A stretch of DNA of 64,000 nt. Origin: an uncultured cyanobacterium (lineage in GTDB: Bacteria > Cyanobacteriota > Cyanobacteriia > Cyanobacteriales > CAWCAG01). Of the stretch, positions 1 through 64,000 are shown piece by piece; position 1 is the first letter of the stretch, and the number at the start of each line of letters is the position of its first letter. The stretch is taken from the NCBI GenBank assembly GCA_963793425.1, contig CAWCAG010000005.1, positions 1,792,001 through 1,856,000 on the forward strand. The letters are read 5' to 3'. The translations under genes and the position numbers were made by a program. The notes below the pieces were generated by a model, which worked only from the letters and a program-made list of their open reading frames with translations, searched no databases and was not told the origin of the DNA.

Positions 1-80
1 GAAGGGCTAGCCTGGTTAAGCTTAACTAGCGGCAAAGCAAGACCTCATTTAGCTTTTGTCCGAGAAGCGCCAGAAAATTA

Positions 81-1190
81 TTAAACAACTTCCGCCATAC
101 TAGAAGAACGAGCGAGTTCTTCTAAACGTTCTTGCTGATCTTGAGAAATACAAGCTTGGATGATATGTTCCACATCTCCTTCCAAGGCGGGGGCTAAACT
201 AAAATTCTGCCCCAAGCGATGATCTGTAATACGGTTATCTTTGTAATTATAGGTACGAATTTTTTCCGAACGCGCTCCTGTACCTACTTGAGAACGCCTC
301 ATAGAAGTAACCGCAGCTTTTTGTTCCTGTAACTTGATCTCATAAAGTTTAGCTCTGAGAATCTGCATTGCCCGTTCACGGTTTTGTAGTTGCGATCGCT
401 CCTCCGTACAAAAGATGCGAATACCTGTAGGTTTATGAATTAAATCTACAGCCGTTTCTACCTTGTTAACATTTTGTCCCCCTGCACCCCCAGAACGAGC
501 AGTAGACATCTCAATATCTTTAGGATCAATTTTCACCTCCACATCATCCACCTCCGGCATCACTGCCACAGTAGCTGTGGAAGTATGTACCCTTCCTCCT
601 GCTTCTGTAGTTGGAACCCTCTGTACTCGATGAACTCCAGCTTCAAATTTCAACTGACTGTAGACTTGCTGCCCTTGAATTTCTAGGATAGCTTCTTTAA
701 AACCACCCATATCAGCAGTAGATTCGCTAAGTAACTTAACCTTCCAGCCCTGACTCTCTCCATAGCGAGAGTATAGACGCACCAAATCCCCCGCCCAAAT
801 ACTTGCTTCATCACCCCCAGTCCCAGCCCTGATTTCTAACATAATGTTTTTATCATCGTTAGGATCTCTGGGTAAAAGCAAAACCTTGAGATAATTTTCT
901 AACTCAAGAGATTTTTCCTGCAACTCGGCCACTTCTAAAGCTGCCATTTCTTGCAATTCTGGTTCGCTGCTAGCTTCTTTTTGTACTTCCTTTGCTCCTA
1001 CCAATTCTTCTTGAGTAGCCTTCCAAGCTTCATAGGTATTAACCGTTTCTTCCAAAGAAGAACGAGCTTTAGCTACCTTTTGCAGTTCATTTGGATTAGT
1101 AGCAACATCTGGATCTGCTAAACGTCGAGTTAATTCAGCAAAGGTTTGTTCTACAGATTTCAGTTTATCTAATAAATAAGACTCAGCCAT
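81..1190 (-). CDS. prfA: peptide chain release factor 1
   Basis: GGQ motif (GAGGQNVNK) and PxT specificity motif (VPTTE); follows rpmE as usual in cyanobacteria. Confidence 0.97.
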
Positions 1191-1278
1191 GATAATTACT
1201 CCTTAGAAAAATAGCATTTTTGTTGAGTGTATTTAATCCAAACTCATTGGATATACTCTTTTTCGGCCCTTAAATACA

Positions 1279-1309
1279 ATTAACCCAGCAGATAATCTAC
1301 TGGGTTAAT
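1279..1309. terminator. hairpin downstream of rpmE
   Basis: ATTAACCCAG-11 nt-CTGGGTTAAT inverted repeat. Confidence 0.6.
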
Positions 1310-1326
1310 AAAATTTGCCTAGGGAG

Positions 1327-1563
1327 CTATTTTTCGTCAGACTGAGACTCTTCTGCTGAAAGCATTCCGTATTTACGCATAAAACGCTCGACACGTCCTT
1401 CTGTGTCGATGATCTTTTGAGTTCCGGTATAAAATGGGTGATTCCCCGACCAAACCTCAACACTAATCTCTGGCTTTGTGGAACCGACAGTCATAACCAA
1501 CTCGCCATTACAATAAACCTTGGCATCTGGATACCATTCAGGATGGATATCTGGTTTAGGCAT
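1327..1563 (-). CDS. rpmE: 50S ribosomal protein L31
   Basis: MPKPDIHPEWY...NHPFYTG...GRVERF. Confidence 0.97.
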   Translation of the reverse strand: MPKPDIHPEWYPDAKVYCNGELVMTVGSTKPEISVEVWSGNHPFYTGTQKIIDTEGRVERFMRKYGMLSAEESQSDEK

Positions 1564-1588
1564 TTTCTTTTTCCTTCCCTTATATTAA

Positions 1589-2000
1589 TTATCGCTTAGA
1601 GTACTGAGGGGCTTTTCTGGCTTTATGTAAACCATATTTCTTACGCTCTTTGGCTCTCGGATCACGAGTCAAATACCCTTCAGTTTTCAGAGGTTGGCGA
1701 TTATCTGGATCTAAGTTCACAAAGCGCTCTAGCTACTCCTAGTTTAACAGCATCAGACTGACCAGTTAGTCCACCTCCGTGGGCATTAACCAGAATATCG
1801 TACTCGTTTTCCAAACCTAAAGTTTCTAAAGGGGCTTTAGCTGCGGCGATATAACTAGGGTTTTGGTTAAAGTAAATATTCCCTTCCTTACCATTAACCT
1901 TAATTTCGCCACTACCAGGAACTAAACGTACTCTAGCTATAGAGCGTTTACGACGACCAGTTCCCCAGTATACAGCTCGATCATTTTGTTCTTCAGGCAT
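1589..2000 (-). CDS. rpsI: 30S ribosomal protein S9, with one extra base near 1712-1716
   Basis: ORF 1701..2000 gives the N-terminal S9 ([12 protein letters not shown]). The C-terminus [40 protein letters not shown] is in another frame ending at 1589. Confidence 0.95.
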
Positions 2001-2003
2001 TGC

Positions 2004-2453
2004 TTATCTCCTTGGAATAGTATTAATTAACAAATTTTCCGGTGTTTGTGACTGGTGGGGGTGGTTAGGACCCGCATAAACTTTTAATTTGGTAAAAAGT
2101 TTACGCCCCAAAGAGTTTTTAGGTAGCATTCCCTTCACAGCCTTTTCAATAATCCTTTCAGGAATACGATTTTGCAGGTTTTCAAAGGTTTCTACTTTCA
2201 TTCCCCCTGGCCTTCCTGAGTGGCGGTGGTAGAGTTTTTGAGTACTTTTTTTACCAGTAACAACAACTTGCTCAGCATTGATTACAATTACAAAGTCCCC
2301 AGTATCCATATGGGGAGTAAAAGTAGGCTTGTTTTTACCACGTAAAATACTAGCAATTTCTGTTGCTAATCTGCCTAAGCGTTGGTCAGCAGCATCAACT
2401 ACATACCATTTCTGCTCTAGAGTTTCTTTATTGGGTAACGGTGTCTTAATCAT
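2004..2453 (-). CDS. rplM: 50S ribosomal protein L13
   Basis: [28 protein letters not shown]. Confidence 0.98.
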
Positions 2454-2540
2454 TTATCTGTAATATTTAAGTGGTTCGGTTTAAGAAATAATCAGCAATT
2501 AACTATTATCTAATAATCTCGAACTATAAACAAAGTTTTA

Positions 2541-3364
2541 TTAGTAGTTCGATAATAAGAATTGAGGTTGAGTATCAAACCAAATATCAGGAGGAAAAGG
2601 AAAATCTGGATAACCAACTCTTAACAAACATAGTCCTTTGGCTGGGGCTGAATATTTTACTTCTTCTCTTTTTTGGTTTACCCAAATTTCTGTAAAACTT
2701 TCTGGCGATCGCTTCGCGGCCCCACTTCAACTAACATCCCAACTAACAATCTCACCATGCCATAGAGAAAACCATCAGCCTGAATTTCTAGTTGGATGAA
2801 AGGTCCTCGACGATAACATTCTGCTGCTTGAACCTCTACCCAAGAATGGGTTCTGTGAGAACCTGCCCTCCTAAAAGCAGCAAGGTGATGGCGGCCAATT
2901 AACGGCTTGAGTGCCTTATTTAGTAAAGATTCCTCTAGTTGATGATGGTAATAGTGCCAGCAGAAGGGTTGGACAAAAAGGTTAGGTTCTTTATCTGTGT
3001 AAAAAGTATAGCGATAACGCCGCCAGATTGCTGAAAAACGAGCGTGCCAGCTAGGAGCAACCAAAGCAGAAGCTCGAATCAGTAAATCATCAGGTAAAAG
3101 GCTATTAAGAACCTTAGCCCACCGCAAAGCGGGGATAGGACTAGTAATCTCAAAATGAGCTACTTGAGCCGCTGCATGAACTCCTGCATCTGTACGTCCT
3201 GCCCCATGTAAGGTTACCGGCTTACCCTGAACTTTAGTGATCGCCTGCTCTATTTCTGCTTGCACTGTCCTTTGGTTCGGCTGCCTTTGCCAACCATGGA
3301 AATGAGTTCCTACATACTGAATAACTAGAGCAATACGTTGCTTTTCGCCCCTCAAATGAGTCAA
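2541..3364 (-). CDS. truA: tRNA pseudouridine(38-40) synthase, with one base missing near 2710-2723
   Basis: GAGRTDAGVHA catalytic motif. The C-terminus RSPESFTEIW...SAPAKGLCLLRVGYP...SNY* continues in another frame to 2541. Confidence 0.93.
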
Positions 3365-3368
3365 TACC

Positions 3369-3719
3369 TCAAACTAACTCGATAATAGCCATTTCTGCAT
3401 TATCTCCGCGCCTTCTTATGGTGCGAGAAATACGAGTATAACCGCCACTGCGATTGCCATAGCGTTCTTGAGCTTGTTCAAATAAGGCATGAACTAATTT
3501 TTTATCATAAAGAAAAGCCATAGCCTGACGGCGAGAAGCTAAAGAACCATCCTTAGCTAAGGTAATCATTTTTTCTACTTTAGGACGCACTGCCCGGGCG
3601 CGAGTTTTAGTCGTTTTAATTTGCCCATGGCGAATTAATTGTGTTGCTAAAGCTCTTAATAAAGCTTTACGCTGATCGGCCGGTAAGCCTAGTTCTGGTA
3701 CTCGACAGCGGTGACGCAT
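3369..3719 (-). CDS. rplQ: 50S ribosomal protein L17
   Basis: MRHR...RSGGYTRI...[14 protein letters not shown]. Confidence 0.98.
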
Positions 3720-3795
3720 TTTTTTCCTCCATAAAGTAAGTGTGAATTATCTGCTGAGGAGGTTGACTGATAATAATTGGCCAACCTACTCATAA

Positions 3796-4737
3796 CTAAA
3801 CTTTTGATTTCTCTTGGGGTAAAGTAATTCCTAAACGTTGCTGTAAAGCCTCAATTACTTCTTCAGCAGATTTTTGACCGAAGTTTTTAATTTCTAACAG
3901 GTCTTCTTGAGAGTAATCAAGTAAATCTGCTACTGAATTAATTTGAGCGCGTTTGAGGCAATTATACGCTCGTACAGAGAGTTGCAATTCTTCAATGGGG
4001 ATTTGGCTAGTAGGATCTTCGTCCTCCTGGTAATCTTCAGGTTTCTCTTGAATGTTAAGATCCTGAATGGGGCTAAAGAGGTCTACAACAATTCCCGCAG
4101 CCTGAGAGAGTGCTTCTTCTGGCTTTAAGCTACCATTTGTCCAGATATCCATGATTAGCCTATCTTTGGCAACAGTACCATCAGTATGAATATCCTCTAC
4201 ACTGTAATTAACTTTGCTCACAGGCATAAATACAGCGTCAATTTGGAGGAAGTCCAAAGAAGTCGCTTCATCTTTTCCCCTTTGTACTGCCCGATAGCCT
4301 TTTCCTCTTTCTAAACGGAATTCCATTTCCAGTTTGGCCCCTTCTGCAAGAGTAGCCACATACTGATTAGGATCAACAATCTCTATTTCTGAGGGCAGAT
4401 CGAACTGAGCAGCAATCACCGTTGCTGGCCCTGTAGCCACAAGACGTGCTATTTGCGGTGCTGAAGTATGGCTTCTGAAGACAATTTCTTTCATATTCAA
4501 AAGAATTTCTAGAACGTCTTCCCTTATACCTTCAAGGGTGGCAAATTCGTGGCTTACTCCAGCAATTCGAACAGCCGTTACTGCTGTCCCTTCTAAGTTA
4601 GAGAGTAAAACCCGACGCAGGGCGTTACCAACAGTTGTCCCTTGACCGCGTTCGAGAGGTTCTATGACAAACTGGCTATACTGGCTCTGATTTTTATGGG
4701 TTTTAGACTCTACTGGATCAATACTAAACTGCACCAT
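3796..4737 (-). CDS. rpoA: RNA polymerase alpha subunit
   Basis: EPLERGQGTTVGNALRRVLLS; CTD LSVRAYNCLKRA. Confidence 0.98.
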   Translation of the reverse strand: MVQFSIDPVESKTHKNQSQYSQFVIEPLERGQGTTVGNALRRVLLSNLEGTAVTAVRIAGVSHEFATLEGIREDVLEILLNMKEIVFRSHTSAPQIARLVATGPATVIAAQFDLPSEIEIVDPNQYVATLAEGAKLEMEFRLERGKGYRAVQRGKDEATSLDFLQIDAVFMPVSKVNYSVEDIHTDGTVAKDRLIMDIWTNGSLKPEEALSQAAGIVVDLFSPIQDLNIQEKPEDYQEDEDPTSQIPIEELQLSVRAYNCLKRAQINSVADLLDYSQEDLLEIKNFGQKSAEEVIEALQQRLGITLPQEKSKV

Positions 4738-4814
4738 AGAGTAACCTCCCTTTTTTGTCCTTTGTCATGTTTCGCGGTGTTGTTTTGTCTTTTTTACTAG
4801 GGGATGGATTGAGA

Positions 4815-5207
4815 CTAAACTCTACGCCGCTTGGGTGGACGACAGCCGTTGTGAGGAATCGGCGTTACATCCCGGATTAGAGTAATTTCCAATCCGGCTC
4901 CTTGCAAAGCACGTATTGCTGTTTCTCTTCCTGCACCCGGCCCACTAACCATTACTTCCAGTTGGCGCATTCCTTGTTCCATTGCTCGGCGGGCAGCGCT
5001 ATCTGCTGCGGTTTGAGCAGCAAAGGGAGTACCTTTTTTAGCTCCTTTGAAACCGCTAGAACCAGCAGAAGCCCAAGAAACGGCATCTCCACGAGTATCG
5101 GAAATGGTGACGATGGTATTGTTGAAAGTAGAATGAATGTGGGCAATACCACTGGGGATGTTACGCTTTTGCTTTTTAGCGCCACTTTTCTTTGTTGGTC
5201 GAGCCAT
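4815..5207 (-). CDS. rpsK: 30S ribosomal protein S11
   Basis: [27 protein letters not shown]. Confidence 0.98.
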
Positions 5208-5280
5208 ATTACTTAACTTGCTAACTTGATATCGAGTTTGAATGAAAAAACGGGGTTAAGAAAGAATAGATATAGACTAC

Positions 5281-5667
5281 CTATTTTTTGCCAGGAGCCT
5301 TTTTCTTTCCAGCAACAGTTAACCGCCTTCCACCACGCCTGGTTCGGCTGTTGGTACGAGTGCGCTGCCCCCTGACTGGTAGTCCTTGGCGATGCCGCCT
5401 TCCTCTGTAAGCACCAATATCAACAAGACGCTTGATATTCATAGATTCCCAACGTCTCAAGTCACCTTCGACTTGGTAGTTGCTTTCTACGTAGGAGCGT
5501 AATTTTGCTGCTTCTTCGTCAGTTAAATCTTTTACTCTTGTATCTGGATTAATTCCCGTATTTGCTAAAATTTCTTGAGAACGGGATAATCCAACTCCAA
5601 AAATATAGGTTAAACCTATCTCTATTCGCTTATCACGCGGAAGGTCTACACCACTAATCCTAGCCAC
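5281..5667 (-). CDS. rpsM: 30S ribosomal protein S13
   Basis: [32 protein letters not shown] start. Confidence 0.98.
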
Positions 5668-5787
5668 ACTTTCTTCTCCCTAATTTGTCACTTTTACTAC
5701 TAATCTTGTTAGTCTTTAAACTTAAAAATGAATAACTTAAATTGCTTGGTCTTTATCTTGATCTTGACAGAGCCAATTTTAAGCTAG

Positions 5788-5901
5788 TTAACCTTGGCGT
5801 TGTTTATGTTTGGGATTCGTACAAATCACCATTACTCTGCCGCGACGACGGATAACGCGGCATTTTTCACACATTTTTTTAACGGATGCTCTAACTTTCA
5901 T
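5788..5901 (-). CDS. rpmJ: 50S ribosomal protein L36 (37 aa, not in the ORF track)
   Basis: Hand translation [37 protein letters not shown]; lies between infA and rpsM. Confidence 0.97.
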
Positions 5902-6008
5902 GCGTCTTTTTGGCCATACTGCAAGCTTACTATTATACCAATAATTGACTTTTTTTTGTAAGTCTATAGTTGGATTTATGCTTTTTAATTATCTTGATCA
6001 CTCAATGT

Positions 6009-6233
6009 TTATTTCTTACGCAAACGATAGGTAATCCTACCTTTAGTAAGATCGTAGGGAGTTAACTCTACTTTGACCCTGTCTCCAGGTAAAATTTTGA
6101 TGTAGTTGCGGCGAATTTTGCCAGAAATATGGGCTAGGATGTTAAAACCATTGTCTAGATCAACTCGAAACATGGCATTAGGCAAAGACTCTGTTACTGT
6201 GCCTTCCATTTCAATTAAATCTTGCTTAGCCAA
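6009..6233 (-). CDS. infA: translation initiation factor IF-1
   Basis: [36 protein letters not shown] start. Confidence 0.98.
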
Positions 6234-6426
6234 TTTATAAATACCTCAATTCTTGTCAACAGGTAATCTGTTTGGTGTAACTTAAAACGATAAAAGGCGA
6301 TATAATACCTATTTATTAAAGGGATTTTTCCCTACTCAATCCTGGTTTTGCTAGGGGCCGCTTAGCTTAGTTTCTACAAAACTATTTTTAATGATCAGGA
6401 ATAAAGTTTGATTAACTTAATATTCT

Positions 6427-6987
6427 CTACAAAGCTACTATTTTTTCTAAAGAGTTGGTCACTTCTTCAGGTAAAAGATTGCCATCCACAGACTTAAGAC
6501 TATTACGAGTTCGATAATAATCAAGCACTGGAGCTGTTTCTTCTTGGTAAACTTCTAGACGACGGCGGATTGTTTCTTCTGTATCATCTCTACGGCCTCT
6601 TTGAAGAAGACGAGTGATGAGTTGCTCTTTCGGGACTTCTAGATTAACTACATATCCAGCAGACTGTTGTAAGTCATCAAGCAAATTATCTAAGAACTCT
6701 GCTTGTTCAACATTCCGAGGGAAACCATCTAAAATCCACCCTTTGACAGTATCTCCTTGATTCAATCTTTCTTTGATTAAATCAAGAATTAGTTCATCAG
6801 GAACAAGCTCTCCCCTATCTACATAACCTTGAGCTTTTTTTCCTAAAGGAGTGTTTTCCTTAATAACACCTCGTAAAATTTCACCTGTAGAAATATGAGG
6901 AATACCCAGCAATTGTGCTAATTTTTGAGCTTGAGTGCCTTTTCCTGCACCTGGGGGACCTAAAAAAATAATTCTTGAACTTGTCAT
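6427..6987 (-). CDS. adk: adenylate kinase
   Basis: GPPGAGKGTQA, HISTG, LDGFPR. Confidence 0.97.
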   Translation of the reverse strand: MTSSRIIFLGPPGAGKGTQAQKLAQLLGIPHISTGEILRGVIKENTPLGKKAQGYVDRGELVPDELILDLIKERLNQGDTVKGWILDGFPRNVEQAEFLDNLLDDLQQSAGYVVNLEVPKEQLITRLLQRGRRDDTEETIRRRLEVYQEETAPVLDYYRTRNSLKSVDGNLLPEEVTNSLEKIVAL

Positions 6988-7012
6988 TTTTTATCCTGGT
7001 TAGGTTGTAAGC

Positions 7013-8329
7013 TTATTGCTTAACCATGCCTTCATATCTTTGAGAGATTACATAGGTTTGGATTTGCTTAGCTGTGTCTATAGCAACACCAACAAGGATC
7101 AACAACGAAGTTGCCCCTAAACCCTGAAAGGTTGTTACTCCTGTAGCTGTTTCTACGAAAATAGGTACAGTAGCTACTAAACCCAAGAAAATTGCTCCCA
7201 AAAAGGTCAAACGATTCAACACCTTTTCCAGATAATCGCTTGTAGCTTTACCAGGACGAATACCAGGTATACTAGAACCCATCTTTTTTAAGTTTTGGGA
7301 CATATCTACAGGGTTGACAATTAAAGAAGCATAAAAATAGCTAAAAAAGACAATAGAAAGACCCAGTACAGCTACATATAACCAAGGAATTCCCCCAGTG
7401 CTTCTTGGGCTTAAGTATCTGGCAATAGTATCAAAAGCTTCAATATTGGTAAATTGCGCCAAAGAGTTGGGCAAAAATAGTATGGCAGTGGCAAAAATAA
7501 TTGGCATTACTCCGCCTTGGTTAAGACGCAGAGGTAAGTAACTTTTCCTTTCCCTGTATAAGCGTTTGCCTACTTGTCGGCGGGCAGAAATAATTGGGAT
7601 ACGGCGTGTACCTTCTTGGACAAAAACAATCAGCAAAATCATTACCAAGAAAACAAGTAGTAAAATAACTACTTGAGCTACAGCTTCTCGCCCTCCACTT
7701 TGAGCAAACTGGATCGTATCTCCTAAAGTTTTGGGTAAACTAGCGACAATATTGACAAAAATCAATAAAGAAGCTCCGTTACCAATACCTCTTTCTGTAA
7801 TTACTTCTGAAACCCACATGACGAACATAGAGCCAGCAGTGAGAGCCAGTACTATAGCTAGCTTAAATAACAGCGAGTCATTTTCTATATAGTTTCGCAA
7901 CAAGCCAAAAGTGAATCCTGCGCTTTGAATAATAGCCCAGCCCAAAGCTACATAGCGGGTTATTTGAGAAATTTTGCGTCTTCCAGCTTCTCCTTCATTT
8001 TTTTGCAAATTCTCTAGGGAGGGAATAGCTGCTGTTAGCAACTGCATAATAATGGAGGCATTAATAAAGGGTAGAATCCCTAAACTAAAAATACCTACTG
8101 CGGTAAAACCGCCTCCAGAAAAGATATCTAAAAAGCCCAGGACAGCGTTATTGCGAACTCCTTCTTCAAAAGCAGCTCGGTTGATTCCCGGTACAGGAAC
8201 TCTTACCCCAAAGCGGACTAGGATCAAAAGACCAACTGTGACTAGCAGCCGCCCCCGAAGGCCAGCCGCTTGAGCCATTTGCATAAAAGTCTCTTGGGCT
8301 GTTGGTGTTTTATCTCGACTTACAACCAT
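7013..8329 (-). CDS. secY: preprotein translocase SecY
   Basis: LGILPFINASIIMQLL, GIGNGASL, IPGIRPG. Confidence 0.98.
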   Translation of the reverse strand: MVVSRDKTPTAQETFMQMAQAAGLRGRLLVTVGLLILVRFGVRVPVPGINRAAFEEGVRNNAVLGFLDIFSGGGFTAVGIFSLGILPFINASIIMQLLTAAIPSLENLQKNEGEAGRRKISQITRYVALGWAIIQSAGFTFGLLRNYIENDSLLFKLAIVLALTAGSMFVMWVSEVITERGIGNGASLLIFVNIVASLPKTLGDTIQFAQSGGREAVAQVVILLLVFLVMILLIVFVQEGTRRIPIISARRQVGKRLYRERKSYLPLRLNQGGVMPIIFATAILFLPNSLAQFTNIEAFDTIARYLSPRSTGGIPWLYVAVLGLSIVFFSYFYASLIVNPVDMSQNLKKMGSSIPGIRPGKATSDYLEKVLNRLTFLGAIFLGLVATVPIFVETATGVTTFQGLGATSLLILVGVAIDTAKQIQTYVISQRYEGMVKQ

Positions 8330-8447
8330 GAATTTTGACTTTTTAAGGTTACTAGGGATAGGCTTGTAAACAATTTTAATTCTTTTTTTAGAATTATTTT
8401 TTAACTCAATTGCTGCTCAAAATTACCTAAGCAATGTTTGACCTATT

Positions 8448-8891
8448 TTAAATAACTTCCCAGCTACCACCAGCCGCTTCAATTTTTTGGCGCGCGCTAG
8501 CTGTAAAAGCAGCGGCTTTTACTTGCAGAGGAACATTTAGTTCGCCATCACCAAGAATTTTGAGAGGGCCATCATTTTGAGTTACGATACCGTTTTCTAG
8601 TAAAGAAGCAAGAGTTACTTCACTATTGGCAGCTACAGAAGAAAGATTCTTAACGTTGATTGTAGTGTAATGCCGAGGATTAATTACTGTAAAGTGCTTC
8701 AATTTGGGTATGCGGCGATAAAGGGGCATTTGTCCCCCTTCAAAGCCTGGTTTTGTTCCTGTTCCGGAACGGGCTTTTTGACCGCGCATTCCTTTTCCAC
8801 AGCTAGCCCCTTGCCCTGCGGAAATTCCCCTGCCTAAGCGACGGGGCCGTTTTTTAGAACCTTTTTTAGGTACAGCGTCATTAATTCTCAT
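8448..8891 (-). CDS. rplO: 50S ribosomal protein L15
   Basis: [22 protein letters not shown]. Confidence 0.98.
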
Positions 8892-8928
8892 AATTTGTTT
8901 TTGTAAGCTTTTAATTGTGGCAATCTCG

Positions 8929-9450
8929 CTATATGTAGAGCTTTTCGATGGGGATTCCTCTTTCTTTAGCTACAGCAGAAAAAGTTCGTAAACCATCTAG
9001 GGCATTAATGGCCGCCCTAGCATTATTTAAGGGGTTATTAGAGCCTAATTGTTTAGCGAGGATATTTTTCACTCCAGCTAGTTCTAGTACTGTACGTACA
9101 GCACCCCCAGCAATTACACCAGTACCTGGGGCCGCAGGACGCACCATAACTTTCGCTCCTCCAGAAATGCCATTGGCTGGGTGGGTAATAGAGTTAGATT
9201 TGGTCAGAGAAACTTCAATCAACTGCTTTTTGCCATCAGCAACTCCTTTACGGACAGCACCAATAACATCACTTGCTTTGCCAACACCAACACCAACTTG
9301 ACCTTTCTCATTGCCGACTACAACGATGGCACGAAAACTCAATTTTTTACCACCTTTGACAACTTTGCTGACCCGACGAATTTGAATTACCCTTTCTTGC
9401 CAGGTTGATTCTTTTTCTTTAGCACGCTTGTTTTTTTTACCTTTAGCCAT
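8929..9450 (-). CDS. rpsE: 30S ribosomal protein S5
   Basis: [23 protein letters not shown]. Confidence 0.98.
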
Positions 9451-9502
9451 GACGCTTTTTTGTTTTTTAGAGTTTTAATTGAAAAATAAAGGTCTTACTT
9501 AA

Positions 9503-9865
9503 TTAAAAATCTAGTCCTCCTTCACGAGCTGCATCAGCAAGGGCTTTGACTCTGCCATGATAAAGATTGCCACCACGATCAAAAACCACCTTTTCGATCC
9601 CTTGTTCTTTAGCTCTTGCTGCTACTAATTTGCCAACTTCAGAAGAAGCTTCGCAAGTTGCCCCAGAGGGTATTTTACTTTTCAAATCTGGATCTAGTGT
9701 AGAAGCCGCAGCTATAGTATGTTGGGCTTGATCATCAATTATTTGAGCATAGATATGTTGGTTGGAACGAAAAACAGCTAACCGAGGGCGAGTAGATGTG
9801 CCACGAACTTGGCGACGTATCCTTTGATGGCGGCGTTTGACTAATTGTTTGCGAGAAGGCTTCAT
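9503..9865 (-). CDS. rplR: 50S ribosomal protein L18
   Basis: [28 protein letters not shown]. Confidence 0.98.
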
Positions 9866-9870
9866 TTTTA

Positions 9871-10410
9871 TTACTTCTTACCTGCTTTACCAGCTTTACG
9901 TCTGACGAATTCACCTTGATAGCGAATACCTTTACCTTTGTAAGGTTCAGGGGGTCTAACTGCTCTAATTTTGGCAGCTACATTACCAACAATTTCTTTG
10001 TTGATTCCGCTAACTGTTACTTGGGTATTTTTTTCCACAGCTAGCTGAATTCCTTCTGGAGGATCAATCTCCACAGGGTTACTGTAACCAACATTGAGAA
10101 TCAGCTTTTTGCCTTGGACTTGAGCGCGATAACCTATACCTTGGATATCTAACTGTTTGGTATAACCTTGAGATACTCCTTCTACCATGTTAGCGACTAG
10201 GGTTCTAGATAAACCATGGAGTTGTCGGGAGGTGCGGGATTCATCTTGGCGCTGAACTTCAAGGGTATCTCCTTGCTGCTCCACTATTACTTTGTCGGGC
10301 AATACTCTATCTAGAGTACCTTTAGGCCCTTTGACTGTAATATGTTGCCCTTTTATATCTACTGTTACTTTGCTAGGAATGGGAATCGGACGCTTACCGA
10401 TACGAGACAT
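9871..10410 (-). CDS. rplF: 50S ribosomal protein L6
   Basis: Start placed at MSRIGKRPI (ATG 10410), not the upstream [14 protein letters not shown]. Confidence 0.97.
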
Positions 10411-10496
10411 GATTGAGCTACTCCATTGTTTGACTTTGTTCTTAAGTTTTTGACGGTACAAAATATCGATGAACTTAGGTGACAACTAGCCAATAG

Positions 10497-10898
10497 CTAC
10501 CATACATAACAGAGGATTTCTCCGCCAATTCCTTTTTGCCTAGCTTCTCTATCAGTCATGATGCCACTTGAGGTAGAAATGACGGCAATACCAATACCAC
10601 CTAAGACCCTTGGTAATTCTTTGCGATTTTTATAGACTCTTAAGCCTGGTTTACTAACTCTTTTTAAATTGGTAATAATGGGCTGACGGTTCCTTCCTTT
10701 GTATTTAAGGGAGATTACTAAATTTCTTTTAATAACTTCGCCTACCTCTTCAAAATCAGCAATAAAGCCTTCATCTTTAAGAACTTGAGCAATACTGCGA
10801 GTCATTTTTGTTGCAGGAACATTGGTGGTGGAATGCCTAACCAAACAAGCATTCCGGATGCGGGTCAGCATATCTGAAATTGTGTCATTAGAAGCCAT
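10497..10898 (-). CDS. rpsH: 30S ribosomal protein S8
   Basis: [30 protein letters not shown]. Confidence 0.98.
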
Positions 10899-10992
10899 TC
10901 TTTGCTTTTTTGTCTCCTTTTAATAGGTTATAGGGGCAAGTTAGTAGCAACGTTAATCTGGAAAATTAATTCTACTTAACCCTCCTGCCTAA

Positions 10993-11538
10993 TTAATTGT
11001 TCCGGAAAGGCATACCCATTTCTTTGAGTAAAGCTCTACCTTCCTCATCAGTATTGGCTGTGGTCACGATGGAAATATCCATGCCACGAATTTGGTCGAT
11101 GCTATCGTAGTCAATTTCTGGAAAAATCAGTTGCTCTCTAATGCCAAGACTATAGTTGCCTTTACCATCAAAGCTTTTTGGGCTAACACCACGAAAATCT
11201 CTAATTCTGGGTAATGACAAACTAATTAAGCGGTCAAGGAAAGCGTACATTCGTTCTTGGCGTAAAGTGACCATGACCCCAACAGGCATCCCTTCACGAA
11301 TTTTAAAACCAGCGATCGCTTTTTTCGCTCTAGTAACTACAGGTTTCTGCCCTGTAATTGTTGCTAACTCCCGAAGAGATGACTCCATGGCTTTAGTGTT
11401 TTGAGATGCTTCTCCTAAACCCCGATTAATAGTTATTTTTTGGACTTTAGGTACTTGATGGATATTAGTATACCCAAACTGTTCTTTTAGTTTAGGAACA
11501 ATTTTTTCTTGATAAATAGTCTTTAGTCTTTGTGTCAT
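10993..11538 (-). CDS. rplE: 50S ribosomal protein L5
   Basis: [23 protein letters not shown]. Confidence 0.98.
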
Positions 11539-11556
11539 GGTTTTTGAATTGTAAAT

Positions 11557-11578
11557 TTCCCTGGGCTTGGTCAGGGAA
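11557..11578 (-). promoter_or_regulatory. GC-rich hairpin in the rplX-rplE spacer (candidate autogenous-control structure)
   Basis: Minus strand TTCCCTG-ACCAAGCC-CAGGGAA, ~18 nt before the rplE start. Confidence 0.4.
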
Positions 11579-11604
11579 TGTTTTTAACAGCGATAGAGAC
11601 TGAA

Positions 11605-11952
11605 TTAATCAATAATCTCCCCTGTTTTTTTCAGCATCCTGACTTTACGACCATCTTCTGTAAAGGTGTAGGAAGTTCGACTAGCTACTTTTTCTTTGTT
11701 GGAATACAACATGACGTTAGAGCTATGAATCGGCGTTTCTTCAGTGACGATTTGACCTGATTCGCCTTCCTGTTGCGGCTTAACGTGCTTGGTTCTGATG
11801 TTAACCCCTTCAATTACAACTTTGCTTAACTTAGGAAAAACTTTGGTTATGTCTCCAACTTTTCCTTTGTCTCTACCAGAGATGACTTGTACTGTATCTC
11901 CTTTTTTTACGTGCATTTTGTAGCGCATTGGGCTACCTTTTGTTTGAGCCAT
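11605..11952 (-). CDS. rplX: 50S ribosomal protein L24
   Basis: KOW motif [18 protein letters not shown]. Confidence 0.97.
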
Positions 11953-12320
11953 CAGATGACCTCCGGAGCAAGAGAAACAATTTTAGTAAAGTTTTTTTCC
12001 CTTAATTCCCTAGCGACAGGACCAAAAACTCTTGTTCCCCTAGGATTATTATCAGGATTGATAATCACAGCAGCATTATCATCAAAACGGATACTCATAC
12101 CGCTTTCTCTACGGATGCTGTGACGGGTACGAACAATGACGGCTCGTACTACATCGGATTTCTTGACTGCCATGTTGGGAATAGCGTCTTTAACCACAGC
12201 GATAATAACATCGCCAATGCCGCCGTAGCGACGGTTTCCAGACCCCAGAACCCGCAGGCACATTAGTTGACGAGCGCCACTGTTGTCGGCAACATTAAGG
12301 TAAGATTGCTGTTGAATCAC
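11952..12320 (-). CDS. rplN: 50S ribosomal protein L14
   Basis: [22 protein letters not shown] start. Confidence 0.98.
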
Positions 12321-12348
12321 GGTTGTTAGTAGTTACTGATTTAAGTAT

Positions 12349-12597
12349 TTACTTGCTGCTTTCGTTGAGAACGTCAGTCACTCTCCAGCGCTTAGTCCGA
12401 CTAAGGGGACGAGTTTCTCTTATACGAACTCTGTCTCCTGATTTGCATTTGTTTTCTTCGTCGTGAACTTTGTATCGCTTAGTACGAACAACGATTTTTC
12501 CGTACTTAGGATGAGGAGAACGGTTTTCTATAGCCACAACAATGGTTTTATCCATTTTGTCGCTAACGACTAATCCGACTCTTTCTTTAACTGCCAT
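12349..12597 (-). CDS. rpsQ: 30S ribosomal protein S17
   Basis: [20 protein letters not shown]. Confidence 0.98.
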
Positions 12598-12603
12598 TAA
12601 GTT

Positions 12604-12846
12604 TTACTCCTCTTGTTCTTCAGCAACGGGGGAATCATTAGTAGAAGCTTGCAGTTGGCGCTCCCTTTCTACAGTTAATAATTGGGCTAAACGATGTCGA
12701 GCGTGCTTAGGCTCGTGAGTTGTTTCAGTCTGGCGGGTGACTTTTTGTAGCCTTAGTTCAAACAATTTCTTTTTGACAGTGATGATTTCAGCAGCGATTT
12801 CTTCGTCGCTCAAACTTCTCACTTCTGCTATTTTCGGAAAAGCCAT
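12604..12846 (-). CDS. rpmC: 50S ribosomal protein L29
   Basis: KKKLFELRLQ...LAQLLTVERER; lies between rplP and rpsQ. Confidence 0.95.
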   Translation of the reverse strand: MAFPKIAEVRSLSDEEIAAEIITVKKKLFELRLQKVTRQTETTHEPKHARHRLAQLLTVERERQLQASTNDSPVAEEQEE

Positions 12847-12849
12847 GAT

Positions 12850-13269
12850 TTAGAGTTGATCCTCAGAGCGGGTGACAAATTTGGTCTTCAAGGGTAGTTT
12901 TTGAGCCGCAAGGCGCATTGCTTCCCTAGCAATTTCTTCGGATACCCCCGCCATTTCAAACATGATGCGTCCTGGTTTGACTACAGCTACCCAGTATTCA
13001 GGGGAGCCTTTACCAGAACCCATTCTTGTTTCAGCCGGACGCATGGTGACAGGTTTATCAGGAAAAATACGAATCCAGATTTTACCGCCACGACGGACAT
13101 AGCGGGTCATAGCTCGACGAGCAGCTTCAATTTGCCGTGATGTGACCCAGCTAGGTTCAATTGCTTGGAGAGCAAAATCTCCAAAGTCAACTCTATTGCC
13201 CCGATGGGCTAGCCCTCTCATGCGGCCACGATGTTGTTTACGAAATTTGGTTCTTTTTGGACTTAGCAT
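12850..13269 (-). CDS. rplP: 50S ribosomal protein L16
   Basis: [22 protein letters not shown]. Confidence 0.98.
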
Positions 13270-13287
13270 AGTTAGTTTTTGGCCCCT

Positions 13288-14007
13288 TTATTCAGATCGG
13301 TCTTCAAACTGCTGGCGGCGAAGCTGACGGCGCGGAGTTTGGGAGGGGGTAGGAGTTGATTGTTCTTCTTGTCCAGGAATAATCTCTCCTTTAAAGACCC
13401 AAACTTTGACCCCTAAAATGCCGTAGATAGTTTTGGCAGTGCGGTAGGAATAATCAATGTCAGCCCGAAGGGTATGTAAGGGTACTCGACCTTCACGAGT
13501 CCACTCAGTACGAGCAATTTCTGCTCCATTAAGTCGGCCACTCACCTGAATTTTGATACCTTGGACATCTGCTCTTTGCGCTCTTTGAATGGCTTGGCGT
13601 ACTACTCTGCGAAAGGAAACTCGCCTTTCTAGTTGCTGAGCAATATTTTCGGCAATTAGAGTAGCATCAGCATCAACTCTAGTTACTTCGACAACATTGA
13701 TACGAATCTGACGATTACTACCCAAGGCATCCTGAAGACCCATCCTCAAGGATTCGATGCCACTACCACCGCGGCCAACGACAACACCAGGTCTAGCTGT
13801 ATGAACTTCTAAGTCAATTTGATCAGCTTTACGTTCAATACGGATGTCGGAAATCCCAGCATTGTTGAGGTTTTTATCAATATACTGGCGAATTTTATGG
13901 TCTTCTTGCAGTAATTCTGGATAGCGCTTTGTGTCAGCATACCAGCGAGAAGAGTGTTCTTTGGTTACGCCTAAACGAAAACCAATTGGATGAATTTTTT
14001 GTCCCAC
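13288..14007 (-). CDS. rpsC: 30S ribosomal protein S3
   Basis: [26 protein letters not shown]. Confidence 0.98.
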
Positions 14008-14044
14008 AAACTTTTCCTTTACTACTATTAGTCAAATCTCGGAG

Positions 14045-14404
14045 CTATTTCTCCATCTCCGGAGCCACAGCAATGGTGATGTGACAAGTTGGTTTGCGGA
14101 TTTGATAAGCTCTACCTTGGGCCTTTGCACTAAAGCGCTTCAAAGTCGGTCCTTTGTCGGCATAGGCTTGGCTAATAATTAGAGAAGCTCTGTCTAATCC
14201 TGCATTATGCTCGGCGTTAGCACCAGCAGAACGCAGTGCTTTAAGCACTGGGCCACAAGCGCGATAGGGCATAAACTCCAATAAAATTAATGCTTCTCTA
14301 TAAGTACGACCGCGAATTTGGTCTAAGACCCGTCTAACTTTACGGGGAGACATCCGGATATAACGAGCGATCGCTTTTACTTCTTCTGTATTATCTACCA
14401 CCAT
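14045..14404 (-). CDS. rplV: 50S ribosomal protein L22
   Basis: [26 protein letters not shown]. Confidence 0.98.
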
Positions 14405-14471
14405 AGTTTTCTCCTCTTAAAGCCATCATTAATACTTAATTTATTTACTAGTTGACGGCTAGGTGAGCTTT

Positions 14472-14753
14472 TTATCGACGACCAGCTTTTTTGTCACCTT
14501 TGGAATGACCCCGAAAGGTTCTTGTCGGGGCGAATTCCCCTAGTTTATGACCAACCATTTGTTCATTGATAAAAATCGGAACGTGTTGGCGGCCATTATG
14601 GACAGCAATAGTATGACCCACCATTTGAGGCAAGATTGTTGAAGCCCTCGACCAGGTTTTGATCACCTTTTTCTCGTCCTTGGCATTGAGTTTTTCAATT
14701 TTGCTTAGTAAGCTATCAGCAACAAATGGCCCTTTTTTTAAAGAACGACCCAT
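14472..14753 (-). CDS. rpsS: 30S ribosomal protein S19
   Basis: [20 protein letters not shown]. Confidence 0.98.
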
Positions 14754-14794
14754 AGTTTATTTCAGATGTAAAGTTGTTTTAGTCAAAATTTCGT

Positions 14795-15643
14795 TTAGTC
14801 TTTTTTACCTTTACCAGAACGACGACGGCGTACAATCAGGGAGTCGCTGCGCTTTTTCTTTTTACGAGTTTTAGCTCCCAAGGTTGGTTTACCCCAAGGG
14901 GTTACTGGGCCGCTTCTACCGATAGGAGCGCGACCCTCACCACCGCCGTGGGGATGGTCTACAGGGTTCATGGCGCTACCTCGTACTTTTGGTCTACGAC
15001 CTAGACGGCGAGAACGACCAGCTTTGCCTAAGCTGAGGTTACGGGCTTCTGCGTTACCGACTTGACCGATGGTAGCGTAGCATTCTTTGCGTACCATGCG
15101 TACTTCTTTGGAAGGTAGTTTGATGGTGACATAGTTACCTTCTTTGGCGACAACCTGGGCCGCAGCACCAGCAGAGCGGACGATCTGTCCCCCTTTGCCT
15201 GGTTTCATTTCAATATTGTGAACCGTTGTACCTAAAGGTATTTTGGCTAGGGGTAAGGCATTACCAATTTCATAGGGAGCATCGCTACTAGAAATTACGG
15301 TAGTACCGACGGTTAATCCGGCTGGGCATAATATGTAACGCTTTTCACCATCTTCATAGTGCAACAAGGCTATTCTGGCGTTGCGGTTAGGATCGTATTC
15401 TATTGCCAGCACTTCTGCGGGCATATTGCGCTTGTCGCGGCGAAAGTCGATTTGGCGATAGAGGCGCTTATGACCACCACCACGACGGCGACTAGTAATG
15501 ACACCACGATTGTTACGACCTTTGGCGCAGTGTTTGAATTTTGTTAGGGATTTTTCCGGCTTACTTTTGGTAATTTCAGCAAAGTCTGAAACCGTCGCTT
15601 GACGAGTACCAGGAGTATAGGGCCGATAAGAACGGATAGCCAT
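14795..15643 (-). CDS. rplB: 50S ribosomal protein L2
   Basis: [25 protein letters not shown]. Confidence 0.98.
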
Positions 15644-15669
15644 AACTTAAAGGAATAAAAGATACAAGT

Positions 15670-15972
15670 TTACACTTCTGGGAATAAGGTTATGGAGTCG
15701 CTTTCTGCTAAAGTGACAATCGCTCTTTTATATTGAGGTTTGTAACCGATATATTTACCAACGCGGCGTTTCCTTCGGGGAGGACGACTGGTGTTGACTT
15801 TAGTTACTTTGACCTCAAATAGGCTTTCAATGGCAGCTTTAATTTTCGGTTTGTCAGCTTTAAGAGCGACATCAAAGACGTATTGATTATTTTCTAAGAG
15901 TAAGGTTGCCTTTTCTGTGACAATGGGCCTGATAATCAGATCCGGCAAGTCACGGGGATTGTAATTAGTCAT
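15670..15972 (-). CDS. rplW: 50S ribosomal protein L23
   Basis: [15 protein letters not shown]. Confidence 0.97.
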
Positions 15973-16597
15973 TATAAATCTCCTGAATTTTTGCCAAACC
16001 TTCAGCCGTGGTGACGATTTTATCAGCTACTAATAAGTCGTAGACGTTGAGGTTGTTGGTGCGAATTAGCTTCAGGTTAGCTATATTTCGCGCTGAGAGG
16101 TTTACGTTTTCCGCTACTTCTGGCAAAATGAGCAAGGCTTTCTGACGAGGTTCTATACCCCAACGAGATAAGGCTCTGACCATTTCTTGAGTTTTGGGTT
16201 TGGGAAGTTGTTCAGCAAAGTCGGCTACTACTAATAAGTCTTCAGCACGACTAGCAAAGGCTGTTCTTAGGGCTAAACGCCGCTCTTTGCGGTTCATTTT
16301 GAGGTTGAAGGTTCTTGGTTTAGGACCAAAGATTACCCCACCACCTTTCCATAAAGGAGAGCGAATAGAACCAGCACGGGCGCGACCCGTACCTTTCTGC
16401 CGCCAGGGTTTGCGGCCACCACCTCTAACTTCTGCTCTGGTTTTAGTAGAAGCAGTGCCTTGACGAGCGTTAGTCATTTGTCGTACTAAAGCTCGGTGAA
16501 CAATATGAGCGGCATTTTCTTCTTTAGCAACTTTTAGCTCTAAAGTTGCTTCGGAGATTTCTTCTCCTTCCCAGTTTTTGACTACACATTTAACCAT
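15965..16597 (-). CDS. rplD: 50S ribosomal protein L4
   Basis: [20 protein letters not shown]. Confidence 0.98.
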
Positions 16598-16630
16598 TTG
16601 TTTCTTTGATTGTCATTTGCCAGAGATGAT

Positions 16631-17275
16631 TTAGTTACTTTGCTTGACCCATTTAGCTGGGGTAATGCTTAATAAACCACCTGGTTTGCCTGGGACTGCT
16701 CCTTTGACTAAGAGGAGGTTCCTTTCTGGATCTACGCTCACTACTGTGAGTTTGCGTACGGTTACTTTTTCTGCTCCCATACGCCCTGCCATCTTTTTGC
16801 CAGGAAAGATTCTACCTGGAGTTGTTCCCGGTCCTGTTGAACCAGGAAGGCGATGGTTTTTAGAACCGTGAGACATAGGACCACGTTTGAAGTTATGCCG
16901 TTTTTGATATCCAGCGAAACCTTTTCCTGTACTAGTACCGCTGATATCAACCATTTGTCCAGGATTGAAGATATCGGCTTTGATGGTTTGACCGAGTTCG
17001 TACTGGTTGGGATCATCTAAGCGATATTCTTTTAGATGGCGTAACAAAGGAGCATTAGCCTTTTTGAGATGGCCTTGCTCTGGCTTGTTAATTGCCTTGG
17101 GTTTGGCTTCTTTGTAACCAACTTGAATGGCGTTGTAGCCATCTGTTTCTTTCGTTTTGATTTGAGTTACTGTGCAAGAACCAGCTTCGATGACGGTTAC
17201 AGGAATAGCTACCCCTGTTTCCCGATCAAAGATTTGGGTCATACCTAGTTTGGTGCCAAGAATGCCTGAAAACAT
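16631..17275 (-). CDS. rplC: 50S ribosomal protein L3
   Basis: [26 protein letters not shown]. Confidence 0.98.
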
Positions 17276-17558
17276 AGCGGCAATCCCTCTCCTTTTTAGA
17301 CAACACTTTAGCTAGCGAGAAGATTAAAGTGATTTTAATCTTCTGCCAACAGGCAACTTCTCCGAAAAGGAGAGCGCGAACCTTTAGTTTGTTACTGCAA
17401 TGTCCTTTTAAGTCCAAGTACGCTAGTTTAAGCTTCAGTCAAAAATACTTGGCTTTAACTTTCGCCTGTTACCGTTAAGACTTAAAAATTCAAAGAACTT
17501 CAGTATCTTAACGAGGCACGTTTGCAAGTAAAGGTTTGAACTTTAGTCACAATCGTCT

Positions 17559-17587
17559 ATTGTATCGAGTTTGGTTAATTTAGTCAA
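17559..17587 (-). promoter_or_regulatory. sigma70-type promoter of the ribosomal-protein operon
   Basis: Minus strand TTGACT-17 nt-TACAAT; implies a ~275-nt leader before rplC. Confidence 0.6.
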
Positions 17588-17707
17588 TAAAAAAAATAAT
17601 TTGGCTTCAATTAACTGAAAAGGGGAAATCTCCGATTTATCAGTGACAAATGACCCCCAAAATATTATGCCCTGGTATCTTACAAATTATGAATCAAAAT
17701 TTTCTGT

Positions 17708-17737
17708 TTGATTCTGGCTTGACGGTCAAACTATAAT
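17708..17737 (+). promoter_or_regulatory. candidate ndhN promoter
   Basis: TTGATT-18 nt-TATAAT, 36 nt upstream of the ATG. Confidence 0.45.
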
Positions 17738-17773
17738 TACAACTTAGGGAATTTTAACAAAAACTAAAACGCA

Positions 17774-18250
17774 ATGGCACTGATTACAAGCGGTAAATCC
17801 TTTATCCGGGACTTAGATAAGTCTGGAGCTTTAGGAGTTTATATGCCCCTGGAAGGGGGGTTTGAAGGACGCTATCAAAGGCGTTTGCGGGCAAATGGCT
17901 ACTCAAGCTTGCATATTACAGCCAGGGGTTTGGGAGATTTGGCTGCTTATTTGACCCGAATACATGGAGTACGCCCCCCTCATTTAGGTAAAAAGGATAT
18001 TGGTCAAGGTGCGGCTGTTGGACCAGTTTATTACATACCACCAATAGTTAATTATCAATTGGAAAACTTGCCTCCTAAAGCTAAGGGTTTGGTGATTTGG
18101 ATTTTGGAAGGACAAGTTCTTTCTCGCCAAGAAAGAGAATACTTAGTTAATTTGCCTAAGCTTGAACCAAAGGTGAAAGTGATTTTAGAATTGGGAGGCG
18201 ATCGCAAGTTTAGTTGGGTTTCGTTAGACCAAACTTTGGTTTCGGTTTAG
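17774..18250 (+). CDS. ndhN: NDH-1 subunit N
   Basis: PLEGGFEGRYQRRLR, ARGLGDL, HGVRPPHLGK; divergent from rplC as in other cyanobacteria. Confidence 0.95.
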   Translation: MALITSGKSFIRDLDKSGALGVYMPLEGGFEGRYQRRLRANGYSSLHITARGLGDLAAYLTRIHGVRPPHLGKKDIGQGAAVGPVYYIPPIVNYQLENLPPKAKGLVIWILEGQVLSRQEREYLVNLPKLEPKVKVILELGGDRKFSWVSLDQTLVSV

Positions 18251-18303
18251 TAGTTGTTAAATTGAAGTTAGAGAAAAAAATCCAGCTAGGTTAAGGGGAC
18301 TCC

Positions 18304-18909
18304 ATGCTAGAAGACCGTGACTATACCCTAATTATTGACAAAAGTGGCAGTATGTCGATTAAAGACCAGTGGGGAGGCAAGAGCCGTTGGCAGGTGATGC
18401 AGGAGTCTACCTTAGCTTTAGCTAGTAAGTGTGAAGACTTAGATCCTGATGGGATTACAGTTTATACTTTTTCTGGGCGGTTTAAGCGCTACGATAATGT
18501 TACCGCCGCTAAGGTGTCACAGATATTTACTGAAAATGAGCCTTCTGGCCGGACTAACTTGACCGGGGTTTTGCAAGATGCTTTAGGAAGTTATTTTCAA
18601 AATAAAGCATCTGGTCAATCAAAGTCCAACGGAGAGACGATTTTAGTGGTGACAGATGGTGAGCCAGATGACCGTAAGGCAGTGATGCGGACGATTGTAG
18701 AAGCATCGCGACGTATTGATCGAGATGAAGAGTTGGCTATTTCTTTTGTCCAGGTTGGCAATGATACAGAAGCAACAAGATTTTTAAAGATTTTAGATGA
18801 TGAGTTACAAAGTGCTGGGGCTAAGTTCGATATTGTCGATACTATTACTATAGATGATATGGAAGATATTACTTTGACAGAGGTTTTGTTGAATGCAATT
18901 ACTGATTAA
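18304..18909 (+). CDS. vWA domain protein
   Basis: MIDAS DKSGSM, T and TDGEP motifs. Confidence 0.9.
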   Translation: MLEDRDYTLIIDKSGSMSIKDQWGGKSRWQVMQESTLALASKCEDLDPDGITVYTFSGRFKRYDNVTAAKVSQIFTENEPSGRTNLTGVLQDALGSYFQNKASGQSKSNGETILVVTDGEPDDRKAVMRTIVEASRRIDRDEELAISFVQVGNDTEATRFLKILDDELQSAGAKFDIVDTITIDDMEDITLTEVLLNAITD

Positions 18910-18911
18910 AT

Positions 18912-18939
18912 TTGCTAATTGCTAATTGCTAATTGCTAG
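18912..18939. repeat. heptamer tandem repeat (TTGCTAA)x4, STRR type
   Basis: Read directly from the sequence. Confidence 0.85.
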
Positions 18940-18959
18940 TTGTTAATAGGTGATATGCA

Positions 18960-19523
18960 ATGGAAGAGCTTTTCTCTGAGATCAAGAAGGAGTATGAGGA
19001 AAAAGATAAACAGAAGAAGTTGTCTTCAGAATCTGTTGAAGATAAGCATAAATCAAGTTCTGATCAGTCTTTGGCTAAAGTTAACGAGAAGGAGAAAAAC
19101 AAAGAGAGGTCTTCTTATTTAGATGGGCTTCTAGCTGAGGTTAAGTCTGAATTTGAAGGCGAAAAAGAGAGTTTTACAAAGAATCATGGTTCTAAATTCG
19201 ATAACTTATTATCTCAGGTAGATCAGGGCAGTTTTTCACCGCGTACTCCTTCTTATTCTGTCCCTAAGCAAATGAGATTTAGGGCAAAAAATGATGTTTT
19301 GGCAGAGATAAAAGAGGAAATTAAAGAACAAGAACAAGAAGAGAAAGTTCGTCAAGAAGATTTACGACAGCAACAATTACAAGAAAGAGAAAATGAAGCT
19401 AAGGTCTGGCTGGAACAATTAGATGTTAATTCAGAAGAAGGACTTTGGTTTGAAGAATTTGCTTACGCTTATCCTTCTAATTTAGCGGCAGCTATTGATT
19501 ATTTAGCTGCTCTACAAAAATAA
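18960..19523 (+). CDS. Slr1339-family (salt-stress) protein
   Basis: Charged N-terminus; C-terminal WLEQLDVNSEEGLWFEEFAYAYPSNLAAAIDYL, family recalled from memory. Confidence 0.7.
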   Translation: MEELFSEIKKEYEEKDKQKKLSSESVEDKHKSSSDQSLAKVNEKEKNKERSSYLDGLLAEVKSEFEGEKESFTKNHGSKFDNLLSQVDQGSFSPRTPSYSVPKQMRFRAKNDVLAEIKEEIKEQEQEEKVRQEDLRQQQLQERENEAKVWLEQLDVNSEEGLWFEEFAYAYPSNLAAAIDYLAALQK

Positions 19524-19558
19524 AAATGTACTCATGGATTTAGTCAACTTTAGCCTAA

Positions 19559-19590
19559 CCCTGCTCCCTGCTCCCTACTCCCTACTCCCT
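19559..19590. repeat. heptamer tandem repeat (CCCTRCT)x4.5
   Basis: Read directly; related tracts near 25360, 37530 and 38138. Confidence 0.8.
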
Positions 19591-19630
19591 CCCCTCACAA
19601 ATAACCTGTGCTATTAAACAGGGTCTAGTA

Positions 19631-20566
19631 TTATATTGACTTTGACCACTTTTTTTTAAAGTTGTTTATTTCTTTATCAGTGTAGAAAAATTTTACAAAT
19701 CTAGAATCATATATATTATCTAGATATTCTACAGGAAAATTTATTTTATTTCTAAAGGTTTGATAAAGTTCATAGTATCTTTTTGAATTTGACATATTAG
19801 CATTCACTATGGTCACTTCATCTATTTGGAGAAAATCTTTTAGGCAAGGTTGGAGGTAGGGAGAAAATGCTTCTAGTTTGATAATTAACAAGTCTATATT
19901 CTTATTGATATTTTTTTGAATCAGATAACCTTGAGATTTAGGAAAATCTATGGAGAAGATATCAATACCAAGGACAGAATTAAATTCCTGATCAAACCAG
20001 TTTAAGGCTCTATATCTTCTTTCTTGAGCTTCAGGATGTTCCCAATATAATTTGATGAGATTGTCTACATTAATCTCTTTCGTCTCTATCATTTGATAGA
20101 CATTAGGTAAGAAGTTACTTATATTCTGAAAGAAGCTAGAAATACCGCGCCCAATAGGATCTCGAACGGAAGTTATCATTTTAATTTTGTCTTTCTGAGC
20201 GACAAGATGAGCAATATTTTCGCAGAAATACTGATCAATAATTAAATAATTGGGAGCTAGCAAGCTTTTATAGCTTTTTTGATTTTGCCATCTTTGTAAA
20301 TTCGTATCAGGATTGAGAAAATGAATTTTGTAAATAGGCTGTGAAATATTCGAGGCTTCTAAGGTTCTCACAATAGTTGACGAACCTACTTTTCCCATCT
20401 GGTAAACTAAGACAATTTCTGAGCTACTGTCTAAAGTATTCTGTATTTGCTGATAAGTAGTTTTACTTTTGAAGAAGTTGCCTATATAAGACAGTGAAGA
20501 ACGAACAATTGCTTGGTTTTTGACCTTACTTATCGATTGTTGGAACATTTTCTCAGCAGAGTTCAC
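19631..20566 (-). CDS. putative capsular polysaccharide synthesis protein (NKWYS-like, sulfotransferase-fold)
   Basis: VYQMGKVGSSTI (PAPS-loop-like), ITSVRDP..R.IS.FFQ, WFDQEF, C-terminal FY..EI..F.KKW. Confidence 0.7.
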   Translation of the reverse strand: MNSAEKMFQQSISKVKNQAIVRSSLSYIGNFFKSKTTYQQIQNTLDSSSEIVLVYQMGKVGSSTIVRTLEASNISQPIYKIHFLNPDTNLQRWQNQKSYKSLLAPNYLIIDQYFCENIAHLVAQKDKIKMITSVRDPIGRGISSFFQNISNFLPNVYQMIETKEINVDNLIKLYWEHPEAQERRYRALNWFDQEFNSVLGIDIFSIDFPKSQGYLIQKNINKNIDLLIIKLEAFSPYLQPCLKDFLQIDEVTIVNANMSNSKRYYELYQTFRNKINFPVEYLDNIYDSRFVKFFYTDKEINNFKKKWSKSI

Positions 20567-20836
20567 TACAAAAACACCTCGATTTTACTGGTTTTTGATA
20601 AATTTTAGTTTATGCTATTTGCTTCCTTTTTATGCAACTGAACATGGTTATCCAAAAATTCCCGAACTTCCCACGATCCACAAGTGAAGTGACTTGCGAC
20701 TCTTAAGTTGAAAAGAGATTAAGTTTGTTTCATAGATTAATTTTGTTCTAATTATCTATTTTGTTACAAATATTAAGAAAAACTTAGATGGAAATACACT
20801 TCCTACAGTCGTGACTTAATCTTAAGGGGGGCAAGA

Positions 20837-20971
20837 ATGGAAAAAGCGAATCTATTTAAAGCTCAGTTGAAGGGTTGCAACCTTTTTTGGAGCAAAGATG
20901 TCGCTCTTAAACACGCTTATTTGGATAACTATACTATTCATCCTGACGGCTACCGACTCATTGATAATTGA
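20837..20971 (+). pseudogene. pentapeptide-repeat protein C-terminal fragment (44 aa)
   Basis: Hand translation (ILRGAR)MEKANLFKAQLKGCNLFWSKDVALKHAYLDNYTIHPDGYRLIDN*: A-x-L-x-x repeats and the TxxPDG cap; in-frame stop upstream at 20774. Confidence 0.6.
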
Positions 20972-20988
20972 TAATTAATAATAAAATT

Positions 20989-21927
20989 GTGTTTTTTAGT
21001 ATTGTTATTCCGACTTACAATCGTTTGCCCATTCTCCAAAAATGTTTATTGGCACTGGAAAGGCAGAATTTAAACCTTGATAGTGTGGTGGGAGGTTATG
21101 AAGTTGTGGTGGTAGATGATGGTTCTACTGATGGTAGTTGGGAATGGTTAGAAGATAATGCAGAGATTATTCCCCATGTAAAAATTGTAGCTCAAGATCA
21201 TCAAGGACCAGCCGCAGCTAGAAATTTGGGAGTTAAGGAAGCTAAAGGCGAGATAATTGTTTTTATTGATAGTGATTTAGTTGTTACAGAACAGTTTTTG
21301 CAGGCACATGGAGATGCTTTGAAAGCAGGAGAGAAAGAGTTAGGTTGCGATCGCCTCTTTACTTATGGAGCGGTGATTAATACTGCTAATTTTACTAATC
21401 CCACTTCCGAACCCTATAAAATAACGGATTTTTCTGCTGCTTATTTTGCTACAGGTAATGTTGCAATCCCCCGTCATTGGTTAGAAGAAGCGGGACTTTT
21501 TGATACTCGCTTTCAACTTTATGGTTGGGAAGATTTGGAGTTAGGAGTTAGGTTGAAGAAGTTAGGTTTAAAATTAATTAAATGTCCTGAAGCTGTAGGT
21601 TATCATTGGCATCCTGCTTTTAATCTTAAGCAACTTCCTGGTTTAATTGATAGGGAGATTCAGCGGGGAAGAATGGGGGTTTTGTTTTATGAAAAGCATC
21701 CTACTTGGGAAGTGAAGATGATGATCCAAATGACTTGGTTACATCGTCTTTTGTGGGGGATTTTATCTTTACGGGGAGCTTTAAATGAAAGAACAATGGC
21801 TCCTTTTTTACAATGGTTAATTAATCGTGGCAAGCCTCAGTTAGCTTTAGAAGTAGCGCGCATTTTCCTTAATTGGTATAACGTACAGGGAGTTTACACA
21901 GCTTATGCAGAGAGCTTACGTCAGTGA
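20989..21927 (+). CDS. family 2 glycosyltransferase
   Basis: SIVIPTYNR, VVDDGSTDG, FIDSD, YGWEDLELG; probable GTG start at 20989. Confidence 0.92.
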   Translation: MFFSIVIPTYNRLPILQKCLLALERQNLNLDSVVGGYEVVVVDDGSTDGSWEWLEDNAEIIPHVKIVAQDHQGPAAARNLGVKEAKGEIIVFIDSDLVVTEQFLQAHGDALKAGEKELGCDRLFTYGAVINTANFTNPTSEPYKITDFSAAYFATGNVAIPRHWLEEAGLFDTRFQLYGWEDLELGVRLKKLGLKLIKCPEAVGYHWHPAFNLKQLPGLIDREIQRGRMGVLFYEKHPTWEVKMMIQMTWLHRLLWGILSLRGALNERTMAPFLQWLINRGKPQLALEVARIFLNWYNVQGVYTAYAESLRQ

Positions 21928-21973
21928 TAAGAAGATGGGGGGACTAATATGTATTTTAATCAACACTCAGCTA

Positions 21974-23005
21974 TTAGTAAATTGGCATTAATTGTTCAGA
22001 AAAAAGGCAATTTCTGCCTTGTTCTTTTGCTTTATAAAGTGCTTTGTCTGCCGTACTTATTAAGTTCTTAACTGTTAAACCAGCTTGAGGTGTTATAGTT
22101 GTTACACCGAGACTGATGGTAACAAACTGGCTTACTTGAGATTGAGCATGGAGAATTTTTAAGCTGAATATTTCCTTTTGTATTTGTGTTGCCATCTTCA
22201 TAGCTTGTTCAATATTTGTATCAGGAAGAATAGCTGCAAATTCTTCCCCTCCATAACGAGCCACTCTTCCCCAAGAAACATCAGCCTTTTCTATCATTGA
22301 ACTGAGGCAACTAGCTATTCGGCGTAAACAATCATCTCCTTTTAGATGTCCGTAGGTATCGTTATAGGCTTTAAAATAGTCTACGTCACATAAAATCAAA
22401 GAAAGAGGTGAACTTTTGCACAAATGCCTTTGCCATTCTAGATTAAGATGAATATCAAAACTACGGCGATTAAGAATTTCTGTTAATCCATCTAAATTAG
22501 CAAGGCGTTCTAGTTCTCTATTTGCAGCAACTAAAGCTTCTTCTGTTCGTAAGCGTCCCTCTATTTCTTGTTCTAAAAGTAGGTTTTTCTCCTGTAATTT
22601 TCTAGCTAGTCTTTGTTGATTTAACTGATTTTCAACCCTAGCTAATACTTCTTCTAAATGAAAAGGTTTAGTAATATAATCTGCGCCACCAATTTTGAAA
22701 GCTTTGACCTTATCTAGGGTGCGATCAAGAGCGCTAATAAAAATAATTGGTATTCGACTAGTTTTGGTTTGTTTTTTTAATTCTTCACATACCTGATAAC
22801 CATTCATAATCGGCATATTGATATCCAGCAAAATCAAATCAGGAGGAGCAACCTGCGCCCCTTTGATAGCAAATTTACCATCAAGAGATTTTTTGACTTT
22901 GTACCCCTGTGCTTCTAACATTGTTGATAAAAGTCTGAGATTATCAGGTTTATCGTCCACAATTAAGATACTTTCTTTTGGGCTTGCCAGGTTGGTCTTG
23001 GTCAT
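21974..23005 (-). CDS. REC-GGDEF diguanylate cyclase
   Basis: Receiver domain (VDD, LLDINMP, KPF), DGLT, DVDYFKAYNDTYGH, RYGGEEF. Confidence 0.93.
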   Translation of the reverse strand: MTKTNLASPKESILIVDDKPDNLRLLSTMLEAQGYKVKKSLDGKFAIKGAQVAPPDLILLDINMPIMNGYQVCEELKKQTKTSRIPIIFISALDRTLDKVKAFKIGGADYITKPFHLEEVLARVENQLNQQRLARKLQEKNLLLEQEIEGRLRTEEALVAANRELERLANLDGLTEILNRRSFDIHLNLEWQRHLCKSSPLSLILCDVDYFKAYNDTYGHLKGDDCLRRIASCLSSMIEKADVSWGRVARYGGEEFAAILPDTNIEQAMKMATQIQKEIFSLKILHAQSQVSQFVTISLGVTTITPQAGLTVKNLISTADKALYKAKEQGRNCLFSEQLMPIY

Positions 23006-23260
23006 TCAGCTTTTACCATTACTTGGGGGTATTTTAATATTTCCTTATTACGATGGCTTTTACCCTGATTCAGTAGATTAGATTATTATATCTAATTGGA
23101 AGTTGTTAATTTGAGTCTGTCAAGCTCTCTAACAAGATTAACTTCTGATGACGAAATTATCTCAATCAATTGCTAGAAACGATGCTAAAGTTTTACGGAG
23201 CATTTGAAATTACTATAGTAAAAAATATTTCTGATTGGGGAAACTGGGTAAAACTAAAAA

Positions 23261-23662
23261 ATGATTAAAGAAAAATCAATCTTTCCTGGGCAAAAAACTA
23301 AAGCAATACTGCAGGTTATTCTTGCTGTTGGTATTATAGTTCCAGGAATACTTCACTTCTTGCTCCCCGAACCTTTTGTCAAGATTGTGCCAGAAATCTT
23401 ACCCTTCCCTTTGGCACTAGTTTATGTTACTGGAATCTGGGAGATCCTCGCTGGTATTGGCTTATTAATACCTTCAGTAAGTCGCAGCGCGGCTTGGAGT
23501 TTAGTCATCTTACTAGTTGCTGTATATCCTGCTAACATCAATATGGCAATTAATGATATTAGTCTTGGTGGCGTATCAGATTCATCTTGGTTTCATGCTA
23601 TTAGATTACCTCTACAATTTGTCCTCATCGCTTGGGCATATTGGTACACAAAAAAATCATGA
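23261..23662 (+). CDS. DoxX-like membrane protein
   Basis: G..HF..P..F..IVP, YPANINMA, RLPLQ motifs; hydrophobic segments. Confidence 0.8.
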   Translation: MIKEKSIFPGQKTKAILQVILAVGIIVPGILHFLLPEPFVKIVPEILPFPLALVYVTGIWEILAGIGLLIPSVSRSAAWSLVILLVAVYPANINMAINDISLGGVSDSSWFHAIRLPLQFVLIAWAYWYTKKS

Positions 23663-24624
23663 AAGCATTAGTTACAGGGGCAAGCGGTTTCACAGGTTCT
23701 CACTTAGTTCGAGCTTTGGAACAAAGAGGAGATCAAGTTGTTGGTTTAGTGCGGCAATCTAGTAACTTAGAACCTTTGGCAGAAAACAATCTTAAACTGG
23801 TTTATGGCGATATCACTAATGGAGATGTCTTACAAACGGCCATGGCTGGGGTTGACATAGTTTTTCATGTTGCTGCCTATGTAGACTTGGGTATAGTTGA
23901 CGCTGAAGAAATGTTTAGGGTAAATGTCGAAGGGACTCGTACAGTTTTAGAGGTAGCCCGCGCAGTAGGTATTAAAAAGCTAGTTTATTGCAGCACTATT
24001 GGTATTTACGGCGATAGCAAGGGAAAAGTTGTTAACGAAACCTACCAACGTCAACAAAAAGACTTCTCTTCCGCCTATGATCGCAGTAAATATCAAGGAC
24101 AAAAATTAGTAGATCAATCTGCCCAGAAAGGCTTGCCTGTAGTTAGTTTAATGCCTTCGGGTATCTTCGGTTCCGATGATCCTCACTTCGGTCCGGTTTT
24201 AAAGCTTTTTGTCGCTAACAAACTAAAATTATGGGTAGGGGGCGATCGCCTCACAGGTATCGTCCACGTAGATGACTTAGTAGAAGCGATGTTACTAGCC
24301 GCAGAGAAAGCCCCACCAGGAGAACATTACATCATTTCCGCTGGAGAATTAGCAACCAAAGAAATGTTCGCTATCCTTAGCCAAGCAACAGGCATTCCTA
24401 CTCCGAAAGAAGTTCCCCAATCCCTTGCCAGATTAGTAGGAAAATTACTCGATCCCTTGGGAAGATGGTTCAAGTTCAACCCTCCCTTAAGCAAAGAACG
24501 TCTTCATTACGTTTATGATCGTTGCGTCAGGGTAGATAGTAGCAAAGCCCAACAAGAATTAGCTTGGCAACCCCGCTCTCCTGAAGAAGTCTTGAGACAA
24601 ATAGTTAGGGAGTTAGAGAAATAA
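23659..24624 (+). CDS. NAD-dependent epimerase/dehydratase (extended SDR)
   Basis: MKALVTGASGFTG, YDRSK; ATGA overlap with the upstream gene. Confidence 0.9.
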   Translation: MKALVTGASGFTGSHLVRALEQRGDQVVGLVRQSSNLEPLAENNLKLVYGDITNGDVLQTAMAGVDIVFHVAAYVDLGIVDAEEMFRVNVEGTRTVLEVARAVGIKKLVYCSTIGIYGDSKGKVVNETYQRQQKDFSSAYDRSKYQGQKLVDQSAQKGLPVVSLMPSGIFGSDDPHFGPVLKLFVANKLKLWVGGDRLTGIVHVDDLVEAMLLAAEKAPPGEHYIISAGELATKEMFAILSQATGIPTPKEVPQSLARLVGKLLDPLGRWFKFNPPLSKERLHYVYDRCVRVDSSKAQQELAWQPRSPEEVLRQIVRELEK

Positions 24625-24629
24625 ATAAT

Positions 24630-25313
24630 ATGCAGCAAACAGCTTTAAATACCATTGCGATCAGCATCTTTGTGATCACGATGTTTTCTCTGTTGGGGCC
24701 ATTATTTAAAATTTCTCCTGCTGTACCAGCTTTAATTACAGCCGTTATTTTGGGTCTAGGAACCATTGACACTCTTAGTTTACAGGGCAAAGGTTCTACC
24801 TTACTTCTCGACTGGCTAGCCTCTTTTTCTCCTCGCCACCGCGAGAGAATTATTCGCCACGAAGCAGGGCATTTTCTCACTGCCTATTTTTTAGGTATTC
24901 CCATCCTTGGTTACACACTCACCCCTTGGGAAGCTTTGCAGGCAGAGCAGCCTGGTTTAGGAGGAGTTGAGTTTAATACCGAAGAAATATTTGCCCAAAA
25001 AATTCCCACCCAAAATATTCCCTTACTCTTAGAGCGCTTTTGTACTGTTTGGATGGCAGGAATTGCCGCAGAAAAATTAGTTTATGGTAGTGCTGAAGGA
25101 GGGGGAGAAGATAAACAAAAAATCAAAGCAGCTTTAATGGCATTAGGTTATTCAGAAAGCGAGTCCCCGAAAAAACAACAATGGGCTAGTTTACAAGCGC
25201 GAAATTTGCTGCAAAAATATAATTCTTCCTACGAAGCTTTAGTAGAAGCGATGGCGAGAAGAGCTTCCCTTGATGAATGTTATCAAGTAATTCAAAAGCA
25301 GATTGAAAGTTGA
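24630..25313 (+). CDS. membrane-anchored M41-like Zn protease domain protein (no AAA domain)
   Basis: Two TM segments, HEAGH, MAGIAAE, GG.ED. Confidence 0.8.
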   Translation: MQQTALNTIAISIFVITMFSLLGPLFKISPAVPALITAVILGLGTIDTLSLQGKGSTLLLDWLASFSPRHRERIIRHEAGHFLTAYFLGIPILGYTLTPWEALQAEQPGLGGVEFNTEEIFAQKIPTQNIPLLLERFCTVWMAGIAAEKLVYGSAEGGGEDKQKIKAALMALGYSESESPKKQQWASLQARNLLQKYNSSYEALVEAMARRASLDECYQVIQKQIES

Positions 25314-25906
25314 GTTATTATACCAATCCTGCTCTTGTTGCATGACTTATCTGTTAGGGCAGGGAGTAGGGAATAGGAAGTAAGGAGCAGAAAAGAGAAA
25401 ATGCTTAATTTTCAAGCTAAATATACTGTTAAAAAGCACTTTTCAAGGGCGCACCTTTTCCACCATATACATAATATCATCTCAAGGAAGAAAAAAGCAA
25501 AGTCTTTGAGCAAACCCGAAAATTCATAAGTAAAACTGTTATTTCTTTTGCTTGCATAACAATTATTTTAAACAGAAGCAGCTTTTTTGAGGTTTCATGA
25601 AGCTATGTTAACAATGGTTTGACAAGGTATTCAAGGGCTTCCCTTTTGTAATAGGATTGAGAGTGAATTTACAAAAATGATAGAATTGGGTTCTTGTTAA
25701 GACAAAAAACTTTGAACAAAGTAAAACCTCAGTAAAACAAAGCTTTCAGAAAAACTAAACAGCAAGAAAGCAACAAATTTCCTATATTACAACTACCACT
25801 ACAAATACTTCTTTTTTCGTAACAATTAAAGCGCCTCTTGACAAAGTAACAATTTTGTGAAAGAAAACAATATTCAATTAGTTACCCCATCTTCTTATCT
25901 TTCAGA

Positions 25907-26542
25907 TTAAAGTCTCCCCAGTATTGGTATCAACTCTTGCGGAGTATTAATTAAAAAATCTGGAGAGTAGGTTGCGAGTATTTCTTGAGAGTTAAAACCC
26001 CAACTCACAGCAATCATCTTAATACCGCTTTTCTGCGCTGCTTGAACATCCCTAGTTTCATCACCCACATAAAAAACATTATTGGGGGAAAGATGGCGAT
26101 CGCGGATAACTCGATTAATTATTTTATGTTTGCCGAACAAACTTGTACCGTGATATATAAACTCAAACATCTCCTGACAAGAGTTTTTTCCTAAAAAGCC
26201 AACTACATTTTCTTGAACATTAGAAGTGACAATACCTAAATAATGCCCTTGATTTTGCAGTTCTAACAAAGTTTCCGGCATTCCTGTAATTGGAGAGATA
26301 GTCGCTATTTCTTTACCTAACTCAACTTTAGCTTTCCTTAAAAGAAAAGGTATTTTCACTAAGGGAATTTGCGATCGCTTAATTATTTCCCTAGAACTTA
26401 AATGTCTCAATTGAGATACTTCCACCGGAGTGGTAGGTTGATAACCAAATTCTGGGGATAAACGATTTAAAATATTAATGAACGCTTCTTGAGTATCAGC
26501 AATTGTGCCATCGAAATCAAATATAATTACTTTTTGAGTCAT
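25907..26542 (-). CDS. HAD-family hydrolase
   Basis: FDFDGTIAD, VTSN, YVGDETRD. Confidence 0.9.
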   Translation of the reverse strand: MTQKVIIFDFDGTIADTQEAFINILNRLSPEFGYQPTTPVEVSQLRHLSSREIIKRSQIPLVKIPFLLRKAKVELGKEIATISPITGMPETLLELQNQGHYLGIVTSNVQENVVGFLGKNSCQEMFEFIYHGTSLFGKHKIINRVIRDRHLSPNNVFYVGDETRDVQAAQKSGIKMIAVSWGFNSQEILATYSPDFLINTPQELIPILGRL

Positions 26543-26625
26543 TTTATTAGATCAAATATAAAACAAGCTTTTAAATCTCTATATCACCCAGATAACCCCA
26601 ATCAACAAAGTGAACTTTTGCTAGC

Positions 26626-27603
26626 TTATTCACCAACATTTATTGCTGGCATTGTTGGTATATCAGCATAATAATCAGGAGAACGCTTCAAGATTCTTGC
26701 TTTAACTGCTGGTTCAATTTCCGCTAAACACTGCCAAATTTCTTGAATATTTTGTGGTCTTCTTTCTGGGAAAGGAGACATAAGATAATTAATCAACCCT
26801 CCCATCAAAGGAGTGATTTGGGGCGCATGATCGCGCCAAATTAATTTTCCTGATTGCGGATCAACAGGAAAATCCAGGGGATACTGCCCGGTTAACAAAT
26901 AAACAAAGCTGCGTCCTAAAGCAAAAAAATCAGACTGAAGAACAGCCCTTCCTCCAATTTGTTCTGCTGGAGTATAACCGTGGGAAACAAAGCCAGTAAT
27001 TTTATCTGTTGCCAATTTATGAACGTAGGTATCTGTTATTTTTCTCACTCCACCAAAGTCAATCAAAACTAGTTGTCCATTAGGGCGTAACATAATATTA
27101 GAAGGTTTAATATCACGGTGGAAATACCTTTGTTGATGTATTTGTTCAAGAATTTCTAATAACTGATTTAACCAATTAATCGCTAGTTCTTGGGTAATAG
27201 GTTGATTATTTCTTTGCCTTAGCCATTGTTGTAAATTTACTCCCTCAATTTTTTCCATGATTAAGCAATGCAAAGGTTTATCGCTATTGTTAGGAAACAA
27301 AACAAAGTAGCTGTCTTTTTCTACTTTAGGGATACCTGCATGACGTAAAGTACCCAAAACCTCAGCTTCTCTCCTAAAAAGAGTCACTAACTTAGTTTTG
27401 TTTTTCAGTAAAACCTTAAGAACCTTATTTTCCGTACCGTTAGTAATTTCAAAAGTTCTCCCAAAACCTCCTTTGTTGAGAGGTTGAATAACTTTATATT
27501 TTTCTTGAAGCAATAATAAAGAACCACAATGACGGCAGAATTTATTATTTCTATTCAGAGAATCGTGAGGAAGTTTACATTTAGGATTGAGACAATAACT
27601 CAT
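26626..27603 (-). CDS. Ser/Thr protein kinase with N-terminal 4-Cys prefix
   Basis: YCLNPKC...FCRHCG; GGFG, HRDIKPSN, DFG, YTPAEQ. Confidence 0.92.
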   Translation of the reverse strand: MSYCLNPKCKLPHDSLNRNNKFCRHCGSLLLLQEKYKVIQPLNKGGFGRTFEITNGTENKVLKVLLKNKTKLVTLFRREAEVLGTLRHAGIPKVEKDSYFVLFPNNSDKPLHCLIMEKIEGVNLQQWLRQRNNQPITQELAINWLNQLLEILEQIHQQRYFHRDIKPSNIMLRPNGQLVLIDFGGVRKITDTYVHKLATDKITGFVSHGYTPAEQIGGRAVLQSDFFALGRSFVYLLTGQYPLDFPVDPQSGKLIWRDHAPQITPLMGGLINYLMSPFPERRPQNIQEIWQCLAEIEPAVKARILKRSPDYYADIPTMPAINVGE

Positions 27604-27688
27604 ATAGTTGCTAATAGCTAAATAGCTAATCCCTAATTGCTGAACAAAAGGGCTGAAAAAATGCTATACATATACTTATTTAAGCGTA

Positions 27689-28738
27689 ATGGCCCAAACT
27701 AGAGCAGTTATTTGTGGATATTATGGCAAAGGCAATGGTGGTGACGAAGCCTTACTTGTATCATTGCTACAAATGTTACCGAAACAAGTAAAACCTCTGG
27801 TACTTTCGGGAAACCCTGGACAAACGCAAAAGCGTTATGGAGTAGAAAGTTGTGATCGCAAATCGGCTTTCTCGGTTTTAAAAGCTTTACAAAGTTCAGA
27901 CTACTTCATCTGGGGGGGCGGTAGTTTGATGCAAGATGCAACTAGCCGTATCAGTCCTCTCTATTACGGTGGCTTAATGGCTTTAGCCCAGCAACTAGGC
28001 TTAAAGACTATTGCCTGGGCCCAAGGAATAGGGCCTTTAAACCATAAATTAAGCCGTTCTGTAACTCGACGAGTCCTAGAAAATTGCGTCGCTGTTAGTG
28101 TCCGGGATGGTGCTTCTGCTCAGCTAATGAAAGATTGGCAAATTCGGAGTATCATGGCTCCTGATCCTGTCTGGGCTTTACAAGGGCAACCTGTTCCAGG
28201 GCTATGGGATTTACCAGCCCCTAGAGTCGCAGTAACCCTACGTCCCCATCAACAATTAACTTCTCAAGTTCTTGCTAACTTAACCAAAGCACTACAACAA
28301 TTCCAAGCAGCTACTAACACCTGTATTTTACTTATTCCTTTTCAAGCTTCTCAAGATGGAGCGATCGCCCTATCCATCGCCAACCAACTACAAGGGCCCC
28401 ATAAAATTATTTCCCTAGAAGATCCCAGACAACTAAAAAGCGTTTTTCGGGGAGTGGAAATGGTCATCGGTATGCGCTACCATAGCCTCATTATGGGAGC
28501 AGGGGAAGAATGCCGTTGCTTTGCCCTCAGCTATGATCCCAAGGTCAGCCTTTTGATGGCACAATTAAATTTACCAGGCTGGGAATTAGCAGCCATGCCA
28601 GAAGAGCCTAATTTAATCAGCCAGGCGTGGATTGAGCAATATGCCAACGGTGAAGCTCTTAACAAAGCTCAAATTCAATCTCTAGTAGACCGCGCTTTAA
28701 TGCACCAAGAAATTTTAAGAACGGAAATAACTAATTAG
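27689..28738 (+). CDS. csaB: polysaccharide pyruvyl transferase
   Basis: GYYGKGNGGDEA, GGGSLMQD, VSVRD, GMRYH, SYDPKV. Confidence 0.88.
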   Translation: MAQTRAVICGYYGKGNGGDEALLVSLLQMLPKQVKPLVLSGNPGQTQKRYGVESCDRKSAFSVLKALQSSDYFIWGGGSLMQDATSRISPLYYGGLMALAQQLGLKTIAWAQGIGPLNHKLSRSVTRRVLENCVAVSVRDGASAQLMKDWQIRSIMAPDPVWALQGQPVPGLWDLPAPRVAVTLRPHQQLTSQVLANLTKALQQFQAATNTCILLIPFQASQDGAIALSIANQLQGPHKIISLEDPRQLKSVFRGVEMVIGMRYHSLIMGAGEECRCFALSYDPKVSLLMAQLNLPGWELAAMPEEPNLISQAWIEQYANGEALNKAQIQSLVDRALMHQEILRTEITN

Positions 28739-28905
28739 CATGACTTGCCTTCACTTTAGGCATCAATGCTTAATTGATCATTGAAAAAAATCCACCCCTA
28801 ACCTGGAATTATATATCTAAGGATCTTATCATTGGGCAATGGCTAATGGTACAAATAAAAGATATCTAATGGTGAGGGTTTCTCACCTCCAGCCCTAAAA
28901 TAGCT

Positions 28906-30084
28906 ATGAGTGAAGCCGATCTCCCTAACAATTCTCCCCAAGAACCCCTTCATCCTCTCCCAGAGGATGAAACTCTCCAGTCATCCACTGAAGCTATTCA
29001 GGAGGAAAACGAATCTGTTTATTCAGAAGAAACTGACCTAACGGTAGACTTCAGTGAAAGCAATGCTATTAGTGAAGAAGAAAACTTTGCTTTAAGTAGC
29101 AAACTGCGCCAGCGTAACCGCGTCTTGCTCAAGAAAGTAGCCACATTGGAAAGAACCTTAGCAGAAGCCCAGGAAGCTCTACAAGCCCAGGAAATGCGGA
29201 CGAGGGGAAACGACAACCTCCTAGCTCAACAAGCTGAGGAATTTAGCGCTACCCAAGAGCAACTAACTCGTTTATTTCGTGAGTTAGAATCTTCCCACCA
29301 AACTGCTCAACGCCAACAAATCTTAATAGAAACCCTTTCCCAACAACTAGAAAGCGCTCAAGAACGCATCAATCAACTAGAACAAGAATATACTTCCCTT
29401 CAGAAACGTAATCAGACAAAAGCCAAACAACTCCTGCAACAAGAGCAACAAAATCAAGAACTGCGTTCTCGCCTTCAACGACAGCAGCGCCGTGCTATTC
29501 AATTCAAAACTGCGTTAGATAAATGTTTGGATGTTCCCAATAGTTCTTCACCAGACAGTGGAGAAATTGAACCAACGCCAACACAAATACCAACACCAAC
29601 CCTAAGCCAAAATAAAGAAGAAACCTTCTTTCCTAAAGCTTCTCCTATTCAACCTTGGTCTGCTCAACTAGAACAAGACAGCCCTCCCACTTCAGAATGG
29701 TTGAAAGATTTGGAGCAGACTGAAAAACCAGATCAGAAAAACGATAACAACCCCAAGATAGTACCTTTAAACCTTGTTACTACCCAAGAAGAAGAAGAGG
29801 AAGTAGAAATGCCAGAAACTGAGATAGAAACCATGACCTGGCAGCCAGAATTAGTCCTCAGTTTAGAGGAAGAAGGGGGAGGAAATATAGAGATTGAAGT
29901 TGTCTCCGAACCAGTTGTTCAAGAAGAGGGGAAAGGTAGGGAGAATGAGGAAGAAGAGGAAGAGGAAGAGGCTTTATTTAATTCCTCAAGCTGGCCCTCC
30001 CCCATCCTTTATCCTCTGCGTCCCCACAAAAAGCGTAAGTCTCTCGCTGCTATAGAATTGCCTGATTTCCCCCGCTATACGTGA
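28906..30084 (+). CDS. coiled-coil hypothetical protein
   Basis: Long Q/E-rich coiled coil, QFKTALDKCL, IQPWS, C-terminal WPSP..YP.RP.KKRKSLAA.ELP.F. Confidence 0.8.
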   Translation: MSEADLPNNSPQEPLHPLPEDETLQSSTEAIQEENESVYSEETDLTVDFSESNAISEEENFALSSKLRQRNRVLLKKVATLERTLAEAQEALQAQEMRTRGNDNLLAQQAEEFSATQEQLTRLFRELESSHQTAQRQQILIETLSQQLESAQERINQLEQEYTSLQKRNQTKAKQLLQQEQQNQELRSRLQRQQRRAIQFKTALDKCLDVPNSSSPDSGEIEPTPTQIPTPTLSQNKEETFFPKASPIQPWSAQLEQDSPPTSEWLKDLEQTEKPDQKNDNNPKIVPLNLVTTQEEEEEVEMPETEIETMTWQPELVLSLEEEGGGNIEIEVVSEPVVQEEGKGRENEEEEEEEEALFNSSSWPSPILYPLRPHKKRKSLAAIELPDFPRYT

Positions 30085-30166
30085 GTAGGGAGAGTAGGTA
30101 ACACCAAAAGATTGTACGGATCATTTCACGAAGTTAATAATTCAGTCGTTCAAGTATCATGAGAGC

Positions 30167-33100
30167 TTAAAATTCAAAAAAACCTCCAACTATTCCTTCT
30201 GCAACACCTCCAACTATCCCTTCTGCAACTCCCTCAGCTATTCCTCCTATTACTCCACCAACTAATTCTTCTGTAATAGCGTCAAATGTAGCAGTTGGTA
30301 TTAAGTCAATATCTCCAAAATCAATATCTATAAACCCTCCACCTTGTTCGCCACTGAAAATATCTTCAAACCATTGCAATGAATTTTGTAATAGCAAGCC
30401 ATTGCTTCCGCCACCACCCCCAGATGAAGGTACACCTTCAGTGGAGTTACTGGATCTTCTGGCTACTGTATTTCCTTGAATTTCCTCTGAATCAGATGAG
30501 TTTTCTAAAGGTACGGGTTGATACGATTCATCTACAGGAGAAGCAGTTATATATTTCAGTTTTATCAACTCCCTAATAAGAGTAATAAGGTCTTCCTCAC
30601 GTTTTTTAGAAGAGCGCTCACTATCTTCCCGATCAGGTTCGTTATGATCTGGAGATTTCGGCTCTTGATTTTTAGCCCCATTAGGCTTGTCTTCATCTTC
30701 AGATGTTAGTTCATCAATAATTCTTCTGTAATAAGCTGACGTAATACCAACTCCAGCACCAAAACCAACACTTCCAACTACAAAAATACCAACACCAACT
30801 ATACGACCATTCAAATGACCGTCAACAATTAACCAACCAAGACGCTTCCTAAGCTTTCTGTATTCTTCGTCAGAAGAGAGCAAAGATTGAAAGTCTTGTA
30901 TACTGATCTCACTAAGCTTGGTCAATATCAGAGAACTTTGCTCTGATGAAATTGATAGTTTTTCATCTTCTAAAGATAACTTAACTACCTGAATAGCAAG
31001 ACTTTTTCTTACTTCTGGATTTGCTTTAGGTGCAATTTGATTAATAACTTTTTCTAGTAGAGATTCAACTTCTTTACTACTTATTGAGTAATTACATTCA
31101 ATAAATATCTGTTCAATAATTTGATTTATTTTCTCAATAAAAACACTATCAGCAGTCACATTTTTGAGAACAACTTGTTCAGCAGTTATTATTTCCTCTT
31201 CGCTCCCTTGAATATTTTCTCCTGATTGAATATAGTTCTCTTGAACTGACTTCTGTTTAATTGTTTGGGAGAGGTTAGTAATATATAAATTCTCAACCTT
31301 ACTATCATCTAAAACAACTTGTAATACTTGAATATTCTGTTCTCTTAATTCATCTTTTACTTGATTAATATAATTCTTATCGCCTATAGACCAAAGAAGT
31401 TGATAAGCTCTCTGTAAATATTCTTGTGCTTCCTTTTTTTGACCCGTTCCTATCCTAAGTAAAGCTTTACCTTTCAAGAAATAACCATAGTAAGCAGCTA
31501 GAAATGGATTATTCATTTTGCCATATAGCTTTAGGCACTGCTCACTCACATCCAAAGCCCTTGCGTATCGTCCTTGAGTCAGCAAAATAGAACCTAAGAA
31601 ACCTAAACAAATTGCTGTACCATGTGGATCTTCAAGCTCTCTCATTTTTGAATAAGCTTGACGAAGTGATTGACCTGCTTTCTTGTATTGACCTAGTTTT
31701 GCATTAGCTTCACCAAAATCAGATAAAGTATATGCTTCTCCAGAACGATCTTTAAGTTTTCTGAAAATAGCTAATGCTTGTTCGTAGAATTCTATCGCTT
31801 GAGCATAATTTTCTAGTTGTTTATGTCCATTTCCAATAGACTGCAAACAATAAGCTTTTGAAGATATATCATCTAAATCTTCACAAATATCTAGTGCCTG
31901 TTCATATGCTTCAATAGATTTTCTAAATTGACTTAAGGAAAGATATACACTTCCTAGCCCTCTTAATATTCTACTTTCTGCACTGCGATTACCAAGTTTT
32001 CGATAGATGTTTAGAGCTTTGGTGTAAAATTCAATAGCCTCATGAAAATGACTAATTTTATCATAGTCCATGAGCTAGATTGAACAAAACCTCTACTTCT
32101 TGAGACTCATCTTTCAGCTCTTCAAAAATTGGTAAACATAGTTCATAATAGTGAACAGATTGTTTGTATTGGTAAGTACACTGATAAGACTCTCCTAGAC
32201 TTTTCAGTGCATAAACTTCCTCAGATAAATTGTTTATCTCTTTAGCGATGTTAAGTTGTAGTTGCCGATATTCTAATGCTTTGACATAATTCTTCTGCCT
32301 ATACAAACAGGCTCCTAGCCATCCTAAAGCATTGCATTCTCTTTCTCTATTGCTAATCTTCCTAGCAAGATTTAATTGATATTCAAAATATGTTATGGCT
32401 TTTTTGTACTTCTGAGAATAAAATTGAGCTATTCCAATACTCATTAGAGCAAAACATTGAGCCGGAAAATCATCAATATTTTGAGCTATTGACAAACGTT
32501 GCTGATGACAATTTATAGATTGCTTATATTGCTCTATTAATCTGTAACTTTCACCTAAGTAACCAAGAGCATTGATTTCCTGAACAGAATCTCCAGTTTG
32601 TTTACAAAAATTTAACCAAGCTTCAAAAGTTTCTATCGACCGTTGATATTGTTGTGAAGCTTGATAACTACGGCCTAGCCATTCTAAGATACTTTTTTCT
32701 CCAGAGGTTTCTTGTGTTTCTCGTTTAATTTCTAATGCCTGTTGGTAAAATTCAGCAGCTTTTAAATACTGCTTTAAGCCAAAGTATCCACCAGCTATAC
32801 TTTGCAAAGCCTGACCTTCATCTACTTGATTGCCAAACTCTCTAGTTATAGCTAACCATAGTAAGTAAACTTCAATAGAGCTTTGATATTCTCCTAAAGA
32901 ATGCTTATTAAAACCTAAGCATCCTAAAGTATAGGCTTCACCAGCCTTGTCATTTAATTCTCTTACTACTGGGAGTCTTTGTTCATAAAACTCAGTAGCA
33001 TTCCGATATTGACCAAGAGTAGTATAGCTATCCCCCAAAGCGCATAGAGAATTAGATTCCCAAATACGATTATTAACCTCACGACTAATTACTAGCCATT

Positions 33101-33392
33101 GTTCAAAATAGTCAATAGCACGTTGATATTCTCCAAGCCCCTTATAGGAAAATCCAATATTTCCTAGTACTCCTCCTTCTGACTCACGGTCTAAAAGTTC
33201 TTTTGTAATGTTTAATTGTTGCTCAAAATATCCAATTGCCTGTTGATATTTCCCTAAAGAGTTTAAACAGCTTCCAATCATGTTAAGTGCCTGATTTTCA
33301 GACTGTTTGTTTTTAAGTTCTCTTGCAATTGATAGCTGTTGTTCAGCATATTCAATCGCTTTCTATAATTCTTCGGAGCGATTAACTGTCAT
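30167..33392 (-). pseudogene. large TPR protein (~1074 aa reconstructed) with internal two-repeat motif, Gly-rich helix and Gly-zipper tail; one in-frame TAG and one +1 frameshift
   Basis: ATG 33392 reads MTVNRSEEL*KAIEYAEQQL..., in frame with ORF 32061..33281. At ~32072 one extra base separates LFNLA from MDYDKISHFHEAIEFY (ORF 30167..32071) inside one TPR. Roughly 16 repeats of ~40 aa. Confidence 0.75.
30183..30245 (-). repeat. 24-bp in-frame tandem repeat encoding (GGVAEGIV)n
   Basis: CCTCCAACTATTCCTTCTGCAACA / CCTCCAACTATCCCTTCTGCAACT plus a degenerate partial copy. Confidence 0.75.
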
Positions 33393-33864
33393 CCCTAGAC
33401 TCCATTGATACATCACTGATCTTGAGATTCTGGACTTGCCAGTTTTTCCCTACAATCTGTTCAGACTTTCCTTTGCTCTCACTTACCTGCTTTAGTTTTT
33501 CTAATTCAAAATTTTTAGCCCGTAATCCATTTATAAACATTTGGAAAGATGAAGACTGAGCCTGTACTTGATTCACTAAAGCTTGTAGCTGTTCTGCAAA
33601 TTCTGAGTCATCTTCCATTTGTCCAATAATTTCCGCTTCTAAGACTTTAATATTATGCTTTGTTGGATTTTTTTCAGCTCTTTTTAATAATCCTGAGCTA
33701 TTTACTTGTTCCAGCTTATTTTGAATAGATTTGCGTGCAGCTTTGATTATTGCTCCACTTTTCTCCAGAGTCGCTTCACCAAGTTTTTCACCTACCTTCT
33801 CTACTGCCTTGGGCAGAATTAGAGAAGTAATGGCTCCAGCAATTACCGATATAGGATCAACCAT
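33382..33864 (-). CDS. small helical protein (Bell/HeLo-like N-terminal domain) with C-terminal pseudo-repeat motif
   Basis: MVDPISVIAGAITSLILPKAVEKVGEKLGE...DSEFAEQLQALV, then two ~22-aa repeats; overlaps the start of the TPR gene. Confidence 0.7.
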   Translation of the reverse strand: MVDPISVIAGAITSLILPKAVEKVGEKLGEATLEKSGAIIKAARKSIQNKLEQVNSSGLLKRAEKNPTKHNIKVLEAEIIGQMEDDSEFAEQLQALVNQVQAQSSSFQMFINGLRAKNFELEKLKQVSESKGKSEQIVGKNWQVQNLKISDVSMESRDDS

Positions 33865-34158
33865 TGCTCTTTTTCTTTTTAATTATTGTGAAATGAGATA
33901 ACTATACTCAGCGTTATTTCTCAGACCAAGTAAGGTCTAGACTTTTTTCTCACTAAATACAAATAACCTTTGCAAAACAGCAACATAACTTGAATCTGCA
34001 TTAGCTTAAATGTATTGGCAACATTAGAAATCAACCCAAAATCTTTGACTACATTAGGGTAGCTGTAGCGCACCAAGAGAGGCTATTTCAGCCGATATTT
34101 GCTACCCACAACGTGAAGTTCAGACTTTATTCTTCTTTTTTATTTTAGCTTGAATCAG

Positions 34159-34200
34159 AGCTTTGGCCAGGATGCCTGGTTAAATATCCTGGGTAAAGCT
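34159..34200. terminator. hairpin downstream of cruA
   Basis: AGCTTTGGCCAGGAT...ATCCTGGGTAAAGCT imperfect inverted repeat. Confidence 0.5.
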
Positions 34201-34210
34201 AGCTTTGTTT

Positions 34211-36205
34211 TTAGATATTGGTTTTCAATACTACTGTTAAACCGTAGTTAAAACTTAGTAAGCGCAACCAGAGGGAAGGATAATTCTTTTCTAGATAGGG
34301 CTGTAAGCGCTTCAGCAAGCTAGGAAACCAACCTAGGAATAGCCAGCTAATTAGAGAATCGATGGTAAAAGAGAAATAAGTTCCTAACCAACGCAGTAAA
34401 TCTTTTGTACCCGCTTGTACCCAAATCCACCACAACAAACTAGGATTCATTTTTGCGGCTTTGAGAGCTAAGCGATTGAAGGTTAGCCAGTTGATTTTAT
34501 CTTTAATGAAAGTATCTGCTACTTCTGGAGGTTCATGAGCTAAAAGTCCGAAGAAAGTATTGAGCATTCCGTTAATGCGTTGGGGAGGTAAACTCTTTCC
34601 GGTGGGAACCATCATACCTTTAGAAAAAAGCCAGGTAACAGCGACATTACTCTGATAAGCGCGGATCTGATTCAAATCCTTGGTACTGAGTAAGTCATAT
34701 TTTAGGGCTGTATCAAGTAAATTGGTTAAGCGCCCTAAGTTGCGTACTAAGGAACCAAAGCCCGTAAATACCAAAGGAGACTGAAGAGAAGCCGCATCAC
34801 CAATAGCTAACAAACGATCAAAAGCAACCGTGCGATCGCGACTCCCTAAACTAAAATGTCCGGGAATGTAACCGAAAGTTGCCTTCTTCCAAACCAACTT
34901 TTCCAGGTCGCAACGGCGGTACTCCGGTAAAATTGTAAAGAAATCTTCATACATTTCTAATAAAGAGCCGGGGTTATCAGGATGGACTTGATGATAATGA
35001 AATAAATAGATAGTAAGTTCGTTGTTTGCTCCGGGAAATAACTCCCAAATTAATTGTCTTCCCCTAGAAATATCCCCGTGGGAATTCAAAACATCACCAT
35101 AGTCACTATCCCAAACTTCCGGCGCAAAACCGCTCTCTACTACTGCTCCTACCGTAGGACAAACACTATCAAAAGCACGAGTGCCATTAAGTTGCCAAGC
35201 AATCGGAGAAGCGCTGCCCATGGCATCTATCAATAAGCGTCCTTGGGCTTGTTTTGCTGTTTGTGTGGGTAAGTGAGTGAGTTGAATATTCACCTGATTC
35301 TCCCCCACCTCAGCCCGAACAAATTCCGTTTCATCCCAGATTTCTCCCCCCCTTTGACGCAATTTTTCCCCGCATAAATGCAGCAGTCGCTCTGAGTTGA
35401 GGGCAATATTTAAAACCGTAGGAGTGTGTAAAACTTTAGCTTGAAGATGAGTGGGAAGACTCTCATCAAAAAATTTATTAAAACCGTCTTTATATTCCTT
35501 GGCAATTAGACTTTCAAATTCTTCTTGAGTAAATAAACCCAAATTAATCAAGCTTTGAAACTCGCTCCGGGAAATATTCCATTCCCGATTCATTTTCCCA
35601 AAGGGCAACCGTTCTACTAATAGTACTTTATAGCCTAATTGCGCCATCACTGCGGCATGAATAACCCCTAAAGCTCCGCCGATGTAAATGAGGTCGTAGT
35701 TATGAGGAAGGGCTTGCTCAACAGGAGAAGCACGAAAGATGACTTGTTTCGGTTTTTGGGGTTTTCCGACATTCTCTCGCCAACTTTTTTCCCACCAATA
35801 AGCCCGTTGCAAATCGTATTCTCCATGGGGAATCTTTTGGAAAAATTTAACAGTTAGAGGATAGTAAGGTGCTAAGGCTTCAAAAATAGATTGTTCTGAT
35901 AAATTAATTTCCGGAGGAGCAGGATATTGACAAGGGAAATTAGTTCCTAGATCCGTAATCAAGCATCGACAAATTGTATGTTCTTGAGGAATTGAAGTTT
36001 CTCCCCAACGAAACATTTTCAAATAGGTAGTTCGTTGGACAGACCAAACAAAAATTGATAATTCTGATTCGGGAGAAAAGCATAAGCGAATACCATCAGA
36101 TGTTAAGATTTTTTTCCCCTGAGAAGGCTGCCATGTCTCCTGTAACCAATACCGTACAGCCGCTGTGTCTGGAGTAGGAACTTCTCTATAAAGAATTTCT
36201 TTCAT
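34211..36205 (-). CDS. cruA: CruA-type lycopene cyclase (FAD-dependent)
   Basis: N-terminal EVPTPDTAAVR.WLQ, YDLIYIGGALG, REWNISR, IGDAASLQSPL.FTGFGS; 664 aa fits CruA rather than the shorter CruP. Confidence 0.75.
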   Translation of the reverse strand: MKEILYREVPTPDTAAVRYWLQETWQPSQGKKILTSDGIRLCFSPESELSIFVWSVQRTTYLKMFRWGETSIPQEHTICRCLITDLGTNFPCQYPAPPEINLSEQSIFEALAPYYPLTVKFFQKIPHGEYDLQRAYWWEKSWRENVGKPQKPKQVIFRASPVEQALPHNYDLIYIGGALGVIHAAVMAQLGYKVLLVERLPFGKMNREWNISRSEFQSLINLGLFTQEEFESLIAKEYKDGFNKFFDESLPTHLQAKVLHTPTVLNIALNSERLLHLCGEKLRQRGGEIWDETEFVRAEVGENQVNIQLTHLPTQTAKQAQGRLLIDAMGSASPIAWQLNGTRAFDSVCPTVGAVVESGFAPEVWDSDYGDVLNSHGDISRGRQLIWELFPGANNELTIYLFHYHQVHPDNPGSLLEMYEDFFTILPEYRRCDLEKLVWKKATFGYIPGHFSLGSRDRTVAFDRLLAIGDAASLQSPLVFTGFGSLVRNLGRLTNLLDTALKYDLLSTKDLNQIRAYQSNVAVTWLFSKGMMVPTGKSLPPQRINGMLNTFFGLLAHEPPEVADTFIKDKINWLTFNRLALKAAKMNPSLLWWIWVQAGTKDLLRWLGTYFSFTIDSLISWLFLGWFPSLLKRLQPYLEKNYPSLWLRLLSFNYGLTVVLKTNI

Positions 36206-36364
36206 TTTAGGTACACAAATTAAAGGTTAAATACTCGCAATGGCTAGTTGACTTTAAGCCAAAGTACGCTACACTTCCCAAGTACTGAATAATTAAAATC
36301 GCTTTAAGAAAATTAACATTAAACTCATATTTGTAAACATTTTGGGCGTAAAGGTGACTCAACA

Positions 36365-36598
36365 ATGAATTATCCCATTCCAGCTAGTCCAGAAGAAATT
36401 ATTGCTCTGCGGCAGAACCCGATTGATGAAGAATTAATAGCTACTGCGATCGCAGGAGTAGTTAATATTGCTCGTTCCCAAGGAAAATCTTTAGATCAAC
36501 TAACAGCAGAGGTTCTCGAAGAAGATGCCCTCCTTGATCAAGTGCAACGTCGTTGGTTGAGTAATGTCGTAACTCAAGCCTGGCTAGAATTACCTTAA
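36365..36598 (+). CDS. small hypothetical protein
   Basis: 77 aa, helical, GGTGA before ATG; resembles a small conserved cyanobacterial family (from memory). Confidence 0.75.
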   Translation: MNYPIPASPEEIIALRQNPIDEELIATAIAGVVNIARSQGKSLDQLTAEVLEEDALLDQVQRRWLSNVVTQAWLELP

Positions 36599-36637
36599 GT
36601 TAAGTATGATTACTTATAGCCAACCAATTTATTTTTT

Positions 36638-36653
36638 TGTATCATAAGATACA
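36638..36653. promoter_or_regulatory. NtcA-type binding site
   Basis: TGTATCATAAGATACA, i.e. GTA-N8-TAC with extended palindrome. Confidence 0.65.
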
Positions 36654-36810
36654 ACTTCTGATAGATAGCAAACAATCTAAACTTTTGGAAAAATAGAAAG
36701 GAAGTGTCTGCATCATCTGGGAAAAGTGTCCTGTTTGGGTTGCTAGTCCCGCCGCAAACATCTGTCATGACAAGTTTAGAAACATCCCATTAGTAAGGGT
36801 GAATTAAACC

Positions 36811-37026
36811 ATGAATATTACAAAAACCAACCTAAGAGATCAAGTTAGACAACTAGCAGAGCAAGCCTTTGAGAAGCACTTAGTTTCTGGTTATGGCGAC
36901 GGGCAGTATAGTAATGAATATCAGCTTGTTATCAATGGTAAACCAAGGCATTTTCCTTTAGAACATGCTTACGGAATATTAAATAATATCTTAAATACAG
37001 CGAGTGATGATTGGCGAATAGCTTAG
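36811..37026 (+). CDS. small hypothetical protein
   Basis: 71 aa, AF...LVSGYGDG...EYQLV..GKPRH; AGGGTGA before ATG; terminator follows. Confidence 0.75.
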   Translation: MNITKTNLRDQVRQLAEQAFEKHLVSGYGDGQYSNEYQLVINGKPRHFPLEHAYGILNNILNTASDDWRIA

Positions 37027-37084
37027 AGACTAGGTTTCGCTAGGGCTGTAGGGATTGAGAATTGGGCTAAATAATCAATTAAAA

Positions 37085-37121
37085 GCTATTGCTGAGGATA
37101 ATTCAGCAGTAGCCTTTTTTT
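37085..37121. terminator. bidirectional intrinsic terminator
   Basis: AAAA-GCTATTGCTGA-7 nt-TCAGCAGTAGC-CTTTTTTT between convergent genes. Confidence 0.8.
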
Positions 37122-37152
37122 CAGCAATCATATAGAACTTACGTCGTTCAAC

Positions 37153-37398
37153 CTAAGCTACTAACTCTTCTTCTGCATCCCAAACATCTTCTTGCAAAGA
37201 ATCTGCTTGTTGTACTTCAGCTTCCTCTTCCTCAACTAATTGCTTTTGCTCTGCTGCTAATTTCTCAGAAGATGTAGTTAGATTCACTTTAAAAACGCTA
37301 TTTTTGGGTACTGCATTAACAAAATCATCAAACATTCTATCTAGTTGCTGCGGTAAAGTAGCCATTTCTGAGAAAGGTTGCTAACGAAGTAATGTCAT
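37153..37398 (-). pseudogene. small heat-shock protein (HspA/Hsp20) relic lacking the alpha-crystallin domain
   Basis: AGAGGA RBS, then MTLLR*QPFSEMATLPQQLDRMFDDF (sHSP N-arm, W->amber) joined directly to KNSVFKVNL (C-terminal VxV motif). Confidence 0.65.
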
Positions 37399-37808
37399 AG
37401 TAATTCCTCTTTTTATTGCTTAATTCTTAGTTGTTATATTCCTATAATGAACTAGATAACTAAATCCAACATTGGGGAAACCGCCGAAAAAAAATACGGT
37501 TTTACCTACACCTTTTCTTATGTCTTAATCCCTACTTCCCACTCCCTACTCCCTTCCCCAACTAGCAACAGAATTTAAAGTTATATAACCTTTTCCAGAT
37601 TGAGCCAATAGCACTGAGGTAAACTAGCACTTGAACTCCGAAGTCCCTAGGGCATAGGGCTTAAAAGTTTCTCCTCAAGGAGACGCTTTGCGAACAGATA
37701 ATGTCTTCAATAGAAGAGTATCTGAAAAACCAATGCTTACTTATTCGCGGAACATTCCGAAGGAAAGAGGAGTGTAGGTATGCCAAAAAAATGGAGAACA
37801 CTCGGTAA

Positions 37809-38069
<261 letters not shown>

Positions 38070-38101
38070 TAGCAAATCCTCTTGAAATACCTTTAAAAAT
38101 C

Positions 38102-38133
38102 AAAAGAGAGAGCTAGTTGCCCTCTCTTTTTTT
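38102..38133. terminator. intrinsic terminator after psaC
   Basis: AAAAGAGAG...CTCTCTTTTTTT. Confidence 0.75.
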
Positions 38134-38194
38134 AAGAAGGGAGTAGGGAGTAGGGAACAGGTGAAAAACAGGTGACAGGTGATAGTCTAATTGC

Positions 38195-39259
38195 TCAGTA
38201 TGTCTCCTTAGCATCTTCTTTTTCCTTAATAAGCCAATAAGTCGTCATCTTCCCTTTACCTTTAATCTCCACTTCACCGCGTTTCTCAAACACATAGCGG
38301 TCGCGACAGAGTTTGTAAGTACTTTCAGTAACTTGAATTTTGCTAGAAACCCCTGAAGATTCCATACGGGAAGCCACATTAACCGTATCCCCCCAAAGAT
38401 CGTAAATAAACTTAGTCACCCCAATTACTCCCGCTACCACCGGCCCGCTGTGAATGCCGATACGAATGGTAAAATTTTCTTGCTTATGGTTAGGAATTTT
38501 AGCGATCGCCTTTTGCATATCTAAAGCCATAGCCGCGATCGCTTGGGCATGATCTGGCCTAGCCACAGGTAATCCTCCTGCTACCATATAAGCATCGCCA
38601 ATAGTTTTAATTTTTTCTAAGCCGTGTTTTTCGGCAAGTTGGTCGAACTGAGAAAAAATGGTATTGAGGACACTAACCAATTCTAAAGGAGAAATTTGAG
38701 CAGAAAAAGGTGTAAAACCAACAATATCAGCAAAAAGAACTGTAGCATTCTGGAAACGTTCAGCCAAAGAACCTTGATACTCTTTTAACTGTTCAGCGAT
38801 CGCTTTTGGTAGAATATGTAGCAATAAACGCTCAGATTTTTCTCTTTCACAGCTTAATTGTTCATTAGTTCGCTTCAGTTGTTGAATTAATTGGTACTGC
38901 CGCAACCCTACCCTAACCCTAGCCAATAGTTCACTAGGATCAATAGGCTTAGCCAAAAACTCATCAGCCCCAGCATCTAACCCCTGTACGCGATGGTTTA
39001 CCGACTCCTGGGAAGTAAGTAGAATAAAAAAAGCACTGCTTAAACTATCGCTAGCTTTCACCTGACGACAGACTTCCATACCATCCACAACTGGCATAAT
39101 CCAATCACAAATAATTACCCCTGGCTGCAACTTTTCTGCCAATTGGAGTCCTTCCGCACCGTTTTCAGCTACAGCGACATCATATCCTTCTCTTTCCAAA
39201 TCTCTTTTGAGAAATAGCCGCGTCACTCGATCGTCTTCGACTACGAGAATTTTTGACAT
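38195..39259 (-). CDS. response regulator receiver-class III adenylate cyclase
   Basis: REC (VEDD, CDWIMP, KP) plus FADIVGFT, KIKTIGDAYM, YDLWGDTVNVASRMES (ATP-type K/D pair). Confidence 0.92.
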   Translation of the reverse strand: MSKILVVEDDRVTRLFLKRDLEREGYDVAVAENGAEGLQLAEKLQPGVIICDWIMPVVDGMEVCRQVKASDSLSSAFFILLTSQESVNHRVQGLDAGADEFLAKPIDPSELLARVRVGLRQYQLIQQLKRTNEQLSCEREKSERLLLHILPKAIAEQLKEYQGSLAERFQNATVLFADIVGFTPFSAQISPLELVSVLNTIFSQFDQLAEKHGLEKIKTIGDAYMVAGGLPVARPDHAQAIAAMALDMQKAIAKIPNHKQENFTIRIGIHSGPVVAGVIGVTKFIYDLWGDTVNVASRMESSGVSSKIQVTESTYKLCRDRYVFEKRGEVEIKGKGKMTTYWLIKEKEDAKETY

Positions 39260-39526
39260 AGTTACCAGTTGGTGGGTGGGGAATTAGATTGCGGTTTGTC
39301 TCTACTGCAAAATCTAAGTCTTATATTTTTCTTTCTTTGTAGTCTTTATCCGGATTAAATTAAATTTTGTGAGTCTACATCTACTTGTCATAGCTATTAA
39401 TTGAAATAGATGTTATTAGACAATCAAACCTTTTAATTCAAGCCGAAACTGACCACAATATCTAAATAAGCTGAAGATGCACCCACTAGATATCATTACA
39501 TTACTATTATGGCTTAAGCAAATAGA

Positions 39527-42500
39527 TCAAAATGTTTTCACGAAAATCTGTACCTGCTCAAAAACTTGCTCTAGCCCCATAATAAGTTCTGGCGCTTTTT
39601 GTAATTTTTGATTGCGGGCTTCTGTTTCTAATTGAAGAGCTAATTCTGGCATTGATATTATGGCTACCATCGCTGCTGCGCCTTTGAGTTGATGAGCATT
39701 GATAGCCAAATTCTCAAAATCCCTTTCTTCTAAAGATTGCTTGATTTGGTACAAATAAATCGGAGCATCCTCCAAGAAAATTTGCATCATTTCTTGCTGG
39801 AACTCTTTACTACCCCGCGATATTTCTTCAAGACGAACCAGATTAAAAGGAGTTTCATGAGCTACCCTTACCTGAGTAATTGTTGCTGTTTGGAGCGCTT
39901 TTTGCCCTGAATTATGGTAAGCAGAAACTAGTTGAGGAGATGAACAATGAGCTTCTCCTAAAACCAACTTGGGTGAAGTTTTTTTCTTACTGATTTGAGG
40001 ACACCAGCGATCAATCACGCTGGCAAGCATTTCTAGGGTGATGGGCTTACTGATGTAATCATCCATCCCCCACTCCAAACACTTTTCTTTTTCTCCTTTC
40101 ATGGCATTAGCCGTAATCGCAATTACCGTAGTATGACGAGATATGCCCTCTTTTTCCCGTATTGCTTGGGTTGTTTTATAGCCATCAAGAATAGGCATTA
40201 AACAGTCCATAAACACAAGATCATAGTTTTGCTCAGATAATCTTTCTAGGGCAGCTTGACCATCTTCGGCACAGTCAGCTTGATAACCTAACATCTCAAA
40301 TTGAGATAGTAAAACTTTTCGGTTAGTGGGAGTATCTTCAACTAAGAGAATTTTGAGATGAGGATTTTGGGGAGGATGAATAGGCGGTTTGTGACGATAG
40401 GTAAAAGGAGAGGGAGAAGTAGGTTTATTCTTGAGGTAGAAAGTATTGGTGAGACAATCTAATAATTGAGAAGCTCTGATTGGTTTGAGTAAATAATCAG
40501 AAGCACCTTGCCAAAGTAGATTTTTCACTTCTTTGTGCTGGCGGATAGAAACCATCACAATCCATTTAACATTCTTCAAAACAGGGTCATACCTAATAAG
40601 TTGACCGAGAGTTTCGCCATTAATCTGGGGACTTTGCAAATCTACAAGGGCCACATCATAGGGCTTACTATCTAAAGCTGCTTTACGGAGTATAGAAATG
40701 GCAGCTTGGGTACTTTGGACTTCTTCAACTTGAATATTATAAGACTCTAAACAACTCTGAATTACTTGATAGCTAGTGGTATTGTTATCCACCACCAATA
40801 GTTTTAAACCATCTAGATGTTGTTCTCGCAAAGCCTTTAAATTAACTTGTGGTGTCTGTTTAGTGAACTGAACAGTAAACCAAAAAGTTGTACCTTGGCC
40901 TGATGCACTTTGAACACCAATTTCCCCTCCCATCAATTCAACTAATTGTTGACAAATTACTAATCCTAAACCTGTACCGCCATGGGTACGGGTTGTGGAA
41001 GTATCAATTTGAGAAAACGCTTGAAAAAGTTTCTTTTGCTCAGATTTAGAAATACCAATACCTGTATCCTTAACCTCAAAGCGCAATTTAATATGTTGAC
41101 GACTTTCTATCACAGGAGAAACACGAATGATCACTTCTCCTTTTTCAGTAAACTTAATACCGTTGCTTACCAAGTTAGTGAGAATTTGACGCAAGCGCCG
41201 GCCATCTCCTTTTAATTCTAAAGAGACATCACTTTCAATTAAAGTAAATACTCCTAAACCTTTGGTTTGAGCCTCTGCTGACAATAAATCTACTACTTCT
41301 TCTACACAGTTGCTTAGGTTGAAGTCTAGGGTTTCAATGTTCATTTCTCCAGCTTCTAGCTTGGAAAGGTCAAGAATATCGTTAATAATTAAGAGGAGAT
41401 TTTTAGCACTTTCGCTAATAGTTTGGACAAAATTAAGTTGTTGAGCATTCAGGGGAGTTTCTAATAACAAATCTGTCATTCCCAAAACCCCATTCATGGG
41501 AGTACGGATTTCATGACTCATATTGGCTAGAAACTGAGATTTCATTCGCGAGGCTTCTAAAGCAGTTTCTCTAGCTTCTACCAATTCGTTGATTTGGTGG
41601 GAAACTATCACAACACCACCAATGCTACCGTCAGGAGTGTACCAAGGATGTAGAGCCGAACGCAGATATAGTACACTACCATCAGCACGCTGCCAAATAT
41701 CTTCAGGGTAAGAGATGGACTCTCCTTTGAGTACTTTTTGCAAGTCTTCTTTCCAACTTTCAAGAAGATCAGGAAAAACTTCATAGTGACTACGACCTCG
41801 CAGATCTGCATCTCCTAAGTTATAATCTTGCAGCAACTTGTTACTGTAAGCTATGTAGCGCATTTGAGTATCTAACATTGCCATTGCTACTGGTGCTTGA
41901 GTAATAATCTCTCTAAGCTGCTGGCGTTCTTGTTCTAAGACAGATTCATATTGCTTCCGTGTGGTAATATCTTCGGCAATTCCGGCGATGCGATAAATTT
42001 CCCCAGCCTGATTTTTGACCGGAAAAGCGCGATCATGAATCCAGCAAGTTGTTCCGTCTGGGCGGAGAATGCGAAACTCTTGGTCATAATCTCCGTTTAC
42101 ACTGTGTAATTTAATAGCACTCTGAACTCTTTGTTTGTCTTCAGGGTGAATAAATTCTTGAAAAGATTGGGATGTAGTTAGTTTAGTGTTGCAACCACAA
42201 CCCCAAATTTTATCGCATTTGGGACTAACATAAATAGTCTCTTTAGTTTGAGCATCAACCATCCAGAAAACTTCTTCTAAGTTTTCTGCTAGTTGACGGA
42301 ACTTCTCTTCACTTTCTTGCAAAGCTTCTTGGGCTAGTTTACGTTCAGTAATATCTGCTTGAACCCCGATGTAGTGAGTTAGGTTTCCTAATTCGTCTTT
42401 CACCGGAGAAATGTAAAGATCATTCCAAAATAAGCTACCATCTTTGCGATAGTTACGCAGAACAACGTTACATTCTTTGCCTTCTCTCAAAGCCCCTCGT

Positions 42501-43198
42501 AATTCTTCTAAAGCTTCTTGATCTGTTTCCTTTCCTTGTAAAAAGCGGCAGTTTTTACCGATAACTTCCTGGGCAGAATATCCTGTTATGCGTTCAAAGG
42601 CAGGATTAAGATAAACAATCGGTAGCTCTTTTTGAGTAGCATCGCTGATGACAATACCATTATTGCTAGCAGTAATAGCTCTTTCTAAAACCCGCAAGCG
42701 TTCTTCTTTTTGCTTACGTTCGGTAATTTCTCGCTCTAGTTCTTGGTGAGAATTGTATAATTCTGTGGTACGCTGTTGCACTCGCTCTTCTAATTTGAGG
42801 TTGATAGCTTCTAGTTGAGCCGGACTAGTTAAAGCAAGGGCTTGGGGAATTAAAGGAAATAACTCTAAAGCTGTATAACAAGAAATGAAAGCAGTAAGGG
42901 CTTTAAGAAAACCCGATAGCCAGTAAGCCGGATGCCAAAGAGTCCATACTTCCAAGATATGGGTTGTACCGCAGGCGATAATAAAAGCACCAAATAAGAA
43001 AAATATGCCTCGAAAAGGCACATCTTCCCGCTTGCGGACGAAGTAAATTAGCATAGCGGGAATGGAATAATAAGCTAGAGCGATTAAGCTATCGGAAATG
43101 ACGTGCAGCCAGACCAATTGAGTTTGCCAGAGATAGCAATTGCCATGAGGCATAAATCTCTCTGGCGAAAATAATTCTCTAATTATTTCCCACATCAT
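39527..43198 (-). CDS. hybrid histidine kinase: ETR1-like 3-TM domain, LOV, PAS, PAS, HisKA/HATPase, 2 REC, HPt
   Basis: SDSLIALAYYSIP and IACGTTH; GKNCRFLQG; SHEIRTPMNG; GGTGLGL; two receiver domains; AHQLKGAA. Confidence 0.9.
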   Translation of the reverse strand: MMWEIIRELFSPERFMPHGNCYLWQTQLVWLHVISDSLIALAYYSIPAMLIYFVRKREDVPFRGIFFLFGAFIIACGTTHILEVWTLWHPAYWLSGFLKALTAFISCYTALELFPLIPQALALTSPAQLEAINLKLEERVQQRTTELYNSHQELEREITERKQKEERLRVLERAITASNNGIVISDATQKELPIVYLNPAFERITGYSAQEVIGKNCRFLQGKETDQEALEELRGALREGKECNVVLRNYRKDGSLFWNDLYISPVKDELGNLTHYIGVQADITERKLAQEALQESEEKFRQLAENLEEVFWMVDAQTKETIYVSPKCDKIWGCGCNTKLTTSQSFQEFIHPEDKQRVQSAIKLHSVNGDYDQEFRILRPDGTTCWIHDRAFPVKNQAGEIYRIAGIAEDITTRKQYESVLEQERQQLREIITQAPVAMAMLDTQMRYIAYSNKLLQDYNLGDADLRGRSHYEVFPDLLESWKEDLQKVLKGESISYPEDIWQRADGSVLYLRSALHPWYTPDGSIGGVVIVSHQINELVEARETALEASRMKSQFLANMSHEIRTPMNGVLGMTDLLLETPLNAQQLNFVQTISESAKNLLLIINDILDLSKLEAGEMNIETLDFNLSNCVEEVVDLLSAEAQTKGLGVFTLIESDVSLELKGDGRRLRQILTNLVSNGIKFTEKGEVIIRVSPVIESRQHIKLRFEVKDTGIGISKSEQKKLFQAFSQIDTSTTRTHGGTGLGLVICQQLVELMGGEIGVQSASGQGTTFWFTVQFTKQTPQVNLKALREQHLDGLKLLVVDNNTTSYQVIQSCLESYNIQVEEVQSTQAAISILRKAALDSKPYDVALVDLQSPQINGETLGQLIRYDPVLKNVKWIVMVSIRQHKEVKNLLWQGASDYLLKPIRASQLLDCLTNTFYLKNKPTSPSPFTYRHKPPIHPPQNPHLKILLVEDTPTNRKVLLSQFEMLGYQADCAEDGQAALERLSEQNYDLVFMDCLMPILDGYKTTQAIREKEGISRHTTVIAITANAMKGEKEKCLEWGMDDYISKPITLEMLASVIDRWCPQISKKKTSPKLVLGEAHCSSPQLVSAYHNSGQKALQTATITQVRVAHETPFNLVRLEEISRGSKEFQQEMMQIFLEDAPIYLYQIKQSLEERDFENLAINAHQLKGAAAMVAIISMPELALQLETEARNQKLQKAPELIMGLEQVFEQVQIFVKTF

Positions 43199-43434
43199 AA
43201 TTGTTTCCCTTATCTACCATCGCCCAACAGTTTCTGAACACATTGAGGGCTTTTTTACATTATGGGCAAGACAGTGGTTGCGATCGCGTCTATGATCACG
43301 TATAACTTTTTGAAAGTAGAAATCTTTTCCTTATATTTAAGGATGCGATCGCAAACTATATTCACCCTCGCTATAATCGCATCCTGCTAAAGAATAATGG
43401 TATTGCAGCAATTAAGGGAGAAAAGGCAAATTCA

Positions 43435-43545
43435 TGCTATAATTATCTCATTAGATAAAATTCAATCTCAATTAGAAAAAAACTTTTGTTGGAGCGGGGC
43501 TGGGAGCTTTCTTAAAATAGGCATGGAAGGTAAACATCTAACCTG
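43435..43545 (+). repeat. ~110-bp dispersed element, copy A
   Basis: About 80% identical by eye to the reverse complement of 54569-54681; begins with TGCTATAAT. Confidence 0.8.
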
Positions 43546-43767
43546 CCAAATTTTTATTAAAGATTACTTGGCATTTATTTCCCAAGAGGCAGTCACACCT
43601 TGCCAATTCACCAGAGTTATCAGAGCTTTCAAACCCTGTATCTTGAAGAAAAGTTTTTTTCATTTTTAACTGTAAACTGCAAGCCCCAAAACTCCAGTAG
43701 CGTAGACTATCTACGATTTGTAGCGATCACTGAATTTAAAATATTTGAGATTAACCCAACATAATAC

Positions 43768-43803
43768 TTGACATTTTTGAGAAAAACTGTAACAATAAAT
43801 ACA
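43768..43803 (+). promoter_or_regulatory. promoter overlapped by an NtcA box
   Basis: TTGACA at 43768-43773; TGTA-ACAATAAA-TACA at 43788-43803 covers the expected -10 region. Confidence 0.75.
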
Positions 43804-43812
43804 GAAGCAAAA

Positions 43813-43880
43813 AACGTTCATCTCTCAAAGTTCTCTAACCCAGAGAGACGGAAGTAAGAAGTTAATTCTGAAGGAACGCG
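43813..43880 (+). ncRNA. glutamine riboswitch (glnA motif, glutamine-I)
   Basis: P1 CGTTC/GAACG, P2 TCTCTC/GAGAGA, CGGAAGTA junction, P3 AGAA/TTCT, GAAG E-loop strand. Confidence 0.9.
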
Positions 43881-43919
43881 CCTCAACTATCACTACAAGA
43901 ATCATCGGAGGCGAATACT

Positions 43920-44093
43920 ATGAAACTTTTCTATCGCGGCCACAGCTACGAAGCTTATCAAAACGCTGTTGAAGGTACTGTTTCTGAATACACTGGCAAA
44001 TATCGCGGCCAAGATTGCAAGTTCCGTGATGTCCACAGTAACCAGGTTCAGCAACGCAAGGGCAAAAGAACCTATCGTGGCGTTAGCTACTAA
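43920..44093 (+). CDS. DUF4278-like small protein (57 aa, not in the ORF track)
   Basis: MKLFYRGHSYEAYQNAVEGTVSEYTGKYRGQDCKFRDVHSNQVQQRKGKRTYRGVSY*; three YRG motifs; GGAGG RBS; follows the riboswitch. Confidence 0.88.
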   Translation: MKLFYRGHSYEAYQNAVEGTVSEYTGKYRGQDCKFRDVHSNQVQQRKGKRTYRGVSY

Positions 44094-44211
44094 GCTTTGA
44101 GCTAAGATTTCACTTTTCAACTTTATCATCTGCTCCTAAGTCAAATAATCTCAATTTGACTTCCTATTTTAAGTTAAATCCAACCTCTGGTTGATTAACA
44201 GTACAAAAAAG

Positions 44212-44240
44212 AAATACCTCCAGGCTGGGGGTATTTTTTT
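44212..44240 (+). terminator. intrinsic terminator (possibly bidirectional)
   Basis: AAATACCTCC-AGGCT-GGGGGTATTT-TTTT, preceded by an A tract. Confidence 0.75.
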
Positions 44241-44491
44241 GTTGGCAAGTTTTGCTCAAGTGAAGCGATGGTTGAGGCCCTCTATCTATATATTATTCAT
44301 GATGATGTGCGATCGCACGTATTTTGGATGCGGTAGATTTCTTGCTAGTAGACAAAGAAGCTTTCACACCAGAGTACATAACGCAAGACCGTTGGCTTAG
44401 GGGCATTGAGCCAGTGGCTCAAGAGGCGGTGGCTAAACTCAATCAAGGGATGATACCAGCTATTTCAGAGTTTATGGAAAGCTGCTAGCCA

Positions 44492-45913
44492 TTAGCCATT
44501 AGCGAACTTTTTGTAGTTGTAGAAACCAAATCCCATAAAGAAAATTAGTAAAACTGTGGTTATGCCCAAGACACTGACTGCACCTAGTTGAACAATCAAA
44601 GCTGGGGCAGCGGCAGTGAATAATCCTCCGCCGACAATTGGTTCAAAAAAGAGTTGCTTGTAGGCAAAACTTTCAAAAGCCCCAGTACGATTATCGGGAT
44701 CTACCATGCGTAGTAATAAAATTCCTGTGGCTGTCACTCCCATGGATTGTCCTAAGTCTCCAATACCTCGTTCAAACCAATAATCTGTGAGGATGCGGGG
44801 GGCAAGGTAAAGGAAGGCGAAAACGTTCCAAGCAATACCCACAACTGAGAGTATGACAAATACTCCCAAATTTGCTCCTAATACTTGTAGAGAAATATTA
44901 GCGATCGCTGTGACCACAACTATATCAAGTGCTACCCCAGAAATACGTTCTTGTAAGGGGCGGATAATTAAAGGGGCTAATTCTAGACGCTCCATAACCA
45001 ACTGCACAATCACTCCCCCCACTAAAGCAATAGGAAACAAAGGGACAAACTTCAAAACCTGAAAACCAGTGTTTCCCCAAGTTAAAGTTTCAATTAATCT
45101 TAATCCTTCTAAAATCAACCAACCAATTGCGATCGCAATTCCCACAAAACCAAAGTTAAGGGAAAGGGGATCAATCAGAAGTCCCTGGGTTAATCTTTGT
45201 CTGGCTTCGCGAACTTGACGGGATTCGCTTTGTGCCATATGTTCCAAATCCTGGGGGGTTTCACTTTCTAAGTCTGCTGCTACATATCCTTTACGGCGGC
45301 CCCAGTTAGCCAAAAGAGTTCCGACGACAACTCCTGAAACAATGCCCACAGTAGCCAAACCTACAGCTAATTCTCCACCATCAGGAAAGCCCAACTCCTG
45401 AAAAGTTTCTTGCATACCTCCTGCTGTACCATGGCCCCCTTCAAAACCAATTTCAATTAAGGCCCCAGCCATAGGACTAACTTTGAAAATGGGAACCAGT
45501 ACTAAAAGGGTAGTCAGGAGTCCGACCACATATTGTCCCCAAGCCAGGGTTTGACCAAAAGCAACTTGAGGTGCAGCTTTGCGCCAAATCTCCCTCGGTT
45601 GAGGGATGGTTTCTCCTAAGAAGAGGGCGGCAAAAACGATGTTAATAAAAACCCCAGGAGATTCTGACCAAATAATCCGCATTGGCTCTGAGAAAATGCC
45701 ATTTTCAGCAAAAAAAGAATTCTCCCCCCCTAATGCTGTCACGATTGCCCCCAAAACCTGGGGTCCAAACAACAGGGCCAAAACCCCAGCAATAATTGAT
45801 TCGGGTAAATAAAGCCTTTGTAATAAACCAATGCGTTGCTTAATCCACCTACCAACAAGAATCAGCAATGCCACTATGACAAAAGCAAAGAGTACGTCTA
45901 AAAGTTTGAACAT
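44492..45913 (-). CDS. gltS: sodium:glutamate symporter family protein
   Basis: Polytopic membrane protein; LPESIIAG, GFEGGHGTA, GVTATG.LLLRMVDP. Confidence 0.75.
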   Translation of the reverse strand: MFKLLDVLFAFVIVALLILVGRWIKQRIGLLQRLYLPESIIAGVLALLFGPQVLGAIVTALGGENSFFAENGIFSEPMRIIWSESPGVFINIVFAALFLGETIPQPREIWRKAAPQVAFGQTLAWGQYVVGLLTTLLVLVPIFKVSPMAGALIEIGFEGGHGTAGGMQETFQELGFPDGGELAVGLATVGIVSGVVVGTLLANWGRRKGYVAADLESETPQDLEHMAQSESRQVREARQRLTQGLLIDPLSLNFGFVGIAIAIGWLILEGLRLIETLTWGNTGFQVLKFVPLFPIALVGGVIVQLVMERLELAPLIIRPLQERISGVALDIVVVTAIANISLQVLGANLGVFVILSVVGIAWNVFAFLYLAPRILTDYWFERGIGDLGQSMGVTATGILLLRMVDPDNRTGAFESFAYKQLFFEPIVGGGLFTAAAPALIVQLGAVSVLGITTVLLIFFMGFGFYNYKKFANG

Positions 45914-46029
45914 TTACCAAGGAATTAGGGAGCAGCGTTGGACAGACACTATCCTATCTGAAAAAGGAGTAAGAAACACAGCTTATGGGGACAAAGAAGG
46001 GAGAATCTTGCAACCTAGATAAGGGAAAA

Positions 46030-47553
46030 TCATTTTCCATTGATAGTTTCTTGAGAAGAAAGAGCTTGCTGTAAATAGCTATACTCTTCTCTAAACTTTG
46101 TCCCTAAGTGCTGATAAACAGGCATAACTTTTCTATATATTTGGCTATTTTCCCGAATCACTTGGTGAGTATAACTTTCTTGGATTAGCGGAGTAAAACT
46201 ATCTAAAGAGGGGATATGTTGAAGAGCATACAAAGCTAAAATTATTGCTCCTAAACAAGAACTTTCTAGCTGTGTCGGTACGATAACTTCTTGTTCAAAA
46301 ACATCAGCGAGAATTTGTCTCCATAACTCAGAATTAGCAAATCCTCCTGTTGCTTTAATCACCTTGGTTTCGGAATTTAATGGTGCTAAGGATTGGAAAA
46401 TCGAGTACAAATTATAAACTACCCCTTCCAAAACAGCCCTAACTAAATGAGCTTTACCATGGCGCAAACTTAAACCAAAAAAGCTTCCCTTAGCGTTAGG
46501 ATTCCAAAGGGGCGCTCTTTCTCCAGTTAAATAGGGATGAAAAATTAATCCTTCAGCCCCAGGAGCTATTTTCTGAGCTAAAGCTGTTAGAGTTTCATAA
46601 TTTTCTTCAGTTTCCAAAAGCTGTTTCTTTAACCACTGCAAAGTATTTCCGCCACTATTGCTTGCCCCACCAATCACCCAATGTTTTGCTGTTAAAGGAT
46701 AACAAAATAGTCGAGAGGGAAAAGATAAACTAACTTTATTAATGCTAGTACGCACTGCTCCACTTGTTCCCACCGTAACCACAGTCACTCCTGGTTTGAG
46801 CGCCCCTAATCCTAAGTTAGATAAAACGCCATCACTAGAACCTACTATGGTAGAGATTTGGGTGGAAAGCCCCATGTAGCTACTATATTTTGGTTCCATC
46901 AAGTCAAGTATATGAGTGGTAGGTACTACTTGAGATAATTGTTTTTTACTAATGCCTAAAAAAGCCAAAATCTCTTCATCCCAAGCGAATTCTTTTAAAT
47001 TGAATAAACCTGTAGCAGCGGCCATAGAGTAATCAACTACATATTGATGAAATAGTTTAAATAAAACATATTCTTTAATAGAAATAAACTTCGTAGCCTG
47101 CTTAAAAATCTCAGGATACTTTTGCTTTAACCAAAAAATTTTCACCAAAGGAGACATCGGATGAAGAGGAAGCCCTGTTCTTTGGTAAAGGCTTTCTTCT
47201 GAGTGCCATTGCCTAATAGTTTCTACCACCTCAGCACTACGATTGTCAGCCCAAGTAATACTTTGGGTGAGGGGTTTTCCTTCCCCATCCACAGCAATTA
47301 AACTGTGCATCGCACTACTAAAAGAAAGAGCTATAATTTTTTTCGGATTAACTTTACTTTGGGCAACTACTTGGCGCACTATATTAATCGTAGCAGTAAA
47401 TATCTCCTCCGGGTCTTGCTCCGCAGCAGAGGAAACAGGAGAATAGAGAGGATAATCAAGGGCATACTTACTAACAATTTTACCTTGACTTGTAAAAAGA
47501 ACAGATTTAACGCTAGTTGTACCAATATCTATACCAATTAAATAATTATCCAT
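46030..47553 (-). CDS. gntK: gluconokinase (FGGY family)
   Basis: GIDIGTTSVK, FSSAMHSLI, WADNRS, HPMSPL.K, PYLTGERAPLW, TGGFANS. Confidence 0.8.
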   Translation of the reverse strand: MDNYLIGIDIGTTSVKSVLFTSQGKIVSKYALDYPLYSPVSSAAEQDPEEIFTATINIVRQVVAQSKVNPKKIIALSFSSAMHSLIAVDGEGKPLTQSITWADNRSAEVVETIRQWHSEESLYQRTGLPLHPMSPLVKIFWLKQKYPEIFKQATKFISIKEYVLFKLFHQYVVDYSMAAATGLFNLKEFAWDEEILAFLGISKKQLSQVVPTTHILDLMEPKYSSYMGLSTQISTIVGSSDGVLSNLGLGALKPGVTVVTVGTSGAVRTSINKVSLSFPSRLFCYPLTAKHWVIGGASNSGGNTLQWLKKQLLETEENYETLTALAQKIAPGAEGLIFHPYLTGERAPLWNPNAKGSFFGLSLRHGKAHLVRAVLEGVVYNLYSIFQSLAPLNSETKVIKATGGFANSELWRQILADVFEQEVIVPTQLESSCLGAIILALYALQHIPSLDSFTPLIQESYTHQVIRENSQIYRKVMPVYQHLGTKFREEYSYLQQALSSQETINGK

Positions 47554-47597
47554 AGCAAAAGCAAAATACTATAAGTTTAAGTTTGATAAGAAGTAAA

Positions 47598-50429
47598 ATG
47601 ATCAATGACAATAGTACTATCGACCTTGCTAGCCAAATTCTTACTCATCTCATAGAACTTGCTAAGATTACTCCTGATAGTAACAACTGGCAAAATATTG
47701 TTAAGACAGCTATCAACAAAACCAAAGAACTACAACAACAATTGCCAACTTTAGCAGAGAGTGAAGTCGAATGGCGATCGCTAGTGGAGAATAGCTCTGA
47801 TATTATTTGTATTGACAATCCTCAAACCAACATTGTCTACATCAATCCTGCGGTTGAAAAAGTTCTTGGTTACTCACCAGAATTTTTTATCTCCCGCTCA
47901 CCATTGCAATTCATTCATCCAGATGACTTAACTGCCGCTACCGAAGCTTGGCATAAACTTGCTTCTCAACCTCTTGGTACTAGTAGTGGTTGGCTTGAAT
48001 ACCGCTATCGCCACCAAAATGGTTCCTGGCGAGTATTACAAGCTTGTGGTAAAAATCTCCTCGACGATCCCCATGTTCAAGGTATAGTCTTCCATTGTCG
48101 AGACATTACAGACAGTAAGCTAGCCAAAGAAACTTTACAAATTACAAATGATCAGCTACAAGCTGTCTTAGATGCGGTTCCAGGGTTCGTTTCTTGGGTA
48201 AGTGCAGAAGGAAATTACTTGGGGGTCAATCGCTATCTTGCTGCTGCTTTCAACCTCTCTCCAGAAGAATTTATTGGTAAAGAGATTGGGTTTCGTAAAA
48301 GTAGCTCTCAGTTTTCTTGCTTGATGGCAGAATTTATGGGTAGTAGTAAGATGAGTGCTTCCCAAACAATCCAAGCTAAAATTGATGGCACAAACCGCCA
48401 TTACTTAATTGCCGCTCAAAAATATCAGCAAGGGAAAGCGGCTGTATCTGTAGGCATAAACATCACAGCCCGTAAAAAAGCAGAAGAAGAGCGTGATCGC
48501 CTCTTTGCTCAAATCGAACAACAAAATCAAAACCTAGAAGCCCAAGTACAAGAACGTACTACTGAGTTAGAAAAAGAATTGGCAGAACGCAAACGGGCAG
48601 AAATAGCCCTACGGGAAAGCGAACAGAAATTAGAACTATTCTTTTCTCAATCTCTAGATGGCTTTTCTTTTATGATGCTTGATGAGCCAGTACGTTGGGA
48701 TCATACCATTGATCAAGAAGCAGCTTTAGATTATATCTTCGAGCATATGCGCTTTACAAAAATCAATGATGCTATGCTCGCTCAATATGGCGCTAAACCA
48801 GAGCAACTGATTGGTTTAACTTTAAAAGAGTTACTAGGACATGATCTTGCCAAAAGTAGAGAAATTGTCAGATGCTGTTTTGAGGCAGGAAAATTGCAAG
48901 TAGAAGCCCAGGAGCGTAAGTTAGATGGTACTCCCATCTGGACAGAATCAAAAATAATTTGTATGTACGATCAAGAGGGGAGAATTACCGGAAACTTCTG
49001 CATACAAAGGGAAATAACTGATCGTAAACAAGCAGAAGTTGCCTTAAAACAAAGCGAAGAAAAATTCCGTCAGTTAGCAGAAAATACAGAAAGTGCTTTT
49101 TGGATTACAGAGCCATCAACAAGAAAAGTCATTTATGTTAGTCCTGCCTTTGAGAAAATCTGGGGGCGCGAACGTAGTTTTATATATAATTCTATTCAAA
49201 CTTGGCAAGCGGCTATTCACCCGGAAGATCGAGAACGTATAGTTACTCTAAATCCCCAACAAATGTACTCAGGGAGTGATGAACAGTATCGTATTGTTCG
49301 TCCTAATGGAGAAGTACGTTGGGTTCGCGATCGCGCCTTTCCTATTTATAATGAACAAGGTGAAGTATATCGTCTTGCTGGTATTGCTGAAGATATTACC
49401 GAAAGAAAACAAGCAGCAGAAGCCTTGAGTCGCAGCGAAGAGCGCTTCCGTAGTTTAGTGGAAACTAGTAGTGATTTTGTTTGGGAATTAGACGAAAATC
49501 GCATCTTTACTTATGCCAGTCCTCAAGTTTTTAGCATTTGGGGTTATCAGCCAGAAGAGTTATTAGGAAAAAGCCCCTTTGATTTAATGACCCATCAAGA
49601 AGCAGAGCGGGTAAAAGGTATATTTGAGGAGTATTTTAACGGCAGGAAGTCCTTTCAATCTATAGAAAATACCTGCGTACATCAAAAAGGCCACTCTGTG
49701 GTTATGGAAACTAGTGGTGTACCAATCTTTGACAGCGCCAATCGATTCCGAGGTTATCGGGGTATGGATAGGGATATTACTGAGCGCAAGTTAGCAGAAG
49801 ATAAGATCAAAGCTTCTTTACAAGAAAAAGAAACTTTACTTAAAGAGATTCATCACCGCGTCAAAAATAATCTGCAAATCATTTCTAGTTTATTACGCCT
49901 GCAATCCCGGCATATTGAAGATCAGCAAGCTATAGAGCTAGTCTCAGAAAGTCAAAACCGAGTCAGAAGTATGGCCTTGGTTCATGAACAACTTTATCAA
50001 TCCTCTAATTTGGCTGAAGTCGATTTACAAAAATATATCCAAACCCTAACTAGCAATCTGTTACGCTCCTACAGTATTAATTCTTGCCGAGTACATCTCA
50101 CCATTGATGTTGAACCCATTGCTTTAGGAGTAGATTTAGCTATTCCCTGTGGTTTAATTATCAACGAACTAATTTCCAATTGCTTGAAATATGCTTTCCC
50201 GGAGCATAGGAAAGGAGAAATTCGGGTTAGTCTTCATCGTAAGGGCAAAAAATCTTTTATTCTCACGATTAGGGACGATGGCATCGGTTTACCAGAAAAT
50301 TTAGACTTACATAGCACTGATACTTTGGGATTGCAGTTAGTACATCGATTAACCAAGCAGCTAGGAGGTATAGTGGAACTTAATTGTGACCAAGGTACAG
50401 AGTTTAAAATTATTGCTCAACTACCCTAG
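47598..50429 (+). CDS. multi-PAS HisKA_2-type sensor histidine kinase
   Basis: About five PAS/PAC domains; LKEIHHRVKNNLQ; NELISN..KYAF; DDGIG; ATG at 47598 preferred to TTG at 47583. Confidence 0.9.
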   Translation: MINDNSTIDLASQILTHLIELAKITPDSNNWQNIVKTAINKTKELQQQLPTLAESEVEWRSLVENSSDIICIDNPQTNIVYINPAVEKVLGYSPEFFISRSPLQFIHPDDLTAATEAWHKLASQPLGTSSGWLEYRYRHQNGSWRVLQACGKNLLDDPHVQGIVFHCRDITDSKLAKETLQITNDQLQAVLDAVPGFVSWVSAEGNYLGVNRYLAAAFNLSPEEFIGKEIGFRKSSSQFSCLMAEFMGSSKMSASQTIQAKIDGTNRHYLIAAQKYQQGKAAVSVGINITARKKAEEERDRLFAQIEQQNQNLEAQVQERTTELEKELAERKRAEIALRESEQKLELFFSQSLDGFSFMMLDEPVRWDHTIDQEAALDYIFEHMRFTKINDAMLAQYGAKPEQLIGLTLKELLGHDLAKSREIVRCCFEAGKLQVEAQERKLDGTPIWTESKIICMYDQEGRITGNFCIQREITDRKQAEVALKQSEEKFRQLAENTESAFWITEPSTRKVIYVSPAFEKIWGRERSFIYNSIQTWQAAIHPEDRERIVTLNPQQMYSGSDEQYRIVRPNGEVRWVRDRAFPIYNEQGEVYRLAGIAEDITERKQAAEALSRSEERFRSLVETSSDFVWELDENRIFTYASPQVFSIWGYQPEELLGKSPFDLMTHQEAERVKGIFEEYFNGRKSFQSIENTCVHQKGHSVVMETSGVPIFDSANRFRGYRGMDRDITERKLAEDKIKASLQEKETLLKEIHHRVKNNLQIISSLLRLQSRHIEDQQAIELVSESQNRVRSMALVHEQLYQSSNLAEVDLQKYIQTLTSNLLRSYSINSCRVHLTIDVEPIALGVDLAIPCGLIINELISNCLKYAFPEHRKGEIRVSLHRKGKKSFILTIRDDGIGLPENLDLHSTDTLGLQLVHRLTKQLGGIVELNCDQGTEFKIIAQLP

Positions 50430-50520
50430 CCTTCCTACAGTAGCGGCTACAAATTATTGATGTAAATATAGATTTAGTTAGTAATAATTTTTCTCTAGGC
50501 TATTGCCTTATGATTAAACT

Positions 50521-51675
50521 ATGTCAGCTACCAAAATACTAGTAGTCGAAGATGAACAAATAGTCGCCTTCGATATCGAAACTACCCTTACAAGCTTAGG
50601 TTATAAAGTTCCTGCTGTATTTTCTTCAGGGGAAGATGCCCTTGCTCAAGTAGGAACCATTAAACCAGATTTAGTTTTGATGGATATTATTTTAGCTGGT
50701 AAAATGGATGGGGTAGAAGCTGCTGAAAAAATTAAAAAATACTTTGATATTCCTGTTGCTTATTTAACTGCCCATAATGATTTGGCAACCCTACAAAGAG
50801 CTAAATTAAGTGAGCCATTCGGTTATTTACTTAAACCATTTGAAGAAAGAGAGTTACATACAACGATTGAAATAGCTCTTGCCCGTCATCAAGCAGAAGT
50901 GAAAATCCGCCAAGCTTTAGCAAAAGAAAAAGAATTAAATCAACTAAAAACAAATTTCTTGTCCCTAACTTCCCACGAATTTCGTACTCCTTTAACAACG
51001 ATTCTTTCCGCCACGGAAATGCTGGAATTTTACTCTCAAGGGGAGATAAATGAAAAAAAGCGGAAAAACTTTCGTAGAATTCATAGTTCTATTGAACATA
51101 TGCGTCACCTCCTTGATGATGTTTTAGTAGTAGGAGATGCTGAAGCTGGGAGATTGGAGTTTCGACCCCATCCTTTGGATCTATTAGAATTATGTCAAGA
51201 AATAGTAGAAGATGTGAAAATGAATTCCTCTTTGCAATCAACTATAGTCTTCACATCTAAAGGAGAATGCCATGATACTTATATGGATAAGCATTTATTA
51301 AAGCATATTTTAACTAATTTACTGACCAATGCTCTTAAATATTCTCCTGAAGTTTCAATTGTGAAATTCGAGCTTTTTTGTGGGGAAAATCAGGCTGTTT
51401 TTTGCATCCAGGATCAGGGAATTGGTATTCCTTACCAAGAACAAAAAGCAATATTTGAATCCTTTTATCGTGGCACTAATGTTGGTAAAATCAAAGGAAC
51501 TGGATTAGGTCTAGCTATTGTTAAAAGCTGCATAGAATTACATCAAGGCAGTCTGAAAATTGAGAGTGAAGTTGGAGCCGGGACTAAATTTGTCGTGACT
51601 TTACCTTCCTTTATTGAGGGAATAGGAAGTGAGAAGCCAGCAGTTAGCAAGGTAGAGGAAGTAAGGAGCAAGTAA
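50521..51675 (+). CDS. REC-HisKA-HATPase hybrid kinase
   Basis: VEDE, LMDI, KPF; SHEFRTPL; NALKYS; GTGLGL. Confidence 0.92.
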   Translation: MSATKILVVEDEQIVAFDIETTLTSLGYKVPAVFSSGEDALAQVGTIKPDLVLMDIILAGKMDGVEAAEKIKKYFDIPVAYLTAHNDLATLQRAKLSEPFGYLLKPFEERELHTTIEIALARHQAEVKIRQALAKEKELNQLKTNFLSLTSHEFRTPLTTILSATEMLEFYSQGEINEKKRKNFRRIHSSIEHMRHLLDDVLVVGDAEAGRLEFRPHPLDLLELCQEIVEDVKMNSSLQSTIVFTSKGECHDTYMDKHLLKHILTNLLTNALKYSPEVSIVKFELFCGENQAVFCIQDQGIGIPYQEQKAIFESFYRGTNVGKIKGTGLGLAIVKSCIELHQGSLKIESEVGAGTKFVVTLPSFIEGIGSEKPAVSKVEEVRSK

Positions 51676-51709
51676 ATCACTAATCCTTACTCAATTAGTA
51701 CCTACCCTG

Positions 51710-52459
51710 TTAAAGCAAAGCTAAAGACTGGGAAAAAGATTGAGATACGGGTTCAGTGAGAGCAATTAAAGTAGTTTCTAAGTCTTGCATCAGAGATTTA
51801 GCAGCTTTTTTGCTTGAGGTGCTTTGATACTTCGCGACATCTAAAGGAGTACCAATATCAATTTTCACCCCACAGCCTCGACGGGGAACAGCTTCCTCAT
51901 AGTCTAAACTAATAGGCAGAACCTTAACACTAATCTCTGGTTGAGAAGCTTGTGCTTGTAAAGCAAGACGGGCTAAACCACATTTAAGTTTACTAACTTG
52001 CTTGCCCCGATAAATATTACCTTCAGGAAAAATAACCACCATTTCTCCTTGTCGTAACAAGTCTACTCCATGGCGTAAGCTACTCACCGTAGGGCGTTTG
52101 GTATCTACAGAAAAACCCCCTAAACGGCGAATAAACCAGCCTTGAACACCTTTAACTTCGTCGCTAGTTACCATAAACCTTAAGTCTCGCCCAGTGACAC
52201 AACGACCTGTAGCATAGGGAATAAGCAAGGCATCCCAACGAGAGCGATGGGTTGGTGCAAGAATTACTGGTCCAGTGTGGGGAACATTTTCTTGCCCCCG
52301 TACTTCTATATCACTGAAATAGAAGGGTAAAACTAGTCTTCTGCCCAGGGGGTAAGCAAATCGAGTCAACCAAGGGGAGATATAGGAATTAACAGCACTC
52401 GAATCCTTTGCTTTGCTCTTTTCCTGATTATTTTGAAAGGGGCGAAGGAGTTGATTCAT
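51710..52459 (-). CDS. plsC: 1-acyl-sn-glycerol-3-phosphate acyltransferase family
   Basis: HRSRWD (HxxxxD), VIFPEG. Confidence 0.75.
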   Translation of the reverse strand: MNQLLRPFQNNQEKSKAKDSSAVNSYISPWLTRFAYPLGRRLVLPFYFSDIEVRGQENVPHTGPVILAPTHRSRWDALLIPYATGRCVTGRDLRFMVTSDEVKGVQGWFIRRLGGFSVDTKRPTVSSLRHGVDLLRQGEMVVIFPEGNIYRGKQVSKLKCGLARLALQAQASQPEISVKVLPISLDYEEAVPRRGCGVKIDIGTPLDVAKYQSTSSKKAAKSLMQDLETTLIALTEPVSQSFSQSLALL

Positions 52460-52682
52460 TTACTTAGTAGATTTAATAAAAATGTCTATCAATTAAAGAT
52501 TAAAGGTCTTATAGCTTTATGTCTGCTATGAAGATGACAGTTGTGTTGCTGTCATCTCGTTTGTAGTACGAGAAGTTAGGGAACATTGCTTGATTCATTA
52601 ATTATAAAGCTTACTTTGGTAATTACTCTGGGGCTAAAAAAAGCTATCATTAATCAATGTTAAATGATAAATGATAAATGAA

Positions 52683-54401
52683 ATGAGCTATAGAATGGAT
52701 CGTCGTGCCTATGCAGAAACCTTTGGCCCCACTACAGGCGATCGCGTTCGTTTAGCAGATACAGAATTATTTATTGAAGTTGAACGAGATTACACCACCT
52801 ATGGGGATGAGGTTAAATTTGGTGGGGGTAAGGTAATTCGTGATGGTATGGGACAATCCCCCATTTCTCGCGCCGGCGGTGCGGTGGATACGGTGATTAC
52901 TAATGCTTTGATTTTGGATTGGTGGGGGATTGTTAAGGCAGATATTGGCATTAAAGATGGCAAGATTCATAAAATTGGTAAAGCAGGCAACCCTTATATT
53001 CAAGATCATGTTGATATTATCATTGGTCCTGCCACAGAAGTGATTGCTGGGGAAGGCAAAATCCTTACGGCTGGGGGTATTGATAGTCATATCCATTTTA
53101 TTTGCCCCCAACAAATTGAAACGGCGATCGCCTCTGGTATTACCACCATGTTAGGGGGAGGGACAGGCCCCGCTACAGGTACAAACGCTACAACTTGTAC
53201 TCCTGGGGCTTGGCATCTGCACCGGATGTTACAAGCAGCAGAGGCTTTCCCGATGAATTTGGGCTTTATGGGTAAGGGTAACAGTGCTAAACCAGAAGGC
53301 TTGGTAGAACAAGTTAAAGCGGGGGCAATGGGCTTAAAGTTACACGAAGATTGGGGGACAACTCCCGCCACCATTGATACTTGTTTGAATGTTGCTGATG
53401 AGTATGATGTCCAAGTAGCGATTCATACTGATACCCTCAACGAAGCCGGATTTGTGGAAAATACCATTGCTGCTTTTAAAGATCGTGTCATCCATACCTA
53501 CCATACCGAAGGGGCAGGGGGAGGTCATGCCCCCGATATTATCAAAGTTTGCGCTCAAGCTAATGTTTTACCTTCTTCTACCAATCCTACCCGCCCTTAT
53601 ACCGCCAATACTTTAGAAGAACATTTGGATATGTTGATGGTTTGCCATCACCTTGATAAAAGTATCCCCGAAGATGTCGCTTTTGCTGAATCGAGAATTA
53701 GGCGAGAAACGATTGCAGCAGAAGATATTCTCCATGATTTAGGGGCCTTTAGTATGATTGCTTCTGATTCCCAAGCCATGGGGAGAGTAGGGGAAGTGAT
53801 TATTCGTACCTGGCAAACTGCCCATAAAATGAAGGTACAAAGGGGACTATTAAAGGAGGGAGAGAATAGCGATGTTAGCCATGATAACTTTCGCGCTAAA
53901 CGTTATATTGCTAAGTACACCATCAATCCTGCCATTGCCCACGGTATCGCCCATTGTGTTGGTTCCATTGAAGAAGGGAAACTAGCGGATCTGTGTTTAT
54001 GGAAACCGGCCTTTTTTGGTGTCAAACCAGAAATGGTAATTAAAGGAGGCGGAATCGCTTGGTCGCAAATGGGTGATCCTAATGCTAGTATACCTACTCC
54101 CGAACCTGTACATATGCGTCCGATGTTTGGTAGTTTTGGAGGTGCGATCGCCGCGACATCTTTAACTTTCGTTTCCCAAGCTGCGGTAGAAGCGGGGATT
54201 GCAGAGGAAATTGGTTTACGCACTCCAGTTGTAGCGGTGGCTAATACAAGGAAATTATCTAAAGCAGATATGAAGCTTAATGATGCTACTCCAGCTATAG
54301 AAGTAGATTCCCAAACTTATGAAGTTAGGGCAGATGGGGAATTATTAACCTGTGAACCTGCTACAGAGTTACCGATGGCCCAGCGTTACTTTTTGTTTTA
54401 A
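52683..54401 (+). CDS. ureC: urease alpha subunit
   Basis: [48 protein letters not shown]. Confidence 0.98.
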
Positions 54402-54457
54402 TGGCTAATGGCTAATGGCTAGTGGCTAATGGCTAGTGGCTAGTGGCTAGTGGCTAG
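54402..54457. repeat. heptamer tandem repeat (TGGCTAR)x8
   Basis: Read directly; starts immediately after the ureC stop. Confidence 0.9.
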
Positions 54458-54568
54458 TTGGGGAATAGCAAGTTATTGTTGCCATACTTTACTTCTTGAC
54501 TCAAACATATCTTCAACAACGAGAAGTCGGTTTTTATTTTGGTGCAAAAAACAAAGCTTCTATCTTCC

Positions 54569-54681
54569 CAGCTTAGATGTTTACCTTCTATGCCTATTTC
54601 AAGAAAGCTTCCAACCCACCTCCGACGAAGTATTTTTTTGTAAGAATTGAGATGTTTTTATCTGATGAGATGATTATAGCA
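54569..54681 (-). repeat. ~110-bp dispersed element, copy B
   Basis: Reverse complement matches 43435-43545. Confidence 0.8.
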
Positions 54682-54749
54682 CAAAATATCAAGCTATTGT
54701 GGGAATTAGGATTACACAGTGAGAGAAAAACAAAGGATTTTTAACTCCT

Positions 54750-55085
54750 ATGATTCGTGTTATATTCAAAGCCACTTTTCTGATGTTGTTTTTATCATTC
54801 TTGTTCTGGTTATCTTTACTTTCTTACTTATTTTTGCAAGCGTTTTTATTGACAATTTGTTTTTTAATAGTTTGTTGGTTGACTATTTTTATTCGTAAAA
54901 AAAATGCTCTTTTTATAAAATTAATTCTCAGCTTATTAATATTTCTAAGTATCTTTTTAACAAGCTTTTGGGCTATACTGCGATATATTTTACTCACTAC
55001 AAAGGAGCTTTCGGTGCTGCATTTTTCGTTTATCAAACTCAGGGAGAACTATCAGCAAATCCAGGAGCAAGAATTGTTAAATTAA
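54750..55085 (+). CDS. hypothetical small membrane protein
   Basis: 111 aa, about three hydrophobic segments and a polar tail; T-rich DNA could also produce this by chance. Confidence 0.45.
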   Translation: MIRVIFKATFLMLFLSFLFWLSLLSYLFLQAFLLTICFLIVCWLTIFIRKKNALFIKLILSLLIFLSIFLTSFWAILRYILLTTKELSVLHFSFIKLRENYQQIQEQELLN

Positions 55086-55122
55086 AGGAGCATTGGTTTT
55101 TCTTGAATAGAGGTTATGCAGA

Positions 55123-55704
55123 TTAGATGCTTTTTCTTGATAACTTAGGTGGTAGCAAACGGGAAATCTCTATAGTAATTTCAGGAAAAGCTAGAGGAGA
55201 AAGAGAAGTGGTTTCAGCCCAAACCTCTTTTTTGCCATAGCTATCAACCATTGGTTCTCTGAATGTATGTAATTGTCGCTTTTTAATATTGAGAACCCAA
55301 TAATCTTCAATACCGGCCCCAGCATAAATTTTAGCTTTAGTATTACAGTCGTAATCTAAAGTTGTATCTGCTACCTCAACTAGTAAATAAACCTGAGATA
55401 CTTGAGGATGGCGATCTGCATAGCGGTAAGGGTGGAGATGGACAACGGCAATATCTGGTTCGGGTTCAGAATATTGGTTAAGAATAATCGGTTTTTCTGA
55501 GCGGAGTAAAGCTTTACCAGCTAAGGCATGGCGGAGATGTTCTGTGGTATAGTCAGTGGTTGCTGCGTGGAAAGGGCCTTGGGGGGTCATCCTGATAATT
55601 TGTCCTTCAAGCAATTCTACCTGCTCTTCTGGGTGCAGTAAGCCCGTTTCAACCATCTGATAATATTCCTTGACAGTCCACAAACGCAAATGATTGAGAA
55701 GCAT
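55123..55704 (-). CDS. Uma2-family (DUF820) PD-(D/E)xK protein
   Basis: WTVKEYYQM, VELLEGQI, SEPEPD, LVEVADTT, K..YA.AGI.DYWV. Confidence 0.9.
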   Translation of the reverse strand: MLLNHLRLWTVKEYYQMVETGLLHPEEQVELLEGQIIRMTPQGPFHAATTDYTTEHLRHALAGKALLRSEKPIILNQYSEPEPDIAVVHLHPYRYADRHPQVSQVYLLVEVADTTLDYDCNTKAKIYAGAGIEDYWVLNIKKRQLHTFREPMVDSYGKKEVWAETTSLSPLAFPEITIEISRLLPPKLSRKSI

Positions 55705-55764
55705 ATCAAAAGCCCTACAGCAATGAATAGCAAAAAATGTACTATAAATGTTTAATGATCAATG

Positions 55765-55787
55765 TAGCCTACGGCAAGGCTAACGCC
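55765..55787. repeat. short palindromic dispersed-repeat-like element
   Basis: TAGCCT-ACGGCA-AGGCTA-ACGCC inside a degenerate AATGATA-type heptamer tract. Confidence 0.45.
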
Positions 55788-55805
55788 AATAATGATAAAT
55801 GATAT

Positions 55806-56972
55806 ATGAAATTAGCTAAACGTTTAGAACAGGTTACGCCTTCCTTAACTATTGCGATCGCAGCCAAAGCGAAAGCGATGAAAGCAGAGGGTGTTGATGT
55901 CGTTAGTTTTAGTGCTGGGGAACCGGATTTTCCTACGCCCAATCATATCAAAGAAGCAGCCCAGAAAGCTTTAGATGATGGGAAAACTAGATATGGCCCT
56001 GCGGCAGGGGAACCGAAATTTAGAGAAGCGATCGCCAAAAAGTTAAGAACAGAAAATAACCTCGATTATCAAGCTGAAAACATAATTGTCACCAATGGTG
56101 GCAAACAGTCTCTTTATAACCTCGTCATGGCTATGATTGGGGCTGGAGATGAGGTAATTATCCCGTCCCCTTATTGGGTAAGTTATCCAGATATGGTTCA
56201 CTTGGCTGGGGGAAAACCAGTAATTGTGCCAACAAATGTGGAGGCTGGTTATCAAATCACCCCAGAGCAACTCAAAGCTGCCATCACCCCGAAAAGTAAG
56301 CTATTTATCCTTAACTCCCCGGCTAACCCTACAGGAATGGTTTATAGCCCCGCAGAAATTCGTGCTTTAGCGGAGGTGATCATTGAACATGATTTGTTTG
56401 TAGTTTCTGATGAAATTTATGAAAAAATCCTTTACGATGGGGCAGAGCATTTAAGTATTGCGGCCATAGGTAAAGAAGTTTGGCAGCATTCAGCCGTGAG
56501 TGGTGGTTTTGCTAAAGGCTTTTCCATGACGGGTTGGCGATTAGGCTATTTAGCTGCACCAGTGGAAATAATCCAAGCCTTGACAAAAATTCAAGGCCAT
56601 AGTACCTCAAATGTTTGTACCTTTGCTCAATATGGCGGTATTGCCGCTTTAGAAAGTTCCCAAGATTGCGTGAAGGAAATGGTTAAAGCTTTTGCTAAAC
56701 GTAGGGAATTTATCTTACAGCGTATTGCAGATATTCCTGGCTTGAGTTGCCCGAAACCCCAAGGGGCATTTTATGTCTTTGTTGATATCAAGAAGTTTGA
56801 CATTCCCTCCTTAGAATTTTGTCAAAAGTTATTAGATGAATATCAAGTTGCAGCGATTCCTGGTATTGCTTTTGGGGTAGATAGTTGCATTCGCCTTTCC
56901 TATGCTACGGATATGCAATCCTTAGAAAAGGGCTTAGAAAGGTTAGAGAAATTCACGAAGTCACTTTTGTAA
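55806..56972 (+). CDS. aspC: aspartate aminotransferase (class I PLP enzyme)
   Basis: [34 protein letters not shown]. Confidence 0.85.
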
Positions 56973-57130
56973 TAGGGAGAGGGGGCCAGGGATTTAAAAT
57001 GAATACAAGCTTTTTCATTCGTCGATAAGTCAATAATAAATGGCTTTTGTGAAGTGGTTGACGACCGACCATAAAGCCTTTAACATCTAATTAAGGTCTT
57101 AATGATGAACTTAATTATGAGCTTGAGTCG

Positions 57131-57448
57131 ATGATTAACCTCCAAAATATTCATTCTCTAACTGATTTTAAACGCAATGCTAGTAGCTATGTTGAACAAA
57201 TCAGACAGACAAAAGCCCCCCTTGTACTAACTATCAACGGAGAAGCTGCTGTAATTGTCCAGGATGCCCTTAATTTCCAAAATTTACTAGATCGCCTCAA
57301 CCAATTAGAAGAGGAACTTCGTTTCGTAAAACTCGAAGCTTTGAAGGCAGAAGTTCGTAAAGGAGTTGAGAGTGGAGAAGCTACACCATTAGATATTGAA
57401 GATGTTAGAAGAGGAACTGGAGGAGGAAAGAGAAACTTAAAGTTATAA
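57131..57448 (+). CDS. Phd/YefM-family antitoxin with ParD-like C-terminus (no toxin partner)
   Basis: IHSLTDFKRN...PLVLTINGEAAVIVQDA; C-terminal LEALKAEVRKGVESGEATPLD. Confidence 0.75.
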   Translation: MINLQNIHSLTDFKRNASSYVEQIRQTKAPLVLTINGEAAVIVQDALNFQNLLDRLNQLEEELRFVKLEALKAEVRKGVESGEATPLDIEDVRRGTGGGKRNLKL

Positions 57449-57494
57449 ATAGCCATCAAGGTCATGATCGCAATCATTACTTATTACTTAAAAA

Positions 57495-58574
57495 ATGTCT
57501 CCCCCTACACTATACATTGCTATCACTAGCCACGGTTTTGGTCATGCGGTGCGTGCTTCTTCGGTGGCAGCGAAAGTTAAACAGCTTTGCCCTGATGTGC
57601 TTTTAATTCTGGTTACTACTGCACCTCGTTGGTTGCTAGAATCCTATATTGGTGCTGATTTTATTCATCGCCCCCGTGGTTTTGATGTGGGGGTTATTCA
57701 ATCTGATAGCTTGCAGATGGATAAAGCTGCTACTTTAGCTAAAATGCTGGAAATCAAAGCGAGGCAAAACGCCATCATTGCTGGGGAAGTGGATTTTATT
57801 CGTACTAACCGGGTAGGTTTGGTTTTAGCAGACATCCCTCCTTTAGCTGCCCCCATTGCCAAAGCAGCCGGGATTCAGTGTTGGATGATGAGTAACTTTG
57901 GTTGGGATTTTATTTATCGAGATTGGGGAGAAGAATTTTTTCCCCTCGCTGATTGGATTGGAGAATGTTACCGAAAGTGCGATCGCCTGTTTCGTTTGCC
58001 TTTAGCTGAACCAATGTCAGCTTTTTCTCAAATAACAGAAACGGGTTTAACTGGGGGAACACCTCGTTATAGTGAGGCTTATTTACGAGAAGAATTTGCT
58101 TTAAAACATCCTCGTGATCGCACCATCTTACTTACCTTTGGGGGTTTAGGATTAGCAGCCATTCCTTATCACAACCTCAAAAATTTCCCAGAATGGCAAT
58201 TTATCACCTTTGATACCCAAGCCCCCCAATTAAATAACTTAGTTATAGTAAAAGATAATCAGTACCGCCCGGTGGATTTTATGCCCCTTTGTGGCAAAGT
58301 CATTTCTAAACCTGGTTACAGTACTTTCGCTGAAGCAATGCGTTTAGATGTTCCTGTGGTTTCTTTAACTAGGGAAGGCTTTGCCGAATCAGCTTTATTG
58401 TTAGAAGGGTTAAAAAATTATTCCCATCATCAAATTATCTCTCCAGAAAGCTTTTTATTAAGTGATTGGAGTTTTATCAAGGAATCATTAAATTCCCCTA
58501 ACAAAAACGTATCTTTACCTAAAAATGGTACAGAAACTATTGCTAAAGCGGTAATTGAACAGCTACTGAAATAA
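57495..58574 (+). CDS. GT-B fold glycosyltransferase-like protein
   Basis: ITSHGFGHAVR, NFGWDFIY, SKPGYSTFAEA. Confidence 0.8.
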   Translation: MSPPTLYIAITSHGFGHAVRASSVAAKVKQLCPDVLLILVTTAPRWLLESYIGADFIHRPRGFDVGVIQSDSLQMDKAATLAKMLEIKARQNAIIAGEVDFIRTNRVGLVLADIPPLAAPIAKAAGIQCWMMSNFGWDFIYRDWGEEFFPLADWIGECYRKCDRLFRLPLAEPMSAFSQITETGLTGGTPRYSEAYLREEFALKHPRDRTILLTFGGLGLAAIPYHNLKNFPEWQFITFDTQAPQLNNLVIVKDNQYRPVDFMPLCGKVISKPGYSTFAEAMRLDVPVVSLTREGFAESALLLEGLKNYSHHQIISPESFLLSDWSFIKESLNSPNKNVSLPKNGTETIAKAVIEQLLK

Positions 58575-58748
58575 TCTTATTTGTCTAGAAAACAACTATT
58601 CTTCTTTAACTAACAAATAAAGCCGTTAAAGTAGAGGAAAGCTTTACCATACTAGAAATATCAGGTTTCAGAGCAAGTTAATTTTATTTTCACAACTTGG
58701 AAATTATCTTACTTATTTAGTAAAAAAACTCCTCCTATAGTAATAATT

Positions 58749-59420
58749 ATGACTGCGATCGCTGAAGAAAAATCTCACTCCGGGGTTGTAAGTGATTCGG
58801 TAGTGAAAACTGAAGTTAAGGAAGCTACTCTACCAGAAAAAACTGTTCAATCCCAAGACAAAAACAAAATCAAAGCCAAAGAAGAAAAACCGCCTAAATC
58901 AAGCAAACCTGAAGAAAATCCTCGACCTAAACGCCCTAGCTATGCAACCATTGAACTAGCTGCCAAAGATGTTCGTTCTGTAGTTGAGCAACAAAGACAG
59001 CAAGTACAAAACTTAACAACCAAACTCAACATTCTTTTTGTAATTAACGGGGCTTTATTAACTTCCCTCAATCTTTCGCGTTTGTTGCTTATTCCTAGCA
59101 TCTTCAGCATGGCAGAAGTAATCGGCTTTTTTGCCAACATCACTTTATTACTCAACGCCTTTCTTCCCCGTCAAGTAGCAATCAGCCCCAACTTAGGAGA
59201 TCAAAAATTTTTAGAACGCTATCTCCCTTTGACACCAGAACAATATCAGTTAAGAATGATGGTTAACCAAGTTCAAGCCTATAATGCTAATAAGCAGCGC
59301 TTAGATGATGTTTCTCAATCTCTAACCTATTCTGCCTATGTAACTTGGGTTCTTGCCTTAGTAATTATGCTTCATATCGTAGCAGCGAACTTTCTACCGG
59401 AGATTCTTCTACTAAGATAG
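58749..59420 (+). CDS. hypothetical membrane protein
   Basis: Charged N-terminus, then three hydrophobic segments. Confidence 0.75.
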   Translation: MTAIAEEKSHSGVVSDSVVKTEVKEATLPEKTVQSQDKNKIKAKEEKPPKSSKPEENPRPKRPSYATIELAAKDVRSVVEQQRQQVQNLTTKLNILFVINGALLTSLNLSRLLLIPSIFSMAEVIGFFANITLLLNAFLPRQVAISPNLGDQKFLERYLPLTPEQYQLRMMVNQVQAYNANKQRLDDVSQSLTYSAYVTWVLALVIMLHIVAANFLPEILLLR

Positions 59421-59471
59421 ATAACAGGCAAAATGGTATAACAGGAAAGCAGTACTGAAGTACGAACACTC

Positions 59472-60050
59472 ATGAGTACTAAATTAGCTAACAAAACTGA
59501 ATCAATGAGCAATTCATCCTCTAACTTACAAGAGGAGTCAGAAAAGCAAGTTATCACTCCCTTAGAAGAGGATCTTCCCACTCCGGAGACAACTCCTGTG
59601 AGTCAGGCAGAAGAAGAGTTACCTGCAAAAACTTTGCAAGATGGTATCCAACTACCGGAACCAGATCCAGACAACATTACAGTTTTGACTGGTAAGTTGC
59701 CCAACAAACCGATTTTACCTTGGAATCGCTACGATTCTCCTTGGGAAGAAGAGGAAGAAAGGGAGAGGGAGAGGGAAAGAGAAAGAGAAAAAGAAAGAGA
59801 GGCACAGCTAAAATTAGCGGCAGAAAAAGAAACTGAGTTAGAGACAGAGGAAGTAGAATCAGAACAGAAGCAAGTAGAAACTGTTGCTGAGTTGGATGTA
59901 GAGGAAATAAAACTAGAAGAAGTAGTAATACAAGAGAAAGTAACGACTCCCTATGTAGTAGTAGAAAGCGAAGCAGAGGATTTAGACATTGATGAAGAAG
60001 AAGACTATGTGGATCTTGACGAAGAAATAGAGTTTGACGAAGTGGAGTAA
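59472..60050 (+). CDS. acidic low-complexity hypothetical protein
   Basis: E/D-rich with an LP..PILPWN.YDSPW core and an (ER)n tract. Confidence 0.7.
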   Translation: MSTKLANKTESMSNSSSNLQEESEKQVITPLEEDLPTPETTPVSQAEEELPAKTLQDGIQLPEPDPDNITVLTGKLPNKPILPWNRYDSPWEEEEEREREREREREKEREAQLKLAAEKETELETEEVESEQKQVETVAELDVEEIKLEEVVIQEKVTTPYVVVESEAEDLDIDEEEDYVDLDEEIEFDEVE

Positions 60051-60057
60051 GGGAATA

Positions 60058-60082
60058 GCTACTGGCTACTGGCTACTGGCTA
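60058..60082. repeat. heptamer tandem repeat (GCTACTG)x3.5
   Basis: Read directly from the sequence. Confidence 0.75.
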
Positions 60083-60100
60083 GTAGAAAATATAGAAATA

Positions 60101-60128
60101 AACCCCAATCTAATTGAAGATTGGGGTT
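60101..60128. terminator. hairpin between convergent genes
   Basis: AACCCCAATCT-6 nt-AGATTGGGGTT. Confidence 0.75.
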
Positions 60129-60190
60129 GAATAGATAGAAATCAACAACCTGCTTTACAAACGATTGAAGAACGAGTTAATGCAGGTATA

Positions 60191-62545
60191 CTAGCTTACA
60201 GTTTGTAACTCTAGCTTCTGCTTTTGGGCAGATAAGACCTGTACTTCACCTTCTTCATCTAGGTCTACTTTGGCGACATCTCCATCCTCTACTTCTCCAG
60301 AAAGAATGGCTTCAGCTAAACTATCTTCCAATAAACGCATAATGGCACGGCGTAAAGGTCTTGCGCCATAATTAGGGTCGTAACCTTCATCGACTACTTT
60401 GGCTTTGAAGCTGTCGGTAACTTCTAAGGCAATGTCTCGCTGTTCTACCAACTGCTGAGAAACATTAGCTAACATAAGATCAGCAATCTCTGTTACCTCT
60501 TGTCGCTGCAATTGACGGAAGACGATGATGTCATCGAGACGGTTAAGAAATTCGGGACGGAAGTACTGTTTAAGTTCTTCGTTAACCAAACTACGGATGC
60601 GTTTATATTGTGCCTCGGCTTGGTCATCTGAGAATTCAAAGCCTAAACCTGTACCACCTTTTTCTATAACTCTAGAACCGATGTTCGAGGTCATAATAAT
60701 TAGGGTATTTTTAAAGTCTACTTTACGACCTTTTGCATCCGTAAGGTGACCATCATCCAAAAGCTGCAACATGGTGTTGAAAACATCAGGATGAGCCTTT
60801 TCTATTTCATCAAAAAGTAAGACTGAGTAGGGCTTGCGCCTTACTGCTTCTGTTAATTGTCCCCCCTCATCATAACCAATATATCCCGGAGGAGAACCAA
60901 TTAACTTAGAAACTGTATGAGACTCCATATACTCCGACATATCCACGCGGATCATATTGTCCTCAGAACCAAACATACAAGCGGCTAAAGCCTTCGCTAA
61001 TTCAGTTTTACCAACTCCTGTGGGGCCGGAGAAAATGAAGCTAGCAATGGGTCTGTTGGGGTCTTTCATACCAACCCTTGCCCGCCGGATAGACCGAGAA
61101 ACAGCGACAACAGCCTCTTCTTGACCAATTAACCGTTCATGGAGTGAGGCTTCTAAGTGAAGTAGTAACTCCGTTTCTGGCTTGTTTAACTTGGTTACAG
61201 GAACCCCTGTCCAAGCAGCAACAATTTGGGCGACTTCCTCTTCCCCAACTACGGGAATAGTCGCTTCTGGGGTTTCTCCTGGGGCAACTTTCAGTTGAAT
61301 GGAATGACGTAAATGAAGGTGAGAACCTGCTTCATCAATGAGATCAATAGCTTTATCAGGGAGGAAACGGTCAGAAATGTAACGATCTGCAAGGGTGGCT
61401 GCGGCTTCTATGGCTTCATCAGCAATTTTAACTTTATGATGTTCTTCGTAACTCTCTTTTAAACCTTGTAAAATCTCAATGGTTTCTGCAACGGAAGGTT
61501 CCCCGACAATTACTTTTTGGAAACGCCTTTCTAAAGCAGCATCCTTTTCAATATGCTTGCGGAACTCATCTAGGGTAGTTGTTCCTAAGCATTGTAATTC
61601 TCCCCTTGCTAAAGCAGGTTTAAGGAGATTAGCCGCATCCATGCCTCCTTCAAAGCCTCCTGCCCCAATTAAGGTATGAATTTCATCAATTACCAAGATA
61701 ATATCACCGGACTTGCGTACTTCCTCAACAACAGCTTTGAGGCGTTCTTCAAACTCACCCCGAAACTTTGTTCCTGCCACCAACAAACCCATATCAAGGC
61801 TAATTACTTCTTTTTCTTTAATTAATTCCGGTACTTCTCCAGCAACGATACGCTGGGCCAATCCTTCGGCGATCGCCGTTTTACCAACACCGGGTTCCCC
61901 GACTAAAACAGGGTTGTTTTTGGTGCGACGGCCTAAAATTTGGATAGTTCTTTCTACTTCTTGGCTACGCCCCACTACAGGATCGAGTTTACCTTCTTTA
62001 GCTTGTTGGGAAAGATTGATGCTAAATTCAGCTAAAGTCGGTTTACCGCCTTGCCTACCACCAAAAGGAGAATTATTCTGTCCTTCAGCCCCAACAGTAG
62101 CAACTGTAGGTGCTTCTCCTACTTTGCGAATAACTTCTGTTCTTACTTTTGCTAAGTCTACTCCCAACTGCTCTAAAACCTTGGCAGCAACACTATCTTG
62201 TTGAGTAGTTAAAGCTAAAAGTAAGTGTTCTGGTCCAATGAAATTATTACCTAACTGACGGGCTTCTTGCAAAGATTGTTCAAAAAACTTTTGAGCTTTA
62301 GGAGTGAAAGGAATGTTCACCGGAGTATAACCGGGTCTACGGCCAATGAGATTTTTAACAGCTTCTCTGGCTTGAGAAAGTTCAACGCCTAACTCCTTTA
62401 GTACCTGGGCAGCAATGCCCGTACCTTCGGCGATTAAGCCTAAGAGTATTTGTTCACTACCCACAAGATTATGCCCAGAACGACGGGCTTCTTCTTGGGC
62501 TAGCATAACAGCTTTGATAGCTTTATCCGTAAAATGTTCAAACAT
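60191..62545 (-). CDS. clpC: ClpC-like ATP-dependent Clp protease ATPase (no M-domain)
   Basis: Two Clp N repeats, [19 protein letters not shown] ClpP-docking loop, GARPLRR. Confidence 0.85.
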
Positions 62546-62730
62546 ATAATTTAGTGAGAGGAGGATTTCTTTTAGTTAACTTTTCTTTACTTATTTCTCA
62601 CTGTATCTTGCTTGTTATGATTCGGCAGTGGTAAAAGCCGTAATTATCGAGGGAAGTTTTCACCTAACTTAAAAGGTTTGTCACTCACTCTCTTTTCAGC
62701 TTTTGAGTTCTCTAAGTGCAAAATGTCAGT

Positions 62731-63393
62731 TTAAAGTAATCCTCGATAACGAATAAACAGCAAAATAACAGCCCATGAACCCAATGCGACTTTAATTGCT
62801 ACAAGGATATTAAGTAGGGGAATAATGCCACCGCTAAAAAGCGTACCAAATTCTCCTTGAGGCAATTCCCAGCCCATTAGGGTGAAGACTGCCAACAGGA
62901 TGAAAATTAAAACTGAAACCTTCTCCCAAGTGGCTGCTTGCCATTTTTTATATATTTTTTCCATCTCTTCAGATGAAGAAGTGATAGCAATCAAACCAAT
63001 AGCTGTTCCCCCAGCTACCCCAGCCGCAAAACCACCGCCAGGGCTGAGATGACCTCGAATTGCAAGTTCAATACTCACCAGAGTAGCAATAGTTGCCCCC
63101 AAACGTGCCAGGATAATTGAGGGGCGATCGCTAAATTGATAAACTGTTTCGGTGGGTGTTTCATTGGCTAAGAGAAAGCCCACCCCCAAAATTGAGATAG
63201 AAAATACGATAACCTCAAAAATTGTGTCATAGAGGCGATTTCTAAAAATAATGCCAGAAACCGCATTAGACACACCAGTATCTTTGACTATAGACTCAAC
63301 AATCGAAAATTCTTCCCATTCTGGTGTCACATTGGGCATAACCAATACTTTGATCAATAGTAATATTCCTGCTGCAATATAAACCCCCTTCAT
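62731..63393 (-). CDS. mrpB: Mrp Na+/H+ antiporter subunit B
   Basis: NAVSGIIFRNRLYDTIFE, GHLSPGGGFAAG. Confidence 0.88.
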   Translation of the reverse strand: MKGVYIAAGILLLIKVLVMPNVTPEWEEFSIVESIVKDTGVSNAVSGIIFRNRLYDTIFEVIVFSISILGVGFLLANETPTETVYQFSDRPSIILARLGATIATLVSIELAIRGHLSPGGGFAAGVAGGTAIGLIAITSSSEEMEKIYKKWQAATWEKVSVLIFILLAVFTLMGWELPQGEFGTLFSGGIIPLLNILVAIKVALGSWAVILLFIRYRGLL

Positions 63394-63953
63394 TAATGCT
63401 TGTCCTCCAGGTTAGCTACAGGTGTGTATTTCAAACTCATTTGTGGGATATGTAACTCAGTTTGAATAATCTCAAAAAGGCGGTGAACTCTAATCGTCGT
63501 TTGATAAATTTGCTGGCTATCTGAGTTCAATTGCTTTTGCTTAGTGCAAGTAGCATGAACTTCTTTAGTTATTAATGCCTGTTCTAAAGCTTGGGAATTA
63601 GGATACGGCACTAACTCAAGGCGTAAATAATGCTCATCAATAACTTTCCTGAGAGTAGTTATTAGTTCGACAAAACTAACCTCTGTTTCTGCCTCTACTC
63701 CTTCGAGTATCCCTAAACGCATTACCAAAGAGGAACGCACTGCAACGACATAAAGGGTAATCGCCAACATCGTACCAACCAAAGCCTCAGTTAAAGCCAC
63801 ATCCGCAGCCCCTAAAACCACATATACCAATGCAGCTACGGCCCCTAAAATAGCTCGAATCACCAAAGCTTGGTAGGGATTAACTTGAAATACCAACATC
63901 AATGCGGCTAAAGGTAGTAGGGCAATGATGACATAAATAGAAATATCACTCAT
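63393..63953 (-). CDS. Mrp cluster DUF4040-type membrane subunit
   Basis: LGAADVALTEALVG; overlaps mrpB. Confidence 0.82.
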   Translation of the reverse strand: MSDISIYVIIALLPLAALMLVFQVNPYQALVIRAILGAVAALVYVVLGAADVALTEALVGTMLAITLYVVAVRSSLVMRLGILEGVEAETEVSFVELITTLRKVIDEHYLRLELVPYPNSQALEQALITKEVHATCTKQKQLNSDSQQIYQTTIRVHRLFEIIQTELHIPQMSLKYTPVANLEDKH

Positions 63954-64000
63954 TGTTTACTCCACTACTAGAACAGTATGCCAAGACATACCCCAACACA
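63946..64000 (-). CDS. 3' end of a probable Mrp subunit G (cut by the window edge)
   Basis: ...VLGYVLAYCSSSGVNNE* overlapping the next start codon. Confidence 0.55.
   Translation of the reverse strand, partial: VLGYVLAYCSSSGVNNE

Follow-up and report, generated by a model that had tools for sequence, protein, structure and literature searches.

Gene pairs that encode a small Bell effector and an NLR receptor, and that share BASS motifs, were described by Dyrka et al. (10.1101/2020.01.06.895854). In the pairs described there, the effector is short and helical; its N-terminal helix is hydrophobic, position 3 is acidic and a motif of about 22 residues stands at the C-terminus, and the receptor carries the motif at its N-terminus. 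For BASS1 and BASS6, effector pseudo-repeats joined by a variable linker were reported (10.1101/2020.01.06.895854). The Bab/Agp antiphage system of E. coli includes a large protein of a different type, Agp, with the order BASS11-TPR-GreA/B-C-PIN and no NOD (Ibarlosa et al., 10.1101/2024.11.07.622273). In the fungal HET-S/NWD2 system of Podospora, the effector has two pseudo-repeats (about 21 residues in HET-S) with a flexible loop between them, and a NACHT-WD NLR with a single repeat, at its N-terminus, serves as the receptor. Effector-associated domains (EADs) are folded adaptors that are usually found on STAND or ternary-system NTPases (Kaur, Burroughs, Iyer and Aravind, eLife 2021, PMC8195603).

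The locus analysed here lies in a stretch of 64,000 nucleotides from an uncultured cyanobacterium (hereafter the window). Three open reading frames, all on the minus strand, were found at the locus, encoding 160 aa (33864..33382), 406 aa (33281..32061) and 634 aa (32071..30167). The first is the small gene (33382..33864), the homologues of which support a putative Bell/HetE-N-like helical domain followed by two pseudo-repeats; the other two are parts of one large gene. From homology and the open frame in the sister genome G401, the start of the large gene was inferred to be a GTG at 33416-33414 or an ATG at 33413-33411 (33411..33416, minus strand), 35 nt inside the small gene. The genes had been predicted to overlap, and they do, by these 35 nt. 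The same kind of large gene follows the small gene in all four loci with readable context (the window, G401, a Stenomitos MAG and the metagenome contig L060), on the same strand and with overlaps of 35, 35, 38 and 11 nt, respectively. The layout of the partner is conserved in all four. Intact large proteins have 942 aa in G401, 1009 aa in L060 and 1463 aa in the Stenomitos MAG, and these three are the only sequence-distinct intact partners seen. The identity of the small protein is 69-95% across genera at the loci with NOD-less large orthologues, and the flanks of the cassette are unlike between the window and the Stenomitos MAG. No evident defence island was found around the locus, the neighbours of which encode an epimerase, a HAD hydrolase, a kinase, a pyruvyl transferase, a cyclase and a histidine kinase.

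Each of the two proteins carries two repeats of 22 residues. In translation, R1 (FQMFINGLRAKNFELEKLKQVS) occupies aa 107-128 (33481..33546, minus strand) and R2 (EQIVGKNWQVQNLKISDVSMES) aa 135-156 (33397..33462, minus strand) of the small protein. R3 (LQVVLDDSKVENLYITNLSQTI) occupies aa 250-271 (31259..31324, minus strand) of the 634-aa frame, directly after the TPR array, and R4 (EQVVLKNVTADSVFIEKINQII) aa 298-319 (31115..31180, minus strand). The four repeats lie exactly in the nucleotide ranges given in the original prediction and align in one ungapped register; as it also said, position 2 is Q in all four and position 12 is N (R1-R3) or S (R4). R1 and R2 fill aa 107-156 of 160, so that the motif stands at the C-terminus of the putative effector. 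The linker between R1 and R2 has 6 residues and is variable, and that between R3 and R4 has 26. In an alignment of the small-protein family (A1), Q108, L114 and R115 of R1 and Q136 of R2 are invariant, and W142 and K148 of R2 are nearly so. The doubled effector repeat and the helical domain N-terminal to it, which is membrane-targeting in HET-S, resemble HET-S; the likeness noted here is one of architecture, and the fungal receptor differs in having a NACHT domain, WD repeats and a single N-terminal motif.

The small protein had been predicted to be a Bell-type effector. Its homologues (n=21) have 125-164 aa and 53-100% identity. The protein starts with MVDPIS, and D3 is nearly invariant in A1. 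Its most hydrophobic stretch is formed by the first 19-22 residues (KD19 maximum of 1.38 at residue 1). A 'MEPIS' region and an acidic residue at position 2-3 are given as marks of the Bell N-terminal helix (10.1101/2020.01.06.895854; 10.1101/2024.11.07.622273), and a hydrophobic N-terminal helix with an acidic residue in that place is present in the small protein. The N-terminal helical domain was assigned to aa 1-105 (33550..33864, minus strand) from AF2, KD19 and hhalign. The AF2 monomer, with helices at residues 4-103 and pLDDT of about 90 at aa 41-100, is confidently predicted to be a helical bundle. The extreme C-terminal end is acidic and conserved in A1.

These features are those expected of a Bell protein, and with the C-terminal double repeat and the partnered relatives they uphold that part of the prediction. 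The family model, however, did not recognise the protein: PF20701 (Bell/HetE-N) matched none of the 18 A1 members at E <= 1, and it did match another small gene in the same genome at 26.6 bits. When the N-terminal domain of A1 was compared by hhalign with four cyanobacterial PF20701 proteins, 89 columns were aligned end to end with P 0.002, but the probability was 14% and both profiles were thin. One language-model neighbour cluster of the small protein contained 18% HetE-N members, which is a lead only. Fold searches of the small protein gave no HeLo, MLKL or Bab match, a weak test for small helical bundles. The small protein therefore seems to be Bell/HetE-N-like by remote evidence alone.

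The relatives of the small protein are informative in this respect. The 160-aa protein was matched in 50 of 401 cyanobacterial genomes, its own genome counted. Most of these matches span the N-terminal 105 residues or so, within open frames of 124-268 aa, most relatives having 124-191 aa, and six sit inside open frames of 847-1253 aa; the family thus shows the Bell feature of a short helical-bundle protein that is rarely the N-terminus of a long receptor. An NB-ARC-type P-loop frame is present in 16 of the 29 fetched loci of relatives. In 11 of the 29, the last 60 aa of the small protein align (score of at least 40) with the first 80 aa of another frame, which lies downstream on the same strand in 10 of these 11. 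The partners in the loci L007 and L015 are NB-ARC proteins by Pfam (E 1e-17 and 1.5e-16) with the motif at the N-terminus. The small protein of the window aligns end to end with the small proteins of these canonical pairs, both repeats being in register, and R2 corresponds to the second repeat of the L007, L009, L015 and L020 proteins. These facts support the view that the small-protein family behaves like Bell effectors in architecture and gene context. With the Bell/BASS pairs the locus has in common the short helical effector with its hydrophobic N-terminal helix, its acidic position 3 and its C-terminal motif of about 22 residues, the collinear overlapping genes, the effector pseudo-repeats with a variable linker, the cyanobacterial host and the partnering of close relatives with motif-NB-ARC proteins.

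The large protein, in contrast, departs from the Bell/BASS pairs as published. Its order is a TPR array, two repeats, a helical domain, one membrane segment, a disordered stretch and a glycine-rich tail. The 406-aa frame (32061..33281, minus strand), counted from the first ATG after an in-frame TAG, holds the TPR array (Pfam TPR_12, E 1e-46). The 634-aa frame (30167..32071, minus strand) contains the last TPRs (aa 1-235) and then what we call the C-module. After R3 and R4, a helical domain is predicted at aa 320-415 (30827..31114, minus strand; AF2 pLDDT 81-93), followed by a single hydrophobic Gly-rich segment at about aa 423-446 (30734..30805, minus strand), a predicted membrane span with KD19 of 2.0 at aa 424-425 and the only stretch of at least 1.6. 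By composition, aa 456-580 (30332..30706, minus strand) form a low-complexity stretch rich in S/E/G/D/P, which varies among relatives, and the C-terminal tail at aa 581-634 (30170..30331, minus strand) is acidic and then Gly/Ile/Val-rich. Pfam found no NB-ARC or NACHT domain in the three intact orthologues (E <= 0.001) or in the two frames of the window (E <= 1), as the original prediction had it. The families that it did find, in these orthologues and in both frames of the window, were TPR-type and other helical repeats. The motif is internal in the partner, as had also been predicted, after the TPR array at aa 250-319 of the 634-aa frame; in G401, the Stenomitos MAG and L060, TPRs run from the start of the protein, and the motif is not at the N-terminus. 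The partner thus differs from those of the Bell/BASS pairs as described in having no NB-ARC or NACHT domain, in carrying the motif in two copies after a TPR array, in the helical domain, membrane span and tail that follow it, and in a much weaker cognate similarity.

The absence of the NOD, together with the internal motif, had been suggested to make this a different receptor architecture. The lack of a NOD is not a first: Agp is already NOD-less (10.1101/2024.11.07.622273), and further NOD-less partners exist within the same motif class. Like Bab/Agp, the locus combines a small Bell-related effector bearing a C-terminal motif (amyloid in Bab) with an adjacent large NOD-less TPR protein that carries the motif, and an abortive-infection outcome has been proposed for both, in the window from sequence alone. 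In the published description of Agp, however, the motif is N-terminal and single and is accompanied by GreA/B-C and PIN; Pfam found neither family in the large proteins studied here, whose motif is internal and doubled and whose predicted anchor would place the partner in the membrane. With the EADs the locus shares the principle that a small shared module couples an effector to a sensor encoded alongside (PMC8195603), but what is shared here is a repeat of 22 residues, and an NTPase is absent. Set against these reports, the novelty lies in the internal position of the motif and in the membrane module, a NOD-less partner having been published with Bab/Agp in 2024.

The large gene of the window is interrupted as assembled. 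An in-frame TAG stands at codon 18 (33363..33365, minus strand), where G401 has CAG, and one extra base relative to G401 (32066..32068, minus strand) breaks the TPR gene up, giving the 406- and 634-aa frames. The predicted TPR protein is therefore present as a large TPR gene, but not as one frame. At the TAG site, the form of the window was found in contigs of three of four metagenome runs from one study and the CAG form in one; these runs may be the source sample. The extra base is missing from contigs of all four runs. These contigs belong to related strains, as they depart from the window at 11-27 further positions. In addition, a 420-nt in-frame segment that holds the last TPRs and R3 (31268..31687, minus strand) is missing from G401. 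As the Stenomitos MAG and L060 both have the segment, it was lost by G401. Either two repeats in the partner are inessential, or the G401 copy is decaying too. Between G000 and G401, the large gene has a dN/dS of 0.18-0.47, which indicates that it was under constraint until recently. Nevertheless, the gene of the window looks damaged as assembled, and the cassette may be inactive in this genome.

One could suppose from this damage that the large gene is a decayed canonical motif-NB-ARC-TPR receptor that has lost its N-terminal part and whose internal repeats resemble the motif by chance. The TPR units are indeed of the NB-ARC-TPR kind (TPR_12, TPR_10, MalT-like), and the TAG and the frameshift would fit. 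This supposition is already contradicted by NOD-less orthologues of 942-1463 aa, which begin inside the end of the small gene and occur across genera at 69-95% small-protein identity, by the dN/dS values, and by the conservation of R3 and R4 in proteins without any TPR; we consider it hardly credible. Since the intact orthologues share the TPR-only N-terminal part and the internal motif, the absence of the NOD is not a product of decay.

The likeness between the repeats of the two proteins was analysed both directly and through other loci. In ungapped BLOSUM62 comparisons, R1 and R2 scored 20-25 against R3 and R4, a level reached by 111-381 of 1,556,807 windows from frames of at least 100 aa in the genome; clear motif-sharing pairs gave local-alignment scores of 40-127, which is a different measure. 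A profile of the small-family C-terminus found the 634-aa frame as its best non-self match among 40,691 six-frame ORFs, at E 1.2. The hhalign comparison of the two family alignments paired R1 with R4 in the predicted register (P 0.0044), a score reached by 2 of 200 column shuffles. The R3/R4 profile, on the other hand, ranked the window's own small protein 418th in the genome. Built from 14 copies and run against 373 frames of the 29 loci, it gave best E values of 1.2e-5 and 9.3e-4, and all nine top matches were small-protein C-terminal or partner N-terminal motifs of those loci. Conversely, a profile of 12 motifs from other loci gave the 634-aa frame the best whole-sequence E value (0.79) among the 40,691 frames, with R4 aligned over its full length, and left the window's small protein outside the top 25. 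The repeat sets belong to one motif family. The predicted sharing of a motif thus stands through the canonical pairs, whose motifs the R3/R4 profile finds, and is weak in the direct match. As judged from these profiles, the repeat likeness between the small and large proteins appears to exceed chance moderately, and the link through the canonical pairs, which is significant, is stronger than the weak direct one.

The weak direct similarity leaves room for another interpretation, namely that the two proteins cooperate without templating. In this case, the TPR array would bind the small protein, for instance by its acidic C-terminal end or its helical domain, and hold or release it. The repeats would be amphipathic segments, R1 and R4 being helices packed on the neighbouring domains, and their likeness would be a shared pattern. 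TPR domains commonly bind extended peptides, and A1 shows conservation at the end of the small protein. In the AF2 monomers, R1 is modelled as a helix that continues the bundle with falling pLDDT, and the confidently predicted domain next to R4 takes its first helix from the second half of that repeat; moreover, G401 does without R3. Yet the monomer models are ambiguous as to the fold of the repeats, and the model confidence across the repeat regions is low: R2 is disordered (pLDDT about 30), R3 is a hairpin (pLDDT below 40), and R2, R3 and the linkers all fall below 50. It also speaks against this interpretation that all nine top matches of the R3/R4 profile are terminal motifs of canonical motif-sharing pairs, and that the repeats stay in module relatives that have Clp_N instead of the TPR array or no array at all. 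Since they are kept in such proteins, the repeats belong to the module and not to TPR-peptide binding. Cooperation without templating therefore appears somewhat unlikely to us.

No part of the locus is as unusual as the membrane module that follows the motif; this module was absent from the original prediction. Its helical domain is conserved in 12 proteins among 1.84 billion representatives, and fold searches with it gave no informative match. The part that precedes the module can be exchanged (TPR, Clp_N or none), and so can the tail; R3 is conserved in the TPR-fused, Clp_N-fused and free-standing forms. In other relatives, the position of the tail is taken by CFI-box-CTERM: protein P0027 matches NF041770 at E 5.6e-25, and P0025, P0029-P0032 and a protein of genome G356 have the same C-terminal stretch (alignment A2). 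The C-module of the window gave no NCBIfam match; it has the module in common with the CFI-box relatives, and not the tail. In G356, the N-terminal motif of a free-standing module protein is also found in an adjacent 116-aa protein without a Bell-like N-terminus.

This last pair and the exchangeable parts could mean that the module itself is the executioner or a surface-directed device, with the span, the disordered stretch and the tail doing the work, the repeats coupling the module to a fused or adjacent sensor, and the small protein a mere adaptor or regulator. However, the small protein keeps all its Bell-like features, its relatives pair with NB-ARC proteins that lack the module, and the searches gave no fold or family hint that ties the module to pore formation. 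We regard an executioner module as quite improbable.

We prefer to read the locus as a Bell/BASS-type cassette of two genes in which the partner is unusual, a NOD-less, membrane-anchored TPR protein whose repeats would template the effector; we consider the prospects of this reading evenly balanced. According to this reading, the hydrophobic N-terminal helix of the small protein would be the likely membrane-attacking part, held inactive in the helical bundle, and sensing would probably be the task of the TPR array. The large protein would cluster in response to an event perceived by this array or by the membrane module. Its repeats might then adopt a stacked beta form, possibly amyloid, that binds and recruits the small protein's repeats and acts as their template. 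The N-terminal helix would be released into the membrane beside the anchor, which may lead to cell death or abortive infection.

Several observations count against this templating cassette. The cognate repeats are of low similarity, the window's small protein ranking 418th with the R3/R4 profile and falling outside the top 25 with the 12-motif profile, and helices are predicted in R1 and in half of R4, with low pLDDT elsewhere in the repeats. PF20701 matched none of 18 members, R3 is gone from G401, and no evident defence island surrounds the locus. The position of the motif is internal and not N-terminal, and an oligomerising NTPase that could gather copies is lacking. The value of the finding is also limited, because a NOD-less partner is in print, the cognate similarity is weak and the copy here appears damaged.

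A wider proposal can be put forward tentatively. The module of helical domain, span and tail may represent an undescribed class of membrane-anchored, NTPase-free receptors, with a templating motif in two copies placed between the membrane and a cytosolic sensor that can be exchanged (TPR, Clp_N or none), and by which a Bell-type killer would be nucleated at the membrane without a NOD. The module would then also serve a second kind of small protein, with a different N-terminal motif as the link; G356 would be an example. This proposal seems rather unlikely at present.

The locus couples the effector family and the motif family of the canonical pairs to a partner that has no oligomerising NTPase, an internal and doubled motif, and a predicted membrane anchor. 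It also provides the first context for a module that is rare and unannotated (12 of 1.84 billion representatives), some proteins of which end in the equally uncharacterised CFI-box-CTERM. If the repeats template each other, the cassette would raise the questions of how nucleation starts without a NOD and of whether the anchor places the killer at its target.

The small gene (33864..33382, 160 aa), the TPR ORF (33281..32061, 406 aa) and the 634-aa ORF (32071..30167) all lie on the minus strand of a cyanobacterial assembly of 5.28 Mb in 9 contigs. The small protein carries two 22-residue repeats, R1 (33546..33481) and R2 (33462..33397), and the 634-aa ORF carries R3 (31324..31259) and R4 (31180..31115), also on the minus strand, after its TPR array. 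Translation reproduced both the positions and the letters of the four repeats in the original prediction. The neighbourhood is no evident defence island, and the PADLOC matches at the locus were limited to TPR models of a generic kind and to HEC-01B, the latter weak (E 0.0065). The flanking genes, at 28906-30084 (+) and 34211-36205 (-), showed no Pfam family at E <= 1e-5. The former encodes an acidic protein of 392 aa with a Glu-rich stretch of low complexity close to the C-terminus and the latter a 664-aa protein, and both are kept in the sister genome (G401).

The frame 5' of the 406-aa ORF reads VMYQWSLGMTVNRSEEL, TAG, KAIEYAEQQL. In the sister genome, the small protein of which is 95% identical to that of the window, CAG replaces the TAG, and a single ORF of 942 aa starts at a GTG 35 nt within the small gene. 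Alignment of the two loci (3187 of 3424 aligned bases identical) located three differences that matter in the large gene, on the minus strand: the TAG at codon 18 (33365-33363), one extra base at about 32067 (32066-32068), which causes the break between the 406- and 634-aa ORFs, and a 420-nt in-frame segment (31687..31268), containing the last TPRs and R3, that is missing from the sister genome. The two ORFs are evidently one gene, broken in this assembly. The dN/dS values between the two genomes were 0.18-0.47 over four segments of the large gene, and this gene was therefore under constraint until recently; that of the small gene was 0.54, based on just 12 substitutions. At silent sites, the small gene (33382-33864) appeared unusually conserved, with a dS of 0.04 on the same small numbers, against 0.10-0.26 in the adjacent segments of the large gene (30170-33362).

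The region was also covered by contigs from four metagenome runs, all of one study; none of the runs listed for it is an RNA run. At position 33365, three of the four runs had the TAG of the window and one had the CAG form. The TAG occurs outside the assembly, though possibly in its source sample, and the difference could be due either to a standing polymorphism or to that sample. At 32066-32068, all four runs had one base fewer than the window. Since their contigs show 11-27 further differences from the window in this part, they come from related strains, and the frameshift is thus unconfirmed beyond the assembly; it could be an assembly error. If the TAG were the sole lesion, the ATG at 33281 would yield a nearly full-length protein. 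The copy of the large gene in this genome appears damaged.

Intact forms of the pair were found elsewhere. A MAG contig of Stenomitos rutilans has a small gene 72% identical to that of the window, followed by an ORF of 1463 aa, and in a metagenome contig of 4.1 kb (L060) one of 69% identity is followed by an ORF of 1009 aa. The overlap of the two genes asserted in the original prediction was borne out in the relatives, amounting to 35 nt in the sister genome, 38 nt in the Stenomitos MAG and 11 nt in L060. In both the Stenomitos and the L060 large proteins, TPRs start at the first residues and are followed by R3, a linker, R4, a helical region and a hydrophobic Gly-rich segment; the C-terminal part consists of a low-complexity stretch and an acidic Gly/Ile/Val-rich tail. 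In the 634-aa ORF of the window, aa 423-446 is the sole stretch with a 19-residue hydropathy of at least 1.6. Pfam assigned TPR-type and other helical-repeat families to the two large ORFs of the window and to the Stenomitos, L060 and sister-genome proteins, and found neither NB-ARC nor NACHT in the former, nor in these three intact relatives at E <= 0.001, as predicted for this partner.

It could be supposed that the large gene is a decayed gene of the motif-NB-ARC-TPR type. This was ruled out by the pair itself, which is kept without an NB-ARC/NACHT-type domain (NOD) in all four loci with readable context. Because the genes flanking the pair in the window and in the Stenomitos MAG are unlike each other, the two genes travel together.

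The small protein had been taken for a Bell-type effector. Its 21 relatives are 125-164 aa long with 53-100% identity, and Q108, L114, R115 and Q136 are invariant in their alignment, while the 6-residue linker is variable. Fifty of 401 cyanobacterial genomes, that of the window included, matched the 160-aa protein at E <= 0.001, mostly over its N-terminal 105 or so residues; the open frames holding the matches were mostly of 124-268 aa, with six of 847-1253 aa. Among 29 fetched loci, 16 had an ORF with an NB-ARC-type P-loop, and in 11 the last 60 residues of the small protein aligned with the first 80 of another ORF at a score of at least 40, this ORF being downstream on the same strand in 10 of the 11. 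The partners in two of these loci (L007 and L015) are NB-ARC proteins by Pfam. The small protein of the window is homologous over its full length to those of L007, L009, L013, L015 and L020, with both repeats in register in the multiple alignment. Gene pairs with such features are defined as Bell/BASS by Dyrka et al. (10.1101/2020.01.06.895854). The N-terminus, MVDPIS, also agrees with two features of Bell proteins described in that preprint and in Ibarlosa et al. (10.1101/2024.11.07.622273), an acidic residue at position 2-3 and the 'MEPIS' region.

Family features and NB-ARC-paired relatives favour a Bell-type protein; the case for formal membership of the HetE-N family is less strong. PF20701 (HetE-N) matched none of 18 aligned family members at E <= 1, whereas it does match another small gene of the same genome and, across 151 genomes of the order, small proteins in six. 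The hhalign comparison of the family with four PF20701-matching proteins gave P 0.002 over 89 columns, with a probability of 14%. An AF2 model showed a confident helical bundle at aa 4-103, with R1 as a helix of falling confidence and R2 without structure. Foldseek gave no match for the model at E <= 0.001 and the best VIA Z was 4.9, results that are uninformative for small helical domains. Nothing exceeded the Pfam cut-offs, NCBIfam had no match, and a PDB sequence search with the family alignment (A1) gave nothing relevant.

Two other loci of this genome, both outside the window, are worth noting. At C9:405439-405743 (L049), a second small Bell-type gene matches PF20701 at 26.6 bits, over the cut-off; a frame change divides it into two ORFs of 82 aa, a Q/N/S-rich motif stands at its end, and WD40-like ORFs lie downstream. 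At C9:52134-55514 (L003), a paralogue of the small protein (156 aa, E 0.0039) immediately precedes an ORF that has a P-loop of NB-ARC type and a TPR-like C-terminal sequence, and this looks like a canonical pair.

The central claim was that both proteins share the two-repeat motif. Ungapped scores between the repeats of the two proteins were 20-25, which are attained by 7e-5 to 2.4e-4 of windows. With a C-terminal profile of the small family, the large-gene ORF was the best non-self match among 40,691 ORFs, at E 1.2. In the register originally predicted, hhalign of R1 against R4 gave P 0.0044 and a score matched by 2 of 200 column shuffles (18.2, against 8.4 for the reversed alignment). The 634-aa ORF was absent among the matches listed for profiles of R1 alone and R2 alone. 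A profile of 14 copies of R3/R4 was searched against 373 ORFs of 29 Bell-like loci; its nine best matches all fell on C-terminal motifs of small proteins or N-terminal motifs of partners, the best at E 1.2e-5 and 9.3e-4. Conversely, a profile of 12 motifs from other loci aligned with R4 over its full length, and the 634-aa ORF had the best whole-sequence E in its genome (0.79). Two Gln residues 18 positions apart are common to all these motifs, and all long forms of the module, be they fused to TPRs or to Clp_N or free-standing, keep R3, R4 and the linker between them. At position -1 to the closing Gln of R1 and R4, three pairs have K/N and the Stenomitos pair has S/S, which hints at co-variation of the repeats.

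The R3/R4 profile, however, ranked the window's own small protein 418th, and R1 and R2 have diverged from the consensus of the family. The direct evidence for a shared motif is modest and the indirect evidence stronger; both repeat sets probably belong to one motif family, mainly through descent and transitivity. Complex prediction for R3-R4 (residues 8-92 of the module alignment A2) with residues 100-160 of the small protein, run without controls, scored 0.02 and 0.22 (mark, 0.32) and counts neither for nor against the link. The main rival explanation is a genuine partnership of the two proteins without templating. It accords with the weak direct similarity, and the matches to the motifs of canonical pairs speak against it; we regard it as rather unlikely.

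The remainder of the large protein was analyzed as a module (aa 245-634). A search of 1.84 billion representatives with it returned 12 proteins at E <= 0.001. Besides that of the window itself and a TPR fragment, these are two carrying Clp_N at the N-terminus (confirmed by Pfam for P0025), several of 311-450 aa starting with a short Q/N-rich motif or two repeats, and two isolated tails. A common C-terminal stretch ends six of the 12 and one protein of another cyanobacterial genome (G356); in P0027, it matches the CFI-box-CTERM domain of NCBIfam, on which a literature search found no paper. The module core matched 2 of 400 other genomes. One match, in G310 (E 5.7e-4), fell in a helicase-like ORF of 1111 aa and was set aside as spurious. 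In G356 (L047:5958-7538), a 116-aa protein precedes a 384-aa module protein made of the helical domain, the membrane segment and CFI-box-CTERM, and the same short Q-rich motif begins both proteins. This is a second, different kind of motif-sharing pair on the same module.

AF2 was confident just for the helical domain of the module, in the first helix of which it placed the second half of R4; R3 was modelled as a hairpin with pLDDT < 40. Foldseek found no match for the model, and the best VIA Z was 5.5, to small winged-helix-like domains, results that are uninformative for small helical domains. NCBIfam gave no match and an Atlas search no usable match for the window's module. With the module core, a 'longer' homologue search returned 3 proteins and a metagenome scan no relative. 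A full-length search with region 1060-1463 of the Stenomitos protein returned zero matches, its own family included, probably because low-complexity words swamped it.

The lack of a NOD, together with the internal motif, had been put forward as a different receptor architecture. The former is not new: Agp, a TPR partner without a NOD, is already published, and its amyloid signalling action is shown experimentally (10.1101/2024.11.07.622273). Further partners with this class of motif were seen in our loci. In G148 (L035:4294-9326), whose small protein is the closest outgroup (45% identity), the small gene is followed by one for a 390-aa protein with an N-terminal motif and an FGE-sulfatase domain; the partner in L009 combines the motif with TPRs, without NB-ARC in its first 484 residues; and the L013 and L031 partners gave no NB-ARC match. 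Partners without a NOD are thus no rarity in this motif class. The gene for the FGE-sulfatase-domain protein is succeeded in G148 by a convergent ORF of 1122 aa that has P-loop motifs of helicase-like type. In the literature search and a term search of PMC12261475, as far as these sources were covered, no doubled internal motif or membrane-anchored partner was described. The motif tables and extended-data alignments that supplement the two preprints (2020 and 2024) may bear on this point and might already include the motif or the gene pair.

We give about an even chance to the reading that a Bell-type effector is coupled to a NOD-less, membrane-anchored TPR partner via repeats of one motif family. 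In such a system we infer a beta/amyloid state of the repeats, together with its trigger and outcome. The architecture is unusual and conserved, but family members are few, the cognate repeats resemble each other only weakly, and the copy in this genome appears damaged.

What the first reader, a model, noticed from the sequence alone, without database searches (positions are those of the whole stretch)
39527..43198. Ethylene-receptor domain fused to a canonical LOV domain in one hybrid kinase
Seen: the N-terminal 3-TM region has D36, Y43, I46, P47, I73, C76 and H80, the same spacing as Arabidopsis ETR1 D25, Y32, I35, P36, I62, C65 and H69. The first PAS is a LOV with GKNCRFLQG (C217, nt 42548-42550) and the downstream Gln (YIGVQ). 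Known: the characterised Synechocystis receptor Slr1212 pairs this domain with a bilin-binding GAF, not LOV. Inference: a dual ethylene and blue-light sensor with a full phosphorelay.
Basis: partly seen in the sequence, partly recalled or inferred. Interest (0 to 1): 0.75.

Follow-up and report, generated by a model that had tools for sequence, protein, structure and literature searches.

The report
Ethylene-domain plus LOV hybrid sensor kinase
One cyanobacterial membrane kinase joins an intact plant-type ethylene-binding domain directly to a canonical blue-light (LOV) domain and probably controls cAMP, making it a rare, untested candidate for sensing a gas and light together.

Summary
ORF 39527-43198 (-), 1223 aa, carries a full-length ETR1_N ethylene-binding domain (EBD; Pfam E 3e-44). 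It has D36, Y43, I46, P47, I73, C76 and H80, plus K99.

A predicted 52-residue helix joins the EBD to a canonical LOV domain (C217, codon TGC at 42548-42550; E 1e-40 to solved LOV proteins). Then follow two PAS domains, a kinase core, a receiver-like domain, a receiver and an HPt domain.

The next gene encodes a receiver fused to an adenylate-type cyclase. This pairing is conserved in the sister species.

Between the two species the EBD is the most constrained domain (dN/dS 0.01).

The EBD-LOV pairing is not unique. At least 11 other database clusters, from cyanobacteria and planctomycetes, combine an intact EBD with a LOV further downstream. Earlier notes of this scan report the same pairing in Gemmata.

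The direct junction with both sensors intact was found only in this genus. The four other direct-junction lineages have each lost a key residue of one sensor.

Four literature searches found no paper describing an EBD-LOV protein; two relevant reviews were not held.

Verdict: a probable dual ethylene and blue-light kinase, a new variant of the SynEtr1 type. Ethylene binding, photocycle and output are all untested.

The parts
39527..43198 (-). Hybrid sensor histidine kinase gene, 1223 aa
   Evidence: ORF list and translation. Ortholog in the sister species G001, 105 aa differences in 1222 aligned codons, dN/dS 0.13.
42830..43120 (-). ETR1-type ethylene-binding domain, aa 27-123, three membrane helices (26-56, 63-86, 93-121). 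Carries D36, Y43, I46, P47, I73, C76, H80, K99.
   Evidence: Pfam PF25487, E 3e-44, full model. Key columns invariant in 48 EBDs. AF2 model. dN/dS 0.010 against G001.
42689..42829 (-). Linker, aa 124-170. Part of one long helix (126-177) from membrane helix 3 into the LOV domain; predicted coiled coil in the dimer.
   Evidence: AF2 model, pLDDT 95-98 over 130-180. Dimer model contacts recur every 3-4 residues over 123-175. Best heptad register places 10 hydrophobic a/d residues.
42299..42688 (-). LOV domain with flanking helices, aa 171-300. Carries N216, C217, R218, Q221, R234, N249, N259, Q280; J-alpha helix 284-304.
   Evidence: PDB phmmer, E 1e-40 to short LOV proteins. Foldseek top hits are all LOV, e.g. 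9vf7 TMt 0.93-0.95. NCBIfam YtvA_fam and blue-light kinase models match this stretch below their full-protein cut-offs. Residues located.
42548..42550 (-). Codon TGC for Cys217, the presumed flavin-adduct cysteine
   Evidence: Read directly from the window.
41975..42235 (-). Second PAS domain (PAS_3), aa 322-408
   Evidence: Pfam.
41579..41899 (-). Third PAS domain (PAS_4), aa 434-540
   Evidence: Pfam.
41348..41545 (-). HisKA dimerisation and phospho-acceptor domain, aa 552-617, H562 in SHEIRTP
   Evidence: Pfam, E 1.7e-21. Motif position.
40862..41209 (-). HATPase_c catalytic domain, aa 664-779
   Evidence: Pfam, E 9.3e-31. N and G box motifs located.
40445..40819 (-). Divergent receiver-like domain, aa 794-918. 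D853, S884 and K905 are present, but the acidic pair reads D804-N805.
   Evidence: Pfam Receiver_CRE1 and VpsR; also the second stretch of Response_reg. Motifs.
40013..40351 (-). Canonical receiver domain, aa 950-1062, with E954, D955, D998, T1029, K1051
   Evidence: Pfam Response_reg, E 6e-42. Motifs.
39548..39793 (-). HPt domain, aa 1136-1217, H1169 in HQLKG
   Evidence: Pfam Hpt, E 1.9e-13. Motif.
38195..39259 (-). Next gene, 267 nt downstream on the same strand. Response regulator (D52) fused to a class III nucleotide cyclase with K218 and D287 at the positions recalled as adenine-specifying. Proposed output.
   Evidence: Pfam Response_reg plus Guanylate_cyc, E 2.4e-70. Best PDB matches are adenylate cyclases. 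92% identical ortholog in the same position in G001. Terminator-like hairpin only after this gene, 38130-38102.

Best explanation
The gene encodes a homodimeric, membrane-embedded hybrid histidine kinase with two sensory inputs in series.

The first input is a Cu(I)-dependent ethylene-binding domain in the membrane. The second is a flavin-binding LOV domain that forms a Cys217-flavin adduct in blue or UV-A light. One continuous coiled-coil helix runs from membrane helix 3 into the N-terminal cap of the LOV domain. Both inputs would therefore act on the same signalling helix, which continues through the J-alpha helix, two further PAS domains and the DHp helices.

The combined signal sets autophosphorylation at H562. 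The phosphoryl group then passes to D998 and on to H1169 of the HPt domain. The most likely final acceptor is D52 of the receiver-cyclase encoded by the next gene, which would change cAMP levels.

Shown here: the domains, the key residues, the selection pattern, the predicted fold and dimer, and the gene neighbourhood. Inferred: Cu and ethylene binding, the photocycle, the sign of each input, the phosphotransfer partner, and cAMP as the product.
For: EBD:
- Full-length ETR1_N match, E 3e-44.
- D, C, H and K have the same relative spacing as in AzoEtr1, an experimentally ethylene-binding protein (D35/C75/H79/K98; PMC11819568 passages).
- Against the sister species the EBD shows 1 replacement but 23 synonymous differences in 122 codons. 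dN/dS is 0.010, against 0.15 for LOV and 0.10 for the kinase core.

LOV:
- E 1e-40 to solved photoactive LOV proteins, with CRFLQG and the following Arg, Asn, Asn and Gln positions matching the LOV alignment.
- The model superposes on LOV structures with TMt up to 0.95.
- It is the only ORF of 5649 (>= 100 aa) in the genome with NCRFLQ.

Coupling:
- The AF2 monomer has a single helix over 126-177.
- The homodimer model scored ipSAE 0.70 in three runs, best of 3 controls 0.00, at least 87% contact agreement, partner pLDDT at least 82. In the tool's calibration the mark was reached by 20 of 30 proteins solved as pairs and 1 of 23 solved as single chains. Contacts run through the membrane helices, the linker and the LOV sheet. 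My own alignment and two FMN were used, and solved LOV-kinase dimers exist, so the pass may partly reflect likeness to them.

Phosphorelay: H562, D998 and H1169 are present.

Output:
- A receiver-cyclase gene lies 267 nt downstream, with no terminator-like site in the gap and a 12-pair hairpin after it.
- The same pair occurs in G001.
- In this genome 3 of the 4 intact EBD kinases are followed by a receiver fused to a second-messenger enzyme: two cyclases and one GGDEF-EAL protein.
Against: No biochemical datum exists for this protein.

Of the four other lineages with a direct EBD-LOV junction, three have lost EBD key residues.
- The 83%-identical cluster P0002 has N36 and Y80 in all 3 members.
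- P0159 has a weak EBD (46 bits), with L at the I73 position and Y at the His position.
- The G016 protein keeps only model positions 37-94.
So an ethylene or Cu site is not needed for this type of kinase to persist.

The selection estimate rests on a single pair of genomes.

The cyclase link is shown only within one genus. Only 5 of 80 other EBD loci have a cyclase-domain ORF within 8 kb. The genome has 11 further strong cyclase paralogs and many receivers, so partner specificity is open.

The promoter and terminator scans do not exceed shuffled expectation (17 against 14.5, and 7 against 5.9). A promoter-like site lies in the gap (39391-39364), so separate transcription is possible.

The adenine-specifying roles of K218 and D287 are recalled, not tested.
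Confidence: 0.5

Rival explanations
1. It is essentially a membrane-anchored blue-light (LOV) kinase. The EBD serves as a dimerising membrane anchor, or senses something other than ethylene (copper status, or another small unsaturated or gaseous ligand).
For: Related direct-junction kinases persist with a changed or decayed EBD. P0002 has N36/Y80 in 3 of 3 cluster members, yet its EBD is still 80% identical. P0159 and the G016 protein have remnant EBDs. His-to-Tyr and Cys-to-Tyr variants occur in other EBD kinases of relatives (L188, L199). The dimer model places much of the interface in the EBD helices.
Against: Here, and in G001, every binding and signalling residue is kept, and the EBD is the most constrained part of the protein (dN/dS 0.010). 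An anchor role alone would not require D36, C76, H80 and K99. Cyanobacterial EBDs with these residues bind ethylene in the cases tested (SynEtr1, Geitlerinema cells; PMC6682694 passages).
Confidence: 0.25
2. It is an ethylene-receptor kinase in which the LOV domain is a dark-state flavin or redox module, or merely a structural relay, and not a photoreceptor.
For: Close relatives carry LOV-like PAS domains without the Cys in the same position. P0036 has NSRFLQ. The roughly 845-aa family, and L012, have TPRILQ/K. A PAS relay without photochemistry is therefore viable after an EBD.
Against: The Cys and the whole canonical motif set are present. Identity to the solved photoactive LOV proteins shown in the alignments is about half of the aligned positions (Foldseek 44-49%). 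The LOV is under purifying selection (dN/dS 0.15).
Confidence: 0.07
3. The sensor is as described, but the phosphorelay ends on another response regulator elsewhere in the genome. The neighbouring receiver-cyclase would belong to a different kinase.
For: There is a 267-nt gap with a promoter-like site. HPt-containing hybrid kinases often serve distant regulators (general knowledge). The genome holds many cyclases and receivers. Adjacency was seen only within one genus.
Against: A kinase followed by a receiver-fused second-messenger enzyme recurs at 3 of the 4 EBD kinases of this genome. No terminator-like site separates the two genes.
Confidence: 0.4

Closest known systems
SynEtr1 / UirS (Slr1212) of Synechocystis sp. 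PCC 6803
   Same: One polypeptide with an N-terminal ethylene-binding domain, then a photosensory domain, then a histidine kinase. [quoted passage not shown]
   Different: Its photosensor is a bilin-binding cyanobacteriochrome GAF (UV-A/violet). Here it is a flavin LOV, and Pfam finds no GAF. SynEtr1 is described with a C-terminal kinase only; this protein adds a receiver-like domain, a receiver and an HPt. The proposed output here is a receiver-cyclase, not UirR/LsiR.
AzoEtr1 of Azospirillum brasilense (PMC11819568)
   Same: A bacterial EBD kinase shown to bind ethylene. Its D35/C75/H79/K98 pattern is offset by one residue from D36/C76/H80/K99 here. A response-regulator gene lies directly downstream.
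   Different: No LOV or other photosensor is reported. Its partner regulator is a 135-aa receiver without an output domain.
Soluble bacterial LOV histidine kinases and the engineered YF1 (PDB 4gcz, 6ph4, 8a3u)
   Same: LOV core with flanking helices feeding a coiled coil and a kinase. The LOV here matches them at E 1e-25 to 1e-40 and in fold.
   Different: As far as I recall, those proteins are cytosolic and have light as their only known input. Here the LOV N-terminal helix continues from a membrane EBD, and two PAS domains lie between the LOV and the kinase.
Arabidopsis ETR1
   Same: The same Pfam family for the membrane domain. The Cu-ligand Cys and His, the Asp, and the Lys implicated in signal output are conserved (PMC10266040 passages).
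   Different: Described for ETR1: a GAF domain follows the EBD (PMC5832771 abstract in the listing), and the N-terminus carries two disulfide cysteines against one in cyanobacterial EBDs (PMC6682694 passage). No photosensor is reported for ETR1, to my recollection. Here the loop between membrane helices 2 and 3 is three residues shorter, inferred from the AzoEtr1 numbering.
Unorthodox hybrid kinases of the BarA/TorS/ArcB type
   Same: Kinase core, receiver and HPt in one chain. The best NCBIfam match is BarA over residues 538-1205.
   Different: Not an ortholog: 511.6 bits against a cut-off of 890. The sensory part is different, and there is an extra receiver-like domain.
Other database proteins with both an EBD and a LOV (for example P0013 of Coleofasciculus sp. 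H7-2, P0213 of Pirellulales, P0257 of Lacunimicrobium album), and the Gemmata kinases noted earlier in this scan
   Same: An intact seven-residue EBD and a Cys-bearing LOV in one kinase.
   Different: The LOV lies 200-800 residues downstream, with other PAS or GAF domains between. None has been characterised. Most were named only 'PAS domain S-box protein' or left unnamed by their sources; one member of the P0257 cluster was named a CheB/CheR fusion.

Membership tests
ETR1-type ethylene-binding domain (Pfam PF25487 ETR1_N) | Match to the family model above its curated cut-off, over the whole model | tested here: met
   149.7 bits against a cut-off of 27; residues 27-123 on model positions 1-97 of 97.
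ETR1-type ethylene-binding domain (Pfam PF25487 ETR1_N) | Three transmembrane helices at the N-terminus | tested here: met
   AF2 model helices 26-56, 63-86 and 93-121. Prediction only.
ETR1-type ethylene-binding domain (Pfam PF25487 ETR1_N) | Cu(I) ligands Cys and His in helix 2, and the helix-1 Asp (ETR1 C65, H69, D25) | tested here: met
   C76, H80 and D36 are present and invariant in 48 EBDs. Their roles are taken from PMC10266040 passages.
ETR1-type ethylene-binding domain (Pfam PF25487 ETR1_N) | The other residues required for ethylene binding (Y, I, P, I) and the helix-3 Lys for signal output | tested here: met
Y43, I46, P47, I73 and K99 are present. Y43, I46 and I73 are invariant; P47 and K99 are at least 90% conserved.
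ETR1-type ethylene-binding domain (Pfam PF25487 ETR1_N) | Saturable Cu-dependent ethylene binding | not testable with these tools
   Needs a 14C-ethylene binding assay.
LOV photosensor domains | PAS fold most similar to solved LOV domains | tested here: met
   phmmer E 9.8e-41 to 7a6p; 134 PDB sequences at E <= 1e-10. Foldseek top hits are LOV, TMt 0.85-0.96.
LOV photosensor domains | Adduct-forming Cys in the GXNCRFLQ motif | tested here: met
   GKNCRFLQG with C217, codon TGC.
LOV photosensor domains | Conserved flavin-pocket Arg, Gln, Asn, Asn and Gln | tested here: met
   R218, Q221, R234, N249, N259 and Q280 are present and aligned with identical residues of solved LOV proteins. Their roles in flavin binding are recalled.
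LOV photosensor domains | Flavin binding and a blue-light photocycle | not testable with these tools
   Needs spectroscopy of the expressed domain.
Hybrid (unorthodox) histidine kinase with an H-D-H phosphorelay | H-box His, ATP-binding domain, receiver Asp and HPt His | tested here: met
   H562; HATPase 664-779; D998 with E954/D955, T1029 and K1051; H1169 in HQLKG.
BarA / TorS / ArcB equivalogs (NCBIfam) | Score above the curated equivalog cut-off | tested here: not met
   BarA 511.6 against 890; TorS 424.1 against 676.5; ArcB 402.5 against 838.
SynEtr1/UirS-type bifunctional receptor | Bilin-binding cyanobacteriochrome GAF after the EBD | tested here: not met
   Pfam finds no GAF domain in the protein. 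It works like SynEtr1 in concept but is not a member.
Receiver-regulated class III adenylate cyclase (neighbouring gene) | Receiver with an acceptor Asp, plus a class III catalytic domain with Lys/Asp substrate residues | tested here: met
   Pfam Response_reg and Guanylate_cyc. D52, K218 and D287 located. Best PDB matches are adenylate cyclases. The meaning of Lys/Asp is recalled; the product is not testable here.

The most novel reading that the evidence does not exclude
The EBD, coiled coil and LOV form a natural two-input gate. Ethylene occupancy of the membrane Cu(I) site and the flavin-Cys adduct would act on one shared signalling helix and jointly set cAMP through a dedicated receiver-cyclase.

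Taken with SynEtr1 (EBD plus a UV-A/violet cyanobacteriochrome), this would be a second, independent coupling of ethylene sensing to short-wavelength light. That would imply that cyanobacteria read ethylene as part of a light or photo-oxidative signal. It would also supply a defined blue-light photoreceptor upstream of cAMP, a link whose receptor is still unknown in Synechocystis.
Probability: 0.3. Interest if true: 0.7.

Novelty: new variant of a known kind. Interest (0 to 1): 0.5.

Why it matters
Bacterial ethylene receptors are known from very few tested cases: SynEtr1, AzoEtr1 and cell-binding data. How the membrane EBD transmits its signal is still unsolved.

This protein offers a compact module of about 300 residues. 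In it, an intact EBD is wired by a single helix to one of the best-understood photosensors. Light could then serve as an internal reference for how an EBD moves a signalling helix.

The pairing also repeats, with a different chromophore, the ethylene-plus-short-wavelength-light combination of SynEtr1. That argues the combination is functional rather than accidental.

The adjacent receiver-cyclase gives a testable route from blue light, and from ethylene, to cAMP. In Synechocystis blue light raises cAMP through Cya1, but the receptor is described as unclear (PMC7690835 passage).

The relatives form a natural mutant series. Each has lost one sensor's key residue: D36N/H80Y, remnant EBDs, or Cys to Ser.

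Tried and rejected
- RNA evidence for expression or co-transcription: no RNA holder was listed for window 38100-43400.
- PDB sequence search with the EBD (aa 1-140): only two chance-level hits, E 0.12 and 0.39. No solved relative.
- Metagenome scan with full-length P0036, meant to recover its contig and neighbours. The 80 loci kept were kinase-core relatives. 0 of 80 had an EBD and 2 had a LOV motif. A dead end, and it used the only scan of that collection.
- Genome-contig scan with aa 1-300: 80 loci kept of 452 confirmed, all with an EBD, 0 with NCRFLQ. The tool may leave out the window's own and near genomes, so this says only that the direct fusion is not among the best 80 others.
- The reviews by Papon and Binder (2019) and Carlew et al. 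(2020), which I recall as showing domain architectures of bacterial EBD proteins, are not held. I could not check whether they depict an EBD-LOV protein.
- An HPt-with-receiver complex prediction was considered and not run. It is a textbook pair that would pass by likeness without testing specificity. The single job went to the homodimer instead.
- I considered whether the ORF start or a frameshift creates the fusion artificially. Rejected: the frame is open over 1228 codons, and the same junction occurs in G001 and in the P0002 cluster.
- No supplementary files were read.


Full report
**What is there**

The minus-strand ORF 39527-43198 encodes 1223 residues. The window is cyanobacterial. A psaC-like ORF lies at 37824-38069 (named from recall), and all close relatives are cyanobacteria.

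Pfam gives this domain order:
- ETR1_N, residues 27-123, E 3e-44, covering the whole 97-position model;
- PAS_9, 180-285;
- PAS_3, 322-408;
- PAS_4, 434-540;
- HisKA, 552-617;
- HATPase_c, 664-779;
- a divergent receiver-like domain, 794-918, matching the Receiver_CRE1 and VpsR models;
- a canonical receiver, 950-1062;
- HPt, 1136-1217.

The best NCBIfam matches are BarA, TorS and ArcB, all well below their equivalog cut-offs. The protein is therefore a hybrid kinase of that general design and not an ortholog of any of them.

**The ethylene-binding domain (EBD)**

Counting on the translation confirms D36, Y43, I46, P47, I73, C76 and H80.

In an alignment of 48 EBD N-termini (this protein, the sister species, and 46 of the 80 genome-contig loci), D36, Y43, I46, I73, C76 and H80 are invariant. 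P47 and K99 are at least 90% conserved.

Published work assigns the Cys and His to the Cu(I) cofactor. It assigns the Asp to copper and ethylene binding, and a helix-3 Lys to signal output (PMC10266040 passages). In AzoEtr1, which binds ethylene, these residues are D35, C75, H79 and K98 (PMC11819568 passages). That is the same pattern as D36, C76, H80 and K99 here, shifted by one.

No solved structure matches this domain. An AlphaFold2 model of residues 1-305 (mean pLDDT 86.3) has three helices at 26-56, 63-86 and 93-121.

**The LOV domain**

Residues 161-306 match 134 distinct PDB sequences at E <= 1e-10. The best are Pseudomonas short LOV proteins (7a6p, 9.8e-41; 7r5n, 1.1e-40). YF1, aureochrome, YtvA and phototropin LOV domains follow.

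The motif GKNCRFLQG carries C217, codon TGC at 42548-42550. R218, Q221, R234, N249, N259 and Q280 are in place.

The model's LOV part superposes on solved LOV domains with target TM-scores up to 0.96.

Among 5649 ORFs of at least 100 residues in the genome, this is the only one with NCRFLQ. The next-best LOV-like domain (107 bits) reads TPRILQ and lacks the Cys.

**How the two sensors are joined**

The model shows one uninterrupted helix, 126-177, from the end of membrane helix 3 into the LOV domain. A J-alpha helix follows at 284-304.

A homodimer prediction of residues 1-305 (two copies, two FMN riding along, my alignment A1) gave ipSAE 0.70 in each of three runs. The best of three controls scored 0.00. 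Contact agreement was at least 87% and partner pLDDT at least 82. In the tool's calibration the mark was reached by 20 of 30 proteins solved as pairs and by 1 of 23 solved as single chains.

Contacts run between helix 1 of one chain and helix 3 of the other. They recur every three to four residues along 123-175, and continue on the LOV sheet.

The model supports a parallel coiled-coil dimer but does not show it. Solved LOV-kinase dimers exist, so part of the score may come from likeness to them.

The one relative with a longer linker (P0036) is longer by 21 residues, which is three heptads. That is a single case.

**Selection**

The sister species G001 has the same gene: 93% identity over residues 2-300, and 105 differences in 1222 aligned codons. 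Domain by domain:

| Domain | dN/dS |
|---|---|
| EBD (1 replacement, 23 synonymous differences, 122 codons) | 0.010 |
| Linker | 0.18 |
| LOV | 0.15 |
| Kinase core | 0.10 |
| Receiver | 0.03 |
| HPt | 0.07 |
| Spacer before HPt | about 1 |

The EBD is thus the most constrained part of the protein in this genus. This rests on one pair of genomes.

**Output**

The next gene on the same strand (38195-39259, 267 nt downstream) encodes a receiver fused to a class III cyclase. Its best solved relatives are adenylate cyclases. It has Lys218 and Asp287 at the positions I recall as adenine-specifying.

A 92% identical ortholog sits in the same place in G001.

No terminator-like site lies in the gap, and a 12-pair hairpin follows the cyclase gene. 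Neither scan exceeds shuffled expectation, however, and a promoter-like site lies in the gap.

The genome has four intact ETR1_N kinases, and three are followed by a receiver fused to a second-messenger enzyme:
- this one;
- an EBD-GAF-GAF kinase followed by a receiver-cyclase;
- an EBD-PAS kinase followed by a receiver-PAS-GGDEF-EAL protein.

This recurring arrangement is my main reason to propose the neighbour as the acceptor.

Against it: only 5 of 80 EBD loci from other genomes have a cyclase-domain ORF within 8 kb, and the genome has 11 further strong cyclase paralogs.

**How rare is the architecture**

Proteins with both an EBD and a Cys-bearing LOV are not unique.
- I pooled the top lists of two searches: best 120 of 6030; best 150 of 293,609 representatives. 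Of these 257 proteins, 165 have an EBD, 46 have a LOV-Cys motif and 16 have both.
- Among the 16, the seven residues are intact in this protein and in 10 others, and an eleventh has Pro changed to Ser.
- In those, the LOV lies 200-800 residues downstream of the EBD.
- They include Coleofasciculus, Pirellulales and Lacunimicrobium.
- Earlier notes of this scan report the same pairing in Gemmata.

The direct junction is much rarer.
- A junction-focused search (residues 60-240; best 120 of 1263) found it only in this protein's cluster and in P0002. P0036 is a Cys-to-Ser variant.
- Among 41 related genomes, I examined the 10 loci returned and 25 further full-span matches; 257 matches went unlisted. 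The direct junction occurs in G000, in G001, and with an EBD remnant in G016.

There are five direct-junction lineages in all, and only this genus keeps both sensors canonical:

| Lineage | State of the sensors |
|---|---|
| This genus (G000, G001) | Both intact |
| P0002 cluster (83% identical) | N36 and Y80 in all 3 members |
| P0159 | Weak EBD (46 bits) |
| G016 protein | Only EBD model positions 37-94 |
| P0036 | Ser for the LOV Cys |

Asn at the Asp position is a known natural variant, commonest in cyanobacteria. In ETR1 it gave no detectable ethylene binding in the assays used, while the receptor stayed functional (PMC10266040 passages).

**Literature**

Four searches combined ethylene-binding or ETR1 terms with LOV. 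None returned a paper describing an EBD-LOV protein.
- The single hit matched the word 'love'.
- The single hit treats LOV proteins and UirS separately.
- One listed paper on moss PAS kinases was read in passages and is unrelated.
- For some searches I otherwise judged the hits from the listings alone.

Reviews note that bacterial EBD proteins have diverse domains and may integrate several inputs (PMC7700396 passage).

Two reviews that I recall showing architectures of bacterial EBD proteins are not held. An earlier depiction therefore cannot be excluded.

**Verdict**

The reading as a dual ethylene and blue-light hybrid kinase is the best-supported one, at about 0.5 for the whole chain including the cAMP output. 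It is higher for the blue-light kinase part alone.

It is a new variant of the SynEtr1-type bifunctional receptor, with a flavin LOV in place of the bilin GAF. It is rare in its intact direct-fusion form and uncharacterised.

Interest is moderate. A specialist would not be astonished, because domain shuffling around EBDs is known. But the protein, and the natural series of relatives each lacking one sensor's key residue, make signal integration by an EBD directly testable.

Noticed in passing
window 41564-42313 (aa 296-545, second and third PAS domains): Against the G001 ortholog, synonymous divergence here is only 0.03-0.04, compared with 0.25-0.95 in every other part of the gene. This suggests recent recombination or gene conversion of this segment between the two lineages.
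   Followed up: no
proteins P0002, P0258, P0259 (metagenomic, 83% identical ortholog cluster): All three members carry Asn for D36 and Tyr for the Cu-ligand H80. The EBD otherwise stays 80% identical and the LOV keeps its Cys. This is a natural EBD-site variant of the same kinase.
   Followed up: partly
G000:C5:1927847-1930186 (outside the window); also L012 and P0078/P0084/P0088/P0094: A LOV-like PAS with GKTPRILQG/K (Pro in place of the adduct Cys) occurs in a 768-aa kinase of this genome with a different membrane N-terminus. In roughly 845-aa proteins of other cyanobacteria it is fused directly to an intact EBD.
   Followed up: partly
G000:C5:1094775-1099040, C5:2015022-2019641, C9:772209-775247 (outside the window): There are three more intact ETR1_N kinases in the genome: EBD-GAF-GAF-HK, EBD-PAS-HK and EBD-PAS-PAS-GAF-HK. 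The first is followed by a receiver-cyclase and the second by a receiver-PAS-GGDEF-EAL gene.
   Followed up: partly
G000:C5:378959-379276 (outside the window): A 106-aa open frame matches only the first half of an EBD (query residues 14-73) and then diverges. It is probably a gene remnant.
   Followed up: no
whole genome G000: The set of class III cyclase domains is unusually large: 11 further ORFs at E <= 1e-66 to the neighbour's catalytic domain, and about two dozen weaker ones.
   Followed up: no
window 34211-36205 (-): A 664-aa ORF has no Pfam match and only a weak match to the geranylgeranyl-reductase flavoprotein family (27 bits against a cut-off of 158.8). An ORF of identical length lies nearby in G001. 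A paper mentions a lycopene cyclase gene next to GeiEtr1; I did not test for any link.
   Followed up: no
L188 (G025:C18:15919-16782) and L199 (G035:C40:29350-30246): EBD kinases of related genomes with Tyr for the Cu-ligand His (CGTTY, together with Ala for the conserved Pro), or Tyr for the Cu-ligand Cys. Loss of the copper site recurs in the family.
   Followed up: no
window 47556-50426 (+): A 957-aa open frame with several PAS-like stretches lies a few genes upstream of the kinase. It was not analysed.
   Followed up: no
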